Positions 1 through 64,000 of a DNA stretch of 64,000 bases are shown piece after piece. The position numbers were made by a program, and so were the translations under genes. Source of the stretch: an uncultured Gammaproteobacteria bacterium (GTDB lineage: Bacteria > Patescibacteriota > Microgenomatia > UBA8517); NCBI GenBank assembly GCA_964422865.1, contig CAYRCU010000002.1:8323-72322 (forward strand). The letters run 5' to 3'. Under the pieces are notes generated by a model, which saw only the letters and a list, made by a program, of their open reading frames with translations, did no database searches and was not told the origin of the DNA. Each line of letters starts with the position of its first letter. The stretch's first letter is position 1.

Positions 1-344
1 AATGAGGGCGATATTTGAGCCTAAGAGACGCTTAACTCTTTTTTGCTCGAAGATGTGGCGAAAGAAACGGCTTACTTTTGAGCCACGACGAAGACTCCGG
101 AGCATTTTGATGGATGGGATAAGCGGCTCGGCTATAGCGGCCCCTCGGGGCTTGACAAGCTTAACATCCAGCCTGTGGCGAGGAGTAATATGTATTGAGT
201 ATTTACTCATAGGTCCTCGGGAAGATTGCCCGAGGAAAAAAATAATCCCGACTAGCGGGATATGTGGTATTTTAGCTTAAATTTCTTGAAAAATCAAGTT
301 TTTTGTGAGTATGATGAAGATGTCGTGAGAGGAGGTGAGAGAAA

Positions 345-527
345 ATGAAATTTAAGAAAAAAGACTGGATGGTGTTGGGCCAGATACTTATGGGGGGAGC
401 TTTGGTGAGCGTGGTTTTTTCGGGGATTGGGTATTTGGGAACTGATATATGGCTGGCTTCTACCCAGTGGCTTTTGGTGGCTGTTGTTTTTGCACTTTTT
501 GGGCTTTGGAGCAGGATGAACTATTGA
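345..527 (+). CDS. small hydrophobic membrane protein (hypothetical)
   Basis: 60 aa ORF predicted to span two transmembrane helices; RBS-like GGAGG upstream; no recognisable family. Confidence 0.3.
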   Translation: MKFKKKDWMVLGQILMGGALVSVVFSGIGYLGTDIWLASTQWLLVAVVFALFGLWSRMNY

Positions 528-550
528 CACTATAGTTTTGTTTTGCTAGC

Positions 551-1033
551 ATGTTGGTCATGAAGGGGCGGGATATAGTAATTGGGTTATTGATAGTGTT
601 GGTAGTTGTTTTTGGAGGCAGGTTTTTGCTTCGAGGAAGAGGAGGGGCCCCGATGATAACGGAGGAGCCGGCTTCTATTGTTGAAGAAAGGCTGGAGGAT
701 ACCCTGGGCGTCAGTATTCCAGATGACCTTGAAAAGGCAGTTCTTATGGGAGCGGGAGGCAGCGGGATTGCTACGAGGGAAATTGTTGAGGGAAAGTTCT
801 TGCACTCGGTTTTAGCTGACTTACCGGATCCTGAGAGTGGCAAATTCTATGAGGGTTGGCTGGGGAGGAATGGTGAGTATGTACCGATGGGTAAGCTTTT
901 TTCAGGTAAGGGGGGATTTATTTTGAGCTACAGTTCAAATGTGGACATGAGTGATTATAACGATGTGGTTGTCAGTTTGGAGACTTCTTTGGGAGATGGC
1001 CCGACCGAGAAAATTTTGGAAGGGTCTTTTTAA
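551..1033 (+). CDS. hypothetical N-terminally membrane-anchored protein
   Basis: 160 aa ORF with an N-terminal hydrophobic helix (LLIVLVVVFGG); coding-like composition. Confidence 0.4.
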   Translation: MLVMKGRDIVIGLLIVLVVVFGGRFLLRGRGGAPMITEEPASIVEERLEDTLGVSIPDDLEKAVLMGAGGSGIATREIVEGKFLHSVLADLPDPESGKFYEGWLGRNGEYVPMGKLFSGKGGFILSYSSNVDMSDYNDVVVSLETSLGDGPTEKILEGSF

Positions 1034-1063
1034 CTTCTTGGATATTGTATAAACTGGAAGAGG

Positions 1064-1789
1064 ATGAAGTACATTAGCTCTTTTTTTATAGCAATTCTTC
1101 TTTTCTTTTTGGTTGTTCATCAGGCGGAAGCGGCTTTGGTTGTGGTGGGCAGGGACGGTGGTGTAGTTGTTAATGTTCTTTCCAGGGAGATAGCTCTTGG
1201 GATTGAGAGGCCGGGAATTGAGGTTGTGAATGTGTCCAATCGGGAAGCCGGGAAGGAGGAAAGTGTGTTTTTGTCGCGGGACGGTGAGAGAGTGAGCTTG
1301 TCTGTTTTTGAAGGAAATGAAGAGAGAATTATGGATGTGACGGATTATCCGAAAGAACTTATTGAGATTGAAAAGAGAAGTAAGCCTGAGAGAATAAGGA
1401 TTATGAACTCTGAAAATGAGTTTATAATTTCTCAAAAGGGAATTCAGGCAAGAACCGGCTATTCGATATTTATTGATCCTGTGGATAATGAGCTTTCCCT
1501 GGAGACCCCCTCAGGGAGGAGATATTTAGCGATCTTGCCGTATGAAGCGGTACTGGGGGTTGTGAAAGCGAATGTGCTAAACAGGCTGAATGCCGATGGA
1601 GAAATTTTTTTGAGTGAACACGTGAATGGAGAACTTCTTTATACTGTGAATGGAGAGAGAACTTTTCAAGTGGTAAATTTGTTTGAGCTTAGTGTTCCGG
1701 TTGAAGCCAGGGTATCTGCGTCGACCGGACAGGTTGTTGGAGTAGAGCAGCCTATTTGGTTTAAGGTTTTTGGTTTTTTGTTTAGCTAA
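1064..1789 (+). CDS. hypothetical secreted protein (signal peptide)
   Basis: 241 aa ORF; N-terminal signal-like segment ending AEAALVV; no family recognised. Confidence 0.4.
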   Translation: MKYISSFFIAILLFFLVVHQAEAALVVVGRDGGVVVNVLSREIALGIERPGIEVVNVSNREAGKEESVFLSRDGERVSLSVFEGNEERIMDVTDYPKELIEIEKRSKPERIRIMNSENEFIISQKGIQARTGYSIFIDPVDNELSLETPSGRRYLAILPYEAVLGVVKANVLNRLNADGEIFLSEHVNGELLYTVNGERTFQVVNLFELSVPVEARVSASTGQVVGVEQPIWFKVFGFLFS

Positions 1790-1791
1790 AA

Positions 1792-2037
1792 ATGAAAGTT
1801 ACAATTTATTCGACGAGTACGTGCCCTTATTGTAAACAGCTTAAGGATTATTTGAGTAGCAGGGGAGTTGATTTTGAAGAGAAAGTTGTGGATCGGGACG
1901 CAAGTGCACGGGAGGAGATGGTGAGGGAGTCGGGCGGTTTTATGGGTGTACCCTTTGTGGTTATGGAAAGGGATGGACGGACGGAGAGGGTTATAGGGTT
2001 TGATAAGAATAAGATTGATGATTTTCTTGAATTTTAA
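1792..2037 (+). CDS. glutaredoxin-like protein (NrdH/Grx family)
   Basis: 81 aa; CPYC active-site motif near the N-terminus (TSTCPYCKQLKDYL); thioredoxin-fold length. Confidence 0.75.
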   Translation: MKVTIYSTSTCPYCKQLKDYLSSRGVDFEEKVVDRDASAREEMVRESGGFMGVPFVVMERDGRTERVIGFDKNKIDDFLEF

Positions 2038-2677
2038 AACATATAAAAAGGGGACAGGGAGAAGCGCTTTGGAGCTTGCAACTGTTGTTGAGGGGGTTGT
2101 GGAACAGGCTCGAATTAAAATAATACCTGTAGTGCAGACGGTGGACTTGAGGGAAGTGGCTTCTTTGGCGAGGCTTGAGGTGTGGGTTCAGAAGATTGAT
2201 GCGGTGGACTTTGGTGCTCATACGGGGAGCACGCTTCCTGAGGCGGTATATGAAGCCGGGGCGAGAGGGACTTTTTTAAATCATTCTGAGAGTAAAATAG
2301 GGGATATTGAGTTGTTGGGTAAGTTTGTGGATCGGGCGACTGAGGCCGGTTTGAAGACTTTGGTTTTTGCTTCTGGTTTAGAGGAACTTAAAAAAGTGCT
2401 TGCTTTAAAACCTTCTTTTGTTTCTTATGAGCCGCCGGAGTTGATTGGAAGCCGCCGTGGGTCCGTGGTTTCGGAGAAACCGGAAGTGGTTTCTGCGGCA
2501 GTGGAGTTGTCTCGGAGTCAGGGGATTCCTTTGGTTGTGGGTGCGGGTATTCATTCGGGGGAGGATATCAGGTCCAGTTTGAAGCTTGGAGCCAGCGGGT
2601 TTGCTGTTTCTAGTGATATACTGAAAGCTGAAGATCCAAGAGCAGAGCTTATGGACTTGGTAGAAGGATATAAATAA
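2018..2677 (+). CDS. tpiA: triosephosphate isomerase, short archaeal-type
   Basis: about 220 aa; N-terminal LNFKTY; NHSESK (TIM catalytic-region-like); C-terminal GASGFAVSS phosphate-binding region; start moved to the internal Met. Confidence 0.7.
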   Translation: MIFLNFKTYKKGTGRSALELATVVEGVVEQARIKIIPVVQTVDLREVASLARLEVWVQKIDAVDFGAHTGSTLPEAVYEAGARGTFLNHSESKIGDIELLGKFVDRATEAGLKTLVFASGLEELKKVLALKPSFVSYEPPELIGSRRGSVVSEKPEVVSAAVELSRSQGIPLVVGAGIHSGEDIRSSLKLGASGFAVSSDILKAEDPRAELMDLVEGYK

Positions 2678-2681
2678 AGAG

Positions 2682-3137
2682 ATGAAGGTTTATATTGCAT
2701 CGGATCATGGTGGATATTACTTGAAAGAGGAGCTAAAGAGATATTTGGAGAGAAAGGGGCACAAGGTTCGTGATTTTGGAAATGAGAAGTTTGACAAGGG
2801 GGATGATTATACAGATTTTGTTATTCCGCTTTCAGAGGAGATTTCAAGAGATACCAGAGCCTTTGGAATAGTCCTTGGCAGGAGCGGAGTGGGTGAGGCT
2901 ATTGCTGCAAATAAAGTTAGGGGTGTTTATGCTGCGGCTTGTACAAGTGAGAGAATGGCGAGGCGGGCACGCGAACATAACGGTGCGAATGTGATTTCAA
3001 TGGGAGCGGAATATGTGACTCCCACCACGGCAAAAAAGATGGTTGATTCTTTTTTGAAAACCTCTTTTTCAACTGCGGTAAGACACGGAAGAAGAGTAGA
3101 AAAAATTAAGAAATATGAGTCCTCCCATATCAAATGA
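2682..3137 (+). CDS. rpiB: ribose-5-phosphate isomerase B (RpiB/LacAB family)
   Basis: MKVYIASDHGGYYLKEEL N-terminus typical of RpiB; 151 aa. Confidence 0.8.
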   Translation: MKVYIASDHGGYYLKEELKRYLERKGHKVRDFGNEKFDKGDDYTDFVIPLSEEISRDTRAFGIVLGRSGVGEAIAANKVRGVYAAACTSERMARRAREHNGANVISMGAEYVTPTTAKKMVDSFLKTSFSTAVRHGRRVEKIKKYESSHIK

Positions 3138-4188
3138 CCCTATTTTTGACAGGCTTAGTATAGGGAATTTCCAAATTAAGGATAGAAGAGTCGTTGTGAG
3201 AGCGGATTTGGATGTTTGTGGTGTGAGAGATTATCGTTTGGGAATTTTATTTCCGACACTAAAATTTCTTGTTGACGAGAGGGCAGAAAAGGTTGTAATC
3301 ATTGGACATAGGGGTCGACCCAAAAAGAAGGGTGAGAAGTGGGGTTTACGGTTTTTGGTGGAGCGTTTTTCTGATGAATTAAGGGATAAAGTTGAGTTTA
3401 TAAAATGGCGTGGGATTGGGAATATTGAGGAAATAAGAGTACAAATTTATGATAGCAGGTCCAGGGTTTTTTTGGTTGAAAACTTGAGATTTTGGAAAGA
3501 GGAGTATGAGAATAATGAAGGCTTTTCGAAAGCGCTGGCGTCGTTGGGAGATTTGTATGTGAATGAGGCTTTTGCAAGCAGCCACAGGAGGAGTTCTTCG
3601 ATAGTCGGGGTGCCGAGGTTTATGAAAGAGAAAGCTTTAGGGTTTAGATTTAAAGAGGAAATTATAAATTTAGAAAAAATGCTTGTTAACCCTGAAAAGC
3701 CCGTTGTTGTACTGATTGGTGGAGTGAAGAAAGACAAGCTTAAGTATATTGAACCATTTGGGAAAATTGCAGATAAAGTTTTAGTTGGTGGAAGGCTTCC
3801 TGAGTATATAGATAAAAATGAAAATGAGAGGTTTAGAATGGAGGAGGATGGGAGAGTAGTTGTTGCCAGACTTAATCCGGATAAGGAGGATATAACAATT
3901 AATTCGATTGAAAGGTTTGAGGAAGAAGTTGGAAGGGCAGGGACGGTGTTTGTCGGGGGACCTTTGGGGAAATATGAGGAGGATGGACATGCGCTTGGTA
4001 CAAAGAGAGTGTTTAAGGCAATTGCAGATTCCCGTGCTTTTAAAATGGCCGGTGGCGGGGATACGACGAGGATTATTGAGAAATTAGGATTAACCGACAG
4101 GTTTGATTGGATTAGTGTTGGAGGGGGAGCTAGCTTGGAATTTTTAACTTCAGGGGGTTTACCTGGGCTTCAGGCGTTGATAGACTGA
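3115..4188 (+). CDS. pgk: phosphoglycerate kinase (short form)
   Basis: RVVVRADLDV N-terminal substrate-binding motif; C-terminal GGGASLEFLTSGGLPGLQAL matches the PGK C-terminus. Confidence 0.8.
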   Translation: MSPPISNDPIFDRLSIGNFQIKDRRVVVRADLDVCGVRDYRLGILFPTLKFLVDERAEKVVIIGHRGRPKKKGEKWGLRFLVERFSDELRDKVEFIKWRGIGNIEEIRVQIYDSRSRVFLVENLRFWKEEYENNEGFSKALASLGDLYVNEAFASSHRRSSSIVGVPRFMKEKALGFRFKEEIINLEKMLVNPEKPVVVLIGGVKKDKLKYIEPFGKIADKVLVGGRLPEYIDKNENERFRMEEDGRVVVARLNPDKEDITINSIERFEEEVGRAGTVFVGGPLGKYEEDGHALGTKRVFKAIADSRAFKMAGGGDTTRIIEKLGLTDRFDWISVGGGASLEFLTSGGLPGLQALID

Positions 4189-4193
4189 AGTAT

Positions 4194-5297
4194 ATGGTAA
4201 AAGTCGGAATAAACGGATTTGGGAGGATTGGCAGGCTTGCCTTTAGGATAGCGCTTGTAAAGCATGCCGGAAATGTTGAAATTGCGGCGATTAATACCTC
4301 CGGCAGCATGAATGTTGATGGATGGGCACATCTTGTCAATTATGACACGATGTATAGAAAATTTGAGGAAGAGGTGTTGAGTGAGCAGGTGAAAGATTCG
4401 AAGGAGGCAGTGAATGAGGATCCTTTAATTGGCTACTTGAAAGTGAACGGGAAGGATGTGAAAGTGCCGGTTCTTGCACAGAGGGATCCGGGGAAAATTC
4501 CCTGGGGAAAATACGGAGTAGATGTGGTTATTGAATCGACCGGGAAATTCACAAAAGAGGAGGACGCTAAAAAGCATGCAGTGGGAGGGGCGAAGAGAGT
4601 TGTGATTAGTGCTCCAAGCAAGGGAGGTAATGTTGGGACATATGTGATTGGAGTGAATGAGTATAAAGGAGAGAGTGTGGTTATAAATAACGCCAGCTGT
4701 ACTACAAATTGTGTGGCTCCCGTTGCGGCTGTGATGCACAGTAAATTTGGGGTTAAAAAAGCAATGATAACGACGGTTCATGGGTATACTGATGATCAAA
4801 ATCTGCAAGATAATTCACACAAAGATATGAGGAGGGCCAGGGCTGCTGCGGAGAATATAATTCCAACGACTACCGGGGCGGCAAAGGCAACCACTCAAAC
4901 AATTCCGGAACTCGAGGGTCTTTTTGACGGGATGGCTATACGGGTTCCTGTTGCTACGGGATCTATAACGGATTTTACGATGCTTCTTGCTCGTGCGGTT
5001 TCTGTGGAGGAGGTAAATAGGGCGTTTACGGAAGCTTCTCAGAGCCCTTTGTATAAGGGGGTTTTGGGAGTGAGTAGAGAACCCTTGGTTAGCAGTGATA
5101 TTATTGGGAGAAGCGAAAGCGCGATAGTGGATTTAATGTCGACACGGGTTGTTGCGGGCGATTTGGTGAAGGTGTTTGCTTGGTATGACAATGAGTGGGG
5201 GTATGCAAACCGCTTGATGGAGCAAGTTATTCGTGTCGGGATGACTTTGGATGGAAACAAGCTGCCTGTGGATCCGATTACACTTTCTTTCAAGTAA
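4194..5297 (+). CDS. gap: glyceraldehyde-3-phosphate dehydrogenase
   Basis: MVKVGINGFGRIGR Rossmann N-terminus; catalytic SCTTNC motif; WYDNEWGY C-terminal signature. Confidence 0.9.
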   Translation: MVKVGINGFGRIGRLAFRIALVKHAGNVEIAAINTSGSMNVDGWAHLVNYDTMYRKFEEEVLSEQVKDSKEAVNEDPLIGYLKVNGKDVKVPVLAQRDPGKIPWGKYGVDVVIESTGKFTKEEDAKKHAVGGAKRVVISAPSKGGNVGTYVIGVNEYKGESVVINNASCTTNCVAPVAAVMHSKFGVKKAMITTVHGYTDDQNLQDNSHKDMRRARAAAENIIPTTTGAAKATTQTIPELEGLFDGMAIRVPVATGSITDFTMLLARAVSVEEVNRAFTEASQSPLYKGVLGVSREPLVSSDIIGRSESAIVDLMSTRVVAGDLVKVFAWYDNEWGYANRLMEQVIRVGMTLDGNKLPVDPITLSFK

Positions 5298-5300
5298 AGT

Positions 5301-5957
5301 ATGATTAATATTATTCCTGCTTTGATAACTGATGATGTGCAAAGGCTTAAGAAGTTTATTGGTGAAGCTGAGGGAAAAGTGAAGCGGATTCAGATAGATA
5401 TTGTTGATGGTGAGTTTGCAGATAATGAGACGGTTAGGCCAGGGGTTATGGAGTATATTGACACAAGCTTGGATTTGGATTTTCATTTGATGGTGAGCAG
5501 GCCTGCAACTTGGGTGGAAGAGTGTGTACGAGCTGAGGCGGACAGAGTAATCGGGCAGGTTGAAATGATGGAAAGCCAGATTGGATTTGTGGAGAAAGTG
5601 CAGAAGTCTGGTTTGGGGGCCGGGTTGGCTCTTGACTTGGAGACCAGTTTACTTGAGCTTGATCCTGCGGCCATGGCTCGTGCGGATGTTGTGCTTTTAA
5701 TGGCTGTTTCTGCCGGGTTTGGCGGGCAGAAGTTTAACAGGAAAGTTGTTGAAAAAGTGACCAAGCTTTGTGGCACAAGAACAAGTGAGAGCATGGGTTT
5801 TCGGATTTGTGTTGATGGAGGAGTGAGAGAGGAGAATGTTGGAGATTTGGTTTTGGCCGGTGCGGATGAAGTTTCGGTGGGAGAAAGAATCTTTGAGGGA
5901 AATCTGGAGAGAAATATTGAAAAGCTAAAAAAAGCTTCCTATGTCAAAAAGAAATAA
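5301..5957 (+). CDS. rpe: ribulose-phosphate 3-epimerase
   Basis: IDIVDGEFADNETV corresponds to the RPE DxMDGxFVPN metal-binding motif; 218 aa TIM-barrel size. Confidence 0.75.
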   Translation: MINIIPALITDDVQRLKKFIGEAEGKVKRIQIDIVDGEFADNETVRPGVMEYIDTSLDLDFHLMVSRPATWVEECVRAEADRVIGQVEMMESQIGFVEKVQKSGLGAGLALDLETSLLELDPAAMARADVVLLMAVSAGFGGQKFNRKVVEKVTKLCGTRTSESMGFRICVDGGVREENVGDLVLAGADEVSVGERIFEGNLERNIEKLKKASYVKKK

Positions 5958-6591
5958 AACGCAACAGATAGTCAGGACGGTTGTAATCAAGAATATTGCT
6001 TTTTTTGGAGATGCGAATGTTCCGGAGAGTGATGTTGTTTACAAGCAGGCTTTTGAAGTAGCAAAGAAGCTGGCTGAGGTGGGATATACCATTGTCAATG
6101 GGGGCGGGCCGGGGGTGATGGCAGCTGCAACGGAGGGAGCGGAGAGTGTGAGGGGGGAGACTTTATCTGTTACTTTTTATCCGACTGATGCTCCTAACTT
6201 TGAGGGAAAGTATCTTCGAAATGTGACTGACCGCGAGATTGTGACAAGTAATTACATTGAAAGGATGTACAAGCTTATGGAGCATGCACATGCTTTTATT
6301 TTCTTTAAGGGCGGGAGTGGGACTATGAGCGAGTTTGGAACGGCGTGGGTTCTTGCAAATATTTATTATGGACACCACAAACCCTTTATTCTTTATGGCC
6401 GGTTTTGGGTTGAGATAATAGATGTGTTAAGAAAGAACTTGAATATAGATAAAACCGAGATGAGCGTTTTTGAGATAGTGGAGAAACCGGAGGATGTTTG
6501 CAAGGTTTTGGAGAGGTTTGAGAAAAGGATAAAGATGATTAAGAAAGCTAAGAAGGTTCGGTTTAAGGAGGGAAGGGGGTATACGAACTGA
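5941..6591 (+). CDS. LOG family protein (TIGR00730, cytokinin riboside 5'-monophosphate phosphoribohydrolase-like)
   Basis: VNGGGPGVMAAATEGA and GGSGTMSEFGTAW motifs typical of the LOG/lysine-decarboxylase-like Rossmann family. Confidence 0.6.
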   Translation: MSKRNKTQQIVRTVVIKNIAFFGDANVPESDVVYKQAFEVAKKLAEVGYTIVNGGGPGVMAAATEGAESVRGETLSVTFYPTDAPNFEGKYLRNVTDREIVTSNYIERMYKLMEHAHAFIFFKGGSGTMSEFGTAWVLANIYYGHHKPFILYGRFWVEIIDVLRKNLNIDKTEMSVFEIVEKPEDVCKVLERFEKRIKMIKKAKKVRFKEGRGYTN

Positions 6592-7433
6592 TGGATATTA
6601 AAGAGCTTCGGATTACTGCGAATGAGGTGAGAAAGGATATTATTAGAATGCTGCTTGCGGCCGGGAGCGGACACAGTGCGGGTTCTTTGGGACTTGCCGA
6701 TATATTTGTTGCTCTTTATTTTGAAATTATGAACATTGATCCTCAGAAGCCGGATTGGGAGAGGCGAGACAGACTTTTTCTTTCTTGCGGACATGTTGCA
6801 CCCGTGATGTATGCCACCATGGCGCGCAGGGGATATTTTCCGATAAGTGAACTTAAAACTCTTAGGAAACTGGGGAGCAGACTTCAGGGTCACCCTGAGA
6901 GAGTAAAGCTTTTGGGGTTGGAGAGCACTTCGGGGCCTTTGGGAGAGGGTTTGGCGCAAGCTTCGGGATATGCGATAGCTTCTAAAATGGATGGCCGGCG
7001 ATATAGAATTTATTGCGTGACGAGTGATGGAGAGCACCAGGAGGGAAATCACTGGGAGGCCGTGATGTTTGCGGGGAAGTATCGCTTGTCTAATTTGACG
7101 TTATTTGTGGACAGGAATTTTATTCAGATTAGCGGGAACACGGAGGAGGTTATGCCCCTTTCGCCTTTGGATGAAAAATACAGGGCTTTCGGGTGGAACA
7201 CGGTGGTGATTAATGGACATGACTTTGAGGAAATATTAAGAGCGGTGGAAGAGGCGCGGGATGAATATGACAGGCCAACTGTAATTATTGCGAAGACTAT
7301 TCCCGGGAAGGGAGTTAGTTTTATGGAGGGGAGAAGTGAGTGGCATGGGAAGCCTCCAGACAAAAAAGAGTCAGAGATTGCCTTGAAAGAGCTTGCACAG
7401 ATCAAAAGGGAGATTGAAAAAGATGATAAATGA
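6591..7433 (+). CDS. tkt: transketolase, N-terminal (TPP pyrophosphate-binding) subunit
   Basis: GSGHSAGSLGLADIFVALYF and HVAP motifs; split two-gene transketolase arrangement. Confidence 0.8.
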   Translation: MDIKELRITANEVRKDIIRMLLAAGSGHSAGSLGLADIFVALYFEIMNIDPQKPDWERRDRLFLSCGHVAPVMYATMARRGYFPISELKTLRKLGSRLQGHPERVKLLGLESTSGPLGEGLAQASGYAIASKMDGRRYRIYCVTSDGEHQEGNHWEAVMFAGKYRLSNLTLFVDRNFIQISGNTEEVMPLSPLDEKYRAFGWNTVVINGHDFEEILRAVEEARDEYDRPTVIIAKTIPGKGVSFMEGRSEWHGKPPDKKESEIALKELAQIKREIEKDDK

Positions 7434-8418
7434 GAAGGCAAAGTTATCCGAAAGAGTGTTTAAGAGAGACATTGAGATGGTGCCTGTTAGGAATGGATAC
7501 GGGGAAGGATTGGTGGAGGCGGGGGAAAAGAATGAGAGTGTTGTTGTTTTAGCTGCGGATCTTGGAGAGTCGACGAGGAGCAATTATTTTAAGGAGAAGT
7601 TTCCTGAAAGATTTGTGGAAGTTGGTGTGGCTGAACAGGCCTTGGTTACGGTGGCTTCGGGTATGGCAGCTTACGGCAGGACCCCTTTTATTTCAAGCTA
7701 TGCGGTCTTTAGCCCCGGAAGGAATTGGGAGCAGATTAGAACGACTGTGGCGCTTAATGACTTACCGGTCAAAATTGCGGGTGCGCATGCGGGAGTGTCG
7801 GTTGGACCCGACGGGGCAACCCATCAGGCTCTTGAGGATATTGCGCTTATGCGGGTGTTGCCGAACATGGTTGTTTTGGAGCCTTCAGATGCTATTGAGG
7901 CCAGAAAAGCTGTGGTCGCGGCGGCCGAGAACGGAAAACCGACTTATATAAGGTTTGCGAGGGCGGAGAGTGCAGTGTTTACAACGGAGGATTCACCTTT
8001 TATGGTTGGGAGGGCGGAGGTTTTGTGGCAGGGAAGAGATCCGAAAATTGGGATAGTGGCTTCGGGGCCTTTGGTGTATGAGGCCTTGAAGGCTTCGCGC
8101 GAACTTGCTGGGAGCAGTATTGACTGCGTGGTTGTTAATAATCATACGATAAAGCCCATGGATGAACACAGAATAATTCAGGTTGCAAAGATGACTGGAG
8201 CTATTGTTACTGTGGAAGAGCACCAGGTTGCCGGGGGAATGGGGTCGGCTGTGGTGGAAGTGCTTGCTAAAAATTATCCGGTTCCTGTGGAGATGATTGG
8301 TATGCAGGACACGTTTGGAGAGAGCGGTCGGCCGAGAGAGCTTTTTGGGAAATATAAAATGACCAAGGATGATATTGTTAAGGCTTCAAAGAGGGCCATA
8401 CGACGTCGTGTGTGGTGA
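7423..8418 (+). CDS. tkt: transketolase, C-terminal (pyrimidine-binding) subunit
   Basis: Overlaps the upstream stop by 11 nt; FVEVGVAEQALVTVASGMA and GPDGATHQALEDIALMR are transketolase pyrimidine-domain motifs. Confidence 0.8.
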   Translation: MINEKAKLSERVFKRDIEMVPVRNGYGEGLVEAGEKNESVVVLAADLGESTRSNYFKEKFPERFVEVGVAEQALVTVASGMAAYGRTPFISSYAVFSPGRNWEQIRTTVALNDLPVKIAGAHAGVSVGPDGATHQALEDIALMRVLPNMVVLEPSDAIEARKAVVAAAENGKPTYIRFARAESAVFTTEDSPFMVGRAEVLWQGRDPKIGIVASGPLVYEALKASRELAGSSIDCVVVNNHTIKPMDEHRIIQVAKMTGAIVTVEEHQVAGGMGSAVVEVLAKNYPVPVEMIGMQDTFGESGRPRELFGKYKMTKDDIVKASKRAIRRRVW

Positions 8419-8480
8419 TAGAGGAGGGGATTTAAGTTGTTGGTGTGAGTGGAAAGTGTTAAATTGGTATTTAGTAGATT

Positions 8481-9494
8481 ATGGATCAGAAACTTCTTAG
8501 TGAAACGGCGAAATTATTGGTAACTCCAGGGAAGGGGATATTGGCGGCAGATGAGAGCTTGGGAACTATTGGAAAGAGGTTTGAAAAGATCGGAGTGGAA
8601 AATACTGAAGAAAACAGGAGAAAATGGAGAGAGATCCTTTTTTCTGCGCAGGGATTGGAAAAATTTATTAGCGGTGTTATTTTGTTTGATGAGACTGTTT
8701 GGGCGAAAGGTGAGAATGGTGAGTTTTTACGTGATTTGCTTGTCGAAAGGGAGATGTTGATTGGTGTTAAAGTGGATGAGGGGAAAGATCCTGCGCCCGA
8801 ATCTGAGCTTGAGTTTTTGACAAAAGGCCTTGATAGACTTAGTGAGAGACTGGAAAAATATAGAGCTTGCGGGGCGCGTTTTAGTAAGTGGAGATCGGTC
8901 AGTGTTATAGGAAAGGGTCTTCCAACACAGAGTGTAACTGAGAAAAATTCGAAGAGACTGGCTGAGTTTGCACGACTTAGTCAGGAGAGTGGATTGGTGC
9001 CCGTTGTTGAGGCGGAGACTCTTATGGACGGGGAACATGATATTTCTTTGTGTGAAGATGTGATGATAAAAGTTTTGACGAGTGTGTTTAGTGAGCTTGA
9101 AAGAAAGCAGATTTATTTGCCGGGGATTCTTTTGAAGGTTAATTTTGCTGTTCCCGGGCGAAGTGGGCCTAGGGCAGAGACTGAGGAGGTTGCCAAGAGG
9201 ACCTTGAGAGTTCTTAGAAAATGTGTTCCGGAAGAAGTTGCCGGAATTGTGTTTTTGAGTGGAGGGTTGAGCGCACAGAATGCTACAACTTATTTAAATG
9301 CGGTTAACAAACTTGGATCAACTTGTTTGTGGAAATTGTCGTTTTCTTTTGGCAGAGCTTTGCAGGGGCCGGCACTATTAGCCTGGAGAGGAGAAGATGA
9401 AAATAAGTATGAAGCACAGGCTGCGCTGTTGGAAAGAGCAAGACTTAATTCACTGGCTCGATATGGGGAATATGAGGAGGAAATGGAGAAATGA
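8481..9494 (+). CDS. fba: fructose-bisphosphate aldolase, class I
   Basis: GKGILAADESLGTIGKRF...ENTEENRR closely matches the class I (Schiff-base, eukaryote-type) FBA N-terminus. Confidence 0.8.
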   Translation: MDQKLLSETAKLLVTPGKGILAADESLGTIGKRFEKIGVENTEENRRKWREILFSAQGLEKFISGVILFDETVWAKGENGEFLRDLLVEREMLIGVKVDEGKDPAPESELEFLTKGLDRLSERLEKYRACGARFSKWRSVSVIGKGLPTQSVTEKNSKRLAEFARLSQESGLVPVVEAETLMDGEHDISLCEDVMIKVLTSVFSELERKQIYLPGILLKVNFAVPGRSGPRAETEEVAKRTLRVLRKCVPEEVAGIVFLSGGLSAQNATTYLNAVNKLGSTCLWKLSFSFGRALQGPALLAWRGEDENKYEAQAALLERARLNSLARYGEYEEEMEK

Positions 9495-10480
9495 GTGAAG
9501 TTCAACTTTTTTCTATTGGGGATACAACTTATGATACTTTTATGTCTCCGAGAGAGATGGAGACATTGTGCCGGTTAGACAAACATGAATGTTATGTGGC
9601 TTTTTCTTTTGGGGAGAAAATTCCTGTGAGCAATCTAGAGTTTAGTGTTGGAGGAAATGCCGCAAACAATGCGGTTGGAGTGAGCCGTTTGGGTGTGAAG
9701 GTGGGTTTGGTTAGTACATTTGGGGATGATGATGTCAGTGAACAGATTAAAAAACATCTTTTGGAGGAGAAAGTGAACCTTACTTATTCACGGGTGCAAG
9801 ACGGAAGCGGCAGTAATTTTTCGACGATTATAAATTATGGTGGTGAAAGAACAATATTTACATATAGGCCTGTAAGAGAGTATGTTTTTCCGAAGGATTT
9901 ACCAGGATCTGCGTGGGCGTATTTGACGAGTATGGCAGAGAACTTTGAGAGGTATTATGAAGAGGTTGTCGGGTGGGTTAAAAAATATGATGTGAAGCTT
10001 GCTTTTAACCCGGGGAGCAGGCAAGTTCGAGCAGGTGTGGAGAGAATTAAGAATGTTCTTTCTGTGACGCATGTTTTGTATGTGAATAGAAATGAGGCTG
10101 AGAGGTTGACGGGATTTGGAGACTCGAGAGGAAAAGACAAGGAACTTTTGGCAGCGGTTTGTGCGCTGGGACCTAAGATGTCGATTGTGACCGATGGTAA
10201 TTTGGGGAGCTTGGCGTATGATGGAAAGAAGTTTTATAAAGCCGGAGTGCTACCTGTGGATGCGTTTGAAAGGACCGGTGCGGGGGATGGTTTTGGGTCC
10301 GGATGTGTTGCGGCACTTATTTATGGGAAGAGCTTTAAGGAAGCTCTTTTGTGGGGTACGATAAACGGTGCGAGTGTGATTGGGTATGTTGGAAGTCAAA
10401 AGGGACTTCTTACGAGGGACCGGATGCCTGAGTGGCTTGAGAGAGTGGAAAGTTGTAATGTGGAGGTGGAGGAAATATAG
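9491..10480 (+). CDS. PfkB-family carbohydrate/nucleoside kinase
   Basis: GGNAANNAVGVSRLG N-terminal motif and TGAGDGFGSG ATP-binding motif of the ribokinase/PfkB family. Confidence 0.7.
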   Translation: MSEVQLFSIGDTTYDTFMSPREMETLCRLDKHECYVAFSFGEKIPVSNLEFSVGGNAANNAVGVSRLGVKVGLVSTFGDDDVSEQIKKHLLEEKVNLTYSRVQDGSGSNFSTIINYGGERTIFTYRPVREYVFPKDLPGSAWAYLTSMAENFERYYEEVVGWVKKYDVKLAFNPGSRQVRAGVERIKNVLSVTHVLYVNRNEAERLTGFGDSRGKDKELLAAVCALGPKMSIVTDGNLGSLAYDGKKFYKAGVLPVDAFERTGAGDGFGSGCVAALIYGKSFKEALLWGTINGASVIGYVGSQKGLLTRDRMPEWLERVESCNVEVEEI

Positions 10481-10481
10481 A

Positions 10482-11471
10482 ATGATAAAAATATTTGTAA
10501 CGAGAAAGATTCCCGGGGAGGCACTTAGCAGATTGGCTGGTGAGGGGCGTGAAGTAAGTGTTTCTGAGTTTGACAGACCTTTGTCTCCTGAGGAATTGAT
10601 TGAGAGGGCAAGGGGAGCTGATGGGGTATTATCGCTTCTTGTCGACAAGATTGATGGAGAGGTGATGGATGCTGTGGGGCCGCAGCTTAAGATTATTTCT
10701 AATTATGCTGTGGGATTTGATAATGTTGATGTGGAAGCTGCGACGGAACGAGGAATAGTTGTTACAAATACTCCCTCTGATGAAGTTAATGAAGCTGTGG
10801 CGGAGCACGCGTGGGCGCTTCTTATGTCGCTTGCCAGACGAGTGGTGGAAGCAGATGAAAGTACGAGGAGGGGTTCTTATAAGGGTTGGGAGCCGGGAAT
10901 ATTTTTGGGAACAAGTTTGCGCAACAAAACTTTGGGGATTGTGGGGCTCGGAAGGATAGGTACTATGGTGGCAAAGAAGGCTGTGGGTTTTGAGATGAAA
11001 GTTTTGTATAACAAGAGAAGTCGAGATGAGAAAACGGAGCGGGAGCTTGGATTGGAGTTTGCAGAGCTTGGTGATTTGCTGGGGAGAAGTGATTTTGTGA
11101 GCTTGCATGTGCCGTTGACTGAGGAGACAAGACATATGATAAATAGTGAGACAATTGATCAAATGAAGGATGGTGCGTTTTTGATAAACACGGCAAGAGG
11201 AGCTGTGGTACGCGAGGCGGAACTTGTAGATGCTTTGAGGAAAGGTAAGATAGGTGCGGCCGCGCTGGATGTGTTTGATAATGAACCTAATATTAATCCG
11301 GAGCTTATTTCTATGGAGAATGTGATATTGACGCCCCATATTGCAAGTGCGACGCGTGAAGCCAGAGATAAGATGGGGGAGCAGGCTGTCGGAGCGATTT
11401 TAGACATTTTTTCCGACAGGAAACCTGAGAATGTTGTAAATAGAGAGGTGTGGGAAAAAAGGAGAAAATAA
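10482..11471 (+). CDS. D-isomer-specific 2-hydroxyacid dehydrogenase (glyoxylate/hydroxypyruvate reductase-like)
   Basis: GLGRIGTMVAKKA NAD-binding motif; catalytic-domain layout; ATG follows a GGAGG RBS; internal start chosen over the longer ORF. Confidence 0.75.
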   Translation: MIKIFVTRKIPGEALSRLAGEGREVSVSEFDRPLSPEELIERARGADGVLSLLVDKIDGEVMDAVGPQLKIISNYAVGFDNVDVEAATERGIVVTNTPSDEVNEAVAEHAWALLMSLARRVVEADESTRRGSYKGWEPGIFLGTSLRNKTLGIVGLGRIGTMVAKKAVGFEMKVLYNKRSRDEKTERELGLEFAELGDLLGRSDFVSLHVPLTEETRHMINSETIDQMKDGAFLINTARGAVVREAELVDALRKGKIGAAALDVFDNEPNINPELISMENVILTPHIASATREARDKMGEQAVGAILDIFSDRKPENVVNREVWEKRRK

Positions 11472-11495
11472 TCCTTTTTGGCACAAAATTGAAAT

Positions 11496-12470
11496 ATGGG
11501 GAGAGATGAGAGAGATGTGAGACAAAAGAAGGAGAAGCGTGAAACAAAAAGACCGTGGGGGAAGTGGGAGAGATATTTTGTTATGTTGGTGATTTTGACT
11601 ACTGTTGGGGTTTCTGCGGTTTTGGGTTTAAGCGCCAGAAAATGGAAACTTCCCGGACTTCCAAGATTCAAGTTGCCCAAGATAAGCCTTGAGAGGACGT
11701 ATGTTATTGATGGAGGAGGCCGAGAGATGGATTTTTCTTTACTTGAGAGCGGGGTTTTTGAAATAACTCGTGACTTGACGGGACTTTATGCTGTGAGGTT
11801 TGTGGGTCTTAGAAGCGGGAGGGAGTGGGGATTTAATGACAGGGAGATTGTGCAGGCGGCATCGTTAATGAAACTTCCATTGATGGCTCTTTCTTACAAG
11901 CAGGCTTTGGAGGGAGAATTAGATTTGGAGGAGACTTATGAATTAAAGGCGGCGGATAAGATAGGTGGGAGTGGAAGCATGTATGGTGAAAAAGAGGGGA
12001 AGATTTACACGTACGGAAGACTTCTTGAGCTTATGGGAAAACAGAGTGATAATACGGCTTTTAATGTGATGCGCAAAATGTTTGGGGACGAAATGATTCA
12101 GGAGTATATTTATGAGATTGGGATGGAGGATACTAGTGTGTCGGAAAATGAGACGACGGCATTTGATATGGGGCTTTTTTTTAGTAGGCTTTGGAGAGGT
12201 GAGTTGATTGGTGTTGAGATGCGGGATGTGATGCTTGCGAGTTTGACTGATACGGCTTTTGAGAGATGGATGAGGGCTGGAATTCCTGAGAATGTGGTTG
12301 TTTCACACAAATACGGCAGGGAAATACATGTTGTGAATGATGCCGGTATTGTGATGGCTGAGAGAGAGCCGTTTGTGCTTGTGATTATGAGTGATGGAGT
12401 GGTGGAGGCAGAGGCGGATGAGGCAATTTCCGAGCTTGCCAGGGTGGTGTGGGAGTTTCAAGAGCGGTGA
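11496..12470 (+). CDS. class A beta-lactamase-like serine hydrolase, membrane-anchored
   Basis: N-terminal TM helix; SLMK (SxxK) and SDNTA (SDN) motifs; sits next to the cell-wall synthesis genes. Confidence 0.5.
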   Translation: MGRDERDVRQKKEKRETKRPWGKWERYFVMLVILTTVGVSAVLGLSARKWKLPGLPRFKLPKISLERTYVIDGGGREMDFSLLESGVFEITRDLTGLYAVRFVGLRSGREWGFNDREIVQAASLMKLPLMALSYKQALEGELDLEETYELKAADKIGGSGSMYGEKEGKIYTYGRLLELMGKQSDNTAFNVMRKMFGDEMIQEYIYEIGMEDTSVSENETTAFDMGLFFSRLWRGELIGVEMRDVMLASLTDTAFERWMRAGIPENVVVSHKYGREIHVVNDAGIVMAEREPFVLVIMSDGVVEAEADEAISELARVVWEFQER

Positions 12471-12476
12471 GTAGGT

Positions 12477-13571
12477 TTATGTTTCGTCCAGAATTGCCGC
12501 CATTAGTGCCATTCTTGTGACCAGGCCATATCTCATTTGACGCATATATGCTGCTCTTGGGTCTTTATCAACTTCGCGGCTGATTTCACCGACCCGCGGT
12601 AAGGGGTGCATTATTACTGTTTTTGCTTTTGCTCTTTTAAGCTTTTGTGGGTTTATGATGTATCCTTCGACTGCTTTTTGATACGTGGTGCGGCCAACTC
12701 TTTCGGCCACTTCTGTTATATGTTGTTTTCCGGCGACTGTTGCTATTTCTTCTCCAAGTCTTTTTGCGATTTCTTCTGCGGCTTGCTTGGCGAACCATTC
12801 GCTTTGGACTCTGGTTACGTAGAGCACGTCTGTTTCTTTGAGCAGGCGATCTAATTCTCCGTTGTTTCCGATTTGTACTTTGGCCCCTTTTTTTTCGAGG
12901 AATTCAACTATTTCGTCCGGCATTTTAAGTTCTTCTGGGGATATGAAGTTGAATTTAATGTTGCGGCCGTAGAGTACAGGCAGTTTCGCGAGAGATTTTA
13001 TTGTTCTTCCGTTTAGCATATCTCCAGTTGCTGTTAATACAAGATTATCTGTTCTTTTTAGTTCCTCTCTGATTGTGTAGAGATCCAGGATGGCCTGTGT
13101 TGGGTGTTCGAGTCTACCGGATCCGGCGTTTATGATTGGTACTTTGGATACTTGTGCCGCTTCGATTGAAGAGAAGTCATTGGGATGCCTTAGAATGATG
13201 AGGTCGGCGGCGGTTGTTTGTTCGATTGACGAGATGGTGTCGGGCAGGGATTCACCTTTTACAGCTGATGAGTATGCACTCATTCCATGAAATGGTTCGA
13301 CTCTTTGGCATCCGAGCCAGTGTGCTGCAGCCTGGAAGGAGCTAAAAGTTCTTGTACTTGGTTGGTAAAAGAGCAATGCGATGGTGTTATTTGAAAGCTC
13401 GGTTCCTTGAATTTTTTTGTTGACTCTTTCTTGCATGTGGTCAGCCAGTTCGAATAAATAGTCGAGTTGTTCGGGGTGAGTTATTTGCTCGACTGATATG
13501 AGGTCTTGTGCGAGGAAAGGATTGTCGACATGGAGTTCTTTTTCTCTTGACTTGTAAATTCTTTCACTCAT
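12477..13571 (-). CDS. pyrB: aspartate carbamoyltransferase catalytic chain-like
   Basis: STRTFSSFQ (STRTR carbamoyl-phosphate motif), HPTQ, and C-terminal MHPLPR motifs; N-terminal extension relative to canonical PyrB. Confidence 0.65.
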   Translation of the reverse strand: MSERIYKSREKELHVDNPFLAQDLISVEQITHPEQLDYLFELADHMQERVNKKIQGTELSNNTIALLFYQPSTRTFSSFQAAAHWLGCQRVEPFHGMSAYSSAVKGESLPDTISSIEQTTAADLIILRHPNDFSSIEAAQVSKVPIINAGSGRLEHPTQAILDLYTIREELKRTDNLVLTATGDMLNGRTIKSLAKLPVLYGRNIKFNFISPEELKMPDEIVEFLEKKGAKVQIGNNGELDRLLKETDVLYVTRVQSEWFAKQAAEEIAKRLGEEIATVAGKQHITEVAERVGRTTYQKAVEGYIINPQKLKRAKAKTVIMHPLPRVGEISREVDKDPRAAYMRQMRYGLVTRMALMAAILDET

Positions 13572-13630
13572 AAAAAAGAGTTTTTTTGTAACTTCCTAAT
13601 TGTTGAATTTAGTGATTTTATCTTTTAATG

Positions 13631-15874
13631 TCAAGGATTCGATCTTTCTGTTGAAGCTGAAGAGGGGAGGAGTTTGGGAGGAAGGCTTATGTATTCCGGA
13701 TTGCAGTGGACTGCGGGTTTATTTTCAACGAGGAACCATTCCAGGCGGGTCGGACAATTTTTACAAGGAAGAGTTCCGGTAAGAGAGCAAATCGGAATTT
13801 GTACAAGACCATCCGGGACTTTCCAGGGGTGATTAGGGCTTTGGGCGACTAATGTCGACATGATTTTATTCCAGATAGGGGAGGCTCCTGTTATTCCTGA
13901 AGCCACTCTGGCCATGGGGGAAGAGTCGTTGTTTCCGACCCACGTTGAAACAAGATAGTTTTGATTGTAGCCGATTGTTATATTGTCTTTGAGATTGTTG
14001 CTGGTTCCTGTTTTAACTGCGATTTCCGGGTGATTTGGAATGGAGAGAGTACTGTGGATTCCGAAGGCGGGAGAACGGGCCAGATTGTCACTGAGAATAT
14101 CTGTAAGCATGAAGGCAACTCTTGGATCGAGGACATGCTCTTTTTTGGCAGCTTTTTGTTCGAAAAGAGTGTCTCCTTTGTGGTTTGTGATTTTTTGGAT
14201 TGAAATAATTTCCGGGCGCATTCCGTAATTTGCGATGGTTGCGTAGACTCTGGAGAGATCTATCAGGCGAACGTCGCCACCACCCAGGGTTAGGGCAAGA
14301 CCGTATTGATCGGAATTTGCCCATGTTGTTATTCCCATTTTTTTGCCCAGATCGAGCATTTTTGCAACGCCGTAGCTGTTTAATACTCTTACGGCGGGGA
14401 TATTTCTTGATTCTGCAAGCGCGCTTCTTAAAGTGATGTTGCCGCGAAATTTGCCATCATAATTTTTGGGTGTGTAGGGAGGTGCACCTCTTACATAGAA
14501 AGTTGTGGGAATGTCACTTAAGATGCTTGCGGGAGTATAGCCGTTTGAGAGTGCATGGGCATAGTTGATTACTTTTATTGAACTGCCTGGTTGACGGAGT
14601 CGGAGCAGAACATTTACGTTTCCGTCGTTTTCTATGTCGAAATAATCTTTTGAACCGACCATTGCAAGGATTTCTCCGGTTTGAGTGTTTAGTACCAGAG
14701 CAGCTCCGTTTTTGACGTTGAGGTGTTGAATTTTTTCAATTTCGGATTTTACTGCTTCTTCTGCGAGTGTCTGGATTTTTAGATCCAGAGTTGTTGTCAC
14801 TTCCAAGCCGCCTTGGTTGACAAGCCCTTCTCCGTATTTGTTAACAAGTGTTTCGCGGATATACATGACGAAATGCGGGGCACGAATCGGGGTTTGGTTT
14901 TTTGCAAACTTAAGCTTCTCGTTTTTTGCTTTTTCTGCGAGGTTTTTTGTTATAAATCCGTTTATTTGCATGAGGTTTATTACTTCTTTTTGTCTTTGTA
15001 TGGCTTTTTCGGGATTGTGACTGAATGGAGAGAGGCGGGTGGGGCTTTTAGGGAGGCCGGCAAGAAGAGCGGCCTCGGCCAGGGAAATATTTTTCACGCT
15101 TTTTTTGAAGTAGTATTGTGAGGCTTCTTCTATGCCGTATGTGGTTCCTCCGTAGGGGACTTCGTTGAGATACATTTCGAGGATTTCTTCTTTGGAGTAT
15201 CTTTGTTCTACGAGAACTGCGAGTATGAGTTCTTTTATTTTTCTTGGAATGGTGCGCTCAGGGGAGAGGAGGGCATTTTTGACGAGTTGTTGTGTAATGG
15301 TGGAGCCTCCCTGGACCTTACCCTCTTTTGTGTACTTTAGAATGGAGCGAATGATCCCTCTTACGGAGAACCCCGGGTGGCTGAAAAATTCTGCGTCCTC
15401 GGCGGCGAGAGTTGCAAGCTGAACATGAAGGGGAACTTCTTTTAAACTCACCAGACTTCTGTTTTGATCTTTGTAAATTTTGTAGAGCAGGTGCCCGTTT
15501 CTGTCGTAGATTTTTGTGGAGACCTCGATATTTCTGGTTGAAAGTTCATTTGGAGAAGGAAGGTTTCTTAAGAGGGTAAGCCAGATAAATGATGAGGTGA
15601 TGAGAATGGTGAGAATGATGTAAATGACTTTTTTGTGTGGGTAATATTTGAATTTTGGGATGTGGATGATTGGTTTTTGAAGTGTAAGGGATGGAAATTT
15701 TAGAGTGGGCAACTTGGGAAAGGTAAATTTTAGAAAGGCGAGATTTGGGAGGGGTGGTTTGCGGAGATATTTTTTTATTAGTTCTATTGCGATGGAGAAA
15801 GCGATAACTGAATATATGATGAGAAAGAATACAGGGCGACCGATTGCGGTGAGAATTTTTTGGAGAGATTTCAT
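13631..15874 (-). CDS. class A penicillin-binding protein (bifunctional transglycosylase/transpeptidase, PBP1A-like)
   Basis: GT51 motifs EDAEFFSHPGF and GGSTITQQLVKN; transpeptidase SSIK; N-terminal TM anchor. Confidence 0.85.
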   Translation of the reverse strand: MKSLQKILTAIGRPVFFLIIYSVIAFSIAIELIKKYLRKPPLPNLAFLKFTFPKLPTLKFPSLTLQKPIIHIPKFKYYPHKKVIYIILTILITSSFIWLTLLRNLPSPNELSTRNIEVSTKIYDRNGHLLYKIYKDQNRSLVSLKEVPLHVQLATLAAEDAEFFSHPGFSVRGIIRSILKYTKEGKVQGGSTITQQLVKNALLSPERTIPRKIKELILAVLVEQRYSKEEILEMYLNEVPYGGTTYGIEEASQYYFKKSVKNISLAEAALLAGLPKSPTRLSPFSHNPEKAIQRQKEVINLMQINGFITKNLAEKAKNEKLKFAKNQTPIRAPHFVMYIRETLVNKYGEGLVNQGGLEVTTTLDLKIQTLAEEAVKSEIEKIQHLNVKNGAALVLNTQTGEILAMVGSKDYFDIENDGNVNVLLRLRQPGSSIKVINYAHALSNGYTPASILSDIPTTFYVRGAPPYTPKNYDGKFRGNITLRSALAESRNIPAVRVLNSYGVAKMLDLGKKMGITTWANSDQYGLALTLGGGDVRLIDLSRVYATIANYGMRPEIISIQKITNHKGDTLFEQKAAKKEHVLDPRVAFMLTDILSDNLARSPAFGIHSTLSIPNHPEIAVKTGTSNNLKDNITIGYNQNYLVSTWVGNNDSSPMARVASGITGASPIWNKIMSTLVAQSPNHPWKVPDGLVQIPICSLTGTLPCKNCPTRLEWFLVENKPAVHCNPEYISLPPKLLPSSASTERSNP

Positions 15875-15952
15875 GCCCTATATAATATCAATATATTGAG
15901 GCTGATTGAAGTGGGAAATTTACTTTTTAGTTTAGTCTATAGTGTAAGGGAT

Positions 15953-18157
15953 TTATTGGTTCACAGGGTACTGAACGGTGGTTGGGGTTGTGGGTGGGGG
16001 ACAAGTGAGACAGATGGTTGTTCCCGTTGGGTCGAAAACAACAAGGTGGTTTTGCATTTCGATGTTTTCCGGTGGAGTGTTTTTTGCTGCTTGGGTTTGG
16101 GTGGTTTTGTCGATTGCTATGTCTTGCCGGAAGGCTCCTTCTGCGGGAAGATAATTTTTGAGAAAGAATTCAAAACGCATCGGACAATCTGTATTGTCAC
16201 CCCCCGGGAGAGTGCCTGAGTTTGCACAGATGTTTTTACCTATTACGTCGGGCGGTCTTAGTGGCCATGCGTGGCCCTGATCGTCTTGGTTATAAAATCC
16301 CTCTTCGGCCTTGTTGAGTGCTTCTTTTATCACTTTGTTAAAAATTGGAGAGGCTCCCGATACTCCTGAGACGGCTCCGCTCATGGGAGAGTTGTCGTTG
16401 TTTCCTACCCATGAGACAACTACGATGTGGCCGGTGTAGCCTATTGTCCAATTATCGCGGCGATTGTTTGTTGTACCTGTTTTTACTGAAACTTCCGGGT
16501 GTCCTGTAATATTTAGGTATGAATTTGTGCCGAAGGCCTGTGCGCGGGCGTTATTGTCGTGAAGGATGTGGGAAATAATGAAACTTGTAGCAGGATCCAG
16601 GACCCTGTCGCCGTATTCTGCATTTGTGTTTTCTTCGAAGAGCACTTTACCTTTCCAATCTTCCACTTTGAGGATTGAGATGAGGGGCTGTTTTATTCCC
16701 TGGTTTGCGAAGACTCCGAAAGCTACTGCCATGTCAAACGGGCGCACCTCGCCACCACCGAGAGTAAGGGAGAGACCGAAAGCGCTGGGATCGGTGAATG
16801 TTGTTATACCCATTGTGCGCGCAAACTCGATGAAGTTTTCCAGGCCGTTGAGCGCAAGGACGCGAACGGCGGGAATATTGTAGGAATTGCCAAGAGCGAA
16901 GCGGACTTGAGTTGCACCATGAAACTGACCGTCGTAGTTTACCGGACAGTAGGGTTTTTGTCCCGAAACCAAAAAGCAGGTTGGGATGTCTGCGAGTGCT
17001 GTTGAGGCGGTTAATTTCCCGTCTCGGATTGCAAGTGCGTAGTTTAAAGGTTTTATGGAAGAGCCGGGTTGTCGTCGTGCGAATATGATGTTTACTTTTC
17101 CATCTTCATCTTCGGCAAAATAATCTTTTGAACCAACCATTGCAAGGATTTCTCCTGACGCGGGACGAGTGACCATGGCTGCACCGTTCCCCACATTTTG
17201 TTTGCTGAGCTTGCTGACTTCCTCTTGGACTGCTTGTTGGGTAAATTCTTGAAGCTTGAGATCCAAGGTTGTTGTGACGCGAAGCCCTCCTCGTTCTACT
17301 ACTGCCTCACCGTATTTTTCCGCCAGGGTCTCTTTTACCCAGAGAGCGAAGTGTGGTGCTTTTAAGCTTTTCGGTTTTGCAAAAACAAGCTCTTCGTTTT
17401 CTGCTTTTTGGGCTTCTTCTTTGCTGATATAGCCGTCTTCAACCATGCGCCGCAGGACGGTTTTTTGTCTGTTTTTTGCATACTCCGGATGGGCTCCGAA
17501 CGGAGAGTACCGAGATGGAGCTGCGGGGAGACCTGCAAGGAGAGCTGATTCAGCTAGGGACAAATCTTTTGCACTTTTATTGAAATATAGTTCTGAGGCG
17601 GCGCCTATGCCATATGCTGTTGAACCGTATGGAATTTGATCAAGATATGCTTGGAGTATTTTTTCTTTTGAATGTCTTGTTTCGATAAAAGCGGCGAGGA
17701 CAAATTCACGAATTTTTCGACGAATTGTCCGCTCGGGGGAGAGAAGGGTGTTTTTTACGAGTTGTTGGGTGAGGGTGGACCCTCCCTCCAATTTCTTTTT
17801 GAAAATTGTTTTGTAGGCTGCTCTTGTAATACCCGTGATGGAAAAGCCGTGGTGGCGAAAGAAATCTTTGTCTTCTATTGCGATGGTTGCCTGCCAAACG
17901 TGGTCGGGCAGTTCTTCCAGGGGAATTGGAGTGCGCCGTTGGTCTGCGTAGATTTCGTAGATGAGATTGCCGTTTCTGTCAAAGAGCTTTGTCGAGACAG
18001 CCGGGGCGTTTCCGAACTGTGTAGGGAGAGGAATTCCCCAGAATAGCCAAAGAAACGTAAGTAACAGCCCTGCTGTGAAAAAGAGTGTTATAGCCTTTTT
18101 TCTTGTGAGTTTGTTTTTTTTGATTTTGTTGATTAGTTTTTTTAGTAAAGTTGGCAT
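15953..18157 (-). CDS. class A penicillin-binding protein (PBP1A-like), tandem paralog
   Basis: EDKDFFRHHGF, GGSTLTQQLVKN, SSIK; N-terminal TM; same architecture as the downstream paralog. Confidence 0.85.
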   Translation of the reverse strand: MPTLLKKLINKIKKNKLTRKKAITLFFTAGLLLTFLWLFWGIPLPTQFGNAPAVSTKLFDRNGNLIYEIYADQRRTPIPLEELPDHVWQATIAIEDKDFFRHHGFSITGITRAAYKTIFKKKLEGGSTLTQQLVKNTLLSPERTIRRKIREFVLAAFIETRHSKEKILQAYLDQIPYGSTAYGIGAASELYFNKSAKDLSLAESALLAGLPAAPSRYSPFGAHPEYAKNRQKTVLRRMVEDGYISKEEAQKAENEELVFAKPKSLKAPHFALWVKETLAEKYGEAVVERGGLRVTTTLDLKLQEFTQQAVQEEVSKLSKQNVGNGAAMVTRPASGEILAMVGSKDYFAEDEDGKVNIIFARRQPGSSIKPLNYALAIRDGKLTASTALADIPTCFLVSGQKPYCPVNYDGQFHGATQVRFALGNSYNIPAVRVLALNGLENFIEFARTMGITTFTDPSAFGLSLTLGGGEVRPFDMAVAFGVFANQGIKQPLISILKVEDWKGKVLFEENTNAEYGDRVLDPATSFIISHILHDNNARAQAFGTNSYLNITGHPEVSVKTGTTNNRRDNWTIGYTGHIVVVSWVGNNDNSPMSGAVSGVSGASPIFNKVIKEALNKAEEGFYNQDDQGHAWPLRPPDVIGKNICANSGTLPGGDNTDCPMRFEFFLKNYLPAEGAFRQDIAIDKTTQTQAAKNTPPENIEMQNHLVVFDPTGTTICLTCPPPTTPTTVQYPVNQ

Positions 18158-18185
18158 ATGCAGGAATATATTTTAAACTATTTGC

Positions 18186-18695
18186 ATGATGAGTATAAGT
18201 GATTTGGAAGGAAGGCCGTGGTGGGGAGAGCTGAAGAGTGATATTAAGGAGTTGTTGAGAGAGTCGGTGGTTCTTCTTGTTGAAGCTCGGAGGTGGGATT
18301 ATAAGTTTCATGACTATTCGTTTGTTGTGTTTCCTGCGGCCAAGGCATATGAGGGATTTTTGAAAGGTTTTTTTCTTTCTTCCGGGCTGATTTCCAAAAA
18401 GGATTATTACGGGAGGCATTTTAGGATAGGGAAGGCTTTGAACCCTGACCTGGAAGAGAGGTATAAAAATGATGATTGGGTATATGAGAGGCTTTCAAAG
18501 TATTGCGGTGGGCCGGGTTTGCCCAGGAAGCTTTGGGATACCTGGAGAAAGGCGAGAAATTTGGTGTTTCATTGGTTTCCGGAGGAGAGAAATGCGGTGG
18601 ATTTGAGAGAGGCCGAGGATCGAGTAGAGATGGTTATTGGGGCGATTGACGAGATACACAAAAGCTGTGGAGTGGGGTCAAATAAAAAACTATGA
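18186..18695 (+). CDS. hypothetical protein (possible HEPN-like Rx4H motif)
   Basis: 169 aa; RNLVFH fits the Rx4-6H pattern; overlaps the start of the following CPBP gene by 4 nt (operon). Confidence 0.35.
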   Translation: MMSISDLEGRPWWGELKSDIKELLRESVVLLVEARRWDYKFHDYSFVVFPAAKAYEGFLKGFFLSSGLISKKDYYGRHFRIGKALNPDLEERYKNDDWVYERLSKYCGGPGLPRKLWDTWRKARNLVFHWFPEERNAVDLREAEDRVEMVIGAIDEIHKSCGVGSNKKL

Positions 18696-19345
18696 TAGAG
18701 GCAGACGCAAAACTGACGAGACTTAAATATGCTTTGGGTTTTTTTTCCTACCTTCTTGTTGTGTGGGGTTTTTACAGGCTTATTTTTGAATTTCCCGAGT
18801 GGGTGGAAGAGATTGTCTTGAAACCCTTGATTTGGCTTGTTCCGATGGTGTTTTTGATTGTTAAAGAGAAGTCGACCCTTTCTGAGATTGGGGTTAATTT
18901 TAGGAATTTGAGTAAAACGATGTATTTTGTACTTGCGTTGGGAGTTTTGTTTGTTCTTGAGGCAATGGGTTTAAATTACTTGAAACACGGAGGTTTGAAT
19001 TTTGCAGGTGAGATTGGCGGAGCGTTTTGGTATGTTTTTGGGATTTCATTGGTAACGGCAATTGTTGAGGAGCTTGTGTACAGAGGCTATATTTTTAGTA
19101 GGGTTTGGGATGCTATGAGTAATGAGTGGGTCTCAAATTTGGTGACGAGTGTTGGTTGGACGATACTTCATTTTCCGGTGGCGCTTTTTGGCTGGGAGTT
19201 GAGAGGTTTTGCTTTTGTGATAACGATGGGGTTGGTTTTTATTTTTTCGATGGGTAGTGGGTTTATTTTTGCCAGGACCAGGAATGTTTTTGGGTCGATA
19301 TTGCTTCATCTTTTATGGCAGTGGCCAATAATACTATTTAGATAG
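18692..19345 (+). CDS. CPBP family intramembrane metalloprotease (CAAX protease/Abi-like)
   Basis: Multi-pass membrane protein with EELVYRGY (EExxxR), ILHFP and LLHLLWQ motifs of the CPBP/Abi family. Confidence 0.7.
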   Translation: MIEADAKLTRLKYALGFFSYLLVVWGFYRLIFEFPEWVEEIVLKPLIWLVPMVFLIVKEKSTLSEIGVNFRNLSKTMYFVLALGVLFVLEAMGLNYLKHGGLNFAGEIGGAFWYVFGISLVTAIVEELVYRGYIFSRVWDAMSNEWVSNLVTSVGWTILHFPVALFGWELRGFAFVITMGLVFIFSMGSGFIFARTRNVFGSILLHLLWQWPIILFR

Positions 19346-19371
19346 GGAAGAAATAGGGAAGAAAGGGGGTT

Positions 19372-19824
19372 TTAAAGTTGTGTGACGACGAAGACTGCTG
19401 GATCTTCCGGAGTGCCTGTGAGGAGTCCGCAGTCCGTGGTTCTTTCCGGATCGTTTTGGTTCTCCAGGACTGCTTCCAGTTTGTATCTTTGATTTCTTTC
19501 TGAAATAGCTCCTCCTGAACAGTCCGTGTTATCGTAGGTGTATCGGTGCGGACTTGTTCCTATCGGGTCTTCAGGAATTTCTTTTATGTAGGTTGGGGTG
19601 AGTACTCCGAGGACAGAAGATGCCCTGCCGCTTGTTTCCGGATATTCGTTGTTGTCTGAATAATACATTTCGAGGGCGGTTTGGATAGCTTTTATGTCAC
19701 TTTTTCTTTTTGCGTCGCGACCTTTGACAAGGGCGCCCCTGAGTGAAGCGACACCCAGGACTGCGAGGATCCCTATGATTGCAATGACTATTAGGAGCTC
19801 GATGAGGGTGAAGCTTTTTCTCAT
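19372..19824 (-). CDS. type IV pilin-like protein (prepilin-type N-terminal domain)
   Basis: MRKSFTLIELLIVIAIIGILA N-terminal cleavage/methylation-type hydrophobic segment. Confidence 0.7.
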   Translation of the reverse strand: MRKSFTLIELLIVIAIIGILAVLGVASLRGALVKGRDAKRKSDIKAIQTALEMYYSDNNEYPETSGRASSVLGVLTPTYIKEIPEDPIGTSPHRYTYDNTDCSGGAISERNQRYKLEAVLENQNDPERTTDCGLLTGTPEDPAVFVVTQL

Positions 19825-19878
19825 GTTGTGTTTTTAGCTTACGATGTTTTTGTGAGAGTTGTCAATGAGTGAAGGGTT

Positions 19879-20517
19879 TTGGTAGCATTGGTGTTACTTA
19901 TGCTTCGAAGAGTGGTGGTGGGAATAGTTTTTTTGGGTGTTGCAATTTTGATATTAACGATTTCGATTTTTAGAAGTGCTGCCGTGCACTATTCATTTAA
20001 GTTGTCTTCTGGCGAGCCGGTGATGAAAGAGACGGAGGGAATTGTTGATTACTCTTTGCCTTATCCCGGCAAGGTAACTCCGGAAAGCCTTCTTTGGCCT
20101 TTGAAGGTTGTTCGCGATAAGGCTTGGGTTTTGGCGAACAGCGATCCTTTGAGGAAAGCCGACGTTCTACTTCTTTTATCTGATAAGAGGCTTTTAATGG
20201 GGAAAGGAATTGTTGAAAAAGGAAAGATGGATCTGGGGGTTTCGGTGTTGGTTAAATCTGGGATGTATTTGGATGATTCTTTGAAAATGGTGGAAATGGC
20301 TCAGAGAAAGGGGATGAGCACGTCTGAATTTTTGGGCCGGTTTTCACTGGCTTCACTTAAACATCGTGAAGTATTGGAGACAATTTATAACCTGGTTCCG
20401 GAGGATGGGAGACCCGTTGTGAGCAAGTTGATTGGGAAGACAAATAGTGCTTATGAAAAAAGCTCTCAGTTGCTTCATGAAATTGGCCGAGAACCAGCCA
20501 AAAACCCCTTTGAGTGA
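19879..20517 (+). CDS. hypothetical membrane-anchored protein
   Basis: 212 aa ORF with an N-terminal TM helix; no family recognised. Confidence 0.35.
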   Translation: MVALVLLMLRRVVVGIVFLGVAILILTISIFRSAAVHYSFKLSSGEPVMKETEGIVDYSLPYPGKVTPESLLWPLKVVRDKAWVLANSDPLRKADVLLLLSDKRLLMGKGIVEKGKMDLGVSVLVKSGMYLDDSLKMVEMAQRKGMSTSEFLGRFSLASLKHREVLETIYNLVPEDGRPVVSKLIGKTNSAYEKSSQLLHEIGREPAKNPFE

Positions 20518-20610
20518 TCTATTTTGAGACAATTATTGATAGTTGACACAGGCTATTTGGTGTTTGATGATATCCTTTATCACTAGGAGTGGTGTTTTCT
20601 GTTTTCATAT

Positions 20611-21063
20611 ATGAAATGTCGATTTTGCGGTTTTTCAGAGACACAAGTTTTGGAGTCTCGGGTAAGTGAGGATGGTGATGTGGTCAGACGGAGGAGAGAG
20701 TGTGTTGGGTGTGAGAAGAGATTTACGACGTATGAGCGAGCGAAGCAGAGTGTTCTTTGGGTTGTGAAGAAAGATGGGAGACGCGAATCTTTTGACAGAG
20801 AGAAAACTAAAAGAGGAATACTCAGGGCTATTGAAAAGCGGGCAGTGAGCTTGGATTTGGTGGACGACATTGTTGACAGTGTTGAGCGGGAGATGCTTAA
20901 GAAGCAGAGTGAGGAAGTTTCATCGAGACTTATTGGAAATGCGATTTTGAGAAGATTGAAAAGAGTTGATAAGGTTGCTTGGCTTAGGTTTGCGAGCGTT
21001 TACCTTGAATTTGAAGATTTGGAAGATTTTGAAAAAGCGATGAAAAGCAGGGTTGGGACTTGA
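20611..21063 (+). CDS. nrdR: transcriptional repressor NrdR
   Basis: MKCRFCGF...RRRRECVGCEKRFTTYER zinc-ribbon plus ATP-cone, closely matching NrdR. Confidence 0.85.
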   Translation: MKCRFCGFSETQVLESRVSEDGDVVRRRRECVGCEKRFTTYERAKQSVLWVVKKDGRRESFDREKTKRGILRAIEKRAVSLDLVDDIVDSVEREMLKKQSEEVSSRLIGNAILRRLKRVDKVAWLRFASVYLEFEDLEDFEKAMKSRVGT

Positions 21064-21070
21064 AGGAAAA

Positions 21071-23563
21071 ATGGAAATACAAATTACAGGAGGTTATAAA
21101 AAATACAAGAGAAAAGCGGCGGGGCGCAGTGCAAAGCAATTTCTTGAGTCGATGAAGTTGTGGGCATATGCGGATGTCGTTTCGCAGGTGAAAAAGAGAC
21201 TTGGTAAGGTTCCCGAGAAACCTGTTGATTTACCTGTTGGAGAGTGGAGTGAGCAGGCCCTGCGGGTGCTTGGAGAGAGGTATTTGGTAAAAAATGAAGC
21301 GGGGGATGTCGTGGAGACACCGGAGGATATGTGTTGGAGGGTTTCTTGGGAGATTGCTTCCGCGGAGGTTTTGTGGGGAGCCAGCAGGGCAAAAGTTGAA
21401 GAGGTGGCGCGAGAGTTTTATTCCCTTTTGGTTAACAGGAAGTTTTTGCCGAATTCACCTACACTTATGAATGCCGGGACGGGAAACAATTTACAGTTTT
21501 CTGCCTGTTTTGTTTTGCCGGTGGAGGATTCCATGGAGGGAATTTTTGATGCTCTTAAAAATCAGGCAATGATTCATAAAAGTGGTGGCGGTACAGGATT
21601 TTCTTTTACAAGACTTAGGCCAAGAGGGTCGATAGTGAAGACAAGTACTGGGACTGCTTCCGGTCCCGTGAGTTTTATGAGGATTTTTGATGCGGCTACG
21701 AATGAGGTGAAGCAGGGAGGGAAGAGGAGAGGAGCCAATATGGGGATACTTCGTGTGGATCATCCGGACATACAGGAATTTATTCACTGCAAAGACGAAG
21801 GCGGAATATCGAACTTTAATATTTCGGTTGCGATTACGGATAAATTCATGGAAGCTTTGGATAGTGGTGGTGATTATGACTTGATTGACCCCAGGAATGG
21901 AAAGAAGGCGGGATCTTTGTCTGCGGCGGAGGTATTTAATGAAATAGCGGAAAGTGCTTGGCGTACCGGAGATCCGGGGCTTGTGTTTATTGATCAGATA
22001 AACAAGAGCAGTGCGAATCCTGTTCCGGGTCTTGGGCCGATTGAAGCTACGAACCCATGCGGAGAGCAACCATTGTACCCTTTTGATTCTTGTAATTTGG
22101 GGAGTATTTTTCTTACTTATTTTGTAAGGGATATGGATAATGGAAGGCGCGGCGTGGATTGGAGAGAACTTAAAAAGACAATAAGGAAGGCTGTTCGATT
22201 TATGGATAATGTTATCGAAGTGAACCCTTATCCTTTGGATTCAATCAGAAGGATGTCTTTGGGGGTTAGAAGGATAGGACTTGGAATTGGGGGGTGGGCG
22301 GACATGTTGATTGAACTTGGGATTCCTTATGATTCAGAGGAGGCCCTGGAACTTGCCAGAAAAGTTATGAAGACAATATCGGAGGAGGCAAGTTTGGAGA
22401 GTCAGAGGCTTGCTCAGGAAAGAGGACCCTTTCCTCTCTTTGAATATAGTATTTATAAAAACAGCAAGCCACGGAGACATTCAACTGTTACAACAATTGC
22501 GCCTACGGGAAGTATTTCAATAATTGCCGATGCTTCCGGGGGAATAGAACCGATATTTGCCATTGCCTATAGACATGTTGTGAAAGATAAGCATCTTGAT
22601 AGGACTTTAACGTTTATAAATCCAAGATTTGAGGAAGTTTCAAGAGCGCGGGGTTTTTGGAATGAGGAGATACGAAAGGTTGTTTTGGAACACGGAACTG
22701 TTCGAGGCATTTCTGAAATCCCAAAGGATGTGAGAGATGTTTTTGGGACTGCGCATGAAATTCATCACGATTGGCATATTAGAATGCAGGCTGCGTTTCA
22801 GGAATTTACAGAAAATGCTGTCAGCAAAACTATAAATTTGCGGAATGAAGTGAACGTTGAGGATATAAAGGAGGTTTACAAGTTTAGCTGGAAGTCCGGT
22901 TGTCGAGGAATAACGGTTTTTAGAGACGGATGCAAGGATATGCAGGTTTTGAATTTGGGAATTAAAGATGGGAGTGAAAAGGAAATATTGGAGGACGGGG
23001 AGCGAATGGTTGAAAGGTCGTATAAGGTAGCGGGCTCAACGTATAAGCTTGATACTCCGGTGGGTACGGCTTTTGTGACTATTAATGAGGATGGGGACGG
23101 AGAGCCGATTGAAGTTTTCATAAATGTTGGAAAGGCCGGGAGTGATGTTACGGCTGTTGCGGAGGCTTTGGGAAGAATGATCTCAACCTCTTTGAGACTG
23201 AAAGGATATCTTTCTCCCAGAGAGCGAGCTCAGGAAATTGCCCATCAACTTTCCGGGATTGGGGGAAGAAGAAGTGTTGGCTTTGGCCCTAATAGGATCA
23301 GAAGTTTACCGGATGCCGTGGCGGTGGCTTTGGGCAACCATTTGGGTTTTAAATTGAATGGAAGCGGGAAGCATAATGTTGATGGGAGAGTAAACACACA
23401 CAGTGAAGGTGGTAACGGTACTATGGGGAAGGAGGCGACCGAAAAGATGCAGGCGCAAACTCAGTTTGTTGGGGGAGATATTTGCCCATCTTGCGGGTCG
23501 GGGACGTTTATATATGAGGAAGGTTGTTCGAAGTGTTATGCCTGCGGACACAGTGAGTGCTAG
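21071..23563 (+). CDS. nrdJ: ribonucleotide reductase, class II (adenosylcobalamin-dependent)
   Basis: PTLMNAGT, CFVLPVEDSMEGIF and SGGGTGFSFTRLRPRGS motifs of B12-dependent RNR; C-terminal Cys-rich zinc ribbon; start placed at the Met after the nrdR stop. Confidence 0.85.
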   Translation: MEIQITGGYKKYKRKAAGRSAKQFLESMKLWAYADVVSQVKKRLGKVPEKPVDLPVGEWSEQALRVLGERYLVKNEAGDVVETPEDMCWRVSWEIASAEVLWGASRAKVEEVAREFYSLLVNRKFLPNSPTLMNAGTGNNLQFSACFVLPVEDSMEGIFDALKNQAMIHKSGGGTGFSFTRLRPRGSIVKTSTGTASGPVSFMRIFDAATNEVKQGGKRRGANMGILRVDHPDIQEFIHCKDEGGISNFNISVAITDKFMEALDSGGDYDLIDPRNGKKAGSLSAAEVFNEIAESAWRTGDPGLVFIDQINKSSANPVPGLGPIEATNPCGEQPLYPFDSCNLGSIFLTYFVRDMDNGRRGVDWRELKKTIRKAVRFMDNVIEVNPYPLDSIRRMSLGVRRIGLGIGGWADMLIELGIPYDSEEALELARKVMKTISEEASLESQRLAQERGPFPLFEYSIYKNSKPRRHSTVTTIAPTGSISIIADASGGIEPIFAIAYRHVVKDKHLDRTLTFINPRFEEVSRARGFWNEEIRKVVLEHGTVRGISEIPKDVRDVFGTAHEIHHDWHIRMQAAFQEFTENAVSKTINLRNEVNVEDIKEVYKFSWKSGCRGITVFRDGCKDMQVLNLGIKDGSEKEILEDGERMVERSYKVAGSTYKLDTPVGTAFVTINEDGDGEPIEVFINVGKAGSDVTAVAEALGRMISTSLRLKGYLSPRERAQEIAHQLSGIGGRRSVGFGPNRIRSLPDAVAVALGNHLGFKLNGSGKHNVDGRVNTHSEGGNGTMGKEATEKMQAQTQFVGGDICPSCGSGTFIYEEGCSKCYACGHSEC

Positions 23564-23569
23564 GGAGTA

Positions 23570-24103
23570 ATGGGAACTGTTTATACTAAAAAAGGAGATA
23601 AGGGAATGACCAGTTTTATTGACGGGAAGCGCGTTGTTAAGGGTGATGTGAGAGCCTGGGTTGTTGGTAGTTTTGATGAGGTAAATAGCTGGTTGGGGGT
23701 GATTATTAGTGAGTGTGAGGATGTGGGTCTTCGAGGTGTGCTGAGAGATGTTCAGAGAGATTTGTTTATCGTTAATTCTATTTTGGTTGGGGCAAAATTG
23801 CGGTTTGGTAAAAGTAAGACGATAAAGCTTGAAAGAAAGATTGATAAGATTGAGAAGGGGCTGCCAAAATTAACTAATTTTATTCTTCCCGGAGGTTCGA
23901 GATTGAGTGCGAAACTGCATTACGGGAGGGTGCTGGTGCGGCGCGCGGAGCGACATTTGGTGCTTTTAAATGAGGAAGAGAAAGTGTCTTCTTTGATCTT
24001 GATGTATGTTAACAGACTTTCGGATTTTATGTTTGTGCTGGCTAGGGAGGCGAACCTTAGGAGTGGGGTTTTGGAGGAAGTTTGGAAGACTTGGGAGGGG
24101 TGA
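23570..24103 (+). CDS. ATP:cob(I)alamin adenosyltransferase, PduO type
   Basis: YTKKGDKGMTSF...GSFDEVNSWLG matches the PduO/MMAB N-terminal motif (TRTGDKGTTSL...DELNS). Confidence 0.75.
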   Translation: MGTVYTKKGDKGMTSFIDGKRVVKGDVRAWVVGSFDEVNSWLGVIISECEDVGLRGVLRDVQRDLFIVNSILVGAKLRFGKSKTIKLERKIDKIEKGLPKLTNFILPGGSRLSAKLHYGRVLVRRAERHLVLLNEEEKVSSLILMYVNRLSDFMFVLAREANLRSGVLEEVWKTWEG

Positions 24104-24115
24104 TACAATGGTTTT

Positions 24116-24448
24116 ATGTCGAGCGTTGAGTATGAGCCGAAGGCTTCAACTTTGGAGGTAGATCCGGAGAAAAGGGATGCACAGACTTTGAGCGAGTTTG
24201 GTGTTCAAAGGAGACCTGTGTCTCCAAAGACTATTACGGATGATGGTGGACAAGTTGTTGCGCAAAGTGTTGGGGATGATTCGGACGGGGCTATTGAAAC
24301 GGTTGAGGTTCCGTATACCGAGGATCAGGCCAGAGCGGTGAGCAAGGGAGACGTGAGTGATGCGAAGACTTGGTTTGGGGCAATGCTTCTAAGGAAGATT
24401 AAAAAAGCTTTTGTGCAAGGTTTGAGCGTGATTGTGAAGTCTGAATAA
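24116..24448 (+). CDS. hypothetical acidic protein
   Basis: 110 aa, D/E-rich ORF directly upstream of the coupling-protein-like gene. Confidence 0.3.
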   Translation: MSSVEYEPKASTLEVDPEKRDAQTLSEFGVQRRPVSPKTITDDGGQVVAQSVGDDSDGAIETVEVPYTEDQARAVSKGDVSDAKTWFGAMLLRKIKKAFVQGLSVIVKSE

Positions 24449-24463
24449 GTTAAAATAGGAAAA

Positions 24464-26785
24464 ATGGATATATTGGAACTGGTGTTTTATTCTCTGATTA
24501 TTTTGACTTTGGCATTTATTGTTGGAGTGGGGTTAGGGTGGTTTTTTTTCAATATTTGGAAACATAGAAGGAGAGAGAAGAGGAGTTTAGATTCAGTACT
24601 TTTGGAGGTGGCGGTTCCGAGGGGGAATGAAATAAAGATCGATGCTATGGAGCAGCTTATTTCTTCTTTGTATTCGGTTAGGAAGGGTGGATGGAAAATG
24701 CGTTTTGATGCACAGCCTGTGATTAGCTTTGAGATTATTGCCAGACCTGAGGATATTCGGTTTTATGTTTGGACGTTTAGAAAGCTTAAGGATCTTGTGG
24801 AGAAGCAGATTCACGGGGCTTACCCGGATGCACAGGTGGAGGAAGTTGAGGAACAGAATGTTTTTAGTGAAGAGGGGAAGGTTGCTTATAAAGCGTTTCA
24901 GCTTAAGAAAGAGAATTTTTATCCCATTAGAACTTACAAGGAATTGCCTACCGATTCCATGGCTTCTATTACTTCGGCTTTGGCCAAAATGGGTGAAGGA
25001 GAGGCAGCAATTATTCAAGTGTTGATTTCACCTGCGGATTCTAAATGGCAGGGCGGAGGGAAAGATTTTATTTCAAGCACAAAGAAGAGTGAAAGTGATC
25101 CTGAGAAGGCGAGCTATTCGACCTCTGCGAGGAAACTTGAGGCCGTAGAGAATAAAGTAGGAAAACCCGGATTTGAAACTTCCATTAGAGTGGTTGTTGT
25201 AAGCAGCAGTGAGGAGGCTGCAAAAGTGCATCTTTCGAATATTTCAAGTGCTTTTGAACAATTTAATGGAGAGTTTAACGGATTTGGGGGGAGGAAAATC
25301 CGGAATAAAGGGGCTTTTATGGAGGAGGTTATTTACAGGTATCACCCGATTTTTAACTTTGGGGGAAACAGGGTGAGCATATTAAATGCAGAGGAGATTT
25401 CAACTGTTTTTCATTTTCCAAATAAGCTTATTACTACCCCTCATATTTTTTGGCTGAATGCGAAGACTGCTCCCGCTCCTTCTGAAATTCCCACTGAAGG
25501 GTTGTACCTTGGGCTAAGCCGCTATCGAGGAATGGAAAGGAAGGTTTATATTTCCGAAGAGGATAGGCAGAGGCATATGTATATTATCGGGAAGACGGGG
25601 ACCGGAAAGAGTGAGTTTTTGAAAGCAATGATACGACAGGATATTAATGCCGGGCACGGACTTTGTTTTATGGATCCTCATGGAGATGCTGTGGAGGACC
25701 TTTTGAATTACATTCCCCCGGAGAGGGCAGAGGATGTTATTTACTTTAGACCGGGGGATACTGCGCGTCCGATGGGACTGAATCTGTTGGAAGCTAAAAC
25801 CGAGGATCAGAAGCATTTTGTTTCCACTTCTGTTATTAACATGATGTACAAGCTTTTTGATCCTTATAAGACCGGCATTGTGGGGCCCAGGTTTGAGCAT
25901 GCTGTGAGGAATGCGATGCTTACTGTGATGAGTGAAGAGGGGACAACGTTTATTGAGGTGATGAGGATACTGACTGATTCGAAGTATGTGCAGGAGATGC
26001 TGCCTAAAGTCCAGGACCCGATTGTGAGGAGGTATTGGACGGATCAGATTGCACAAACAAGCGACTTCCATAAATCTGAGGTTCTTGATTATATAACCAG
26101 CAAGTTCGGGAGATTTGTTACCAACAAAATGGTTAGAAATATTATTGGGCAAAGCAAGAGCAGTTTCAATTTTAGAGAGGTTATGGATAACGGGAAGATA
26201 CTTCTTATTAACCTTAGCAAGGGAGACCTTGGAGAGGAGAACTCGAACTTTTTAGGTTTAATTTTGGTACCCAGAATATTGATGGCCGCTATGAGCAGGG
26301 CCGACATGCCGGAAGAACAAAGAAGGAGCTTTTATTTATATGTTGATGAGTTTCAGAATTTTGCCACTCCTGATTTTGCTCAAATATTATCCGAGGCGCG
26401 AAAGTATCGCCTAAGCTTGACGGTTGCCAATCAGTTTATAGGGCAAGTGGATGAGGAGGTTAAAAATGCTGTTTTTGGGAATGTTGGAACCTTGGTTTCT
26501 TACAGGGTGGGGGTGACGGATGCAAATTATTTGGCGCATGAGTATAGGCCTGTGTTTGAGGAGGATGATTTATTAAACATTGAGAGATATCATGTTTATA
26601 TAAAGACGACTGTAAACAATGAGCCTGTTCAGCCTTTTAGTATGGACATGACTATGGATATGGACGAGGTGAGGAAAAAGAGTAATCCGAAAGTTGCGGA
26701 AGTGATTCGGGAGATGAGCAGACTTAAGTACGGAAGGGACGCGCGATTGGTGGAGGCTGAGATTGCGAGGAGGGCGAGGTTGTAG
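24464..26785 (+). CDS. type IV secretion coupling protein-like ATPase (TraD/TrwB/VirD4 family), N-terminal TM
   Basis: IIGKTGTGKSEFL Walker A, DPHGD, FRPGD...GLNLLE, YVDEFQNF Walker B-like; resembles the TrwB GATGTGKS...DPNGD...NPxD pattern. Confidence 0.6.
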   Translation: MDILELVFYSLIILTLAFIVGVGLGWFFFNIWKHRRREKRSLDSVLLEVAVPRGNEIKIDAMEQLISSLYSVRKGGWKMRFDAQPVISFEIIARPEDIRFYVWTFRKLKDLVEKQIHGAYPDAQVEEVEEQNVFSEEGKVAYKAFQLKKENFYPIRTYKELPTDSMASITSALAKMGEGEAAIIQVLISPADSKWQGGGKDFISSTKKSESDPEKASYSTSARKLEAVENKVGKPGFETSIRVVVVSSSEEAAKVHLSNISSAFEQFNGEFNGFGGRKIRNKGAFMEEVIYRYHPIFNFGGNRVSILNAEEISTVFHFPNKLITTPHIFWLNAKTAPAPSEIPTEGLYLGLSRYRGMERKVYISEEDRQRHMYIIGKTGTGKSEFLKAMIRQDINAGHGLCFMDPHGDAVEDLLNYIPPERAEDVIYFRPGDTARPMGLNLLEAKTEDQKHFVSTSVINMMYKLFDPYKTGIVGPRFEHAVRNAMLTVMSEEGTTFIEVMRILTDSKYVQEMLPKVQDPIVRRYWTDQIAQTSDFHKSEVLDYITSKFGRFVTNKMVRNIIGQSKSSFNFREVMDNGKILLINLSKGDLGEENSNFLGLILVPRILMAAMSRADMPEEQRRSFYLYVDEFQNFATPDFAQILSEARKYRLSLTVANQFIGQVDEEVKNAVFGNVGTLVSYRVGVTDANYLAHEYRPVFEEDDLLNIERYHVYIKTTVNNEPVQPFSMDMTMDMDEVRKKSNPKVAEVIREMSRLKYGRDARLVEAEIARRARL

Positions 26786-26815
26786 CGAGGAGTTTGTGGT
26801 AAAATGTGGTGGTTT

Positions 26816-26888
26816 GGAGCCGTAACTCAGTGGTTAGAGTGCCAATCTTATAAGTTGGAAGTCGATGGTTCGAATCCATCCGGCTCCA
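26816..26888 (+). tRNA. tRNA-Ile (anticodon TAT)
   Basis: 73 nt cloverleaf: acceptor GGAGCCG/CGGCTCC, D stem ACTC/GAGT, anticodon stem CCAAT/GTTGG with loop CTTATAA, T arm GATGG-TTCGAAT-CCATC. Confidence 0.75.
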
Positions 26889-27180
26889 CAAAACAGTTTC
26901 GCCGTACGTCTTCGGAACGCATTGAAAAGAACTTCGTGTTGTGCATGGCGAATCCATCCGGCTCCACAAAACAGTTCCGCCGTACGTCTTCGGAACGCTT
27001 TGAAAGGAAAGAAGTTTATGCATGGCGAATCCATCCGGCTCCACAAAACAGTTTCGCCGTACGTCTTCGGAACGCATTGAAAAGAACTTCGTGTTGTGCA
27101 TGGCGAATCCATCCGGCTCCACAAAACAGTTCCGCCGTATGTCTAAAGGAACGCATTGGAAGGAAGTTTGGGAGTTTGTT
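26871..27180. repeat. 4 tandem units (~78 bp) that each begin with the 3' end of the tRNA-Ile(TAT) gene
   Basis: GAATCCATCCGGCTCCACAAAACAGTTYCGCCGTACGTCTTCGGAACGC... starts at 26871, 26949, 27026 and 27104; the first unit is the tRNA 3' end itself. Confidence 0.85.
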
Positions 27181-27182
27181 AA

Positions 27183-28046
27183 TTAGAGTTCTTCGAGCAC
27201 CTGTTTTTTGCCGGGTTCTTTTATTTGTGCAAGTTCAAGATAGCGCTCTGTGGTCGAGAGGCGTTTGTGACCCGCGGCTTGAGAGATTGTTACAAGGTCA
27301 ACTCCGCGCTTTAAGTTTTCTATGATGAACGTGTTTCTGAGATCGTTGACTGAATAGCCCGGGATTTCCGCTTTTTGCATGTAGCGATCGATTGCGGCTC
27401 TGATGTTTCTTACTGCCAGGGGATGTCCGTTTTTGCTTATAAACAGGTATTCTGATTGAGTGTTTGAACGGGATCTGATGTAGGTTTCGATGGCTTCTTT
27501 GGCCGGTTGGTTGAGGAAGATTTTCCGCTCAGGTTGGGTGGCGTGGGCTTCGATGAAAATTTCTCCCTTCTTGATGTTTTTGAGTTTTAGGTTTGCAACT
27601 TCTGATATTCTGAGGCCGGTCTGGAGAATGATTTCAACTATTGCTGCCATTCTGGGGTCTGTACGAACGACGTCTCTTAGGGCTCTATATTCGATTTGGG
27701 AGAGGAATTTGGGTGCAGTGTTTTCGATTTTGGGGTGTGAAACGTCTTTTGAATGGTCGAACTGGATTACTCCCTGATCTTTGGCCCATCTAAAAAAGGT
27801 TTTGACGGCATTTAATTTTCTTGAGACTGATTTGGGAGTATATTTTTGTGCAAGAAGGGTGTCGCGAAAGGTTTCGAGATCTTTCTGTGTTATATCGGAA
27901 ACCACGCTTTTTGAAGTTTTTGCGAGATGTTGAGTTAGTTGTTCTAAATCAGATTTATAGGCTAGAATGGTTGAGGGCGAGCGACCTAGCTCTTGGAGAT
28001 GAGATATGAACTTTGGTAGTAAGATTATTAACGTTTCCTGGCTCAT
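27183..28046 (-). CDS. tyrosine-type site-specific recombinase/integrase
   Basis: C-terminal catalytic region AGHKRLSTTERYLE (HxxR...Y) plus upstream R; 287 aa; stop codon abuts the tRNA-fragment repeat array. Confidence 0.8.
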   Translation of the reverse strand: MSQETLIILLPKFISHLQELGRSPSTILAYKSDLEQLTQHLAKTSKSVVSDITQKDLETFRDTLLAQKYTPKSVSRKLNAVKTFFRWAKDQGVIQFDHSKDVSHPKIENTAPKFLSQIEYRALRDVVRTDPRMAAIVEIILQTGLRISEVANLKLKNIKKGEIFIEAHATQPERKIFLNQPAKEAIETYIRSRSNTQSEYLFISKNGHPLAVRNIRAAIDRYMQKAEIPGYSVNDLRNTFIIENLKRGVDLVTISQAAGHKRLSTTERYLELAQIKEPGKKQVLEEL

Positions 28047-28079
28047 TTTTGTGGATTTGGTTTATATCATAGCATAAAA

Positions 28080-28523
28080 ATGTGTCACGTCAACACTATA
28101 AGATATGTTATTATAAGCATGAAAAGTGATATTAAAACAGCCGGTTTAACCTTAAAAATTGGGTTTTTGATGAGACACGCTTACCTTGTTTTGGCTTTTT
28201 TGGTGGCGGCCAGTTTGGTTCGAAATATGATAAGGGTGATTTCTGCTCAAAAGAAACTGGATGAGGTTAGAGAGAGACTTGTTGAGTTTGAAAGGGAGAA
28301 CAAGGAGCTTGAGAATGAACTTGAGAAAATTTCGAGCGAGTTTTATGTGGAGAGTCAAGCGAGGAATAAGCTGGGACTTGCGAGGGAGGGTGAGGTGATT
28401 TTGGTATTGCCTTCAGAGGAGAAGGTGAAGCAGTTTTCAACAAGAAGAACAGAAGATGAAAAATATACATTTCCACCCCCAAACTGGAAAAAATGGATAG
28501 AAATGTTTATAGGCTCGAGTTAA
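28080..28523 (+). CDS. cell division protein FtsB/DivIC-like (septum formation initiator)
   Basis: Single TM helix followed by a coiled coil and YVESQARNKLGLAREGEVILVLP, typical of the FtsB/DivIC C-terminal motif; true start probably at an internal Met. Confidence 0.55.
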   Translation: MCHVNTIRYVIISMKSDIKTAGLTLKIGFLMRHAYLVLAFLVAASLVRNMIRVISAQKKLDEVRERLVEFERENKELENELEKISSEFYVESQARNKLGLAREGEVILVLPSEEKVKQFSTRRTEDEKYTFPPPNWKKWIEMFIGSS

Positions 28524-28602
28524 GTTTGAAACCTTCAATGTGGCTGGGTTCGATTTCTTGCAGTGTTTGAGCTGGGAGGTTATAATTGCTGTGTTCTTTA
28601 CG

Positions 28603-28672
28603 TGCGGGGTAGTGTACGGCTGCACGCGAGGCTCATAATCTCGCAGACCGGGTTCGATTCCCGGCTCCGCAA
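28603..28672 (+). tRNA. tRNA-Met (anticodon CAT), compact
   Basis: Acceptor TGCGGGG/CTCCGCA, D stem GTGT/GCAC, anticodon stem CGAGG/TCTCG with loop CTCATAA, T arm CCGGG-TTCGATT-CCCGG. Confidence 0.65.
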
Positions 28673-28690
28673 CACGGATAAACTAGTTGG

Positions 28691-28849
28691 GGTGAGCTTG
28701 GGTTGGGAAGCAGGAGCTTGGCCAACTGGATATTAGATTAGCCAGGGTAGCTCAGTTGGTAAGCAAAGCTTGGCCAACTGGATATTAGATTAGCCAGGGT
28801 AGCTCAGTTGGTAAGCAAAGCTTGGCCACCTGAGCAAATTGATAAGCCA
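28691..28849. repeat. tandem units made of the tRNA(CAT) 5' fragment followed by a hairpin-forming conserved motif
   Basis: Units at 28741-28792 and 28793-28849 are GCCAGGGTAGCTCAGTTGGTA + AGCAAAGCTTGGCCA(A/C)CTG...; a degenerate unit lies at 28691-28740; downstream CCAACTG is complementary to the D-loop CAGTTGG. Confidence 0.8.
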
Positions 28850-28922
28850 GCCAGGGTAGCTCAGTTGGTAGAGCACAGGATTCATAAACCTGCGGTCGCG
28901 AGTTCGATCCTCGCCCCTGGTA
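28850..28922 (+). tRNA. tRNA with anticodon CAT (Met or Ile2-lysidine type)
   Basis: GCCAGGG acceptor, TAGCTCAGTTGGTAGAGC D arm, anticodon loop TTCATAA, T arm GCGAG-TTCGATC-CTCGC, 3' CCCTGGT. Confidence 0.7.
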
Positions 28923-28927
28923 CTTTT

Positions 28928-29941
28928 ATGAAAAAGAAAAGAGTTTTGAGTGGTATTGCTCCCAGCGGGAAGGGGCTGCATGTGGGTAATTATTTTGGTG
29001 CGGTGAAGCCCCAAATTGAGCTTCAAGATTCGGCGGACTATGAAGTTTATTATTTTGTGGCTGATCTTCATGGGCTTACTACCGTTCAGAATCGAAGCGA
29101 GCTGGAGGAGAATGTTTTGAGTGTGATTTTGGACTATTTGGCTTTGGGTCTTGACCCCAAGAAGTGCGTTTTTTTTAAGCAGAGTGATGTTGCTGCTCAC
29201 TGCCAGCTTTCTGTTGTTCTTTCTAATTACACTCCGTATGGGCAGATGAAGAGAATGCATGCTTTTAAGGATAAGCTTCAGGAAGGTACGCGTGTTGACT
29301 CCATTAATATGGGACTTTTTAATTATCCGATACTTATGGCTGCTGATATATTGGCATATAAACCTGACGTGGTACCTGTGGGTGAGGATCAGAAACAGCA
29401 TGTTGAGCTTGCCCGGGATGTTGCGGGAAGGTTTAACAGGGTGTATAACAAGGAAATATTCCCGCTTCCTGCACCTTTGATTTCAAGGAGCACCGGAAGA
29501 ATTGTGGGGACCGATGGGAAGCGCAAGATGAGTAAAAGCCTTGGAAATGTGATCGGGATTTTTGAAGATGAGGAGGAAATTAAGAGGCAGATAATGAGCT
29601 CTTATACCGATCCCAAGAGGAAAAGGGTGTCGGACCCCGGGAGAGTTGAGGGAAATCCTATTTTTTTGTATCACGATTTAATTAATGATGACAAGCGTGA
29701 GGTTGAAGATTTGAAGAGGAGATATAAAAAAGGGAAAGTGGGGGATGTGGAGGTGAAGGAAAGGCTTTTTGAGGCGCATATGCGTTTTTTTAGACAGGCC
29801 AGGAAAAAAAGGCTTGCGCTTGAAAATGATTTAGGGAAAGTGAAGGCGATTTTGCGGGAGGGAGCCGGGAGAGCAAGCAGAGTTGCTAATGAAACCTTGA
29901 GTGAAGTGTATGAGATTATTGGAATTAAGGGCAGTTTATAA
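28928..29941 (+). CDS. trpS: tryptophan--tRNA ligase
   Basis: VLSGIAPSGKGLHVGNYFG (HIGH-class N-terminus as in TrpS) and KMSKSLGN. Confidence 0.9.
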   Translation: MKKKRVLSGIAPSGKGLHVGNYFGAVKPQIELQDSADYEVYYFVADLHGLTTVQNRSELEENVLSVILDYLALGLDPKKCVFFKQSDVAAHCQLSVVLSNYTPYGQMKRMHAFKDKLQEGTRVDSINMGLFNYPILMAADILAYKPDVVPVGEDQKQHVELARDVAGRFNRVYNKEIFPLPAPLISRSTGRIVGTDGKRKMSKSLGNVIGIFEDEEEIKRQIMSSYTDPKRKRVSDPGRVEGNPIFLYHDLINDDKREVEDLKRRYKKGKVGDVEVKERLFEAHMRFFRQARKKRLALENDLGKVKAILREGAGRASRVANETLSEVYEIIGIKGSL

Positions 29942-29947
29942 CTTAGT

Positions 29948-31798
29948 ATGGCAGCAAAGAAAAAGAAAGTTGAGGTGAAGGTTCGGATAAATCTTCGAAG
30001 ATTGATGTGGGCGGGTGTGGCTGGATTTTTTGTTCTTGCGTTTCTTCTTTCTTTTCTTCAAACGAAAATTGATGAGGGGCAGTTGGAGCTTTCAGGACTT
30101 TTAAGGGATATTCGAGACGGGAAGGTGGAGCGGGTGGAAGTTCAGGAGGAAAAGCTTATTGTGAAGTACAAGGACGGAGAGATCAAATTTTCCGTTAAAG
30201 AGCCAACAATTTCTTTTCCGGAGCTTCTTGCGGAGGCGCAGATTGAGCCTGATGCCGTGGAGTATGTTGTGGTGGACCAGACAATAGTGAAACTTGTCTC
30301 AGGTGTTTTGGGAGTGATCTTGCCGATAATTTTAATGGGGGGGCTTTTATGGTTTCTTTTTAGAAGTCAGGCAAAGGGAGCTCGCGACATCTTTAGTTTT
30401 GGGAAGAGTAAAGCGAAGCTTTTTGCAAAAGGTAAGCAGGATGTGACCTTTGATGATGTTGCAGGAGTGGAGACGGCTAAAAAGGAGCTTGAGGAAGTTG
30501 TGGATTTTCTTAAATCCCCAACTAAATACAGGAAAATTGGTGCAAGGACTCCGAAAGGGGCAATTCTTTTTGGCCCAGCCGGAGTGGGAAAGACTCTTTT
30601 GGCAAAGGCTGTTGCGGGGGAAGCCGGAGTGCCTTTTTTCTCGATGGCGGGAAGTGAGTTTATGGAGATGCTTGTTGGTGTCGGTGCTTCGCGTGTTCGA
30701 GACTTGTTTGCTCAGGCTAAGATGGCTGCTCCTTCGATAATTTTTATTGATGAGATTGATGCTATCGGCAGACAGAGGGGTAGGGGGATTATGGGAGGAC
30801 ACGATGAGCGTGAACAAACTTTAAATCAAATACTTGTTGAGATGGATGGTTTTACTCCTAATGACAATGTGTTTGTAATTGCGGCTACGAACCGCGGCGA
30901 CCTTTTGGATCCGGCGCTTTTAAGGCCCGGCAGATTTGACAGGAGGGTTGCTTTGGATATGCCTGACAAGGAAGGCAGAAAGGCGATTTTGGCGATTCAT
31001 GCTAAGGGTAAGAAGTTTGTGGATGGGATAGATTGGGAGAGGGTTGCCGACAGGACGGTTGGATTTTCGGGTGCGGATTTGGAGAACATGCTTAATGAGG
31101 CTGCAATACTTGCGGCGAGGGACGGAAAGAATAAGATTGAGCCCTCGGATATTGAGGAGGCGGCAACGAAGGTGAAATTAGGCCCGGTTAAAAAGAAACT
31201 TCAGAGTGATGAAGATCGCAGGATTACTGCATTTCATGAAGCGGGGCATGCGGTTGTGACACACTATTTATCAAAAACAGATCCTGTGCAGAAAGTTTCT
31301 ATTGTTGCAAGAGGCATGAGCCTGGGACATACGGAGATTGCCCCAAGTGCCGATAGGTCTCATGAAACTAAAACTCGTATTTTGCAGCAAATTACGGCTT
31401 TACTTGGGGGGAGGGTCGCGGAGGAGGCTGTTTTTGATGAAATGACTGCAGGTGCGGCAAGTGATATAAAAATTGCAACTCGTTATGCGCGGGCCATGGT
31501 TGTGGAGCTTGGAATGAGTGATTTGGGACCCATAAACTTTGGACCGGATGCCCAGTATGCTGATTTTGGAAAGATTACTTCTTATGAGGACTCCGGTATT
31601 TCACCTGCAACGCGTGAGGCAATAGATGAGGAAGTAAAAAAGATTTTTGATGTTTGCAAGAAAGAGGCAGCGGCTATTATTAAGAAAAACAGGAAAAAGC
31701 TGGATGAGGTTGCAGAGGCTCTTCTTTCGGAGGAAACTTTGAACCGTGATGAGTTTGAGAAAATAGTGGGGAAGAAGGTAGAATATAGGGGTGAATAA
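29948..31798 (+). CDS. ftsH: ATP-dependent zinc metalloprotease FtsH
   Basis: N-terminal TMs; AAA motif [23 protein letters not shown]; HEAGHAV zinc site. Confidence 0.9.
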
Positions 31799-32681
31799 GC
31801 TTGTTCTTATAGATGGGAATGCGATACTTCACAGGGCGTATCACGCTTTGCCTCCGTTGACCACGAGGAAAGGGGAGCCGATAAATGCTGTGTACGGATT
31901 TGTGACAATGCTTCTTCGTGTTATTTCTGATCTTGAGCCTGTTTATTTGGTTGTGGCTTTTGATGAGAAGGGACCGACCTTTAGAAATGAGATGGATGAA
32001 GATTATCAGGCTCACAGGCCGGAGGCGGATGAGGAGCTTGTTGGACAGTTTGGAAAAGCCCGTGAGGTTGTAGGAGCTTTTGGAATACCTTTTTTTTCGA
32101 TAGAAGGATATGAGGCCGATGATGTGATTGGGACGATAGTAAAGCGGGTTGAGAATGAAATTGTTATAGTCACCGGAGATAAGGATATTATGCAACTTGT
32201 GAATAAGCGGGTGAAATTATATATGCCCCGTAGGGGTTTGAGTGGTACTGCGCTTGTTGGAGTGGATGAGGTGAAGGAAAAAATGGGGGTGGAGCCGGGT
32301 CAGATTGTGGATTACAAAGCTTTGGTGGGAGACCCGTCGGATAATTATAAGGGGGTTGCCGGGATTGGGCCGAAGACGGCCACGATGCTTCTTAAAAAGT
32401 ATATGACTTTTGAGAGGATATATGAAAGTTTGGAGGAGATAAGCCCTTCTGTGAGAAATAGGTTGGTAGAGGGGAGAGGGAGTGGAGAGCTTTCGCGAAA
32501 GCTTGCCAGAATTATGACTGATGTTCCGATTGAATTTAACATTGAGGATGCCGGAAAATGGAGGGTGGATTGTCCTGAAATAGTTGTTCTTTTTGAGGAA
32601 TGGGGGTTCGGGACGCTTTTATCTAGAATAAGGAAATTGGGGAAGAGGATAAGGGATAGGGGTCAAATGTCTTTGGTATGA
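31791..32681 (+). CDS. 5'-3' exonuclease (stand-alone Pol I N-terminal/FEN-like domain)
   Basis: LVLIDGNAILHRAYHA N-terminus; acidic metal-binding clusters; H3TH region GVAGIGPKTA. Confidence 0.8.
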   Translation: MNKLVLIDGNAILHRAYHALPPLTTRKGEPINAVYGFVTMLLRVISDLEPVYLVVAFDEKGPTFRNEMDEDYQAHRPEADEELVGQFGKAREVVGAFGIPFFSIEGYEADDVIGTIVKRVENEIVIVTGDKDIMQLVNKRVKLYMPRRGLSGTALVGVDEVKEKMGVEPGQIVDYKALVGDPSDNYKGVAGIGPKTATMLLKKYMTFERIYESLEEISPSVRNRLVEGRGSGELSRKLARIMTDVPIEFNIEDAGKWRVDCPEIVVLFEEWGFGTLLSRIRKLGKRIRDRGQMSLV

Positions 32682-33793
32682 AAAGAAAACCAAGAGTTGC
32701 TTTGGTACATGACTATTTGGATGAGTTTGGAGGGGCGGAGAGAGTTCTTTTGGCCCTAAGCAGGATTTATCCCGAGGCTCCTATATATACAATTTATGCG
32801 AGGAAAGGATCTTTTGCTTGGGAAAAATTTAAAGACAAAAGGATTGTGGAAAGCTGGTTTGCAAGATTACCTTTTTCACACAGGATTATTTCTCCTTTGA
32901 GATTTCTTTTGCCTTTGATTTGGGGCAGTTTTGATTTTAGTGATTATGACTTGGTGATAACAAGCGCGGCTTGGGCGGTTACCAAAGGAGTGGGGAAGGG
33001 CAGGGCGACGAGAGAGGTTTGCTATCTTCATACGCCGCCAAGGTATTTATACGGGTATGATGCTTCGCGTGAGTGGGGAGGATTATTGGGGGGATTTGTG
33101 AAGGTGTATGCATGTTTTGTAAACCCCTTTATGAGGTGGTATGACAGAAGGCAGGCTCGGAGGGTTGACTTTTTTATTGTTAACTCGAAAAATGTCGGGG
33201 GGCGCGTGGAGAAGATTTACGGGAGGCGTGATTACAGAGTTATTTATCCTCCGGTTGATGTAGAGAAGTTTTTGTCTTTGAAAATAAATGACAGGAGGGA
33301 TGATTATTATTTGTGCGGAGGGAGGCTTGATAAACACAAAAACTTTGGCTTAATTATCAAGGCCTGCAAGAAGGCGGGTGTTAATTTGAAAATTTTTGGT
33401 TTAGGAAATGAGGAAGAAAACTTGAAAAAACTGAGAGGGGAAAAGACTGAATTCTTGGGAAGAGTTGCTGATAATGAACTAATTTATTACTATAGAGGTG
33501 CAAAGGCATTTTTGGTTTCCGGGGCAGATGAGGATTTTGGAATAACTCCAATAGAGGCGGCAGCTTCCGGGTGCCCCACAATTGCTTATAAGGGAGGAGG
33601 GTATTTGGAGAGTGTTGTTGAAGGCAAGACGGGGATATTTTTTGAAAAGTTAACTGTGGGCAGTGTGGCTTTTGCAATAAAGAAGTTTGAGAGAATGAAA
33701 TTTAATGAAGAGACGTTGAGAGCGCATGCTAAAAAGTTTAGTGAAGAGAGATTTGAAAGAGAGATAAAGGAGGTGGTTGGAAAATATGCCTGA
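32678..33793 (+). CDS. glycosyltransferase family 4 (GT-B)
   Basis: EDFGITPIEAAASGCPTIA and ESVVEGKTGIFFE C-terminal GT4/GT1 signature. Confidence 0.75.
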   Translation: MKRKPRVALVHDYLDEFGGAERVLLALSRIYPEAPIYTIYARKGSFAWEKFKDKRIVESWFARLPFSHRIISPLRFLLPLIWGSFDFSDYDLVITSAAWAVTKGVGKGRATREVCYLHTPPRYLYGYDASREWGGLLGGFVKVYACFVNPFMRWYDRRQARRVDFFIVNSKNVGGRVEKIYGRRDYRVIYPPVDVEKFLSLKINDRRDDYYLCGGRLDKHKNFGLIIKACKKAGVNLKIFGLGNEEENLKKLRGEKTEFLGRVADNELIYYYRGAKAFLVSGADEDFGITPIEAAASGCPTIAYKGGGYLESVVEGKTGIFFEKLTVGSVAFAIKKFERMKFNEETLRAHAKKFSEERFEREIKEVVGKYA

Positions 33794-34631
33794 GCTTCCA
33801 GAAGTTGAGTTAATTAGGCTCCAGCTTCAAAAATTTTTAGTGGGGCATGTTGTTGAGAGAGTGGAGGTGAAGACGGCAAGCATTTTGCAAGGTGATGCCA
33901 AGAAGCTCGAGGGAGGAGAAATAAAGGATGTGAGAAGGTTTGGAAAGGTTGTGGTTTGTGATTTATCAAACGGCTATTCGTTTATGATTCATGTAAAACT
34001 TACGGGTCAGCTTATTTATCGAGGTTTGAGGTTAAAAAGTCCGAGTTTAAGCAAGAAGATTGTTGGTGGGCTTGGTGGGAGGCATACGCATGTTATTTTC
34101 TACCTAAGTGAGGGAGGAAAGTTGTTTTATAATGATGTGAGGAGGTTTGGCTGGATAAAAGTGGTTAAGACAAGCGAGGTTGAGGGGGATGAATTTGTTA
34201 AAAAACTGGGACCTGAGCCGTTGAAGGATTTGTCATACGGTAAATTTACGGAAATTATGCGGAAATCTAGGCGAAATGTGAAGACTTTGCTTATGGATCA
34301 AGCTCGGATTGGGGGAATTGGAAATATTTATGCCAATGATGCTCTGTGGCTTTCCGGGATTGACCCGAGGCGAGCTGCTACTAGTTTGAGCGATGAGGAG
34401 TTGGGGAAGTTGTTTGAGGCTGTAGAGAGTGTTTTGAGAGAGGGCTTGAGACATGGAGGTGCAAGTGAGCTTGCTTTCGTTCGTCCGGATGGTACAGAGG
34501 GAAATTATCAGAATCATTCTTTGGTTTATGGGAAAGAAGGACAGGTTTGTGGGCGATGCGGGAAGGAGAGGATTAAAAAAATTGTGCTTGGAGGGAGAGG
34601 TACCTATATCTGTAAAAAATGTCAGGTTTGA
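33786..34631 (+). CDS. mutM: formamidopyrimidine-DNA glycosylase (Fpg/MutM)
   Basis: MPELPEVE N-terminus (catalytic Pro2); C-terminal CGRCG...CKKC zinc finger. Confidence 0.8.
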   Translation: MPELPEVELIRLQLQKFLVGHVVERVEVKTASILQGDAKKLEGGEIKDVRRFGKVVVCDLSNGYSFMIHVKLTGQLIYRGLRLKSPSLSKKIVGGLGGRHTHVIFYLSEGGKLFYNDVRRFGWIKVVKTSEVEGDEFVKKLGPEPLKDLSYGKFTEIMRKSRRNVKTLLMDQARIGGIGNIYANDALWLSGIDPRRAATSLSDEELGKLFEAVESVLREGLRHGGASELAFVRPDGTEGNYQNHSLVYGKEGQVCGRCGKERIKKIVLGGRGTYICKKCQV

Positions 34632-34655
34632 GGCGGGTTATGTTAAACTTCGGCA

Positions 34656-35708
34656 GTGATTCAAAAGGTTTGGCTTACAAATTTTAGAAATTTTGGTGAT
34701 CGCGTGGTTGAGTTTTCGGAAGGGATTACCGTGGTTTGTGGGGCTAATGCCAGCGGAAAAACAAATGTTTTGGAGGCTTTGTGGCTGCTTTCTACAGGAA
34801 AAAGTTTTAAGGCCAGGATTGAGGAGGAAATGATTTCGTATGGTGAGGAGATAGGAAGAGTTAAGGGGAGGAGTGGTGGGGATACTTTGGAAGTGGTGCT
34901 TACTCGGGGTGAGATTAATGTTGGTACTTCAAGGAGTGAAAGAGTAGCAAGAAAAAGGCTTCTTGTTAATGGGGTGGGGAAGCGCTTGGTGGATTTTGCG
35001 GGCAATTTAAAGTTGGTTTTGTTTGGGCCTTGGGATCTTGAGCTTGTGGTGGCTTCACCAAGTGTTCGAAGAAGGTTTTTGGATGGGGTTTTGGGACAAG
35101 TTGATGGAGAATACAGAAGGGCCCTTTTGTCTTATGAAAAGGGCCTTCGACAGAGAAACAGGCTTTTGGTGCGGATTCGAGAGGAAGGGATTAGCAGGTC
35201 CCATCTTATGTTTTGGGACAGACTTCTTATTAAGAACGGGGATTATATCGGCAGAGCTCGAGAGGAATTATTGAAATTTGTAAATGGAACGGGTGATTTT
35301 AATGGGCAGGACTTTTCGATTGAATATGACGGGAGTTTGATAACGGAGGCCAGATTGGAGCAGTACACGCGTGAGGAGGTGGCTGCTGGAACGACTTTGG
35401 TTGGGCCACACAGAGATGACTTTTGTTTTAGATTGAAAAAGAATGGAAAGGCGAGAGAGCTTGACCGGTACGGGAGTCGTGGAGAGCAGAGGATGGGGGT
35501 TTTGTGGCTCAAGCTATCGGAGCTTGCATTTATTGAAGAAAAAACAGGTGCGAAGCCCACACTTCTTTTGGATGATGTTTTTAGCGAACTTGATGAGGAG
35601 CACAGAGGAGTGGTGACAGAGTTTTCCCGGAAACAACAGACGGTGATTACCACAACAGAGGTGGAATATATGAAAGAGCTTGGAAGTGTTGAAAAAATTG
35701 AGATTTAG
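34656..35708 (+). CDS. recF: DNA replication and repair protein RecF
   Basis: LTNFRNF; Walker A GANASGKTNVLEAL; LLLDDVFSELD signature/Walker B. Confidence 0.85.
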   Translation: MIQKVWLTNFRNFGDRVVEFSEGITVVCGANASGKTNVLEALWLLSTGKSFKARIEEEMISYGEEIGRVKGRSGGDTLEVVLTRGEINVGTSRSERVARKRLLVNGVGKRLVDFAGNLKLVLFGPWDLELVVASPSVRRRFLDGVLGQVDGEYRRALLSYEKGLRQRNRLLVRIREEGISRSHLMFWDRLLIKNGDYIGRAREELLKFVNGTGDFNGQDFSIEYDGSLITEARLEQYTREEVAAGTTLVGPHRDDFCFRLKKNGKARELDRYGSRGEQRMGVLWLKLSELAFIEEKTGAKPTLLLDDVFSELDEEHRGVVTEFSRKQQTVITTTEVEYMKELGSVEKIEI

Positions 35709-35723
35709 TGGTATTTTTGCTCT

Positions 35724-35966
35724 ATGGAACGTAGGGAAAGGGAAATAGTTCAGAAACCTTTACCTGGTGAAGTGGGTAAGGGGTTGCCGGAGATTCGTAC
35801 GGGGGTTTATGTGGAAGAGGAGAATGGGGGCAGGGGTGATACAATTGGTGAAAGGACAAAGTTTGAACCTTCGTTGTCCGTACAGTACTCTTCCAATGCT
35901 CTTGAAGAAAAGGAGGAGTGGGCTGCAAAAATATATGAAAGGCTGGGGCACCCTAAAACTTCTTAG
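35724..35966 (+). CDS. hypothetical small acidic protein
   Basis: 80 aa ORF between recF and the Fic gene; no family recognised; could be non-coding. Confidence 0.2.
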   Translation: MERREREIVQKPLPGEVGKGLPEIRTGVYVEEENGGRGDTIGERTKFEPSLSVQYSSNALEEKEEWAAKIYERLGHPKTS

Positions 35967-36001
35967 GGTGGTGCAAATTTCTTACTTGTATTTTCCGCAA
36001 A

Positions 36002-37087
36002 ATGTGCAACAATTGTTGTACTATGTACACTCCGAGGTTTAGCATATCGAACAAGATATTAACTAATATAGGGCAAATTGAGGCTGCTAGGGAGGTTGTT
36101 GAGAATGCTCCTCTGGTCCCTGATTTTGAGCGTGATTTTAAGACCGATGCTGTTGTGAGACAGGTTTATCACGGAACTCATATTGAGGGGAATGACTTGA
36201 CTTTAGATCAGACAAAACAGGTTTTGGAAGGGGAGCAGATTTTTGGGAGGGACAGAGATGTGCAGGAGGTAATAAATTATAGGAATGTTGTCAGATTACT
36301 TGACGATTTGGCTTCAAAACGTGGAGGATATGATTTGAATGACTTGCTGGAGATTCATAAGCTTACGGTTGACAGGCTGGTTCCTTACGGGAAAGCGGGA
36401 GTGTTGAGGAGCACTAAGGTTATCATCCGGGAGGAAGGCACCGGAAAGGTTATTTTGGAGCCGCCTGCGCCGGAACATGTGCAGGCTCTTCTTTTGGAGT
36501 TTTTTTCTTGGCTTAATGGGCAAGAGTCTATTGAAATGCATCCTGTCATTAAGGCGGGTGTAGTTCATTATGTTTTGGTAGCGATTCATCCGTTTGTTGA
36601 GGGGAACGGGAGAGCCGCAAGAGCTTTTGCCAGTCTTGTGATGGTAAGAGAAGGGTATGATACAAAGCGTTTTTTTGCGATTGAGGAACACTTTGACCGC
36701 GATTTGGATCGTTATTATGAGGCCTTTTTCTTGGTTGACAGACAAAGCGTGAATGTTTTTGAGAGAGATATGACTCCCTGGCTTGAATATTTTACCGAAA
36801 CTGTGGCTGTTGAGCTAAACAAAATTAAGGAGAAGGTCAGAAATTTGAGTATTGATTCCAGGCTTAGAATTAAAGTTGGTCAGCAGGTGGCGCTTAGTGC
36901 CCGGCAGGTGAAGCTTATTGAATATTTGACTGAAAAGGGAATGGCTGTGATGAGAGATCTGAAGGAAGTTATACCAATGGTATCGGAAGATACGATTTTG
37001 CGTGACCTGAAAGATCTCCAAGACAAGGGTATAATAGAGAAGGAAGGGAGTACAAAAGCTTCCCGGTATGTGATACGTTCTAAGTAG
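36002..37087 (+). CDS. Fic family protein (Fido domain, AMPylation-type) with C-terminal wHTH
   Basis: Canonical HPFVEGNGRAARAF Fic motif; N-terminal THIEGN inhibitory-helix-like segment; C-terminal DNA-binding-like region. Confidence 0.8.
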   Translation: MCNNCCTMYTPRFSISNKILTNIGQIEAAREVVENAPLVPDFERDFKTDAVVRQVYHGTHIEGNDLTLDQTKQVLEGEQIFGRDRDVQEVINYRNVVRLLDDLASKRGGYDLNDLLEIHKLTVDRLVPYGKAGVLRSTKVIIREEGTGKVILEPPAPEHVQALLLEFFSWLNGQESIEMHPVIKAGVVHYVLVAIHPFVEGNGRAARAFASLVMVREGYDTKRFFAIEEHFDRDLDRYYEAFFLVDRQSVNVFERDMTPWLEYFTETVAVELNKIKEKVRNLSIDSRLRIKVGQQVALSARQVKLIEYLTEKGMAVMRDLKEVIPMVSEDTILRDLKDLQDKGIIEKEGSTKASRYVIRSK

Positions 37088-37092
37088 AAAAG

Positions 37093-37287
37093 ATGATCCT
37101 GTCCGACCCAAGATTTTTATATATGACTTTAGTGTTACCCGGTTTGTTTGGGCTGATTTTGATTGGAGAGGGAGTGGGAAAAATGCTTAACCAGGATTGG
37201 TATGGGGTGGTGAGTTTTGTTTTTGGGATTCTTTTCATCCTGGTCGTTTTGGGGGTGTATTTGTTCTTTTCGATGGAAATTAAATAG
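37093..37287 (+). CDS. small membrane protein (hypothetical)
   Basis: 64 aa with two hydrophobic helices, lying between the Fic and ligase genes. Confidence 0.3.
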   Translation: MILSDPRFLYMTLVLPGLFGLILIGEGVGKMLNQDWYGVVSFVFGILFILVVLGVYLFFSMEIK

Positions 37288-37292
37288 TTGTA

Positions 37293-38999
37293 ATGAAATT
37301 TAGCAGACTTTCTGAGTATTTAGAAAAACTTGAGGAGACTTCTTCCAGGCTTTTGATTACAAAGATATTGTCGGAGCTTTTTGAGGAAACTTCTGTAAAT
37401 GAAATTAAAAAGGTGGTGTATTTGATATTGGGGAAGCTTGGTCCTAGTTATGAAAACAAAGTCTTTAATGTTGCGGACAAGGTAATGCTTGTAGCTGTTG
37501 CACGGGCGTATGGCAGGAAGCCTGATGAGGTAAGAGAGTTGTATAAGAAAAAAGGGGACTTGGGAGATGTGGCCAGTGAGCTGGGTGGAAGAACCGAAAG
37601 TGCTTTGAGCGTGAATGCGGTTTACGAGAGGCTTCTTGAGATTTCTGAGGAGGAGAAAAAAGGAAGTGTTGAAAGGAAAATTGAGGGGATTTCTGATCTA
37701 TTAGGAGAACTTGATTTAAGGAGCGCGAAATATGTTGTAAGGATAGTGTTAGGGAAATTGAGGTTGGGTTTTTCAGATAAGACGATTTTGGATGCTTTGA
37801 GTTTTTTGGAAGCGGGGGACAAGAGTTTGAAGGAAGAGCTTGATCGGGAATATCAAGTGTTTCCGGATCCGGGGCTTTTGGCAGAGAGGGTTAAGAGAGG
37901 GGTAAAAAGGACTGTGAAGGGAGTACAACCTGTTATTGGAGTACCGGTTCTTTCGATGCTTGCTCAAAGAATTAAAACTCCAAGTGAGATGATTGAGAAA
38001 ATGGGAAGAGTTGCTGTTGAGCCAAAGTTTGATGGACTGCGGATTCAGATTCATTACAAAAAAGGAAAAAATGATTTTGTGAAGGCCTTTACCAGAAATT
38101 TGAAGGAAGTTAGTTGGATGTTTCCTGAGTTGATTGAGGTTGGAAAGCAATTAAAGGTAAGGAGCGCGATAATTGATACGGAAGCAGTGGGTCTTTCGGA
38201 AGATGCAAAGAAGATGGTTAGTTTTCAAATGACAATGACAAGGAGGAGGAAGCATGAAGTAAAGAAACACTCAGTAAAAACTCCTATTGTTTTTCAAGCA
38301 TTTGATGTTTTGAGTGTTGATGGAGAAAGCATGATGGATAAGGATTATTTGAGGAGAAGAGGGGTGTTGGAGAGAATTGTTGGGGAAGGAAAACTTTTGA
38401 GGGTAGATGAGTATGTGATTACTGATAGTGCGAAGGTTATTGAAAGGAAACATGGAGAATGGATAAAAAAGGGACTTGAGGGAGTAATTGTGAAGAAAGT
38501 GGACGGGAAGTATGTTCCCGGGAGGACCGGCTGGCGATGGGTGAAGATGAAAGAGGAAATTGGGAGATATGCAAAATTATCTGATACTGTGGATTGTGTG
38601 GTAATGGGGTATTACCGGGGAAGAGGAAAGAGAGTGAGCTTTGGTGTGGGAGGGTTTTTGGTTGGGCTTTTTGAGGGCGGGAAAGTGTTGACTTTGACCA
38701 AGATTGGGACAGGGTTGACTGATGCTCAGTTTAGAGAGTTGAAAGAGAGACTTTTAAAGCTTGAAGTGAGGACGAAGCCAAAAGAGTATGGAAAGATTGC
38801 CCGTGCTCTTGTTCCGGACCGGTGGGTGAGGCCCGGTTTGGTTGTTGAGGTTGCTGCGGATGAGATTACTAAAAGCCCTTCTCATTCGGCGGGGTTTGCA
38901 CTACGTTTTCCGAGACTGGTTAGATTTCGGGACGACAAGGGTGTGGAGCAGACAACGAGCCTGGGTGAATTAAAGAAATTGTATGAATTGCAAAGATGA
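37293..38999 (+). CDS. ATP-dependent DNA ligase (archaeal/eukaryote-type LigB family)
   Basis: Adenylation KxDG motif EPKFDGLR; nucleotidyltransferase plus OB-fold layout; 568 aa. Confidence 0.8.
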   Translation: MKFSRLSEYLEKLEETSSRLLITKILSELFEETSVNEIKKVVYLILGKLGPSYENKVFNVADKVMLVAVARAYGRKPDEVRELYKKKGDLGDVASELGGRTESALSVNAVYERLLEISEEEKKGSVERKIEGISDLLGELDLRSAKYVVRIVLGKLRLGFSDKTILDALSFLEAGDKSLKEELDREYQVFPDPGLLAERVKRGVKRTVKGVQPVIGVPVLSMLAQRIKTPSEMIEKMGRVAVEPKFDGLRIQIHYKKGKNDFVKAFTRNLKEVSWMFPELIEVGKQLKVRSAIIDTEAVGLSEDAKKMVSFQMTMTRRRKHEVKKHSVKTPIVFQAFDVLSVDGESMMDKDYLRRRGVLERIVGEGKLLRVDEYVITDSAKVIERKHGEWIKKGLEGVIVKKVDGKYVPGRTGWRWVKMKEEIGRYAKLSDTVDCVVMGYYRGRGKRVSFGVGGFLVGLFEGGKVLTLTKIGTGLTDAQFRELKERLLKLEVRTKPKEYGKIARALVPDRWVRPGLVVEVAADEITKSPSHSAGFALRFPRLVRFRDDKGVEQTTSLGELKKLYELQR

Positions 39000-39025
39000 G
39001 TGAAGAGATATGTTAGGATGAGAGT

Positions 39026-41476
39026 ATGCCTGGAGACGGGGTGGGATTGACTTCTTCTGAGGCTCGAAAGCTAATTGGCAAGCATGGACCCAACGTCCTG
39101 CCTGAAAAGCCGCCGCCGAGTGCACTTTTTGTTCTTTTGTCTCAATTTAGAAACCCTCTTGTATATGTTTTGATTGCTGCCGGATTGATTACCTTTTTTT
39201 TGAGAGAAACTGTAGATACGACAATTATCTTTTTGGCGGTTGCTGTGAATACTGTTTTAGGGTTTGTACAGGAAGAGAAGGCAAGCCGCGCTTTTGAAGC
39301 CTTAAAGAAACTTTTGCATCCTACTGCGAAGGTGATTCGTGATGGAGAGGTAACTGAGATTGGTGTAGAGGAAGTGACGGTTGGGGACGTAGTTGTTTTA
39401 GAACAGGGCAGCAAAATTCCTGCGGGTGGAGAACTTTTGGAGGCTAACAGACTTAATGTGGGTGAGGCAATTTTAACAGGAGAGTCTCGTGATGTTTTAA
39501 AAAAGGTAGGGGATCAGGTATTTATGGGAACGGTTGTGACGGCAGGAATTGGAAGAATGAGGGTAACTCGTGTTGGGGAAGATACTGAGATAGGGAAGAT
39601 TGCTATACGTGTGCAGGAGGTTCAAGAAGATACACCACTTCGGAAACAGCTTTCGGGATTTAGCAGACGGTTAACATATTTGGTTATTGTGCTGATGGTT
39701 TTGGTATTTGTTGTGGGGATTTTTTCAGGGAGAAGTTTGACCCAGATATTTGTTATTTCTGTTGCTCTTGCTGTGAGCAGTATTCCTGAGGGACTGTTGG
39801 TAGCACTTACTGTGGTGCTTGCGATTGGGATGCAGAGAATTGCGAAAAGACGCGGATTGGTTCGAAGCTTGGTGTCTGCAGAGACTTTGGGAGGAGTGAC
39901 CAAGATTTGTGTTGATAAAACCGGGACGTTAACTGAAGGGAAAATGAGAGTTGTTGGGGTTTTGGGGGATTTACGAGATCTTTCTTTACAAGCTTTGGTT
40001 GCGAATGATTTAGATGATCCAATAGTTGTTTCAGCTTGGGAGTGGGCCAGTGGGAAGCTCGGAAAGGAAGCGGCGAGGCGCAAAATTAAAAAGCATGAGC
40101 GAATTGACAGTATTCCTTTTTCTTCGAAGAATCGTTTTTTTGCGAGTCTTAATAAATGGAGCGAGGACGAAAATATGATTTTTGTAAATGGAGCACCGGA
40201 ATATTTGCTTGAGTGGAGTAGTCTTTCTGAGGCATCTAAAAGAGAGGTTGAAGATGTTATTAACAAATTGACGATGGAAGGAAAGAGGATTGTGGGTTTT
40301 GCAAGAAAAGAGACGCTTCTTGGGAAAACTCGTTTGAGAGATCGGGATGTGAAGAGCGGTCTTGTTTGGGTTGGGATGCTTGTCTTTAGTGATCCTGTGA
40401 GAAAAGGAGTAAGGGGAGCTTTGGAGAAGGCTCAGAAAGCTGGTGTGGATGTGGTGGTTATTACAGGAGATTATCCCAAAACAGCGAAACATGTAATGGA
40501 CGAGCTGGGAATACCGGTTTCCGAGAAGGAAATTATACTTGGAAGCAATATTTTGCATTATAAAGTGAAAAAACTTTCGAGAATAATTGCTGAACGGGAT
40601 ATACGGCTTTTTGCGAGAACTACACCTGAGCAGAAGCTAAAGATAGTGGAGGCCCTGAAGAGAAACGGTGAGGTGGTTGCAATGATGGGAGATGGAGTGA
40701 ATGATGCACCTGCCCTGAAGAGAGCCGATATTGGGATTGTTGTGGGAAGTGCTGCGGATGTAGCTAAGGAAGCTGCTGATTTGGTACTTTTGGACAGCAA
40801 TTTTGCGACGATAATTTCTGCAATTGAAGAGGGACGTGGGATATTTGACAATATTAGAAAGATTATTCTTTACTTGATGAGTGACGCTTTCGAGGAAATT
40901 GTCGCTGTGATGGGGGCGATTATTCTTGGATTTCCACTTCCTGTGACTGCGGCTCAAATTCTTTGGATTAATCTTATTTCTGATGGGCTTCCTGATTTGG
41001 CTTTGACTGTTGATCCCAAGCTTCCTGGAATAATGAAGAGAAAGCCCAGATCTTCGGAGGAGAACATAGTGGCTCTTTGGATGAAAGAATTAATTGGGAT
41101 AGTAAGTGTGAGTGGGGGACTTATGGCTTTGGGACTTTTTTCTTACTTTTGGTTGACGACGGGAAATCTTACTCTTTCAAGGAGTATTGCTTTTGCTTCT
41201 TTGGGAATAAACTCTTTGGTATATGTTTTTTCAGTGAGAACTTTGAAGGAGCCTTTTTGGAGGGAGAACCTGTTTGGGAACAAATGGCTGAATTTAGCGG
41301 TTTTTGGGGGACTGATACTTCAATTTTTGCCGTTTGTTTACCTTCCTTTGAGCAGGTTTTTGGGAGTTGAGGCCTTGAGCCTTGGGAAGTGGGCTTTGGT
41401 GTTTCTTGTGGCAGGAATAATGTTTATAATGATAGAAGGTTTAAAATATATTTTTAGGAGGACTTCCAGATGGTAG
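39026..41476 (+). CDS. P-type ATPase, type IIA (Ca2+-translocating-like)
   Basis: CVDKTGTLTEG phosphorylation site; MMGDGVNDAPAL hinge; TGES-like actuator region; 10 TM architecture. Confidence 0.85.
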   Translation: MPGDGVGLTSSEARKLIGKHGPNVLPEKPPPSALFVLLSQFRNPLVYVLIAAGLITFFLRETVDTTIIFLAVAVNTVLGFVQEEKASRAFEALKKLLHPTAKVIRDGEVTEIGVEEVTVGDVVVLEQGSKIPAGGELLEANRLNVGEAILTGESRDVLKKVGDQVFMGTVVTAGIGRMRVTRVGEDTEIGKIAIRVQEVQEDTPLRKQLSGFSRRLTYLVIVLMVLVFVVGIFSGRSLTQIFVISVALAVSSIPEGLLVALTVVLAIGMQRIAKRRGLVRSLVSAETLGGVTKICVDKTGTLTEGKMRVVGVLGDLRDLSLQALVANDLDDPIVVSAWEWASGKLGKEAARRKIKKHERIDSIPFSSKNRFFASLNKWSEDENMIFVNGAPEYLLEWSSLSEASKREVEDVINKLTMEGKRIVGFARKETLLGKTRLRDRDVKSGLVWVGMLVFSDPVRKGVRGALEKAQKAGVDVVVITGDYPKTAKHVMDELGIPVSEKEIILGSNILHYKVKKLSRIIAERDIRLFARTTPEQKLKIVEALKRNGEVVAMMGDGVNDAPALKRADIGIVVGSAADVAKEAADLVLLDSNFATIISAIEEGRGIFDNIRKIILYLMSDAFEEIVAVMGAIILGFPLPVTAAQILWINLISDGLPDLALTVDPKLPGIMKRKPRSSEENIVALWMKELIGIVSVSGGLMALGLFSYFWLTTGNLTLSRSIAFASLGINSLVYVFSVRTLKEPFWRENLFGNKWLNLAVFGGLILQFLPFVYLPLSRFLGVEALSLGKWALVFLVAGIMFIMIEGLKYIFRRTSRW

Positions 41477-42441
41477 TTTTATATTTGTTGCTGCTTTTGC
41501 TTCTTTCTTTTGTTTTGGTGAAATCTGCGGATGTGGTGATTGTATCTCTTAAAAAGATATCAAGAAAAACCAGAACAGGCGTACTTGCGATGAGCACCAT
41601 AGTCTTGGCGTTGGGGACCAGCTTGCCTGAGCTTTTTGTGGGGGTTACTAGTGCTTTGGAGGGAGTAGGTAATTTGGGTTTGGGGGTAGTTATTGGGAGC
41701 AATATAGCAAATATTTCACTGGTTGCGGGTATTACAGGTTTAACTGTCGGGCGTGTTAAGATTGATGGCCGATTTTTGCGACGTGATGTGGGGGTTGCGC
41801 TTATTGCGGGAGTTGCACCTTTGATACTTCTTTTGGATGGGACTTTAAGTAGGGTAGATGGGTTGGTACTGCTTTCCATATATGGAGTTTATTCAACAAG
41901 TATTTTTAAAAAGAGGTATAGAGAAATTGCTACTGATAGGCCTGAGGAAGACACGTTCCACAAAATGTTTAGCAAGTTAACGCATATTGGTGGGAAAGGG
42001 TCGCGAGAGTATGCAAGACTGTTCTTGGGTGTGGTTTTAATGCTTCTTTCTGCTGATTTGATTGTGAAAGTGTCACAGGTTTTAGCTTCGTTGATGGGGG
42101 TTCCGGTTTTGGTGGTGGGTTTTTTGATTTTGGCTGTGGGGACCAGCTTGCCTGAGCTTGCGTTTTCACTGAGGAGTTTGGAGGATCATACGCCCAGTAT
42201 GTTTTTTGGAAATTTGTTGGGGAGTACAATTGCCAACTCGACCATGATAATTGGTATATCATCTTTGATTAGTCCAATTATTGTGGTAGCCACTTGGGAA
42301 TATGTTGTTGCCACGGTGGTTTTTGTAATAGCATTTTTGATTTTTTGGGTCTTTATTAAGAGTAAACATAGGCTGGACAGATGGGAGGCTGGGATTTTAC
42401 TTTTTGTTTATGCTATCTTTGTATTAGTAGAGTTTCTATGA
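41470..42441 (+). CDS. CaCA family sodium/calcium exchanger (YrbG-like)
   Basis: Two alpha-repeat motifs, GTSLPELFVG and GTSLPELAFS; polytopic membrane protein. Confidence 0.75.
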   Translation: MVVLYLLLLLLLSFVLVKSADVVIVSLKKISRKTRTGVLAMSTIVLALGTSLPELFVGVTSALEGVGNLGLGVVIGSNIANISLVAGITGLTVGRVKIDGRFLRRDVGVALIAGVAPLILLLDGTLSRVDGLVLLSIYGVYSTSIFKKRYREIATDRPEEDTFHKMFSKLTHIGGKGSREYARLFLGVVLMLLSADLIVKVSQVLASLMGVPVLVVGFLILAVGTSLPELAFSLRSLEDHTPSMFFGNLLGSTIANSTMIIGISSLISPIIVVATWEYVVATVVFVIAFLIFWVFIKSKHRLDRWEAGILLFVYAIFVLVEFL

Positions 42442-42475
42442 AACTAGACAAGTTGTTTTAAGGGGGTGATTAATA

Positions 42476-42802
42476 ATGGCAGTTAGTGATAAAGGTAAAT
42501 TAGGGTTAAAGAGAGAAACAGCGGGAGCTTTGGCTTATTTGTTGGGGCCTGTTACCGGACTTTTGTTTTTGGTTGCTGAGAGTGACGAGTATGTGAGGTT
42601 TCACGCTATGCAATCAGTGGTATTTTCCGTGGCGGTTTTTGTGCTTAATACCGTTTTGACAATTTCCGTTATTTTGGCGGTTTTAGTTCCTCTTTTGGCC
42701 CTTTTTGAGTTTGCGGTGTGGCTTTTTTTGATGTATCAAGCTTCTCAGGGGAAAAAGTGGGAGATACCCTTTTTGGAAAAATTGGTGTATAAGTTTCTTT
42801 AA
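42476..42802 (+). CDS. small membrane protein (hypothetical)
   Basis: 108 aa with 2-3 TM helices. Confidence 0.35.
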   Translation: MAVSDKGKLGLKRETAGALAYLLGPVTGLLFLVAESDEYVRFHAMQSVVFSVAVFVLNTVLTISVILAVLVPLLALFEFAVWLFLMYQASQGKKWEIPFLEKLVYKFL

Positions 42803-43350
42803 TGAGGGTGATTGTGGGATTGGGAAATCCGGGAGAGGAACATGAGGGGACGCGGCATAATGTTGGTTTTTGGGTGGTTGAAAGACTTGGTGTGGTAGGG
42901 GACGCTTTATTTTCTGTTCGCAAAAAGCTGGAGAGTGAGATATTGGTGATTGGAGACCTGGTTCTTGCAAAACCTACCACTTATATGAATTCGTCGGGGA
43001 GAGCCGTTTCTAAGTTGCTGGGTTATTACAAGGTTTCTTTAGATGAGTTTTATGTGGTGCACGATGACTTGGATATAGCTTTGGGGGAATACAAAATTCA
43101 AAAGGGAAAGGGGCCGAAGGATCACAAAGGTGTGGAGTCTATTGAAGGGAATGTCGGAAGCAAGAGTTTTTGGAGAGTTAGAGTTGGAGTTGAGAACAGA
43201 GGCAAAGAAAACGGGCGCGGCCAGGTTGGGCGCGCTCACAAAATTTCTGGGAGGGATTACGTGCTTCGGAAGTTTAGTGCAAGTGAGAAAGAGAAGATTG
43301 ATAAAGTTATAGAGAAAGTTGTTGTAGATTTGAAAGCAAGACTTTTATGA
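42802..43350 (+). CDS. pth: peptidyl-tRNA hydrolase
   Basis: MRVIVGLGNPGEEHEGTRHNVGF N-terminus characteristic of Pth. Confidence 0.85.
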   Translation: MRVIVGLGNPGEEHEGTRHNVGFWVVERLGVVGDALFSVRKKLESEILVIGDLVLAKPTTYMNSSGRAVSKLLGYYKVSLDEFYVVHDDLDIALGEYKIQKGKGPKDHKGVESIEGNVGSKSFWRVRVGVENRGKENGRGQVGRAHKISGRDYVLRKFSASEKEKIDKVIEKVVVDLKARLL

Positions 43351-43634
43351 GTAAGAAGGATTTTGTTGCCATTGGTGATGTTTTGGATAATTATGATGTG
43401 GAGGAAGATAAATATATTTCCAGGGAGTTCCAGAAGTATGGGTATGATCTGGCAAAAGAGCTGGGAGATTTGAAACACAAGGCACTTTATATAAAGCTCG
43501 CTAAGGAAACACCCAGAGGTTTTTTAGAAGCTGCCAGGAATTTTGTAAAGGATGCTCAGAGGGTGAGAAGCAAACCAAGACTTTTTATGTGGAAGCTTTC
43601 AAAACTGAAAGCTGAACACACAAAAGCGAAGTGA
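43347..43634 (+). CDS. hypothetical protein whose 3' end seeds a tandem repeat
   Basis: 95 aa; C-terminus LFMWKLSKLKAEHTKAK is duplicated three times downstream. Confidence 0.35.
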   Translation: MSKKDFVAIGDVLDNYDVEEDKYISREFQKYGYDLAKELGDLKHKALYIKLAKETPRGFLEAARNFVKDAQRVRSKPRLFMWKLSKLKAEHTKAK

Positions 43635-43805
43635 TTATGTGGAAGCTTTCGCAGCTGAAAGCGAAGAAGGCTGAACACACAAAAGCGAAGTGATTATGTG
43701 GAAGCTTTCAAAACTGAAGGCTGAACACACAAGAACAGAGTGATTATGTGGAAGCTTTCAAAACTGAAAGCGGAGAAAGCGACAAACAAGGGAAGAAAGA
43801 AGAAT
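43585..43805. repeat. 4 tandem units (50-62 bp), each a mini-ORF MWKLSKLKAE... with its own ATG and TGA
   Basis: TTATGTGGAAGCTTTCAAAACTGAAAGCTGAACACACAAAAGCGAAGTGA and variants at 43585, 43635, 43694 and 43744. Confidence 0.8.
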
Positions 43806-44040
43806 GACGAGAAGAAAGGTAAGAATTCTAATTAGTGGGAGAGTGCAGGGGGTCTTTTTTAGGGCGTTTGTGAGAAAAAACATGAAGAAGCTTGGTGTTT
43901 GTGGGTGGGTGAAAAATTTGCCCGATGGGAGAGTTGAGGCGGAGTTTGAGGGAGAAGCCGGGAAAGTAAACGAAATGATAAATCTTTGCAGGAAAGGGCC
44001 CAGGCTTGCAAGAGTGGATAGGCTGGAGGAAGAGAGTTGA
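43804..44040 (+). CDS. acyP: acylphosphatase
   Basis: GRVQGVFFRAF and GWVKNLPDGRVEAEFEG signatures; 78 aa. Confidence 0.8.
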   Translation: MTRRKVRILISGRVQGVFFRAFVRKNMKKLGVCGWVKNLPDGRVEAEFEGEAGKVNEMINLCRKGPRLARVDRLEEES

Positions 44041-44609
44041 AGGCGGGTGAAAAAAGGGGCAGAATGGATGTAATGATAAAAGGAGAGTTTTTACTTCATT
44101 TACTAACGACTGCTTTATTTTTTTCTCTGGTGATTCTTTTTAAAAGATGGTTTGACTTTAGTTATTGGCCCTTTTTAGCAGGCGGACTGATGGGTGCTTA
44201 CTTGCCGGATCTGGATCACCTTATTTATGTCTTGCTGTTGCGGCCGCATGACTTGACCAGTCAGAGAGTGAACCACTTGATGAGGGCCAGGAGGTTCGGG
44301 GCGGCCTTGGGCCTTCTTAGCAGAACATGCAAGCAGAGAAGAGAGCTTGTTTTTCATACGATACTTTTTCAGGTCTCTTTTTTTATTTTTGCATTTTTTG
44401 TTGTAACAAGCACGGAGAGCTTGCTGGGCAGAGGGATTGTTTTGGCATTTTTATTACATCTGCTGGTTGAGGAGGCGCAGGATTTGATTAGTTTGAAGAA
44501 TATTGATAAATGGGTTTCTGATTTACCGGTTTTATTGGACTTAAATTGGGCAAGTTTGTATTGGGTGGGGAATTTGCTGGCTCTTTTGGTGTTGGGGTTT
44601 ATGCTTTAA
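44037..44609 (+). CDS. membrane protein, possible membrane-bound metal-dependent hydrolase (DUF457-like)
   Basis: Multi-TM; LPDLDHLIY motif; the track gives a TTG start, while an ATG at 44064 is an alternative. Confidence 0.35.
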   Translation: MKAGEKRGRMDVMIKGEFLLHLLTTALFFSLVILFKRWFDFSYWPFLAGGLMGAYLPDLDHLIYVLLLRPHDLTSQRVNHLMRARRFGAALGLLSRTCKQRRELVFHTILFQVSFFIFAFFVVTSTESLLGRGIVLAFLLHLLVEEAQDLISLKNIDKWVSDLPVLLDLNWASLYWVGNLLALLVLGFML

Positions 44610-44680
44610 TTACTGATTGCTTTGGTTGTTGACTAGTGTTGTGAAAACTGGGTATAGTATTAACGTTGTAAGTTTTATTT

Positions 44681-45004
44681 ATGGCAGTTAAAACGGTTAC
44701 GAGTAAAAATTTCGAAGAGAAGGTTTTGAAGGCTTCGATTCCTGTTGTGGCTGATTTTTGGGCTCCCTGGTGTGGTCCCTGTAAAATGGCGGAGCCGGTT
44801 TTGAAAGAGCTTAGTGAAGAATATGAAGGGAAGGTTGATTTTGTGAAGATTAATGTTGATGACGAGCAGGCGCTTGTCGGTAAGTATTCTATTATGTCTA
44901 TTCCTACCACGGTCTTGTTTAAAGAGGGGAAGGAGATGGGCAGGAGGATTGGTTTTTCTGGCAAACAGGGATTTGAAGATTTAGTTAAGAAGGGGGTGAT
45001 GTAG
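44681..45004 (+). CDS. trxA: thioredoxin
   Basis: WAPWCGPCK active site; 107 aa. Confidence 0.85.
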   Translation: MAVKTVTSKNFEEKVLKASIPVVADFWAPWCGPCKMAEPVLKELSEEYEGKVDFVKINVDDEQALVGKYSIMSIPTTVLFKEGKEMGRRIGFSGKQGFEDLVKKGVM

Positions 45005-45298
45005 ATGGACCCAATTAATAATGACAAACAAGATCCAGTAGTACAGCCAGCGGGCGATCAGCCGGTTGAGCCAGCGGCACCTGTGACAGATCCAGGTGTG
45101 TCTCCTGCTACTCCTTCAGCGGACCCAAGCGTGTCTCCTGCTACTCCTTCAGCGGCGGCAGACGAGAGTGTGCCAACGACAGACGAGAGTGTGCCAGCGG
45201 CACCTGTGACAGATCCAGGTGTGTCTCCTGCTACTCCTTCAGCGGCGGCAGGTGAAGCAGTTGATGAGAAGGAGCCTGAGGAGACTCCTGTTACTTAA
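45005..45298 (+). CDS. Pro/Ala/Thr/Ser-rich low-complexity repeat protein (hypothetical)
   Basis: Internal nucleotide repeat CCTGTGACAGATCCAGGTGTGTCTCCTGCTACTCCTTCAGCGGCGG at about 45081 and 45196; encodes PVTDPGVSPATPSA repeats. Confidence 0.35.
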   Translation: MDPINNDKQDPVVQPAGDQPVEPAAPVTDPGVSPATPSADPSVSPATPSAAADESVPTTDESVPAAPVTDPGVSPATPSAAAGEAVDEKEPEETPVT

Positions 45299-45329
45299 GG
45301 TTGCAAGAGAATAGATTAAGTAGAGATAT

Positions 45330-46304
45330 ATGAGTGAAGTATTTGCTGCGGAGCCGAAGAGGGGGAAACCTTGGGATGTTTGTATTGTGGGTTCCGGTCC
45401 TTCTGCTTTGGCTTCCGGGATTTATACGGTTCGCGGTGCTGCTTCGACTTTGATTTTGGGTGGGGAAAGGTGGGGAGGACAGTTAATGCTTACGAGCGAA
45501 GTTGATAACTTCCCCGGGTTTCCTGAGGGAATTAAGGGACCCGAGCTTATGAGTAGGATGCGCAAACAAGCGGAGAGGTTCGGGGCTGTTGTTCGTGAAG
45601 AGAATGTGATTGGAGTTGACTTTTCTTCGAGGCCGTTTTTATTAAAAACCGGAAGTGAGGAGTATAGAGCAATGGCTGTGATTGTTGCGACCGGCGCTGA
45701 GACGCGCTGGCTTGGGGTTCCCGGCGAGAAAAAGTTGATTGGAAGAGGAATAAGTTCCTGTGCTCCTTGTGATGCTCCCTTTTTTAAGAACAAGAAAGTT
45801 ATTGTTGTTGGTGGAGGGGACAGCGCGATGGAGGAAGCGCTTGTTTTAACAAAGTATGCAAGTGAAGTGACCATAATTCACAGAAGAGATAAATTAAGAG
45901 CCAGTGAAGCGATGCAGGTGAAGGTTAGGTCAAACTCAAAAATAAAAATTGTGTGGGATAGTGAAGTTGTGGAGTTTGTTGGTGAGAAGAAGCTTGAAAA
46001 GGTAAGACTAAAGAATAATGAAACTGGTGAAGAGAGTGAGATGAATGTGGAGGGAGCGTTTGTGGCAATAGGAAGCAACCCTGCTACGAAGGTATTTGAG
46101 GGTGTGTTGAGATTGGGAGAAGGGGGACATATAGAGAGGGATCCTACTGGGGAGTATTTGATGAAAACCAATATTGAAGGAGTGTTTGTGTCGGGGGACG
46201 TGCATGATTACAGATATAAGCAGGCTGTGACAGCGGCTGGGTATGGATGTATGGCCGGACTTGAGGTCTTAAAATACCTTGACAAGGAGATTCCCTCCTA
46301 TTAG
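45330..46304 (+). CDS. trxB: thioredoxin-disulfide reductase
   Basis: FAD motif IVGSGPSALASGIY; redox-active CAPCD; second Rossmann motif VVGGGDSAMEEA. Confidence 0.85.
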   Translation: MSEVFAAEPKRGKPWDVCIVGSGPSALASGIYTVRGAASTLILGGERWGGQLMLTSEVDNFPGFPEGIKGPELMSRMRKQAERFGAVVREENVIGVDFSSRPFLLKTGSEEYRAMAVIVATGAETRWLGVPGEKKLIGRGISSCAPCDAPFFKNKKVIVVGGGDSAMEEALVLTKYASEVTIIHRRDKLRASEAMQVKVRSNSKIKIVWDSEVVEFVGEKKLEKVRLKNNETGEESEMNVEGAFVAIGSNPATKVFEGVLRLGEGGHIERDPTGEYLMKTNIEGVFVSGDVHDYRYKQAVTAAGYGCMAGLEVLKYLDKEIPSY

Positions 46305-46316
46305 ACTTGGGCTTGC

Positions 46317-47102
46317 GTGAGAGGAAAAAATTCATTTAACAAGATAGAAAAACTGACTCCGATCTTGTTAATTTTAGTTATAGGAATGGCTTTTGCTGTT
46401 GGTGTGTTGTGGCAGAAGGTGAGTGTACTTGAGGAAGGGGGAGTGAGTGGAAACGGGGCAATAGGGACTGGCAGTGCAGCTCCTGCGTTTAAGAAGGAAC
46501 CCGCTGATGGCAAGCTTTCAGATGAGGTTGCCAAAAAAGTTCCACAGGTCAATGCGATAAATGAAAAATTGGAATCTTCAGAATCTCTTTCTGATCATGT
46601 GCGTGGAAACAAAGATGCCAAGGTAAAGTTAATAGAGTATTCTGATTATTATTGTCCGTTTTGCAAACGGTTTCATCCTACTGCAAAACGAGTATTAGAG
46701 GAGTATGGGGACCGTGTTGCTTGGGTATACAGGCATTTTCCTCTTGATACACTTCATCCTAATGCCAGAGCTGTGGCTGAGATTTCTGAGTGCGTTGCTT
46801 TTATTGGAGGGGAAAGTAAGTTTTGGGAGTTTACAGACAAAATTTATGATGAGTTACCTGAGGGCGTGGAAGGTGCTTTTAATATAGCATCTGGTTTGGG
46901 GCTAGATAGGACAGATGTTGAGGGTTGCTACAATGAAGGCAAGTTTAAGGAGAGAGTTAACAGAATGTATCAGGGTGGTGTTGATGCGGGAATAACCGGT
47001 ACACCTGGAAATATAGTAATAAACGATAAAGGGGATAGTTGGCTTGTTCCTGGAGCAGTTCCTTTTGAGAACCTGAAGACTATTTTAGATCAGGCGCTTT
47101 GA
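46317..47102 (+). CDS. DsbA-like thiol:disulfide oxidoreductase, membrane-anchored
   Basis: N-terminal TM; CPFC (CxxC) motif in a thioredoxin-fold context (YSDYYCPFCKRFH). Confidence 0.65.
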   Translation: MRGKNSFNKIEKLTPILLILVIGMAFAVGVLWQKVSVLEEGGVSGNGAIGTGSAAPAFKKEPADGKLSDEVAKKVPQVNAINEKLESSESLSDHVRGNKDAKVKLIEYSDYYCPFCKRFHPTAKRVLEEYGDRVAWVYRHFPLDTLHPNARAVAEISECVAFIGGESKFWEFTDKIYDELPEGVEGAFNIASGLGLDRTDVEGCYNEGKFKERVNRMYQGGVDAGITGTPGNIVINDKGDSWLVPGAVPFENLKTILDQAL

Positions 47103-47106
47103 GTAG

Positions 47107-47631
47107 TTAAAGTTTTTCTATTATTTTATACGCAACGATTGCTGCTGAACCCCAGACGTTAAATGAATGGTTTATTCCGAGCATGGGCAACTCGACTATG
47201 ATATCTGCTTCCTTTAGAACTTTGGTGCTGACCCCTTTTGTTTCATGACCTACAACGATGGCAACGGGAAAGTTTGGGGAAAGATCTTTTGGGGGAATAG
47301 ACCCTTTCCACTGTTCAACGGCGATTATTTGAACGCCTTGTTTTTTGAGCTTTTTGACTGTTTTGAGGATAGAATTTGAATGTTCCCATGGGACCCAATT
47401 TTCTGTTCCTACAGCGGCTTTGTGGATGCGAGAACTGGGGGGAGTTTCCATGTTACCACAGAGAAACATTTTTTGGGCGGCTACGGCGTCGGCAAGACGG
47501 AACATGCTTCCAATGTTGTAGGTATCCAGGATTTCGTCCAAGACAAAATATATCGGGTTTCTTTTTATTTGTTCAAGCTCTTCTGTGGAAGGAGAGGAGA
47601 CCCTTAAGTTTTTTGCTTTTAATTTGTTCAT
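47107..47631 (-). CDS. SpoU/TrmH family RNA 2'-O-methyltransferase (SPOUT)
   Basis: VVGHETKGVS...ELPMLGINHSFNVWGSAAIVAYK C-terminal SPOUT knot motifs. Confidence 0.7.
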   Translation of the reverse strand: MNKLKAKNLRVSSPSTEELEQIKRNPIYFVLDEILDTYNIGSMFRLADAVAAQKMFLCGNMETPPSSRIHKAAVGTENWVPWEHSNSILKTVKKLKKQGVQIIAVEQWKGSIPPKDLSPNFPVAIVVGHETKGVSTKVLKEADIIVELPMLGINHSFNVWGSAAIVAYKIIEKL

Positions 47632-47739
47632 ATGTTTTTCTTTCCAAGTGTATCACAATTGAGGCTGGAGATGGAGAGATTTACTGCACGGCTCTGTGGT
47701 ATATAGTAATGAAATTGATATAATAGGGTATAGCTGATA

Positions 47740-48621
47740 ATGGCAGAAACTGCAGTTAGTGGAAAACCAGAATCCTCGTTATTGAGAAAGGTTGGTGTTT
47801 ATGGAAGAAAATTTCGTCGAGCAATTGAGCATGTTGTTGTTGACAAAGAAGGTCCTGTAGAAATTAGTAAATCATTTTCTACTTTGTTAGCTGTTGGCAG
47901 CACCAAATATGAAAGAACGGTTGCTGCTCTCGAGATAATTACTGGACTGACCGGTCGAATCCCTGCGGGGATGCTTAGAGAACGATATGCTTACAAGCAA
48001 GATTTAATGCCGTTTAGTCCGGAAGATTATGCTCTGAAGGATAAAATAGGATTTGGGGGTGTGAATGATGTATTTTTGTTGCAATCGAACAAGGAAGGTG
48101 TTCGATCTTATGTGTTAAAGGTAAATTTGTGTGAATGGGGAAGTGGGATTAAGGATCTTCTTTCTGTCGCGAAGGAACAAAAAAAAGAATATGAGAGAAT
48201 CTCTACGGTATATGAGGGTATACCGGGTTTGGTTCCGGGAGAGCATTATTTGATAATGCATGGACCAAGTATGGGGAGGCCGGTGTTTGCTATGATTCAA
48301 CCATTTGTTGAGGGGGAAATAAGGGACGTTTTTGTGGATTTTAAGAAAGATGAGCTTTTGGATCTTTTGCGAAAAAACAGATCATTGGCGTGTCAATTTG
48401 CAATGTTTGCCGAGGCTACGAGGGCAGATGGATCTTTGATCGAAAATGAACTGGATTTGCTTGGTATGAACAATCTGGCGATAGTTGGTGATGAGGGAGA
48501 TGAAAGACTACTTTTACTTGATCCTCATTTTCGGTCAAGTAGGTCAAGAAGTACGGAAGCGAGAGAGCAGATTGAGAAGCGGATGGGTTATATAGAAGAA
48601 TTGGTCAGGGCTTCAAGTTGA
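47740..48621 (+). CDS. hypothetical protein, possible atypical protein kinase-like fold
   Basis: ELDLLGMNNLAIV...LLLDPHF resembles the kinase catalytic-loop and DFG-like region; otherwise unassigned. Confidence 0.3.
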   Translation: MAETAVSGKPESSLLRKVGVYGRKFRRAIEHVVVDKEGPVEISKSFSTLLAVGSTKYERTVAALEIITGLTGRIPAGMLRERYAYKQDLMPFSPEDYALKDKIGFGGVNDVFLLQSNKEGVRSYVLKVNLCEWGSGIKDLLSVAKEQKKEYERISTVYEGIPGLVPGEHYLIMHGPSMGRPVFAMIQPFVEGEIRDVFVDFKKDELLDLLRKNRSLACQFAMFAEATRADGSLIENELDLLGMNNLAIVGDEGDERLLLLDPHFRSSRSRSTEAREQIEKRMGYIEELVRASS

Positions 48622-48647
48622 AATATGTTCTTGCGATTTAGGATGTG

Positions 48648-48718
48648 CTGCGGAGCAGGGATTTGAACCCCAATTTTCGCTTCCAAAGAGCGACGTGCTA
48701 CCATTACACCACTCCGCA
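48648..48718 (-). tRNA. tRNA-Gln (anticodon TTG)
   Basis: Reverse complement folds with U1:A72, anticodon stem TCGCT/AGCGA, loop CTTTGGA and discriminator G. Confidence 0.75.
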
Positions 48719-48789
48719 TTGATTGCAAGAAACTTTTAGTTCAATTGAATTGTATTTGATTAGTGTTGTTGTTGAAAATGTTATCTTTT

Positions 48790-48864
48790 TGGTGAGCCCG
48801 GGAGGATTCGAACCTCCAACCATCAGCTTAAAAGGCTGTTGCTCTGCCGTTGAGCTACGGGCCC
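48790..48864 (-). tRNA. tRNA-Lys (anticodon TTT)
   Basis: Reverse complement GGGCCCGTAGCTCAACGG...; loop CTTTTAA; T arm GGAGG-TTCGAAT-CCTCC; encoded CCA. Confidence 0.8.
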
Positions 48865-48980
48865 TCCGATCGAGCTTTATGAGAGCTTGGAGTATTATAC
48901 ATGTTGGTTTTGTTTGGCTCAATCTGTCGTATTGTTTACGCAATGCGGGAACTTGACAGTGGAGATGTGCTTGGTTAGGA

Positions 48981-49681
48981 TGGAGTTGGATATGAGGAAT
49001 TCTTCTCAGACTGGTTTTGCTGCGTTGGCAATTTTGGGAATACTTGCTCTTATTGGTGTGGGTGCTGTGGGTACCACTGCTGCTTCGGATAGTGCCAGGC
49101 CGGGAGATGTGTTGTATGGTGTTGACCGGGCGATTGAAGGTGTTAGGCTTGCCTTTGCTAATTCTCCTGAGGCTCGAGCTAGAGTTCAAAGCGAACTTGC
49201 CCTGGAAAGATTGGAAGAAGCGCAATCATTGGCGAACGAAGTGGGTCGTACTGCCCATCTTGAGGAAGCTTTAGTGAGGGCACAGACACATCTTGCCAGT
49301 GCTCAGGCTAGAGCGGAGGAGGCTCAGGCACGAGGTGTGGATGTTGATGAAGTTTTGGCTCTTTTGGCGGAGAATTCTGTTAGGCTTCAGGAGAATTTAG
49401 CCGAAGTATATGAAAAGGCACCTGAGCAGGCGCAGCCTGCGATTGAGCGAGCGATGGAGGCTACTCAGAGAGGTTTTACTGAGGCAGCAGGTGCTGTTTC
49501 GAACCAAAAACGAGAGAGTCTTCTTGAGGATTCGCTTAACAGACTGGAGAATGCTAGGGAGAGGGTGGAGGAGCAGGGTATGGAGTTGCCTGAGATTGAA
49601 ATTCCAGAAGTTGAGCCGGGAGTAGGAGTTGAAGATGGTGTTCCCGCCGATGTCTCCAGGGGTAGGCCGTTGTTGCGCTGA
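48981..49681 (+). CDS. hypothetical membrane-anchored coiled-coil protein
   Basis: N-terminal TM (FAALAILGILALIGVGAVG) followed by an Ala/Glu/Arg-rich helical region; start uncertain (track ORF begins at 48887). Confidence 0.35.
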
Positions 49682-49956
49682 ACACTTCCGAGTGGTAGAT
49701 TTGGTTGTAATGGTAGAGCGTTTTGTTTCGGAAGATTTTGTGGTTTTAGCGTGTCCGGTTGCTGATGGTTTTCCGCCCTGTTGCAGAGGTTGCGGCGGTG
49801 GCTGGCCGGGTACAAAGGCGACGACGAGGAACCTTACTGAGGCTGTGGTGAAGGAGAGATTAGATCCAAATAAGCTGGGTTGTCAGCCATTGGTTGATAG
49901 AGCTAGAGCAGGTATAAATGAACTTAAGAGAGCTTCTTTAGTATCAAAATCTAGGT

Positions 49957-50028
49957 GACCCCACAGGGAATCGAACCCTGATTTGCACCTTGAAAGAGTG
50001 CCGTCCTAAACCGTTAGACGATGGGGCC
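49957..50028 (-). tRNA. tRNA-Glu (anticodon TTC)
   Basis: Reverse complement GGCCCCATCGTCTAACGGTTAGGACGG; anticodon stem GCACT/GGTGC; loop CTTTCAA; T arm CAGGG-TTCGATT-CCCTG. Confidence 0.8.
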
Positions 50029-50039
50029 TGAAATGTTCA

Positions 50040-50097
50040 TGCATACCCATCGTCATGCGGTGCAAGCACCTGTATTTTCAATATAGACGATGGGGCC
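50040..50097 (-). repeat. partial duplicate of the tRNA-Glu 5' end with an adjacent complementary arm
   Basis: GGCCCCATCGTCTA (tRNA nt 1-14) recurs at 50084-50097; GACGATGGG, complementary to nt 4-12, lies at about 50046-50054 (minus-strand sense). Confidence 0.6.
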
Positions 50098-50236
50098 AAT
50101 AAACACACAGTAGTTTATCAATTTTGTGGTCTTGAGACAAATTTATTTCCTTATTTTGGGCGAGTAATTGAGTATTTTGAAGATAGAATTTTTTAATAAT
50201 TATACTGCGTGTAAGCTTGTGCTTTATGAGTTATAA

Positions 50237-50446
50237 TTGTTTAAGGTGCGAGAGTTTTTGACGGTAGAGGAGGCAGCGAAATATCTTCAAGTGGGGGAGG
50301 AAACGGTTCGAAGATATATAAAGAGAAAAAAACTTCCCGCCGAGAAGTATGCGGGGAAGTTTGGGGTTTACTTGATTAACAAGACGGATCTTCTGGAATT
50401 TAAGATTGAGAGGCTTCAAAAAAAGATGCTTCCTATCTTTGAGTGA
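50237..50446 (+). CDS. helix-turn-helix DNA-binding protein (excisionase/MerR-like HTH_17)
   Basis: LTVEEAAKYLQVGEETVRRYIKRKKLPA is a typical short excisionase-family HTH; 69 aa. Confidence 0.5.
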   Translation: MFKVREFLTVEEAAKYLQVGEETVRRYIKRKKLPAEKYAGKFGVYLINKTDLLEFKIERLQKKMLPIFE

Positions 50447-50450
50447 AATA

Positions 50451-50459
50451 TGGTATACT
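50451..50459 (+). promoter_or_regulatory. candidate extended -10 promoter element (TGgTATACT) upstream of the RRM gene leader
   Basis: TGGTATACT at 50451-50459, about 90 nt upstream of the RRM protein start. Confidence 0.3.
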
Positions 50460-50547
50460 GCTTACTGAGTTTCGCAAGGATTGGTGCTTCGGGAGGCAAG
50501 GACTTCTGAATGACATTCCCCAGGAGACATAAAGGAGGTGAGTAGAT

Positions 50548-50814
50548 TTGCAAAATAATAAAAAGCTTTATGTAGGTAATTTGCCTTGGACTATTCGCAC
50601 GGAGGAATTAAGAAACCTTTTTGTTGAATTTGGTGAGATTGTTGATGTTATTGTGCTTACTGACAAATACACCGGAAAGAGCAAGGGTTTTGGTTTTGTG
50701 GAGTTTGCTACGGAAGAAATGGCAAAAGCTGCTATGGATGCCACTAACGGGAAAGACATTGAAGGAAGAAAAATAATTGTTAATGTAGCTAAACCTGCAC
50801 CTGCGAGAGAATAA
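50548..50814 (+). CDS. RNA-binding protein, single RRM domain
   Basis: RNP-2 LYVGNL and RNP-1 KGFGFVEF; 88 aa; TTG start in the track. Confidence 0.75.
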   Translation: MQNNKKLYVGNLPWTIRTEELRNLFVEFGEIVDVIVLTDKYTGKSKGFGFVEFATEEMAKAAMDATNGKDIEGRKIIVNVAKPAPARE

Positions 50815-51051
50815 GAGTGTTTGAGGGGTAGACAGGTGTGTTTGTGGGTGATATAATTGCCTCGCCCAAATGGATTAAATGAGAGAAAAAGCTTGAGAAT
50901 TGGTTTGGGCTCGCCATTTGGGTGGGCTTTTATTTTTTGGGTTTATGGTTAGACAAAGAACTTTGACATCAGTATTTAATGTGTATTTCACTGGTTTTTT
51001 AATGAAATCAGTGGCTCAAGATACACTCAGAAGTGTAGAAGACGGATTTTC

Positions 51052-52547
<1,496 letters not shown>

Positions 52548-52680
52548 AGGAGTGTTTGGTCGTTAAGAACGACAACAACACCCGGTTTTAAGATCACGGT
52601 TTTTCCTTAAAAACCGAATCCGCTAGACACGGCGAGAAAGGTCGCTTCTGAGTGTATCTTGAGTAATTAGACAAAAGACA

Positions 52681-52706
52681 CCCCGTCTGTTAAGGCGGGT
52701 TTTTTG
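52681..52706 (+). terminator. rho-independent terminator after the 16S gene
   Basis: CCCGTC-TGTTAA-GGCGGG hairpin followed by TTTTTTG. Confidence 0.6.
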
Positions 52707-52719
52707 TTATACTGCCCTA

Positions 52720-53742
52720 ATGGATGATACTGCCCGACCAAGAATGATGGTTGAAGAGGTTCCTTCTGTGTTTCCGCAGCAAGAAGCTCAGGGGGTGGAT
52801 GAAGTTGTTCAAAAGCTGCCTGTGGTATCTAAAAGGAGTTTTTCTTTTAGAGCATTGGTTTTTATAGTTCCGGGAGTTCTTCTTTTGGTTGCGATACTTG
52901 TTGGAATGTATTTGGCAGATATTTTTTTTGAGGGAAATGAACAAGTTGTTGTTACTTCAACCCCCTTTCCTTCTTTGATTCCTGCCACGCCTGTTGCTTC
53001 TTTGGCTCCTGTTTCAAAATTATTGCTATATGTAAATGGGGACGGGGGATTTAAGTTTAGTTATTTGGATGATGTGGAGATCTTGGAATGTGCGGGTAGA
53101 GTGGAGTTGTTTGCTAATAAGAGTGTTCAGAAAACTTGTGAAGGAATGGGGGTTGTGTCGGTAATTTATGATGAGGATCAGTTTGAGTCAATTCAAGGGT
53201 TTGAGACAAGTGGGAAGGAGTTGGGGGAGAGAAAGTTGTTGGTGGTTTTGAGGGATGAGAGATATAGAAATGTTTATCAGAAGGTGGTGTTGAGTCTTAA
53301 GGCTTTAGTTGTTGATACTTCGGACTGGAGCTTGTATGAGAACGCTGTTGGAAAATACAGCTTTCTTTACCCCTCGGACTGGAAAGTTACGGAGCTTGAG
53401 AGTGGGAATGTTGTAGTTCAAAAAGATGAAGAGGAAAAGGACCACTGGATTTATCTTGTTGAATATACGGGAAGTGTAAGTGATGCTGAGCTTACGGCTA
53501 GTGAGATTTCTTCTTCTACTGTTGGTTTGGCTGGTTGGGACGGAGTACCCGAAGTGAATGTTCGCAATCTTTCCGGAGGGACAGCGCAGGTGATTGAAGG
53601 AAAGCTTGGAGATGTGTGGCAAGTGTATGTGGTTTTGTGGTACAAGGACAGATTGTACCAAATGAGTTGGGTGGATACTTTGAGTAGACAGGAGAGTGCA
53701 AACTTTGAGGCGATTATATCCAGTTTTGAACTTGTGAATTAG
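52720..53742 (+). CDS. hypothetical membrane-anchored protein (lies between the 16S and 23S genes)
   Basis: 340 aa with an N-terminal TM (LVFIVPGVLLLVAILVGMYL); no family recognised. Confidence 0.35.
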   Translation: MDDTARPRMMVEEVPSVFPQQEAQGVDEVVQKLPVVSKRSFSFRALVFIVPGVLLLVAILVGMYLADIFFEGNEQVVVTSTPFPSLIPATPVASLAPVSKLLLYVNGDGGFKFSYLDDVEILECAGRVELFANKSVQKTCEGMGVVSVIYDEDQFESIQGFETSGKELGERKLLVVLRDERYRNVYQKVVLSLKALVVDTSDWSLYENAVGKYSFLYPSDWKVTELESGNVVVQKDEEEKDHWIYLVEYTGSVSDAELTASEISSSTVGLAGWDGVPEVNVRNLSGGTAQVIEGKLGDVWQVYVVLWYKDRLYQMSWVDTLSRQESANFEAIISSFELVN

Positions 53743-55877
53743 TGATCTTTTGAAGATTTTTTACCCCAACGTTCTTGAGAGATTCTTATTACTTTACTTC
53801 TGTTTTGGTTTGCTGATGTTGGAAGCGGAAGAGTGTTGGCTAAAAACGGACGACTTGTATAGCCATCTATTGTAAGCTTTGCTGCTATTTGAAAGTTGTC
53901 CAGGTTTACAAGATCCTTTTTTTCGAAAACTTCTGCAAATTCTTTATATAGCACTTCGGCGTCTTCAGCCCCTATGGCAAAGGAGATAAGAGAGCCTACG
54001 TTTCCAAGGATTGCTTTTTGCACTTCTTCTGGGATTTGGGCCATGTATTGATTGGCAAGCATTAGGTTTAGGCGGTATTTTCTTGCTTCTGAAAGAATTT
54101 TAATGAATGATTCTGTAGCGAAGTTTTGAAACTCGTCAACGTAAAGAAAGAAGTCTGTGCGCTCTTCCATGGGGAAATTGACCCTGCGCATGGCTGCTAG
54201 TTGAAATTTTGTAATGAGAACTGCTCCCAGGAGTGCTGCGTTATCTTCACCGAGACGACCTTGAGAGAGATTTGCCAGGAAGATTTTTTGATTATTCATT
54301 ATGTCATCGAAATGAATTGTGCTTTTAGGGCTTCCGATGATACGACGAATTAGGGGGGAGGTGACAAATTGTCCAACTTTGTTTTGAATAGGGGAAATGG
54401 CTTCTTTTTGGAGTCGGTCCGGCATTTTTTCATATTCTTGCTTCCAAAAGTGAATGAGACTTTGATCTTTGACTTGTTCGAGGGCCCTTGCTCTGTAGCG
54501 GGTATTTGCAAGAAGTTTTAGAACATCTTGCAGGGTTGCTCCGTTAATGTGGGTGAGTGTTAAAAACGAGTTTCTGAGAATGTATTCCATACGAGCTGAC
54601 CAAACATTGGCCCAGATTTTTGTGAATACTGCCATGAGTCCGGAGACAACTAGCTCTGCTTCTTCTTGATTGGTGACTTCCAAGGGATTAATGACGATGG
54701 GTGACTGCCGATCTGAGGGATTAAAATAGATGGTGTCGTTTATTCTGTGACTTGGAATGTAGTTTAAGAGATCTTCACAAAGGTCGCCGTGAGGGTCAAT
54801 TACACCAAGACCTCGGCTTTTTTTTATGTCGTCGATACACATGTTTGCGATGAGTGTGGATTTCCCTGTGCCGGTTTTTCCCACGACCCAAATATGGCGC
54901 CTTCGATCATTGTTTTTTATTCCAAAGATTGTGTCATGGTTTTTGAATTGGGTGCGTGCAAAGAAGTTTACCAAAGCTTTTTCTTCAGTTGTTTTGTCGG
55001 TTGCGATTGGAAGGTTATCGGGAGCCTCGGAAAGGACGGAAGTCCCCCAGGCGATGGAGGCGGTTTTTACTTTTTCGCTGGGGAGGTGCCAGAGAGTAGC
55101 GAGCTCCATGATGTTTAGGATTTGTTTGTCGGTAACAGTTCTTTCAAGTAATGCTTTTTGAGACTTTGATTTTGATTCCAACAGGCCTCTTTTTTTAGTT
55201 ACAAAGCTGTTTCCGTCGGATCGAGTGAATACTCCAAGAGCAGATGAAAGTTCCGTAAGGACCCTTTTGTTGTTTGAGGCGATGCGAAGGGAAACCAAAA
55301 AACCTGGGTAAGAAATTTTTTCTTTTATAATGGAAGCGTCCGGATGTGGGGAGTAAGTTCCATCCTCATTTTTTGTGCCGTGGTCCGCGTAACTTTGACC
55401 TGTGGATTGCCATTTGGTGCTTGTAGCCTCAAGGGCTAATTGGATTATTGTTATTTCGGTGGGGTTACCTTTGGTGAGAATTGTGAGAAGGCTTGAGAGA
55501 GGATCGATATCGGTGAAATTTGTATAAGTAGCCAGAGGATAGTAATTACCTCTTTTTAGAGTTAATTCTTTGATATAGAGCGGGGACTCGCTTTTTAGGG
55601 GATCTTGGGTTGGCTCTATTATTACAAGAGGGTATGATGATCGGATTTGAGCCTCTATAAATGGCAGTAGTTCAGTGTTACAGGTTATTTGAAAGTGGAT
55701 TTGTTGGTTAATAAGGGCTATTTCGAGTGCAAGAGGGGCGGCGCGCTTGCCTTTGAGACGATCCAGATTCGAGACGCTGTTTATTTGGGTAAGGGTTGCC
55801 AGAAAAGTTTGAGCAGCTTCTGGTGTAACTTCTGTGTTCCTTGGTATTTTAAGAAAAAGAGTAGTGAGGTTTTGCAT
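53739..55877 (-). CDS. type IV secretion coupling protein-like ATPase (TraD/TrwB/VirD4 family), paralog
   Basis: VVGKTGTGKSTLI, DPHGD, FNPSDRQSPIVINPLE, YVDEFQNFAT; same domain order as the 24464 gene but lacking the N-terminal TM. Confidence 0.6.
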   Translation of the reverse strand: MQNLTTLFLKIPRNTEVTPEAAQTFLATLTQINSVSNLDRLKGKRAAPLALEIALINQQIHFQITCNTELLPFIEAQIRSSYPLVIIEPTQDPLKSESPLYIKELTLKRGNYYPLATYTNFTDIDPLSSLLTILTKGNPTEITIIQLALEATSTKWQSTGQSYADHGTKNEDGTYSPHPDASIIKEKISYPGFLVSLRIASNNKRVLTELSSALGVFTRSDGNSFVTKKRGLLESKSKSQKALLERTVTDKQILNIMELATLWHLPSEKVKTASIAWGTSVLSEAPDNLPIATDKTTEEKALVNFFARTQFKNHDTIFGIKNNDRRRHIWVVGKTGTGKSTLIANMCIDDIKKSRGLGVIDPHGDLCEDLLNYIPSHRINDTIYFNPSDRQSPIVINPLEVTNQEEAELVVSGLMAVFTKIWANVWSARMEYILRNSFLTLTHINGATLQDVLKLLANTRYRARALEQVKDQSLIHFWKQEYEKMPDRLQKEAISPIQNKVGQFVTSPLIRRIIGSPKSTIHFDDIMNNQKIFLANLSQGRLGEDNAALLGAVLITKFQLAAMRRVNFPMEERTDFFLYVDEFQNFATESFIKILSEARKYRLNLMLANQYMAQIPEEVQKAILGNVGSLISFAIGAEDAEVLYKEFAEVFEKKDLVNLDNFQIAAKLTIDGYTSRPFLANTLPLPTSANQNRSKVIRISQERWGKKSSKDH

Positions 55878-55932
55878 ATAACTATTATATAAGTATATAG
55901 GGAAGAAGTAGTTGATGTGTAGGGTTTTTGGG

Positions 55933-56006
55933 TGGGCCTGTCAGGATTCGAACCTGAGACCTCCAAATTATCAGTTTGGCGCTCTAACCAACTGAGCTAC
56001 AGGCCC
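55933..56006 (-). tRNA. tRNA-Ile (anticodon GAT)
   Basis: Reverse complement GGGCCTGTAGCTCAGTTGGTTAGAGCGCCAAACTGATAATTTGG...; loop CTGATAA; T arm TCAGG-TTCGAAT-CCTGA. Confidence 0.8.
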
Positions 56007-56213
56007 GAGTGCATAACTATTTTAACTCAAAACAATAATAAATCCAACAAAACGTGTGGTTTTATACAGATGGTTGACTGATGTGGGGTGAAAGTATATA
56101 ATTGGCATTACCTTTTTTAAGTTCGGAATAATTAATGAGAAGTAAGAGTTTAAAATTAAACACAGACCCTTTGCCTGCTTTTTGTGGGTAAAAGGGATTT
56201 AAGCTTCAAATTG

Positions 56214-56245
56214 ACCGACTTAAAAGGGTCGGTTCTTTTTATTTT
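56214..56245 (+). terminator. hairpin plus T-tract (candidate intrinsic terminator or small RNA 3' end)
   Basis: GACCGAC-TTAAAAGG-GTCGGTT followed by CTTTTTATTTT; no plus-strand CDS upstream. Confidence 0.4.
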
Positions 56246-56317
56246 GAGATGGATTGGAACTGGGCCGATAAGAACCTGGCTTTGCCAGAACCTTGACGCC
56301 CTGCTCGTTAATACTCG

Positions 56318-56432
56318 CAGGCCGTTAGCTCATCTGGTAAGCAAAGCTTGGCCAGCTGAGCTGATTGATAGATTAGGGCCGTTAGCTCATCTGGTAAGCA
56401 AAGCTTGGCCAGCTGAGCTGATTGATAGATTA
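56318..56432. repeat. 2 tandem 57-58 bp units made of the tRNA-Ala 5' fragment followed by a hairpin-forming conserved motif
   Basis: G(G)GCCGTTAGCTCATCTGGTA + AGCAAAGCTTGGCCAGCTGAGCTGATTGATAGATTA, twice; CCAGCTGAGC is nearly complementary to the D-arm GCTCATCTGG. Confidence 0.8.
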
Positions 56433-56505
56433 GGGCCGTTAGCTCATCTGGTAGAGCGTCCGGTTTGCATCCGGGAGGTGGCCGGTTCGAGTCCGGCACG
56501 GTCCA
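56433..56505 (+). tRNA. tRNA-Ala (anticodon TGC)
   Basis: GGGCCGT acceptor with G3:U70; D arm TAGCTCATCTGGTAGAGC; anticodon loop TTTGCAT; T arm GCCGG-TTCGAGT-CCGGC. Confidence 0.8.
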
Positions 56506-57215
56506 CTCGCGAGGCTCGTTGCCCGTTTGACTCGAGGAGCGCGGAGAACAAAGGACCTTTCGGTACTATGCACGGCGAGTCCGGCACGGTCCACAAAGCA
56601 ATTTGCTTTTGACTTTTGAATATCATAATTGATTGATGGTTTTTAAAAGTCAGTAGCAAAAAAGTGAGATTGTTCTTTAACATCTGAAGAGAATTTAGGT
56701 CGAAAGTCTTTACAACGCAGACAGTGGATGCCTTGGTCTAAGTTACCGAAGAAGGACGTACAAGGCCACGATAGTCGTCGGGGAGCTGCCAAGAAGCTTT
56801 GATCCGGCGGTGTCCGAATGGGGAAACCCACCCCGCTTTGGCGGGGTACTTGCAGCCCAAATTTTTTGATTTATCAGAAATATTAAGTTGCAAGGGGGAA
56901 CCAGGGGAACTGAAACATCTAAGTACCCTGAGGAAAAGAAATTAAATAAACGCCTTTGGCGTAAGATTGCCTGAGTAGCGGCGAGCGAAACGGCAAGAGC
57001 CCAAACTTTGACCTTTGCCTTCGGGTGAAGGACAGAGGGTTGTAGGATCCTAATATGGGACTTTTAACGGTAGTAGAACAGCATGGAAATGTTGGCCATA
57101 GAAGGTGATAGCCCTGTATACGAAACTGAAAAAAGCCCTAAGGAATTCCTGAGTACCACGGTCAAAATCTGTGGGAATCTGGGGGAACCATCCTCCAAGG
57201 CTAAATATAACTTAG

Positions 57216-57261
<46 letters not shown>

Positions 57262-58740
57262 GGGAGGGGAGTGAAATAGTAACTGAAACTGTTTGCGGAC
57301 AAACCGAGAGAGCCTGTGCTTGCATGGGTGATCTCGTGCCTATTGAAGAATGAACCGGCGAGTTGTCGTATGCTGCCAGCTTAAGTCAGTTAAATGACCG
57401 AGGCGTAGCGAAAGCGAGTTTGAAAGAGCGAAGAAAGCCTTGTGCTTTCATAAGTAGCATGCGGCAGACCCGAAACCAGGTGATCTAACCATGAGCAGGG
57501 TGAGTCCTATCGAAAGATGGGAGGAGGCCCGAACCGGTGTAAGTTACAATTTGCTCGGATGACTTGTGGTTAGCGGTAATATGCCAAACGAACCTGGAGA
57601 TAGCTGGTTCTCCCCGAAAGGTCTATAGGGACCGCGGCACGGAAAGGAACACTGATGGTAGAGCTACTGGATGGGGCAGCGAGAGGTAACTCAAGTTGTC
57701 TCAACCAAACTCCGAATAGCAGTGTGGGACGTGCTAGACAGCCGCATGGGGCTAAGCTCATGCGACGAAAGGGAAACAACCCAGACTCTCAGATAAGGCC
57801 TCTAAATCTTGACTAAGTTTTAAAGGAAGTTTTTTTCCACAGACAGCTAGGAGGTTGGCTTAGAAGCAGCCATCCTTTAAAGAAAGCGTAACAGCTCACT
57901 AGTCGACTTGCCTGCGCAAGCAGGTGGGAAGAAAGCGCCGAAGATTTATCGAGGATTAAGTCAAGTGCCGAAGCTGGAGCCCCGCCTTTGGCGGGGGGTA
58001 GGGGAGCGTTCCAAGGGCAGTGAAGTTCAACTGTAAAGTTGGATGGAGCGCTTGGAAGTGAGAATGCCGGTATGAGTAGCGTACAAGAGAAGTGAGAATC
58101 TTCTCCGCCGAATGCCCAAGGTTTCCGTCGGAAGGTTCGTCCGCGACGGGTTAGTCGGCTCCTAAGGCGAGGCCATATGGCGTAGTCGATGGATAGCTGG
58201 TTAAAATTCCAGCACTTTGGTAAATTCGCTTTTAACTGAGGACTGACGGAGTGAAAGAGCTTGTGGCAATTATTGAATTTTGTTGCAGAAGCCTCACCCA
58301 TCTGGTGGGAAAATCCGCCAGAGACGCAAATTATTGCGAATGGTTGAGGTGGTGCTAGTCCTGCGAGAGCAGGGCGACATGAGCTAATAGCTTCCCAGAA
58401 AAGGTTCGCAGTGAGAATTTATCAAAGCCGTACCGCAAACCGACACAGGTGGGCTGGTAGAGAATACTAAGGCGAGCGAGAGAAGGAGGGTTAAGGAACT
58501 CGGCAAATTAGCTGGACGTAAGTTCGCAAGATGTCCTGCCTCCAAATAGTAATATTGGAGGTCGCAGCTAACGATTGCTGGTCGACTGTTTATCAAAAAC
58601 ACAGGTCCGTGCAAACTCGAAAGAGGAAGTATACGGGCTGACGCTTGCCCAGTGCCGGTAAGTTAAGGGGATGGGTGATTTGCCTTCGGGCACTTTGCTT
58701 TGAACCGAAGCTCCGGTAAACGGCAGCAGTAACTATGAAC

Positions 58741-59065
58741 AAGTTGTAGTTGAGAGTGGCCTCCGCTTGAGGCGGAGTATTCGTCACTCCGTTGATTGAT
58801 AACAACGAAAAATTTGGCTATATGCTGGAACATCCCGCAAGGTCATTGGTAGGCCACCAGTTTGGCAACAAACTGGTTAACTCCTGAAAATCCAATGAAT
58901 AGGGACAATCAGCAGGAAAGACCCCGCTTAGCGGGGAATCCTCAGAGACTATACGCCAAACCTCGCAATAGTGAGGATGATATAGTCCGATCCTTATGGA
59001 GACATAGGGAGTCCTGCGGAAACGACGGGACCACCCCGCCAATGCGGGGGAGTAACAAAAAAGAA
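58741..59065 (+). mobile_element. ORF-less intron in the 23S gene (E. coli-equivalent site about 1917, inferred by flank alignment)
   Basis: Exon sequence AACTATGAAC | about 325 nt insert | TCTACGGTAGCGAAGTTCC interrupts the conserved AACTATAACGGTCCTAAGGTAGCGAAATTCC region. Confidence 0.5.
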
Positions 59066-59742
59066 CTGTTCTACGGTAGCGAAGTTCCTTGTCACTTAAT
59101 TGGTGACCCGCACGAAAAGCGTAACGAGCTAGCAACTGTCTTGACCCTTCACTCGGCGAAATTGCGTTGGCTGTGAAGACGCGGCCTACTTCCACCAGGA
59201 CAAAAAGACCCCGTGAAGCTTTACTGTAGTCTGGCATTGATTTGTGCAATGCAATTGTTTAGTGTAGGAGGGACCTCGCCTTTGGCGAGGGCCAATGAAA
59301 CACCTCCCTTTGAATTGTGTCAAATCTTACTTAAGGGCCTTTCAAACAGGTCTGAGGAAAGTGTCAGATGGGCAGTTTATCTGGGGCGGATCCCTGCTAA
59401 AAGGTAACGCAGGGGCACAAAGGTTGGCTTACCACGGATGGAAATCGTGGGGAAAGTGTAAAGGCATAAGCCAGCTTGACTGCGAGAGTGACAACTCGAG
59501 CAGGTGCGAAAGCAGGTCTTAGTGATCCTCCGATGCGCCATGGGTGTGCACGGAGCTTAACGGATAAAAGCTACTCCGGGGATAACAGAGTAGTCGCGCC
59601 CGAGAGTCCATATCGACGGCGCGGTTCGCTACCTCGATGTCGGCTCAGGATATCCTGGGGCTGGAGAAGGTCCCAAGGGTTGGTCTGTTCGCCCATTAAA
59701 ATCCTACGTGAGCTGGGTTCAGAACGTCGCGAGACAGTTGAC

Positions 59743-60592
59743 GCTATAAGACATTTTAGCGTGACATTTGAGCTGTCTCATCCTATCGATGTTCACTGGG
59801 ACATGAGCCCGAAATATATCTTTTTGTCATAATACCGAGATGGATACTCGGAGTAATATAGGAATAAAAAATCTGGCTATATGCTAGGAAGTCTCGTCAA
59901 ACAGTAGAGTACTAGTATAATATTTATGTACTAGTAAAAATCTCTGCTCTGAGATTACTAGCAGGAAAGACTAGTTTTTTATGTGTATGTCTAATTTAAT
60001 TTCTGATGACTACATTGCTGGGTTTGTTGATGGTGAGGGGATGTTTTATATTGGTATTGTCAAATCAACCGGTTCAAGTAGAAACAAGAGCGGTTGGCAG
60101 GTAATTTACTTTTTTAAGGTATCCCAAAACCCAAACGGTAAATTTGTTCTTGATCAAATCAAGAAACGTTTGCAGTGCGGGTATATCAAAGAAAACAGCA
60201 AATCGGATCCCACAGACAAGTCACTTGCATTTGTGGTTCGTGACTTGCCAAGCATCAGAGATAAAGTTGTTACTTTTTTTCAAGATAAGTTGGTTGTTAA
60301 GAGAAAAACTTTACGGAAATTTAGTAAAGTAATCGAATTGGTGGACCAAGGAAAACATCTTGAGAAAGATGGGATGAAACAAATATTAGACATTGCGTAT
60401 TCTATGAATACCAAAAAAAGAAAGGTTTCGAAGGATAAAATTTTGTCATCCTTTTAAAAAACTAGAATCCCCACAGGCCATACGCCAGACCCCGCCAGAG
60501 GCGGGGAAGACATGGTCGGACCCCCATGGCGACATGGGGAGCTAGCGAGAAAAAGAAATCAGCTAGCCCAAGAATTACTTGGTAACAATAAT
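59743..60592 (+). mobile_element. group I-type intron in the 23S gene encoding a LAGLIDADG homing endonuclease
   Basis: Insert after GAGACAGTT; exon resumes at GTCGGACTCTATCC...AGTACGAGAGGACC; shares the motif AAAATYTGGCTATATGCTRGAA with the first intron. Confidence 0.65.
59981..60457 (+). CDS. LAGLIDADG homing endonuclease (single-motif family)
   Basis: LISDDYIAGFVDGEGMFYIGI LAGLIDADG motif; 158 aa; located inside the 23S intron. Confidence 0.8.
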   Translation: MCMSNLISDDYIAGFVDGEGMFYIGIVKSTGSSRNKSGWQVIYFFKVSQNPNGKFVLDQIKKRLQCGYIKENSKSDPTDKSLAFVVRDLPSIRDKVVTFFQDKLVVKRKTLRKFSKVIELVDQGKHLEKDGMKQILDIAYSMNTKKRKVSKDKILSSF

Positions 60593-60724
60593 GTCGGACT
60601 CTATCCGGTGGAAGCGTTTGAGTCTTAAAAGGAGCTAACCTCAGTACGAGAGGACCAGGTTGGGGGAATCCCTAGTGTGCCGGTTGTGACGTCAGTCGCA
60701 ACGCCGGGTAGCTACATTCCTAAG

Positions 60725-60757
<33 letters not shown>

Positions 60758-60928
60758 CACCTTAAGATTAGGACTCTTTGAGACCCCTGGAAGAATACCA
60801 GGTTAATCGGCAGGAAGTGGAAGCTCCGTGAGGGGTTAAGCTTACCTTGCGCGAATCGGTCGAAAAGGCTTTTGACTAATTCTCTTCAGGTTTTAGGGAG
60901 CAATCCCTGTGAAGTTTGAAAATTGAAT

Positions 60929-61048
60929 GGGACTGGTGACTTGAGCGTGGTGGAACTACCTAAATCCATTCCGAACTTAGAAGTAAAACGCCACAGCGTT
61001 GACGATAGTGTACGGGCAACTGTACGCGAAAATAGATCGTTGCCAGGC
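60929..61048 (+). rRNA. rrf: 5S ribosomal RNA
   Basis: CCGAACTTAGAAGTAAAACGCC matches the 5S loop consensus CCGAACTCAGAAGTGAAACGCC; terminal helix pairs GGGACTGG with CCAGGCCC. Confidence 0.75.
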
Positions 61049-61163
61049 CCATTGAGCGTTCAAACTTATTGAGAGTTGTAGCTTGTGATATACTTTGCAA
61101 GTTAAAAGACAGAATGTTTTTTGACGCTTAGAAAAATAATAAAAAGAAAGGTGGATATGAAAA

Positions 61164-62297
61164 TTGGTAAAAAGAAAAGCTTCAGGAAGTAGGAAAAGCT
61201 CAGGCGCTGGTGTGCGGGGTAGTGCTCCGAAGACTATGGAAGAGCTTCTTAAAAAGCACAATTCTGAGATTCGCGGTTTAAAGGCTGGTGAGAAGATAAC
61301 TGCAACGGTGGTTGAGATCACTAAGAGTGGTGTTGTTTTGGATGTTGGAAGAAAGAGTGAAGGGATGGTTACAGGAGAGTGTTTTGATGAAGTAAGGGAT
61401 TATGTAAAAACTTTAAAGAAGGGGGAAAAGGTTTCTGCTTTGGTGCTTGAAGCTGAGGGGAGAGATGGCTTGCCTGTGTTGTCTTTGCGGCATGCAGCGC
61501 AAAATAGTGTTTGGGACAGGCTTTCGGAGGCTAAAAAGAAAGGTAAAACGGTTAGTGTAATGGGAAAGTCTGTTGGTGACAGTGGAGTTGCAGTTGAGTT
61601 TGAGAATGTTTTTGGATTTGTTCCGTTGAGCCAGATAGGAAAGGAAGCTTTGAGGGATCCACAAAAATTGGTTGGAAACAGATTTAATGTGAAGGTGATT
61701 GATTTAAATAGAGGGAATAAAAGGGTGATTTTTTCCGAGAGAGCTGTGAGTGAAGCCAGTGATGTGAAGCTTGAGATGAAGGCTATGAAGAAGATTTCCG
61801 AGGGAGAGGTTTTTGAGGGAGAGGTTACACAAATTACCGGGTTTGGGGCTTTTGTCAGGATTTGGGTGGAAGTTGGAGGAAAGAAGATTCCCATAGAAGG
61901 GTTGGTGCATATTAGTGAGCTTTCTTGGCAGAAGATTGGCAAGGTTGGAGACATGCTTGCCGCTGGGGATAAGGTGAACGTTGTTGTTATTAGTGTGGAT
62001 GATGGGAAGATTGCACTTTCCATTAAGAAAGCTCAGAAGGATCCTTGGGACGAAGTTGAAAAGAAGTACAAGACTGACATGAAGATTGACGGCAAGATTA
62101 TCAGAAAGAGTGGTTTTGGTCTTTTTGTGGAGCTTGAGCCTGGTATTGAGGGGTTGGTGCATATAACAAAGATTCCGCCCGGAAGCAGCTATAATAAAGG
62201 TGATGTTGTGAAAGTTTATGTTGAAGAAGTAAACAAGGAGGGAAGGAAGATTTCTTTGGGACTGGTTCTTACGGCAAAGCCTGTGGGGTATAAATAA
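61164..62297 (+). CDS. rpsA: 30S ribosomal protein S1-like (four S1 domains)
   Basis: Repeated S1 OB-fold signatures (GEKITATVVEI..., GEVFEGEVTQITGFGAFVRI, GKIIRKSGFGLFVEL); TTG start in the track, while the true start may be the Met at 61236. Confidence 0.8.
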   Translation: MVKRKASGSRKSSGAGVRGSAPKTMEELLKKHNSEIRGLKAGEKITATVVEITKSGVVLDVGRKSEGMVTGECFDEVRDYVKTLKKGEKVSALVLEAEGRDGLPVLSLRHAAQNSVWDRLSEAKKKGKTVSVMGKSVGDSGVAVEFENVFGFVPLSQIGKEALRDPQKLVGNRFNVKVIDLNRGNKRVIFSERAVSEASDVKLEMKAMKKISEGEVFEGEVTQITGFGAFVRIWVEVGGKKIPIEGLVHISELSWQKIGKVGDMLAAGDKVNVVVISVDDGKIALSIKKAQKDPWDEVEKKYKTDMKIDGKIIRKSGFGLFVELEPGIEGLVHITKIPPGSSYNKGDVVKVYVEEVNKEGRKISLGLVLTAKPVGYK

Positions 62298-62352
62298 AAG
62301 TGTTTGGTTGTAAATAATTTGCATTTCGTGGTTTTCAATTTACAATGCTTTT

Positions 62353-63648
62353 ATGACCAGGGAGTCTGTTTTTGTGTGTCAGCAGTGTGGTGAGGATTTT
62401 CCAAAGTGGATGGGAAGGTGTAGTAATTGTGGAGAATGGAACAGCCTGGTTGAGACGAAGGTTTTTTCTGAGCGGAAGAGGGGGCGAGTGATACAAAGAA
62501 AAAAAGAAGCCAGGTCGGTGAAACTTGCGGAGGTAATTTCCAGAAAGACAGAGAGAATTTCTACGAAGATTTCGGAGTTAGATAGGGTACTGGGTGGAGG
62601 ATTGGTGTCGGGACAGGTAGTTCTTCTTGCCGGTGTACCTGGGATAGGAAAGTCTACAATTCTTCTTCAAGTGGCCGAGAAATTGGGAAAAGTGCTATAT
62701 GTTACGGGAGAGGAATCGGCTGAGCAAATAAAGCTTCGTGCGAATAGATTAGGTGTTTTGGGAAAAGGAATTGAGATATTAAATGAGACGGATATTGATG
62801 TTGTGGTTTCGCATAAAATGGAGGCAAATTTGATTATAGTTGATTCGATTCAGACGATGAGCACTTCTGATTTAACCGGAGTGGCCGGAAGTGTGGGACA
62901 GGTTAGGGAATGTGCTTCTAGGCTTGTCAGGATGGCAAAGAATTTTGGAGTTCCTGTTGTGATGGTTGGGCATGCTACAAAGAGTGGGGTGGTTGCCGGG
63001 CCTGCAACCTTGACTCATGTAGTTGATACGGTTCTTTGGTTTGAAGGTGAACGTGAGCACAATATGAGGGTGTTGAGGGCTACTAAAAACAGGTTCGGAT
63101 CAACCGATGAAATTGGTGTTTTTTCTATGGAGGAGAAAGGGCTTTTGGAAGTAACCGATGCGAGCAGGCTTTTTTTGGGGGATAGGAGGATTCATGTACC
63201 CGGAAGTGTTGTGGGGGTGACACTTGAGGGAACACGTGCGATGCTGGTTGAGATTCAATCACTTGTCGTAAAAACAAGTTCGCCGTACCCAAAGAGAGTG
63301 AGCCAGGGAATTGATCCCAAGAGACTTGAGATGATATTGGCGGTTTTGGCACGCAGGGTAGGGCTTTCTGTTTATAGCAGGGATGTGTTTGTTAATGTTG
63401 TTGGGGGACTTACATTGCGTGACCCCGGAATAGATTTGGCAGTGGCCTTATCTGTTTCAAGTGCGATGCTTGATAAGGCTTTTCCGAGTTTGGTGGCTGT
63501 TGTTGGGGAAGTGGGTTTGTTGGGGGAGATACGAAGCGTAGTGGGAGAGAAGATTAGAATTGAACAGGCTAAAAGACAGGGGTTTGGTGAGGTGGTTGGA
63601 AGCAGACATAAAAGTCTGCGAAGGATTGTTGAGAAGTATATAAAATAA
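62353..63648 (+). CDS. radA: DNA repair protein RadA/Sms
   Basis: N-terminal zinc finger CQQCGEDFPKWMGRCSNCGEW; Walker A GVPGIGKST; KNRFG motif; C-terminal Lon-like domain. Confidence 0.9.
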   Translation: MTRESVFVCQQCGEDFPKWMGRCSNCGEWNSLVETKVFSERKRGRVIQRKKEARSVKLAEVISRKTERISTKISELDRVLGGGLVSGQVVLLAGVPGIGKSTILLQVAEKLGKVLYVTGEESAEQIKLRANRLGVLGKGIEILNETDIDVVVSHKMEANLIIVDSIQTMSTSDLTGVAGSVGQVRECASRLVRMAKNFGVPVVMVGHATKSGVVAGPATLTHVVDTVLWFEGEREHNMRVLRATKNRFGSTDEIGVFSMEEKGLLEVTDASRLFLGDRRIHVPGSVVGVTLEGTRAMLVEIQSLVVKTSSPYPKRVSQGIDPKRLEMILAVLARRVGLSVYSRDVFVNVVGGLTLRDPGIDLAVALSVSSAMLDKAFPSLVAVVGEVGLLGEIRSVVGEKIRIEQAKRQGFGEVVGSRHKSLRRIVEKYIK

Positions 63649-64000
63649 AGCTCCACTTGTTATCCACAATTTAAGGATGGTTGTTTTGTATTATAAAAAT
63701 GTCCGAAAAATCGCCTCTTTTTACAGTATGTCTACTATGGGACATTGAAATATTTTGGGTAAATATATTATAGGTTTTGACAGTTAATATTTGTGGTGTT
63801 ACTATTTCTTTAAGCAATAAGAAAAGAGCATCACTATCGATGCTTTTTGCCAACTTAGGCTGGCAAATGTTTGTCACGAGTAGCGATGCCCTTTTAATTC
63901 CGGATTTACCCAGAGCAGGCTGAAATATAAACAGCCAGGATAAATCTTATTTAAAGTAAATACGTGTGAAGGTACTTGTCAATAGTGAGTTTTGAAAAGT

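Follow-up and report, generated by a model that had tools for sequence, protein, structure and literature searches.

Results

The tRNA-Glu gene is preceded by a copy of its own 5' end and a complementary arm

The window, by which we mean the whole 64-kb stretch of DNA analyzed, is densely coding and has a strongly positive GC skew along its entire length. Its RNA genes comprise 16S, 23S (with a group I intron inside) and 5S rRNA and eight tRNA genes, and a TraG-like open reading frame (ORF) is located between the 16S and 23S rRNA genes. The tRNA-Glu(TTC) gene sits in a region (48.9–51.0 kb) that also holds ORFs for DUF5667, HTH_17 and RRM proteins and 16S rRNA. Exact-protein look-ups for the HTH ORF and for a 107-amino-acid ORF gave no match. 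Among species-representative genomes, the closest relatives are MAGs with SpoU methylases of 60–69% amino acid identity, one of which is an 811-kb complete chromosome; remoter SpoU matches are titled Doudnabacteria, Peribacteria or "Patescibacteria group". Together with the DUF5667, bacterial RRM and TraG-like proteins, these relatives suggest a probable placement in the Candidate Phyla Radiation (CPR, Patescibacteria). A contig from a public assembly (L001, SRR15988951) is 100% identical to the window across 6.1 kb, the tRNA-Glu locus included, and it is possibly derived from the same data.

The first 14 nt of tRNA-Glu occur exactly twice in the 64-kb window, once in the gene and once upstream of it (Table 1). 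The DNA between the two occurrences measures 55 nt and, together with the 14-nt repeat, makes an insert of 69 nt. Its tRNA-derived segments run nt 1–14 direct, nt 12–4 inverted, nt 1–14 direct, which is the order expected of a template switch. The first junction contains the palindrome GGTGCTTGCACC within 29 nt of unexplained sequence and the second is 6 nt long. An earlier sequence-only reading of the locus had described a 14-nt 5' copy just upstream of the gene, an arm complementary to tRNA nt 4–12, a loop of about 30 nt and a small hairpin nested in that loop. Repeat mapping bore out each element: the copy and the arm are exact, the nested hairpin is perfect, and the loop measures 31 nt between the paired 9-bp arms (50055–50085), or 29 nt if counted from the copy to the complement. 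The interior of the insert could in principle be scrambled tRNA sequence, but this was rejected because its similarity to tRNA-Glu was not significant (p = 0.28). Neither the window nor the 136 loci fetched from public data contained a second copy of the apical segment, the identical L001 excepted. The Glu insert thus does not behave as a dispersed repeat with many copies of the same sequence, whereas the motif at the tRNA-Met and tRNA-Ala loci, described below, was found in at least 120 contigs. The Glu hairpin is known from one instance.

Table 1. Coordinates of the tRNA-linked repeats and neighboring features in the window
Feature	Position	Strand	Remarks
tRNA-Glu(TTC), intact	49954–50028	minus	ARAGORN and Rfam tRNA (60 bits)
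tRNA-Glu nt 1–14, downstream repeat member GGCCCCATCGTCTA	50015–50028	minus	Repeat mapping
Spacer TATGCATGAACATTTCA	50029–50045	minus	Between inverted copy and intact tRNA-Glu
Inverted copy GACGATGGG	50046–50054	minus	Exact complement of tRNA-Glu nt 4–12
Apical segment, 29 nt TATTGAAAATACAGGTGCTTGCACCGCAT	50055–50083	minus	Between 14-nt copy and complement
Perfect small hairpin GGTGCTTGCACC (GGTGC-TT-GCACC)	50059–50070	minus	Inside apical segment; unique
Upstream copy of tRNA-Glu nt 1–14 GGCCCCATCGTCTA	50084–50097	minus	Exact; 69 nt upstream
Candidate sigma-70-type promoter (TTGTCT-17 nt-TAAACT)	50112–50140	minus	14 nt upstream of copy; aligns with -10 boxes of relatives
HTH_17 (excisionase-like) ORF	50237–50446	plus	Divergent from tRNA-Glu; outside the repeats, 210 nt away
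tRNA-Ile(TAT) mirror-image array	26816–27165	plus	Three further nt 56–74 copies, 78-nt tandem, downstream of tRNA
Tyrosine recombinase, sole one in window	27183–28046		22 kb from tRNA-Glu locus
tRNA-Met(CAT) locus	28702–28923	plus	Two 52-nt units, each a copy of nt 1–21 + AGCAAAGCTTGG + CCAACTGG.. + spacer, and older decayed units; intact tRNA 28850–28923
tRNA-Ala(TGC) locus	56320–56594	plus	2.4 identical 57-nt units; intact tRNA 56433–56506
3' copy of tRNA-Ala nt 56–74	56576–56594	plus	Downstream of tRNA-Ala

Relatives of the organism have an empty site

Four relatives (L002, L005, L006 and L007), with 64–69% amino acid identity in the neighboring SpoU gene, carry the Glu-Lys-Gln tRNA cluster, and the nt 1–14 copy is absent from all four. 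Each has a (G)ATAAAAT -10 box 13–24 nt upstream of tRNA-Glu. When the window was aligned with these sequences, the 69 nt fell as an insertion after nt 14 of tRNA-Glu, and the upstream copy aligned where the relatives have the real 5' end of tRNA-Glu relative to the -10 box. Because the four relatives lack the 69 nt and a promoter-like site precedes the copy in the window, the 69 nt is, on this alignment, a lineage-specific insertion within the 5' part of the tRNA-Glu gene. The candidate promoter in the window is a weak match (8/12) that lies under the threshold of the scan tool and was read from the sequence. Its position before the copy implies that tRNA-Glu is probably transcribed with a leader of approximately 80 nt that contains the hairpin.

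The hairpin is predicted to fold and exceeds chance expectation

In the predicted minimum-energy RNA fold of a 161-nt region, the tRNA cloverleaf is accompanied by the 9-bp stem and by the nested hairpin, the two hairpin elements of the sequence-only reading. The centroid fold of the same region pairs the arm with the real tRNA-Glu instead of the upstream copy. For the leader alone, the predicted energy is -22.8 kcal/mol (z = -2.4), and the fold gains an outer helix in which GTTTAT..GC, located just before the copy and inside it, pairs with GC..ATGAAC of the spacer. Judged from this predicted helix, the inverted segment seems, weakly, to reach approximately 7 nt past tRNA nt 1. An arm that appears to extend into the upstream flank would point to DNA, not mature tRNA, as its source. 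When the Rfam 15 covariance models were applied, only the tRNA itself matched, and the leader regions had chance-level scores.

By simple counting, an exact 14-mer copy starting from tRNA nt 1 and lying at most 300 nt upstream is expected with p ~ 1e-6 per tRNA, and a 9-mer complementary to the repeated segment and placed between both copies with p ~ 1e-3. A 9-mer alone, compared with the whole tRNA on both strands, has p ~ 0.04 in shuffles. The pattern therefore stands far above chance expectation, a point on which the sequence-only reading had staked its case, and it recurs at other tRNA loci.

Four of the eight tRNA genes in the window are affected

All eight tRNA genes in the window were scanned for flanking copies of their ends. 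Copies of nt 1–21 were found upstream of tRNA-Met (two) and tRNA-Ala (two); overall, half of the genes (4/8: Glu, Met, Ala and Ile(TAT)) are flanked by such copies. The same pattern was found in relatives and at a minimum of 42 metagenomic tRNA loci. Tandem Repeats Finder reported periods of 52, 57 and 78 nt, and the Ala units are 100% identical to each other. The mirror-image copies of the 3' end at tRNA-Ile(TAT) and tRNA-Ala were missing from the earlier reading.

The Met and Ala loci share the order of a copy running through the D-loop GGTA, the motif AGCAAAGCTTGG, CC plus a D-arm complement, and a spacer ending in ..TAGATTA. The motif occurs at 28762, 28814, 56340 and 56397 and is itself an AAGC-AAA-GCTT mini-hairpin; the hairpin tip at both loci is GGTAAGCAAAGCTTGGCC. 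The two inserts are homologous end to end. The Ala arm, CCAGCTGAGC, has one mismatch position against its own D-arm, GCTCATCTGG, and so looks imported rather than templated locally.

The three loci singled out at the start do have in common a tRNA 5' copy and its self-complement, and they share the order of copy, hairpin tip, complement, spacer and intact tRNA. The further claim, that this reflects a common mechanism and not one sequence family, holds for Glu compared with the other two but not for Met and Ala, which form a definable family with a tip of 17–18 nt.

The Met/Ala cassette recurs at many tRNA genes in metagenomes

The 17-mer GTAAGCAAAGCTTGGCC matched at least 120 metagenome contigs, many of them from groundwater small-cell fractions. 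Three chance matches were found in viral contigs, none of them near a tRNA. At least 42 distinct tRNA loci have the motif 30–90 nt upstream on the same strand, and the loci listed represent 11 amino acid types (Thr, Gly, Ala, Ile, Leu, Gln, Glu, Lys, Pro, Asn and Trp). In 29 of the 42 listed loci, a tRNA 5' copy is fused to the motif; the copies end at nt 20/21, with one at nt 9. Among the matches listed, 20 of these 29 copies are perfect from nt 1, and the direct duplication extends 0–5 nt beyond nt 1 in 28/29. At motif loci among the same matches, TATAAT boxes stand 8–20 nt in front of the copy and not in front of the tRNA. In L006, one of the relatives of the window with an empty tRNA-Glu site, the motif is part of a 12-bp hairpin built on tRNA-Lys nt 1–9.

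The arm that follows the motif complements the flanking ..GG sequence, with an approximately ten-fold or greater excess over a swapped control. Where copy and tRNA diverge, the better match of the arm is often with the real sequence downstream (L108, L109, L026 and L053). The upstream copies are often perfect while the adjoining arm or spacer has drifted (L060, L115, L088 and the fMet locus of L031), and the distal parts of cassette arms decay, with some pairing kept by G-T (L078).

Among the matches listed, 90 of 141 junctions are GGTA, and the others mostly end in GTA. The motif is also found in tandem arrays with units of 23–34 nt, directly upstream of extended -10 boxes, and adjoining the antisense strand of tRNA-Ser (L093 and L101). 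A unit of 30 nt, AGCAAAGCTTGGCCAGTCAGAGCCCTGGTA, was found repeatedly in unrelated places, one of them the loop of a different hairpin (L083). In 12 of the 32 cases that have a -10-like hexamer, the TTGGCC of the motif lies 17–18 nt from it and, given this spacing, could serve as a -35 element. Motif orientation showed no link to GC skew (34 vs 29 loci); it tracks the downstream tRNA or promoter.

Inserts without the motif, inserts at 3' ends and turnover between relatives

Further loci have the layout of the tRNA-Glu locus and likewise lack the shared motif. At tRNA-Ser in L093, a 14-nt copy is located at -69 with a TATAAT box before it. Copies of 11–19 nt followed by hairpin-rich inserts, again motif-free, were found at tRNA-fMet (L031), tRNA-Leu (L088), tRNA-Gln (L133) and tRNA-Arg (L011). 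The 3' type also recurs (n = 10), as a copy of nt 56–74 located 55–110 nt past the tRNA and preceded each time by a pseudo T-arm half, a CTCGATAGYGC-like motif and a GTGCA..TGCAC hairpin. The 3' copies bear genomic flank, not CCA. Flank duplications range from 9 to about 49 nt, and some duplications take in 12–45 nt of leader or promoter.

L031 is syntenic with the window at 24–29 kb, having tRNA-Ile(TAT), the recombinase (66% amino acid identity), fMet and Met in the same order. The fMet site is empty in the window (TATAAT-16 nt-tRNA) and filled in L031, where the promoter, leader and nt 2–13 are duplicated around an insert of approximately 100 nt and the proximal promoter copy has decayed. 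Conversely, the Met site is filled in the window and empty in L031. The Ile(TAT) site has three perfect 3' copies in the window and two decayed 3' fragments in L031, one of which is nearer to the tRNA of the window than to that of L031 itself. These differences in which sites are filled argue against a conserved role at particular tRNAs.

Variation was also seen within one species. L020 and L043, which are 99.96% identical, have copy-number and deletion variants at tRNA-Thr: one form consists of a copy, six units, an inverted arm, a spacer and the intact tRNA-Thr, and in the other (L020) the copy and four units are fused straight to the rest of the tRNA. When inserts were excised computationally at about 45 loci, L020 alone proved to be interrupted without a rescue copy.

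Discussion

The tRNA-Glu locus may have arisen by template switching

We propose that the tRNA-Glu locus results from a rearrangement at the DNA level, as opposed to being an attachment site or a gene of its own; we put the probability of this reading at roughly 0.5. A process at the level of DNA is favored by the direct-inverted-direct order, the empty sites in relatives, the position of the promoter, the variable lengths, the tandem amplification and the turnover. A 69-bp segment would have been inserted after tRNA-Glu nt 14, comprising a hairpin-forming piece, an inverted nt 12 to 4 (probably with a few bases past nt 1), a spacer and a new nt 1–14, and the new direct copy would rebuild an intact tRNA-Glu gene. 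Template switching, as in tandem inversion duplication and quasipalindrome mutagenesis, yields a direct-inverted-direct order; here, replication may have snapped back at the hairpin and then returned to the original template. The old promoter would now drive a leader of about 80 nt that folds into the 9-bp hairpin, plus the outer helix, and RNase P would have to remove this leader. Only duplications that reach the tRNA 5' end would leave a working gene, and selection for a working gene would account for a repeat that begins at nt 1. Repeat boundaries would pile up at the ends of tRNA genes if short switches outnumber long ones and survival is limited to those that make the tRNA whole again.

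The Met and Ala loci would be events of the same type that involve a recurrent cassette, composed of AGCAAAGCTTGG, CC plus complement and a spacer. This cassette may spread from one GGTA-ending site to another (tRNA D-loops and extended -10 boxes), and its units would then amplify in tandem by slippage. The shared cassette, the GGTA junction and the conservation suggest spread from site to site; part of the tip conservation is a product of sampling, because the exact 17-mer served as the query that gathered the loci. The route could be copy-choice via D-arm homology or a dedicated enzyme.

Several observations sit less easily with template switching. A short loop would be expected of a simple snap-back, whereas the Glu apical segment is 29 nt long. 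The Met/Ala tip is identical in many lineages, which speaks against pure replication error and suggests protein recognition or function. Perfect copies beside drifted arms need either homogenization by slippage or selection on the copy.

Alternative explanations

A small palindromic element could instead have been mobilized by a dedicated enzyme, whether REP/RAYT-like, of the single-strand transposition type of IS200/IS605 or another nuclease, although we consider this unlikely. Cassettes would then be cut out and pasted into the single-stranded DNA of loop-coding sequence (at GGTA for D-loops and -10 boxes and at TTCGA for T-loops), and the flank duplication would be part of the insertion chemistry or of repair. 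The presence of the exact 17-mer across many lineages (at least 120 contigs), the preference for GGTA junctions (90/141) and the occurrence of AGCAAAGCTTGGCCAGTCAGAGCCCTGGTA in unrelated contexts, such as the hairpin loop of L083, are all in keeping with mobility. So are the GCAAAGC or GCGAAGC mini-hairpins of the tip, a kind of structure that is very stable in single-stranded DNA, and the GTGCA..TGCAC hairpin and CTCGATAGYGC motif common to the 3'-type inserts. However, the 64 kb of this genome that were covered yielded no candidate transposase. Among 955 kb of fetched loci, only the syntenic recombinase homolog of L031 lies near such elements, and a tblastn search of all loci with the window recombinase returned only that homolog and two weak matches. 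IS200/IS605-type elements show replication-strand bias, but none was detected here by GC skew; flank duplications are not of one length (9 to about 49 nt), and a second copy of the Glu insert is absent from both the window and the fetched loci other than the identical L001. A bolder reading, which we advance tentatively and regard as somewhat doubtful, is that the GGTAAGCAAAGCTTGGCC units, and by extension the Glu- and T-loop-type inserts, are undescribed tiny mobile hairpin elements of Patescibacteria that home to D-loop GGTA, T-loop TTCGA or extended -10 boxes, carry a target-complementary arm and rebuild the target on insertion. Such "self-repairing" insertion would be driven by an enzyme or by base pairing between arm and target, and the leader hairpins of these mobile elements might later have been co-opted for tRNA precursor handling.

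A function in the RNA is the other possibility of some substance, albeit an improbable one: the hairpin could control how the tRNA precursor folds, how it is processed or how stable it is, perhaps as a two-state switch with the arm on either the decoy or the real tRNA. The two folds are suggestive in this respect, the minimum-energy structure pairing the arm with the decoy and the centroid pairing it with the tRNA. Transcription from the promoter, which precedes the copy, would include the hairpin; copies remain identical to the tRNA while neighboring parts drift, and arm pairing is kept through G-T in L078. Yet the hairpin is not kept at tRNA-Glu in the four relatives, and the tRNAs that bear leaders differ between close relatives. 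The cassette also occurs in non-transcribed promoter spacers and beside the antisense strand of tRNA-Ser, the distal arm parts decay, and no Rfam family was matched. An attachment site left by an integrative element that targeted tRNA-Glu is much harder to credit. Inserted DNA is flanked by a partial tRNA copy with its boundary at the tRNA end, partial tRNA genes are commonly left behind by integration (PMC9897764), and the excisionase-like gene reported next to the locus does exist, as the HTH_17 ORF. That ORF nevertheless lies outside the repeats and is no evidence of a mobile element, because an integrase is absent from the neighborhood, the insert is only 55 nt plus 14 nt and the repeat is the tRNA 5' end, not the 3' end; the sole tyrosine recombinase of the window is 22 kb away. 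Moreover, 55 nt between repeats is not element-sized, dozens of loci are equally small, and att sites do not carry the repeat in an inverted copy. Chance resemblance or an assembly artifact is least credible of all: the 9-nt inverted repeat taken alone would allow it (p ~ 0.04 against the whole tRNA), but the exact 14-nt repeat from nt 1 (p ~ 1e-6), the recurrence at half of the tRNA genes of the window and in many other contigs, and the identical sequence in a public assembly (L001) all count heavily against it.

Two other origins were considered. A tRNA intron or split gene was rejected in view of the intact cloverleaf gene that follows the insert, L020 being the only one of about 45 loci interrupted without a rescue copy. 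Reverse transcription of mature tRNA was suggested by repeats that begin at nt 1 and end at nt 74 but is not supported: the 3' copies have no CCA, the Glu inverted arm seems to pass nt 1, and the leader or promoter sequence (12–45 nt) included in some duplications is foreign to a mature tRNA.

Comparison with known systems

Salmonella and E. coli genetics provides known cases of tandem inversion duplication and of quasipalindrome mutation by template switching. These cases resemble the loci described here in their direct-inverted-direct order, hairpin junctions, variable length and subsequent reshaping through deletion or tandem amplification. They differ in scale, with segments of kilobases there and of 9–50 nt at tRNA gene ends here; one junction here contains extra hairpin sequence, which is a constant motif in the Met/Ala family, and the repeat boundary is apparently fixed by selection for an intact tRNA. 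Small palindromic repeats, such as REP/BIME with RAYT transposases, the Rickettsia palindromic elements and the Correia elements of Neisseria, are likewise short multi-copy hairpins, often in tandem, that are tolerated in or beside the genes of small genomes and can supply promoter hexamers (here TTGGCC, 17–18 nt from the -10). Unlike them, the present units (23–57 nt) are placed at GGTA in D-loops or -10 boxes, a copy of the target is regenerated, the arm is complementary to the target and no transposase was found; the Glu insert is, in addition, single-copy.

Integrative elements reportedly have attachment sites in tRNA genes, as Williams is said to have set out in 2002. Such sites and the associated tRNA fragments share with our loci a partial copy by an intact tRNA, identity that ends at the tRNA boundary and junctions in loops, but the present loci have a 5' fragment, an insert of tens of bases, an inverted copy, arrays of identical units and no integrase. 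Split tRNA genes occur in Nanoarchaeum, where, as here, a tRNA 5' piece is followed by sequence complementary to another piece; because an intact tRNA gene follows here, no joining is needed. TIGR arrays of the TIGR-Tas systems, found in phages and CPR bacteria, have two alternating 8–12-nt repeats, diverse 9-nt spacers and an adjoining Nop-domain gene (PMC12045711). Like ours, they are short repeats in tandem that could form hairpins, and they occur in the same bacterial group, but our arrays have one constant part of 12–18 nt and variable parts that are identical within an array, and they are tied to tRNA genes or promoters; a TIGR-Tas array was ruled out on unit structure. A literature search for the motif, or for tRNA-linked repeats of this kind, returned nothing relevant, and this recurrent design around the tRNA genes of Patescibacteria is apparently undescribed.

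CPR genomes are of approximately 1 Mb with single-copy tRNA genes, and hits in those genes should therefore be lethal. Repeated insertion of hairpins that leaves tRNA genes and promoters working would indicate how selfish or error-born DNA can persist in minimal genomes. The process would also account for odd "tRNA fragments" that mislead annotation, and its outcome would be long, structured tRNA leaders with testable processing. Should GGTA prove to be targeted by an enzyme or through a base-pairing rule, this would constitute a new mechanism of site selection.

tRNA 3′-end copies and an interrupted tRNA gene

The mirror-image design, in which the 3′ end of a tRNA gene is repeated downstream of the gene, was found in the window at tRNA-Ile(TAT), where nt 56–74 recur in a 78-nt tandem array. 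This array adjoins a gene for a XerC/D-like tyrosine recombinase, on the side of its stop codon. The syntenic relative L031 has the same gene order at this site, and its 3′ fragments are decayed. Three further loci (L057, L079, and L062) share the motif TCGAC(AA/TT)GCTCAGGGTTT, located after 3′-end copies of tRNA-Glu and tRNA-Leu on different contigs.

Two fetched loci, L020 and L043, represent one species (99.96% identity) and were compared at tRNA-Thr(GGT). In one, the D-loop of the gene is broken by four 23-nt units, without a rescue copy; the other carries six units and an intact gene.

Coordinates of the features described
Feature	Locus	Position	Orientation
tRNA-Ile(TAT) 3′-end array	Window	26871–27165	
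Tyrosine recombinase gene	Window	27183–28046	
50–59-nt tandem repeat	Window	43585–43771	
tRNA-Lys/tRNA-Glu gap	Window	48865–49953	
16S–23S region	Window	52545–56700	
Near-consensus promoter before tRNA-Ala/23S unit	Window	about 56074–56102	
Group I intron	Window	58727–59009	
GC skew	Window	1–64000	
tRNA-Thr(GGT) region	L020	about 6946–7075	motif on + strand
tRNA-Thr(GGT) region	L043	about 12071–12320	motif on + strand

Genomic surroundings in the window

The tRNA-Lys and tRNA-Glu genes are separated by 1.09 kb, a gap that includes a DUF5667 ORF on the opposite strand; in the relatives L002, L006, and L007, the distance is 19–64 nt. A tandem repeat elsewhere in the window (50–59-nt period, 3.1–3.6 copies) has an AGCTTTC..GAAAGCT hairpin in every unit, and these units appear to be the repeated 3′ end of an ORF, stop codon included.

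The 4 kb between the 16S and 23S rRNA genes contain an inverted tRNA-Ile(GAT) as well as a PsbP-like ORF and, on the other strand, an ORF for a TraG/VirD4-like coupling protein. A near-consensus promoter (TTGACT-17 nt-TATAAT) precedes the tRNA-Ala/23S unit, and the 23S rRNA gene contains a group I intron (Rfam, 71 bits) with ORFs nearby on the opposite strand. GC skew is uniformly positive and very strong (+0.14 to +0.47) across the whole window.

Hairpin and junction types

In free units at many loci (e.g., L046, L075, L076, and L083), the stem of the second hairpin is preserved via paired changes, and the 4-nt loops are similar (CCAAT-CAGA-ATTGG, CCGAGT-CAGA-CTCGG, CCAAAG-AGTA-CTTTGG, and CCGATG-AGTA-CATCGG). 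Upstream of tRNA-Ile(GAT) in L049 and L074, pseudo-copies of tRNA-Ile extend to the anticodon (..CCTGAT); after them come GAC, then a hairpin, then ACATATGRAA. This junction in the anticodon loop is a third junction type.

Follow-up and report, generated by a model that had tools for sequence, protein, structure and literature searches.

Introduction

REP/REPIN sequences (RAYT, Y1 HUH) are short imperfect palindromes that are found in intergenic spacers, are often clustered, are transcribed together with their neighbours and are non-autonomous. The M-hairpin, the repeat described here, resembles them in these traits and in carrying a short motif at the foot of the hairpin, which is GTAG in REP and GGTA in the M-hairpin. 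However, in REP the whole hairpin is conserved and hundreds of copies occur per genome, whereas M-hairpins are few and only an apex of 13-14 nt is constant; moreover, the stem of the M-hairpin is copied from each target, and the repeat enters tRNA genes with a 20-nt target duplication. The invariant part of the M-hairpin comprises the apical 13-14 nt plus TGG/CCA, the columns of the stem vary and covary, and no RAYT gene was present in the gene tables of the loci fetched. Small dispersed repeats (SDR) of 21-27 nt reportedly occur in Nostoc and other cyanobacteria. These are, like the M-hairpin, far below 100 nt, mobile-looking, nested or in tandem, located in hairpin contexts including stable-RNA genes and not linked to any known enzyme, but they belong to another phylum, have another sequence and have no reported tRNA 5' duplication or target-derived inverted arms. 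Overall, the M-hairpin behaves most like REP/REPIN and the cyanobacterial SDRs.

Other systems share single aspects. MITEs and PATEs (IS200/IS605) are miniature and non-coding, have hairpin ends and take one orientation to the target, as does the M-hairpin, but they measure at least 100 nt, and MITEs possess terminal inverted repeats and a duplication of fixed length. No terminal inverted repeats were found in the 30-36-nt insert of the M-hairpin, and its direct repeats comprise 4-7 or 20-29 nt. A fixed short target may be another trait in common with IS200/IS605 elements, TGGTA being preferred by the M-hairpin and TTAC or TTGAT by IS608 and ISDra2, and the 30-nt unit of the M-hairpin holds two hairpins. 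IS200/IS605 elements, however, do not duplicate their target, whereas the M-hairpin is accompanied by duplications of 4-7 nt outside tRNA genes and of 20-29 nt at tRNAs, and no TnpA was identified. Integrase-dependent islands, phages and CIMEs leave the tRNA intact, as the segment from crossover to gene end is doubled, and may accrete in tandem. The M-hairpin has the same boundary feature, but its insert is only 20-70 nt long and without genes, the 5' part of the tRNA is doubled, and many tRNAs (at least ten species) carry one insert with no integrase nearby. Quasi-palindrome template switches and DUP-INV-DUP rearrangements likewise consist of a direct copy, a turn-around, an inverted copy and a direct copy; such events are, however, sporadic and lack a conserved turn-around common to many loci and genomes. 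Finally, CRISPR arrays also alternate repeats and spacers, grow at one end and contain degenerate distal repeats. In the M-hairpin, however, the 'repeat' is a tRNA fragment (nt 1-21), the 'spacers' are identical or homologous and represent one element, and there are two to three units without cas context.

As far as could be found, the M-hairpin family is undescribed: its core sequence occurred in the literature searched only in an unrelated fungal microsatellite paper, and searches for CPR tRNA repeats and miniature repeats yielded only background. A conserved apex, a target-copied stem, a duplication from +1 and turnover at strain level do not, as far as found, seem to have been described together. 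Mobile DNA is reportedly almost absent from CPR bacteria. The arrays described below suggest that tiny CPR genomes still host active repeats, and within their most essential genes. The closest described genome is said to have no mobile elements (PMC7143001).

Results and Discussion

Two hairpin units precede tRNA-Ala(TGC)

The window, i.e., the whole stretch of 64,000 nt that was analysed, shows an extreme, one-sided GC skew. Its 16S and 23S genes have two protein genes between them, tRNA-Ile(GAT) is located on the opposite strand, and the 23S gene carries a group I intron. The rRNA layout fits the description of the Microgenomates order UBA1400 (PMC7143001). The nearest protein relatives are annotated as Patescibacteria, Woesebacteria or Collierbacteria; an exact-protein look-up returned no record for the ORF at 52720-53742.

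The initial annotation had described two units made of a tRNA-Ala fragment and an insert right before the intact tRNA-Ala(TGC), and a perfect 57-nt repeat was indeed identified at this position. TRF (period 57) placed 2.35 copies (2.4 in the TRF output) with 100% identity at 56320-56453, and a repeat search of the window returned identical 57-nt copies at 56320-56376 and 56377-56433 and three occurrences of GGCCGTTAGCTCATCTGGTA (56320, 56377 and 56434). Each unit contains tRNA-Ala nt 2-21 and the insert, and the array runs into the intact gene. In the register of the tRNA, unit 1 extends from 56319/56320 to 56375 and unit 2 from 56376 to 56432, and the first base of unit 1 is A instead of G1. 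The parts of a unit are, in order, tRNA-Ala nt 1-21, AGCAAAGCTTGG, the inverted arm and the AT-rich tail, and the 36-nt insert, AGCAAAGCTTGGCCAGCTGAGCTGATTGATAGATTA, matches exactly the wording given earlier. The features are as follows:

56319..56375, plus strand: unit 1 (repeat search, TRF, fold, match to covariance model R1)
56320-56339, plus strand: tRNA-Ala 5' fragment of unit 1, nt 2-21, with A at position 1
56338-56351, plus strand: conserved loop of unit 1, TAAGCAAAGCTTGG
56352-56362, plus strand: inverted arm of unit 1, CCAGCTGAGCT
up to 56375, plus strand: AT-rich tail of unit 1, GATTA at its end
56324-56365, plus strand: predicted hairpin of unit 1 (R1 match 56326-56363, 48.5 bits)
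56376..56432, plus strand: unit 2, 100% identical to unit 1 except for G at tRNA position 1
56381-56422, plus strand: predicted hairpin of unit 2 (R1 match 56383-56420)
56433..56506, plus strand: intact tRNA-Ala(TGC) with G3:U70 pair (ARAGORN; Rfam RF00005, 61.3 bits; fold)

The downstream gene has the cloverleaf, the TGC anticodon and the G3:U70 identity pair of a tRNA-Ala, its nt 1-21 supply the repeated segment for a third time, and TCTGGTA is the sequence of its D-loop. The upstream units gave no tRNA calls with ARAGORN or Rfam. The downstream arm faces the D-arm over 11 positions with a single mismatch, in agreement with the pairing at 10 of 11 positions reported before. A single unit is predicted to fold into an interrupted hairpin of 18 bp (-22.9 kcal/mol, z = -3.07), and the minimum-energy fold of the precursor 56315-56506 consists of two hairpins and a normal cloverleaf (z = -3.66); single-stranded DNA of both strands is also predicted to fold. 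As an origin of the hairpin, a relic of a group I intron P1 was rejected, as Rfam detected no intron core and the 5' end of the 23S intron of the window is unrelated; the U-G pair expected of a P1 helix is nevertheless seen at the junction in all 21 aligned copies of the family.

Similar structures were observed at two further tRNA genes of the window:

28702..28849, plus strand: 5'-type array before tRNA-Met(CAT) at 28850-28923, with the canonical loop in two of its three units and the other one degenerate
50029..50097, minus strand: structure of the same design before tRNA-Glu(TTC), lacking the canonical loop

Four occurrences of the 17-mer TAAGCAAAGCTTGGCCA were counted in the window, two in the Ala array and two in the Met array (28760 and 28812), against an expectation of 0.22 in shuffled sequence, where 0/100 shuffles reached four; in line with the loop that had been noted as common to both loci, R1 matches four hairpin units within the 64 kb. 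The tails had also been considered alike, and the Ala insert and the third Met insert are equal at 29/36 positions. At tRNA-Glu(TTC), a 5' fragment of 14 nt (50084-50097) is accompanied by the turn-around GGT-GCTTGC-ACC, and tRNA nt 4-19 recur in inverted form at 50046-50061.

Such a pattern might also result from slippage during replication that duplicates sequence locally in tandem, or from faulty assembly. The complete identity of the two Ala units fits this, a 57-nt tandem is hard for short-read assemblers, and contigs of the sister strain break near or inside the arrays. However, the 2.35 copies imply that a segment flanks the insert on both sides (A-S-A). The array has the form A-S-A-S-A, a 20-nt segment around a 37-nt insert, which the simple duplication of a unique stretch would not yield. 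Slippage that started from a pre-existing leader hairpin was rejected, as it predicts one core more than fragments and the window shows the opposite. Furthermore, the insert core is present at another tRNA of the window and in 23 independent assemblies, an independent assembly shows the Met array with identical flanks, and slippage alone can make neither the conserved core nor the inverted arm and would explain at most the step from one unit to two. We consider this explanation highly improbable. The Ala array is real and not local noise; it is a member of a family which, as a family, is not an assembly artefact, the Ala copy number of two being unverified.

The array in its leader context

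Upstream of the array, the following elements were located:

56074..56102, plus strand: best sigma-70-like promoter upstream of the array, TTGACT-17-TATAAT, 11/12 matches (promoter scan)
56213-56234, plus strand: terminator-like hairpin after this promoter (scan)
56293..56298, plus strand: TTGACG box, without a -10 hexamer 16-18 nt downstream and not in the output of the promoter scan

The TTGACG box had been noted previously and does lie just upstream of the array, starting at 56293 and not at 56294; its role as a promoter could not be upheld, as a -10 at 16-18 nt is missing. The 23S gene follows about 380 nt downstream of the array, and judging from this position the array may be part of the pre-23S leader. 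Both units would be transcribed within the pre-tRNA-Ala leader, form two hairpins and be removed by RNase P. Use of the core as a -35 box for the tRNA was rejected, since the distance from TTGGCC to the nearest TAGATT is 15 nt at Ala and 10 nt at Met, as was a sigma-54 promoter on the opposite strand, for which the spacing of the GG-GC element is, by inspection, one base short.

The hairpin units might constitute a functional module of pre-tRNA or pre-rRNA leaders that is kept by selection and not by selfish spread, e.g., for protein binding, as a processing site, for protection of the 5' end or for sequestering a D-arm mispairing sequence. The strong predicted folding is consistent with such a module, and at every tRNA-linked locus the units are on the sense strand and downstream of promoter-like sequences. 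However, no Rfam family matched the units; at 56200-56720 Rfam returned tRNA only, also at E up to 10. The hairpin is also not followed by a U-tract and is therefore not an intrinsic terminator; the terminator scan listed none inside 56319-56432, where the tail reads GATTGATAGATTA.

A dispersed family in Microgenomates assemblies

One genome per bacterial and archaeal species was scanned for the 19-mer GGTAAGCAAAGCTTGGCCA, which was found in 32 stretches of 23 assemblies, with a chance expectation of about 4 by our estimate. The titles of nearly all of these assemblies name Woesebacteria, Microgenomates or Patescibacteria; the same tRNA-linked structure is displayed by ten whose titles, which could not be verified, are 'uncultured Gammaproteobacteria' or 'Gordonia'. 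As the 32 loci were chosen for a perfect core, the conservation of the core itself cannot be judged from them. Motif and stem are both kept in 23 other assemblies, which speaks against the concern raised in the initial annotation that they might not be conserved in relatives. The annotation was also right in assigning the repeats at two loci to the same family, but its view of a local curiosity was too narrow for what is a dispersed family. Assemblies that were matched more than once contain about 2-5 exact cores per genome.

Roughly 24 copies are linked to tRNA genes (Leu, Gly, Lys, Ile, His, Pro, Ala, Thr, Trp and Met), where the core is located after a 5' fragment, at the D-loop, with the complete tRNA beginning 12-30 nt downstream of it. 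In the examples inspected, a -10-like box precedes the fragment and not the complete tRNA, so that the units would be leader RNA. The orphan fragments break assemblies and can mislead tRNA annotation. Copies away from tRNAs reside in short intergenic spacers, often 0-30 nt from a stop codon, and frequently form tandems of 30-nt units (TGGTAAGCAAAGCTTGGCCAGTYAAAGCCC), with up to five in a row (L014). The 30-nt unit is predicted to form two small hairpins and ends again in TGGTA, and a nested insertion is visible in L028. Almost all non-tRNA copies are co-directional with their flanking genes, and in the terminal units away from tRNAs in L011, L014, L029 and L031, TTGGCC is located 17-18 nt before TAAAAT, a promoter-like geometry. 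Both observations would suit a leader module, but the purpose of up to five units per array is not obvious.

Stem, target and duplication

The constant part of the element is an apical module of 13-14 nt, U-AAGC-AAA-GCUU-GG, which directly follows GGT(A) of the target. After the module come CCA and the 4-17 nt before GG, copied in inverted orientation, so that target and insert jointly form the hairpin. The lower stem is specific for each target, as the sequence after GGCCA is the reverse complement of the bases before TGG, e.g., GAAATTGG/CCAATTTC in tRNA-Leu and CTCAGCTGG/CCAGCTGAG in tRNA-Thr. Among 21 aligned copies, 83.8% of the cells were paired, and a U-G pair closes the apical stem in all of them. 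The covariation score was 0.327 as opposed to 0.143 in shuffles, of which 0/500 reached 0.327, and structures slid by 1-3 columns scored at most 0.118. Stems measured 5-11 bp, the mean of the controls being 0.7. The apical stem AAGC/GCTT is invariant except for a double compensatory variant, AAGG/CCTT (L003 and L007). This variant and the stem covariation would be in accordance with a leader module. However, G-U is not favoured over A-C, as the inner five stem pairs contain 6 G-U pairs vs. 6 A-C mismatches, and the variable stem thus gave no signal of selection at the RNA level.

In tRNA genes, the target is G18 G19 U20 A21 of the D-loop, and every tRNA copy seen comes with a direct duplication of nt 1-20/21, with the complete tRNA downstream and the orphan 5' fragment upstream, beside the original promoter. 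The identity between fragment and tRNA (n=20) amounted to 0.9-1.0 over +1 to +21, fell to 0.6 at -1 and -2 and was about 0.3 farther upstream. At two loci the duplication is longer (26 and 29 nt). Outside tRNA genes, only 4-7 nt are repeated directly, TGGTA with or without a few extra bases. A GGTA[GA] D-loop was present in 23/24 occupied tRNAs vs. 22/66 bystander tRNAs of the same loci. At the exception, L024, the fragment ends with GG and TA is part of the insert, indicating that the GGTA result was not forced by the search pattern. The orphan fragment follows changes in its own tRNA (position 7 in L005/L018, positions 5-7 in Gly) while the insert diverges, and tRNA-Gly(GCC) keeps the element in five assemblies. 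This retention, together with a fragment identical to the tRNA next to a diverging spacer, may again be taken in favour of a leader module.

A mirror-image element at the tRNA 3' end

In addition to the 5'-type units, a second type of array is present in the window:

26871..27165, plus strand: 3'-type array, 78-nt period, 3.8 copies, starting in the T-loop of tRNA-Ile(TAT) at 26816-26889
56507..56575, plus strand: 69-nt spacer of the 3'-type (T-loop) element, ending in TATGCACGGCGA
56576..56594, plus strand: second tRNA-Ala 3' end, CGAGTCCGGCACGGTCCAC, T-loop to nt 74 (repeat search)

In this 3' family, the tRNA is followed, after a spacer of 40-70 nt, by a second copy of its part between the T-loop and nt 73/74, as seen at tRNA-Ala, tRNA-Ile(TAT) and six tRNAs in other assemblies. 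The spacer at 56507-56575 is homologous to spacers behind other tRNAs of the window and of other Microgenomates assemblies, and the homology between loci takes the form ...TTCGATAGTGCCA...GTGTTGTGCACGGCGA|ATCC. The recurrence of the tRNA-Ala 3' end (56488-56506) at 56576-56594 had escaped the initial annotation. The tRNA-Ala gene is flanked by both families, the 5' type and the mirror-image 3' type. The break points of the two families are the two conserved tRNA loops. G19 and C56 pair with each other in the folded tRNA. The break points may point to an RNA intermediate, or the loops may simply be the only sequence blocks common to all tRNA genes.

Such boundaries raise the question whether the repeats are scars of site-specific integration, i.e., att copies left after deletion (CIME-like) that became tandem by accretion. 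The duplication ends at the tRNA boundary, +1 in the 5' type and nt 73/74 in the 3' type, which reportedly is the pattern at tRNA attachment sites. The 3'-type junction in the T-loop corresponds to a classical integrase sublocation, and the tandem arrays look like accretion. However, the 13-nt core, like the 3' spacer family, recurs at no fewer than ten tRNA species with their own matching segment each, and an integrative element would need a separate attP for each of them. The whole insert comprises just 20-36 nt, the gene tables show no integrase gene beside any locus inspected, the 5' part of the tRNA is an unusual integration site, and the target-derived inverted arm is left unexplained. 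No carrier was encountered either: the 19-mer had no match in viral contigs, nor did a two-unit query in phage and plasmid records. Integration scars are hence, in our view, an improbable origin.

A model for the M-hairpin

We consider it reasonably probable that the array was left behind by an insertional repeat element of some Microgenomatia (CPR), the M-hairpin, which would be small and either selfish or neutral. A benefit for the cell is not required. Any particular mechanism is considerably less certain, and the following steps are tentatively proposed. The insert may be copied in at a TGGTA microhomology by template switching, or by an enzyme acting on single-stranded DNA. The nascent CCA end would snap back on TGG, whereby the target flank would be copied in inverted orientation. 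Synthesis would then resume upstream on the original template and duplicate a target stretch of variable length. Where the tRNA gene is essential and present once, duplications would survive only if they extend to +1 or beyond, hence the start of the repeat at +1. Provided that duplications are mostly short, survivors would pile up at the minimum viable length, which would result in a sharp +1 boundary with a small longer tail, and in short repeats at non-essential sites. Arrays would grow at the tRNA-proximal side by re-insertion or by slippage between the 20-nt repeats, and decay distally. Slippage or repeated insertion may expand, contract and homogenise the arrays, and with homogenisation the orphan fragment would stay identical to its tRNA. 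An IS200/IS605-like enzyme that acts on hairpin DNA could be the alternative agent. If the process is replication-based snap-back, the M-hairpin would be a natural case of palindromes being seeded and spreading in the absence of enzymes. An enzyme, if one takes part, would recognise TGGTA in hairpin DNA and may have practical use.

Several points argue against an element. Its copy number is low, unlike that of REP elements or MITEs, and no transposase, integrase or reverse transcriptase was linked to it at the loci inspected. The retention at tRNA-Gly(GCC) and the tracking of the tRNA by the fragment need concerted evolution or hint at selection. The element reading does not account for the colonisation of new tRNA species without a chimeric acceptor stem; transfer from tRNA to tRNA by D-arm homology was rejected as a general route, as it predicts chimeric acceptor stems and none were seen.

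A further-reaching reading is that the M-hairpin and its T-loop partner form a new class of micro-elements, which we put forward only as a tentative possibility. Such elements would target the two tRNA loops that are conserved universally (the GG of the D-loop, and the T-loop), would build their own stem by snap-back synthesis on single-stranded DNA or a tRNA-fragment intermediate, would spread without a dedicated transposase and would keep essential tRNA genes intact by doubling the part between the loop and the mature tRNA end. Alternatively within this same reading, CPR bacteria with their reduced genomes may have domesticated the units, which would then serve as a leader module of pre-tRNAs.

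Gain and turnover of the arrays

Among metagenomic tRNA-Ala(TGC) loci with the same acceptor stem, 0/120 had the core upstream, and the covariance model of the hairpin had no match in the 608,573 nt of these loci. In a further 336,923 nt, the model found only the four units of the window and one weak match (E = 0.27). In four syntenic relatives with a T4CP coupling protein 70-77% identical to that of the window, tRNA-Ala is followed by the 23S gene, the D-loop reads TGGCTA or TGGCAT, and neither the fragment nor the core nor the 3' copy is present. This absence identifies the Ala array as a lineage-specific gain. The inverted arm CCAGCTGAGCT is complementary to AGCTCAGCTGG, which is the D-arm sequence of relative L158, while the window's own sequence is CATCTGG, indicating that the arm is not always templated locally. 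Either a substitution was followed by homogenisation of all three direct copies, or the insert originated at a different locus.

Changes among strains became apparent by comparison to the sister-strain contig L163, an independent assembly from another sample with a TrpRS 99% identical, in which all aligned bases of the Met locus are identical to the window outside the variable units 2-3. The loop of Met unit 2 is degenerate in L163 and canonical in the window, and the tRNA-proximal unit contains CCAACTGGATATTAGAATTA in L163 and the Ala-like 36-nt insert in the window. Similarly, the 3' array at tRNA-Ile(TAT) has one spacer plus copy in L163 vs. 3.8 copies and a partial unit in the window. All these differences are between short-read assemblies, which can mis-resolve tandem repeats. 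The Met array of L163 answers the worry about an assembly error for the family, and differing units between identical flanks indicate that the arrays change faster than point mutations accumulate.

A functional leader module kept by selection is the main competitor of the element reading, albeit an unlikely one. The absence of the insert from the syntenic tRNA-Ala loci and from 0.9 Mb of related metagenome loci indicates that it is dispensable, copy number and unit content differ between near-identical strains, and distal units are degenerate. The freshest unit is located next to the intact gene and the degenerate units are distal. The arrays are hypervariable markers that tell near-identical strains apart. 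Another sister-strain contig, L153, ends at about window position 56202, some 118 nt before the Ala array.

Variant 5'-Type Units at Other tRNA Genes

Two further units were located upstream of tRNA genes, one of them in a relative, L161:

50029-50097, minus strand: unit upstream of tRNA-Glu(TTC)
L161, ~21040-21093: unit upstream of tRNA-Lys(TTT), reading GGGCCCAT-AAGCATAGCTTG-TGTGCCC

The tRNA-Glu(TTC) unit consists of a 14-nt 5' fragment, the sequence GGT-GCTTGC-ACC at the turn-around, and nt 4-19 of the tRNA in inverted copy. It displays the M-hairpin architecture without the canonical loop and may therefore represent a truncated copy of the element. The tRNA-Lys(TTT) unit is a loop variant in which the hairpin is formed on acceptor nt 1-8, not on the D-loop. 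In L008, another core-bearing stretch, a copy of the conserved core on the minus strand (~2560-2600) spans the predicted start of an rsmH-like gene, and its in-frame translation is MGKQSLAS...; the element can therefore lie within, or create, an N-terminal coding extension.

Duplications at tRNA 3' Ends and With Unrelated Inserts

A second element family was observed at tRNA 3' ends, where the tRNA sequence running from the T-loop to nt 73/74 recurs beyond a conserved spacer of 40-70 nt that terminates in GTGCACGGCGA. Members occur at the following positions, and also in five of the other core-bearing stretches (L003, L009, L010, L017 and L032):

56507-56594: 3'-type element
26871-27165: 3'-type element

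The 3' array at tRNA-Ile(TAT) comprises 3.8 tandem copies in the window, whereas the independently assembled sister strain (L163) has one. The TAT anticodon is uncommon for tRNA-Ile in bacteria; the gene (26816-26889) lies 13 nt downstream of an extended -10 box, TGGTAAAAT. At other metagenomic tRNA-Ala loci (L033, L037, L083 and L136), 5' or 3' fragments are likewise duplicated, with unrelated inserts. In L037, the duplication spans 75 nt including the promoter, and the junction occurs once more after TGG; in L136, the T-loop copy is interrupted by an insertion.

Split rRNA Region and Sequence Context

At 51057-56700, an ORF of 340 aa and a gene resembling those for type IV secretion coupling proteins (53739-55877, minus strand) separate the 16S gene from the 23S gene. 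tRNA-Ile(GAT) is on the opposite strand, and synteny of this split order is kept in relatives. Further features were:

58727-59009: group I intron interrupting the 23S gene (Rfam score 71.2 bits)
59981-60457: 158-aa ORF
43585-43777: tandem repeat, period 50-59 nt, 3.1-3.6 copies, 78-82% matches

At 56074-56234, a terminator-like hairpin carrying a T-run lies ~110 nt downstream of a near-consensus promoter (TTGACT-17-TATAAT); the two could indicate a small transcript or the point where the leader of the 23S operon begins. The sequence TTGTTCTTTAACA (56670-56682), located downstream of tRNA-Ala and ahead of the 23S gene, resembles the boxA antitermination motif, which reads TGCTCTTTAACAA in E. 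coli, and similar sequences are present in the relatives L156-L161. GC skew ranged from +0.14 to +0.47 throughout the window (1-64000), with constant sign in all 2-kb windows; the same one-directional skew has been described for the order UBA1400 (PMC7143001).
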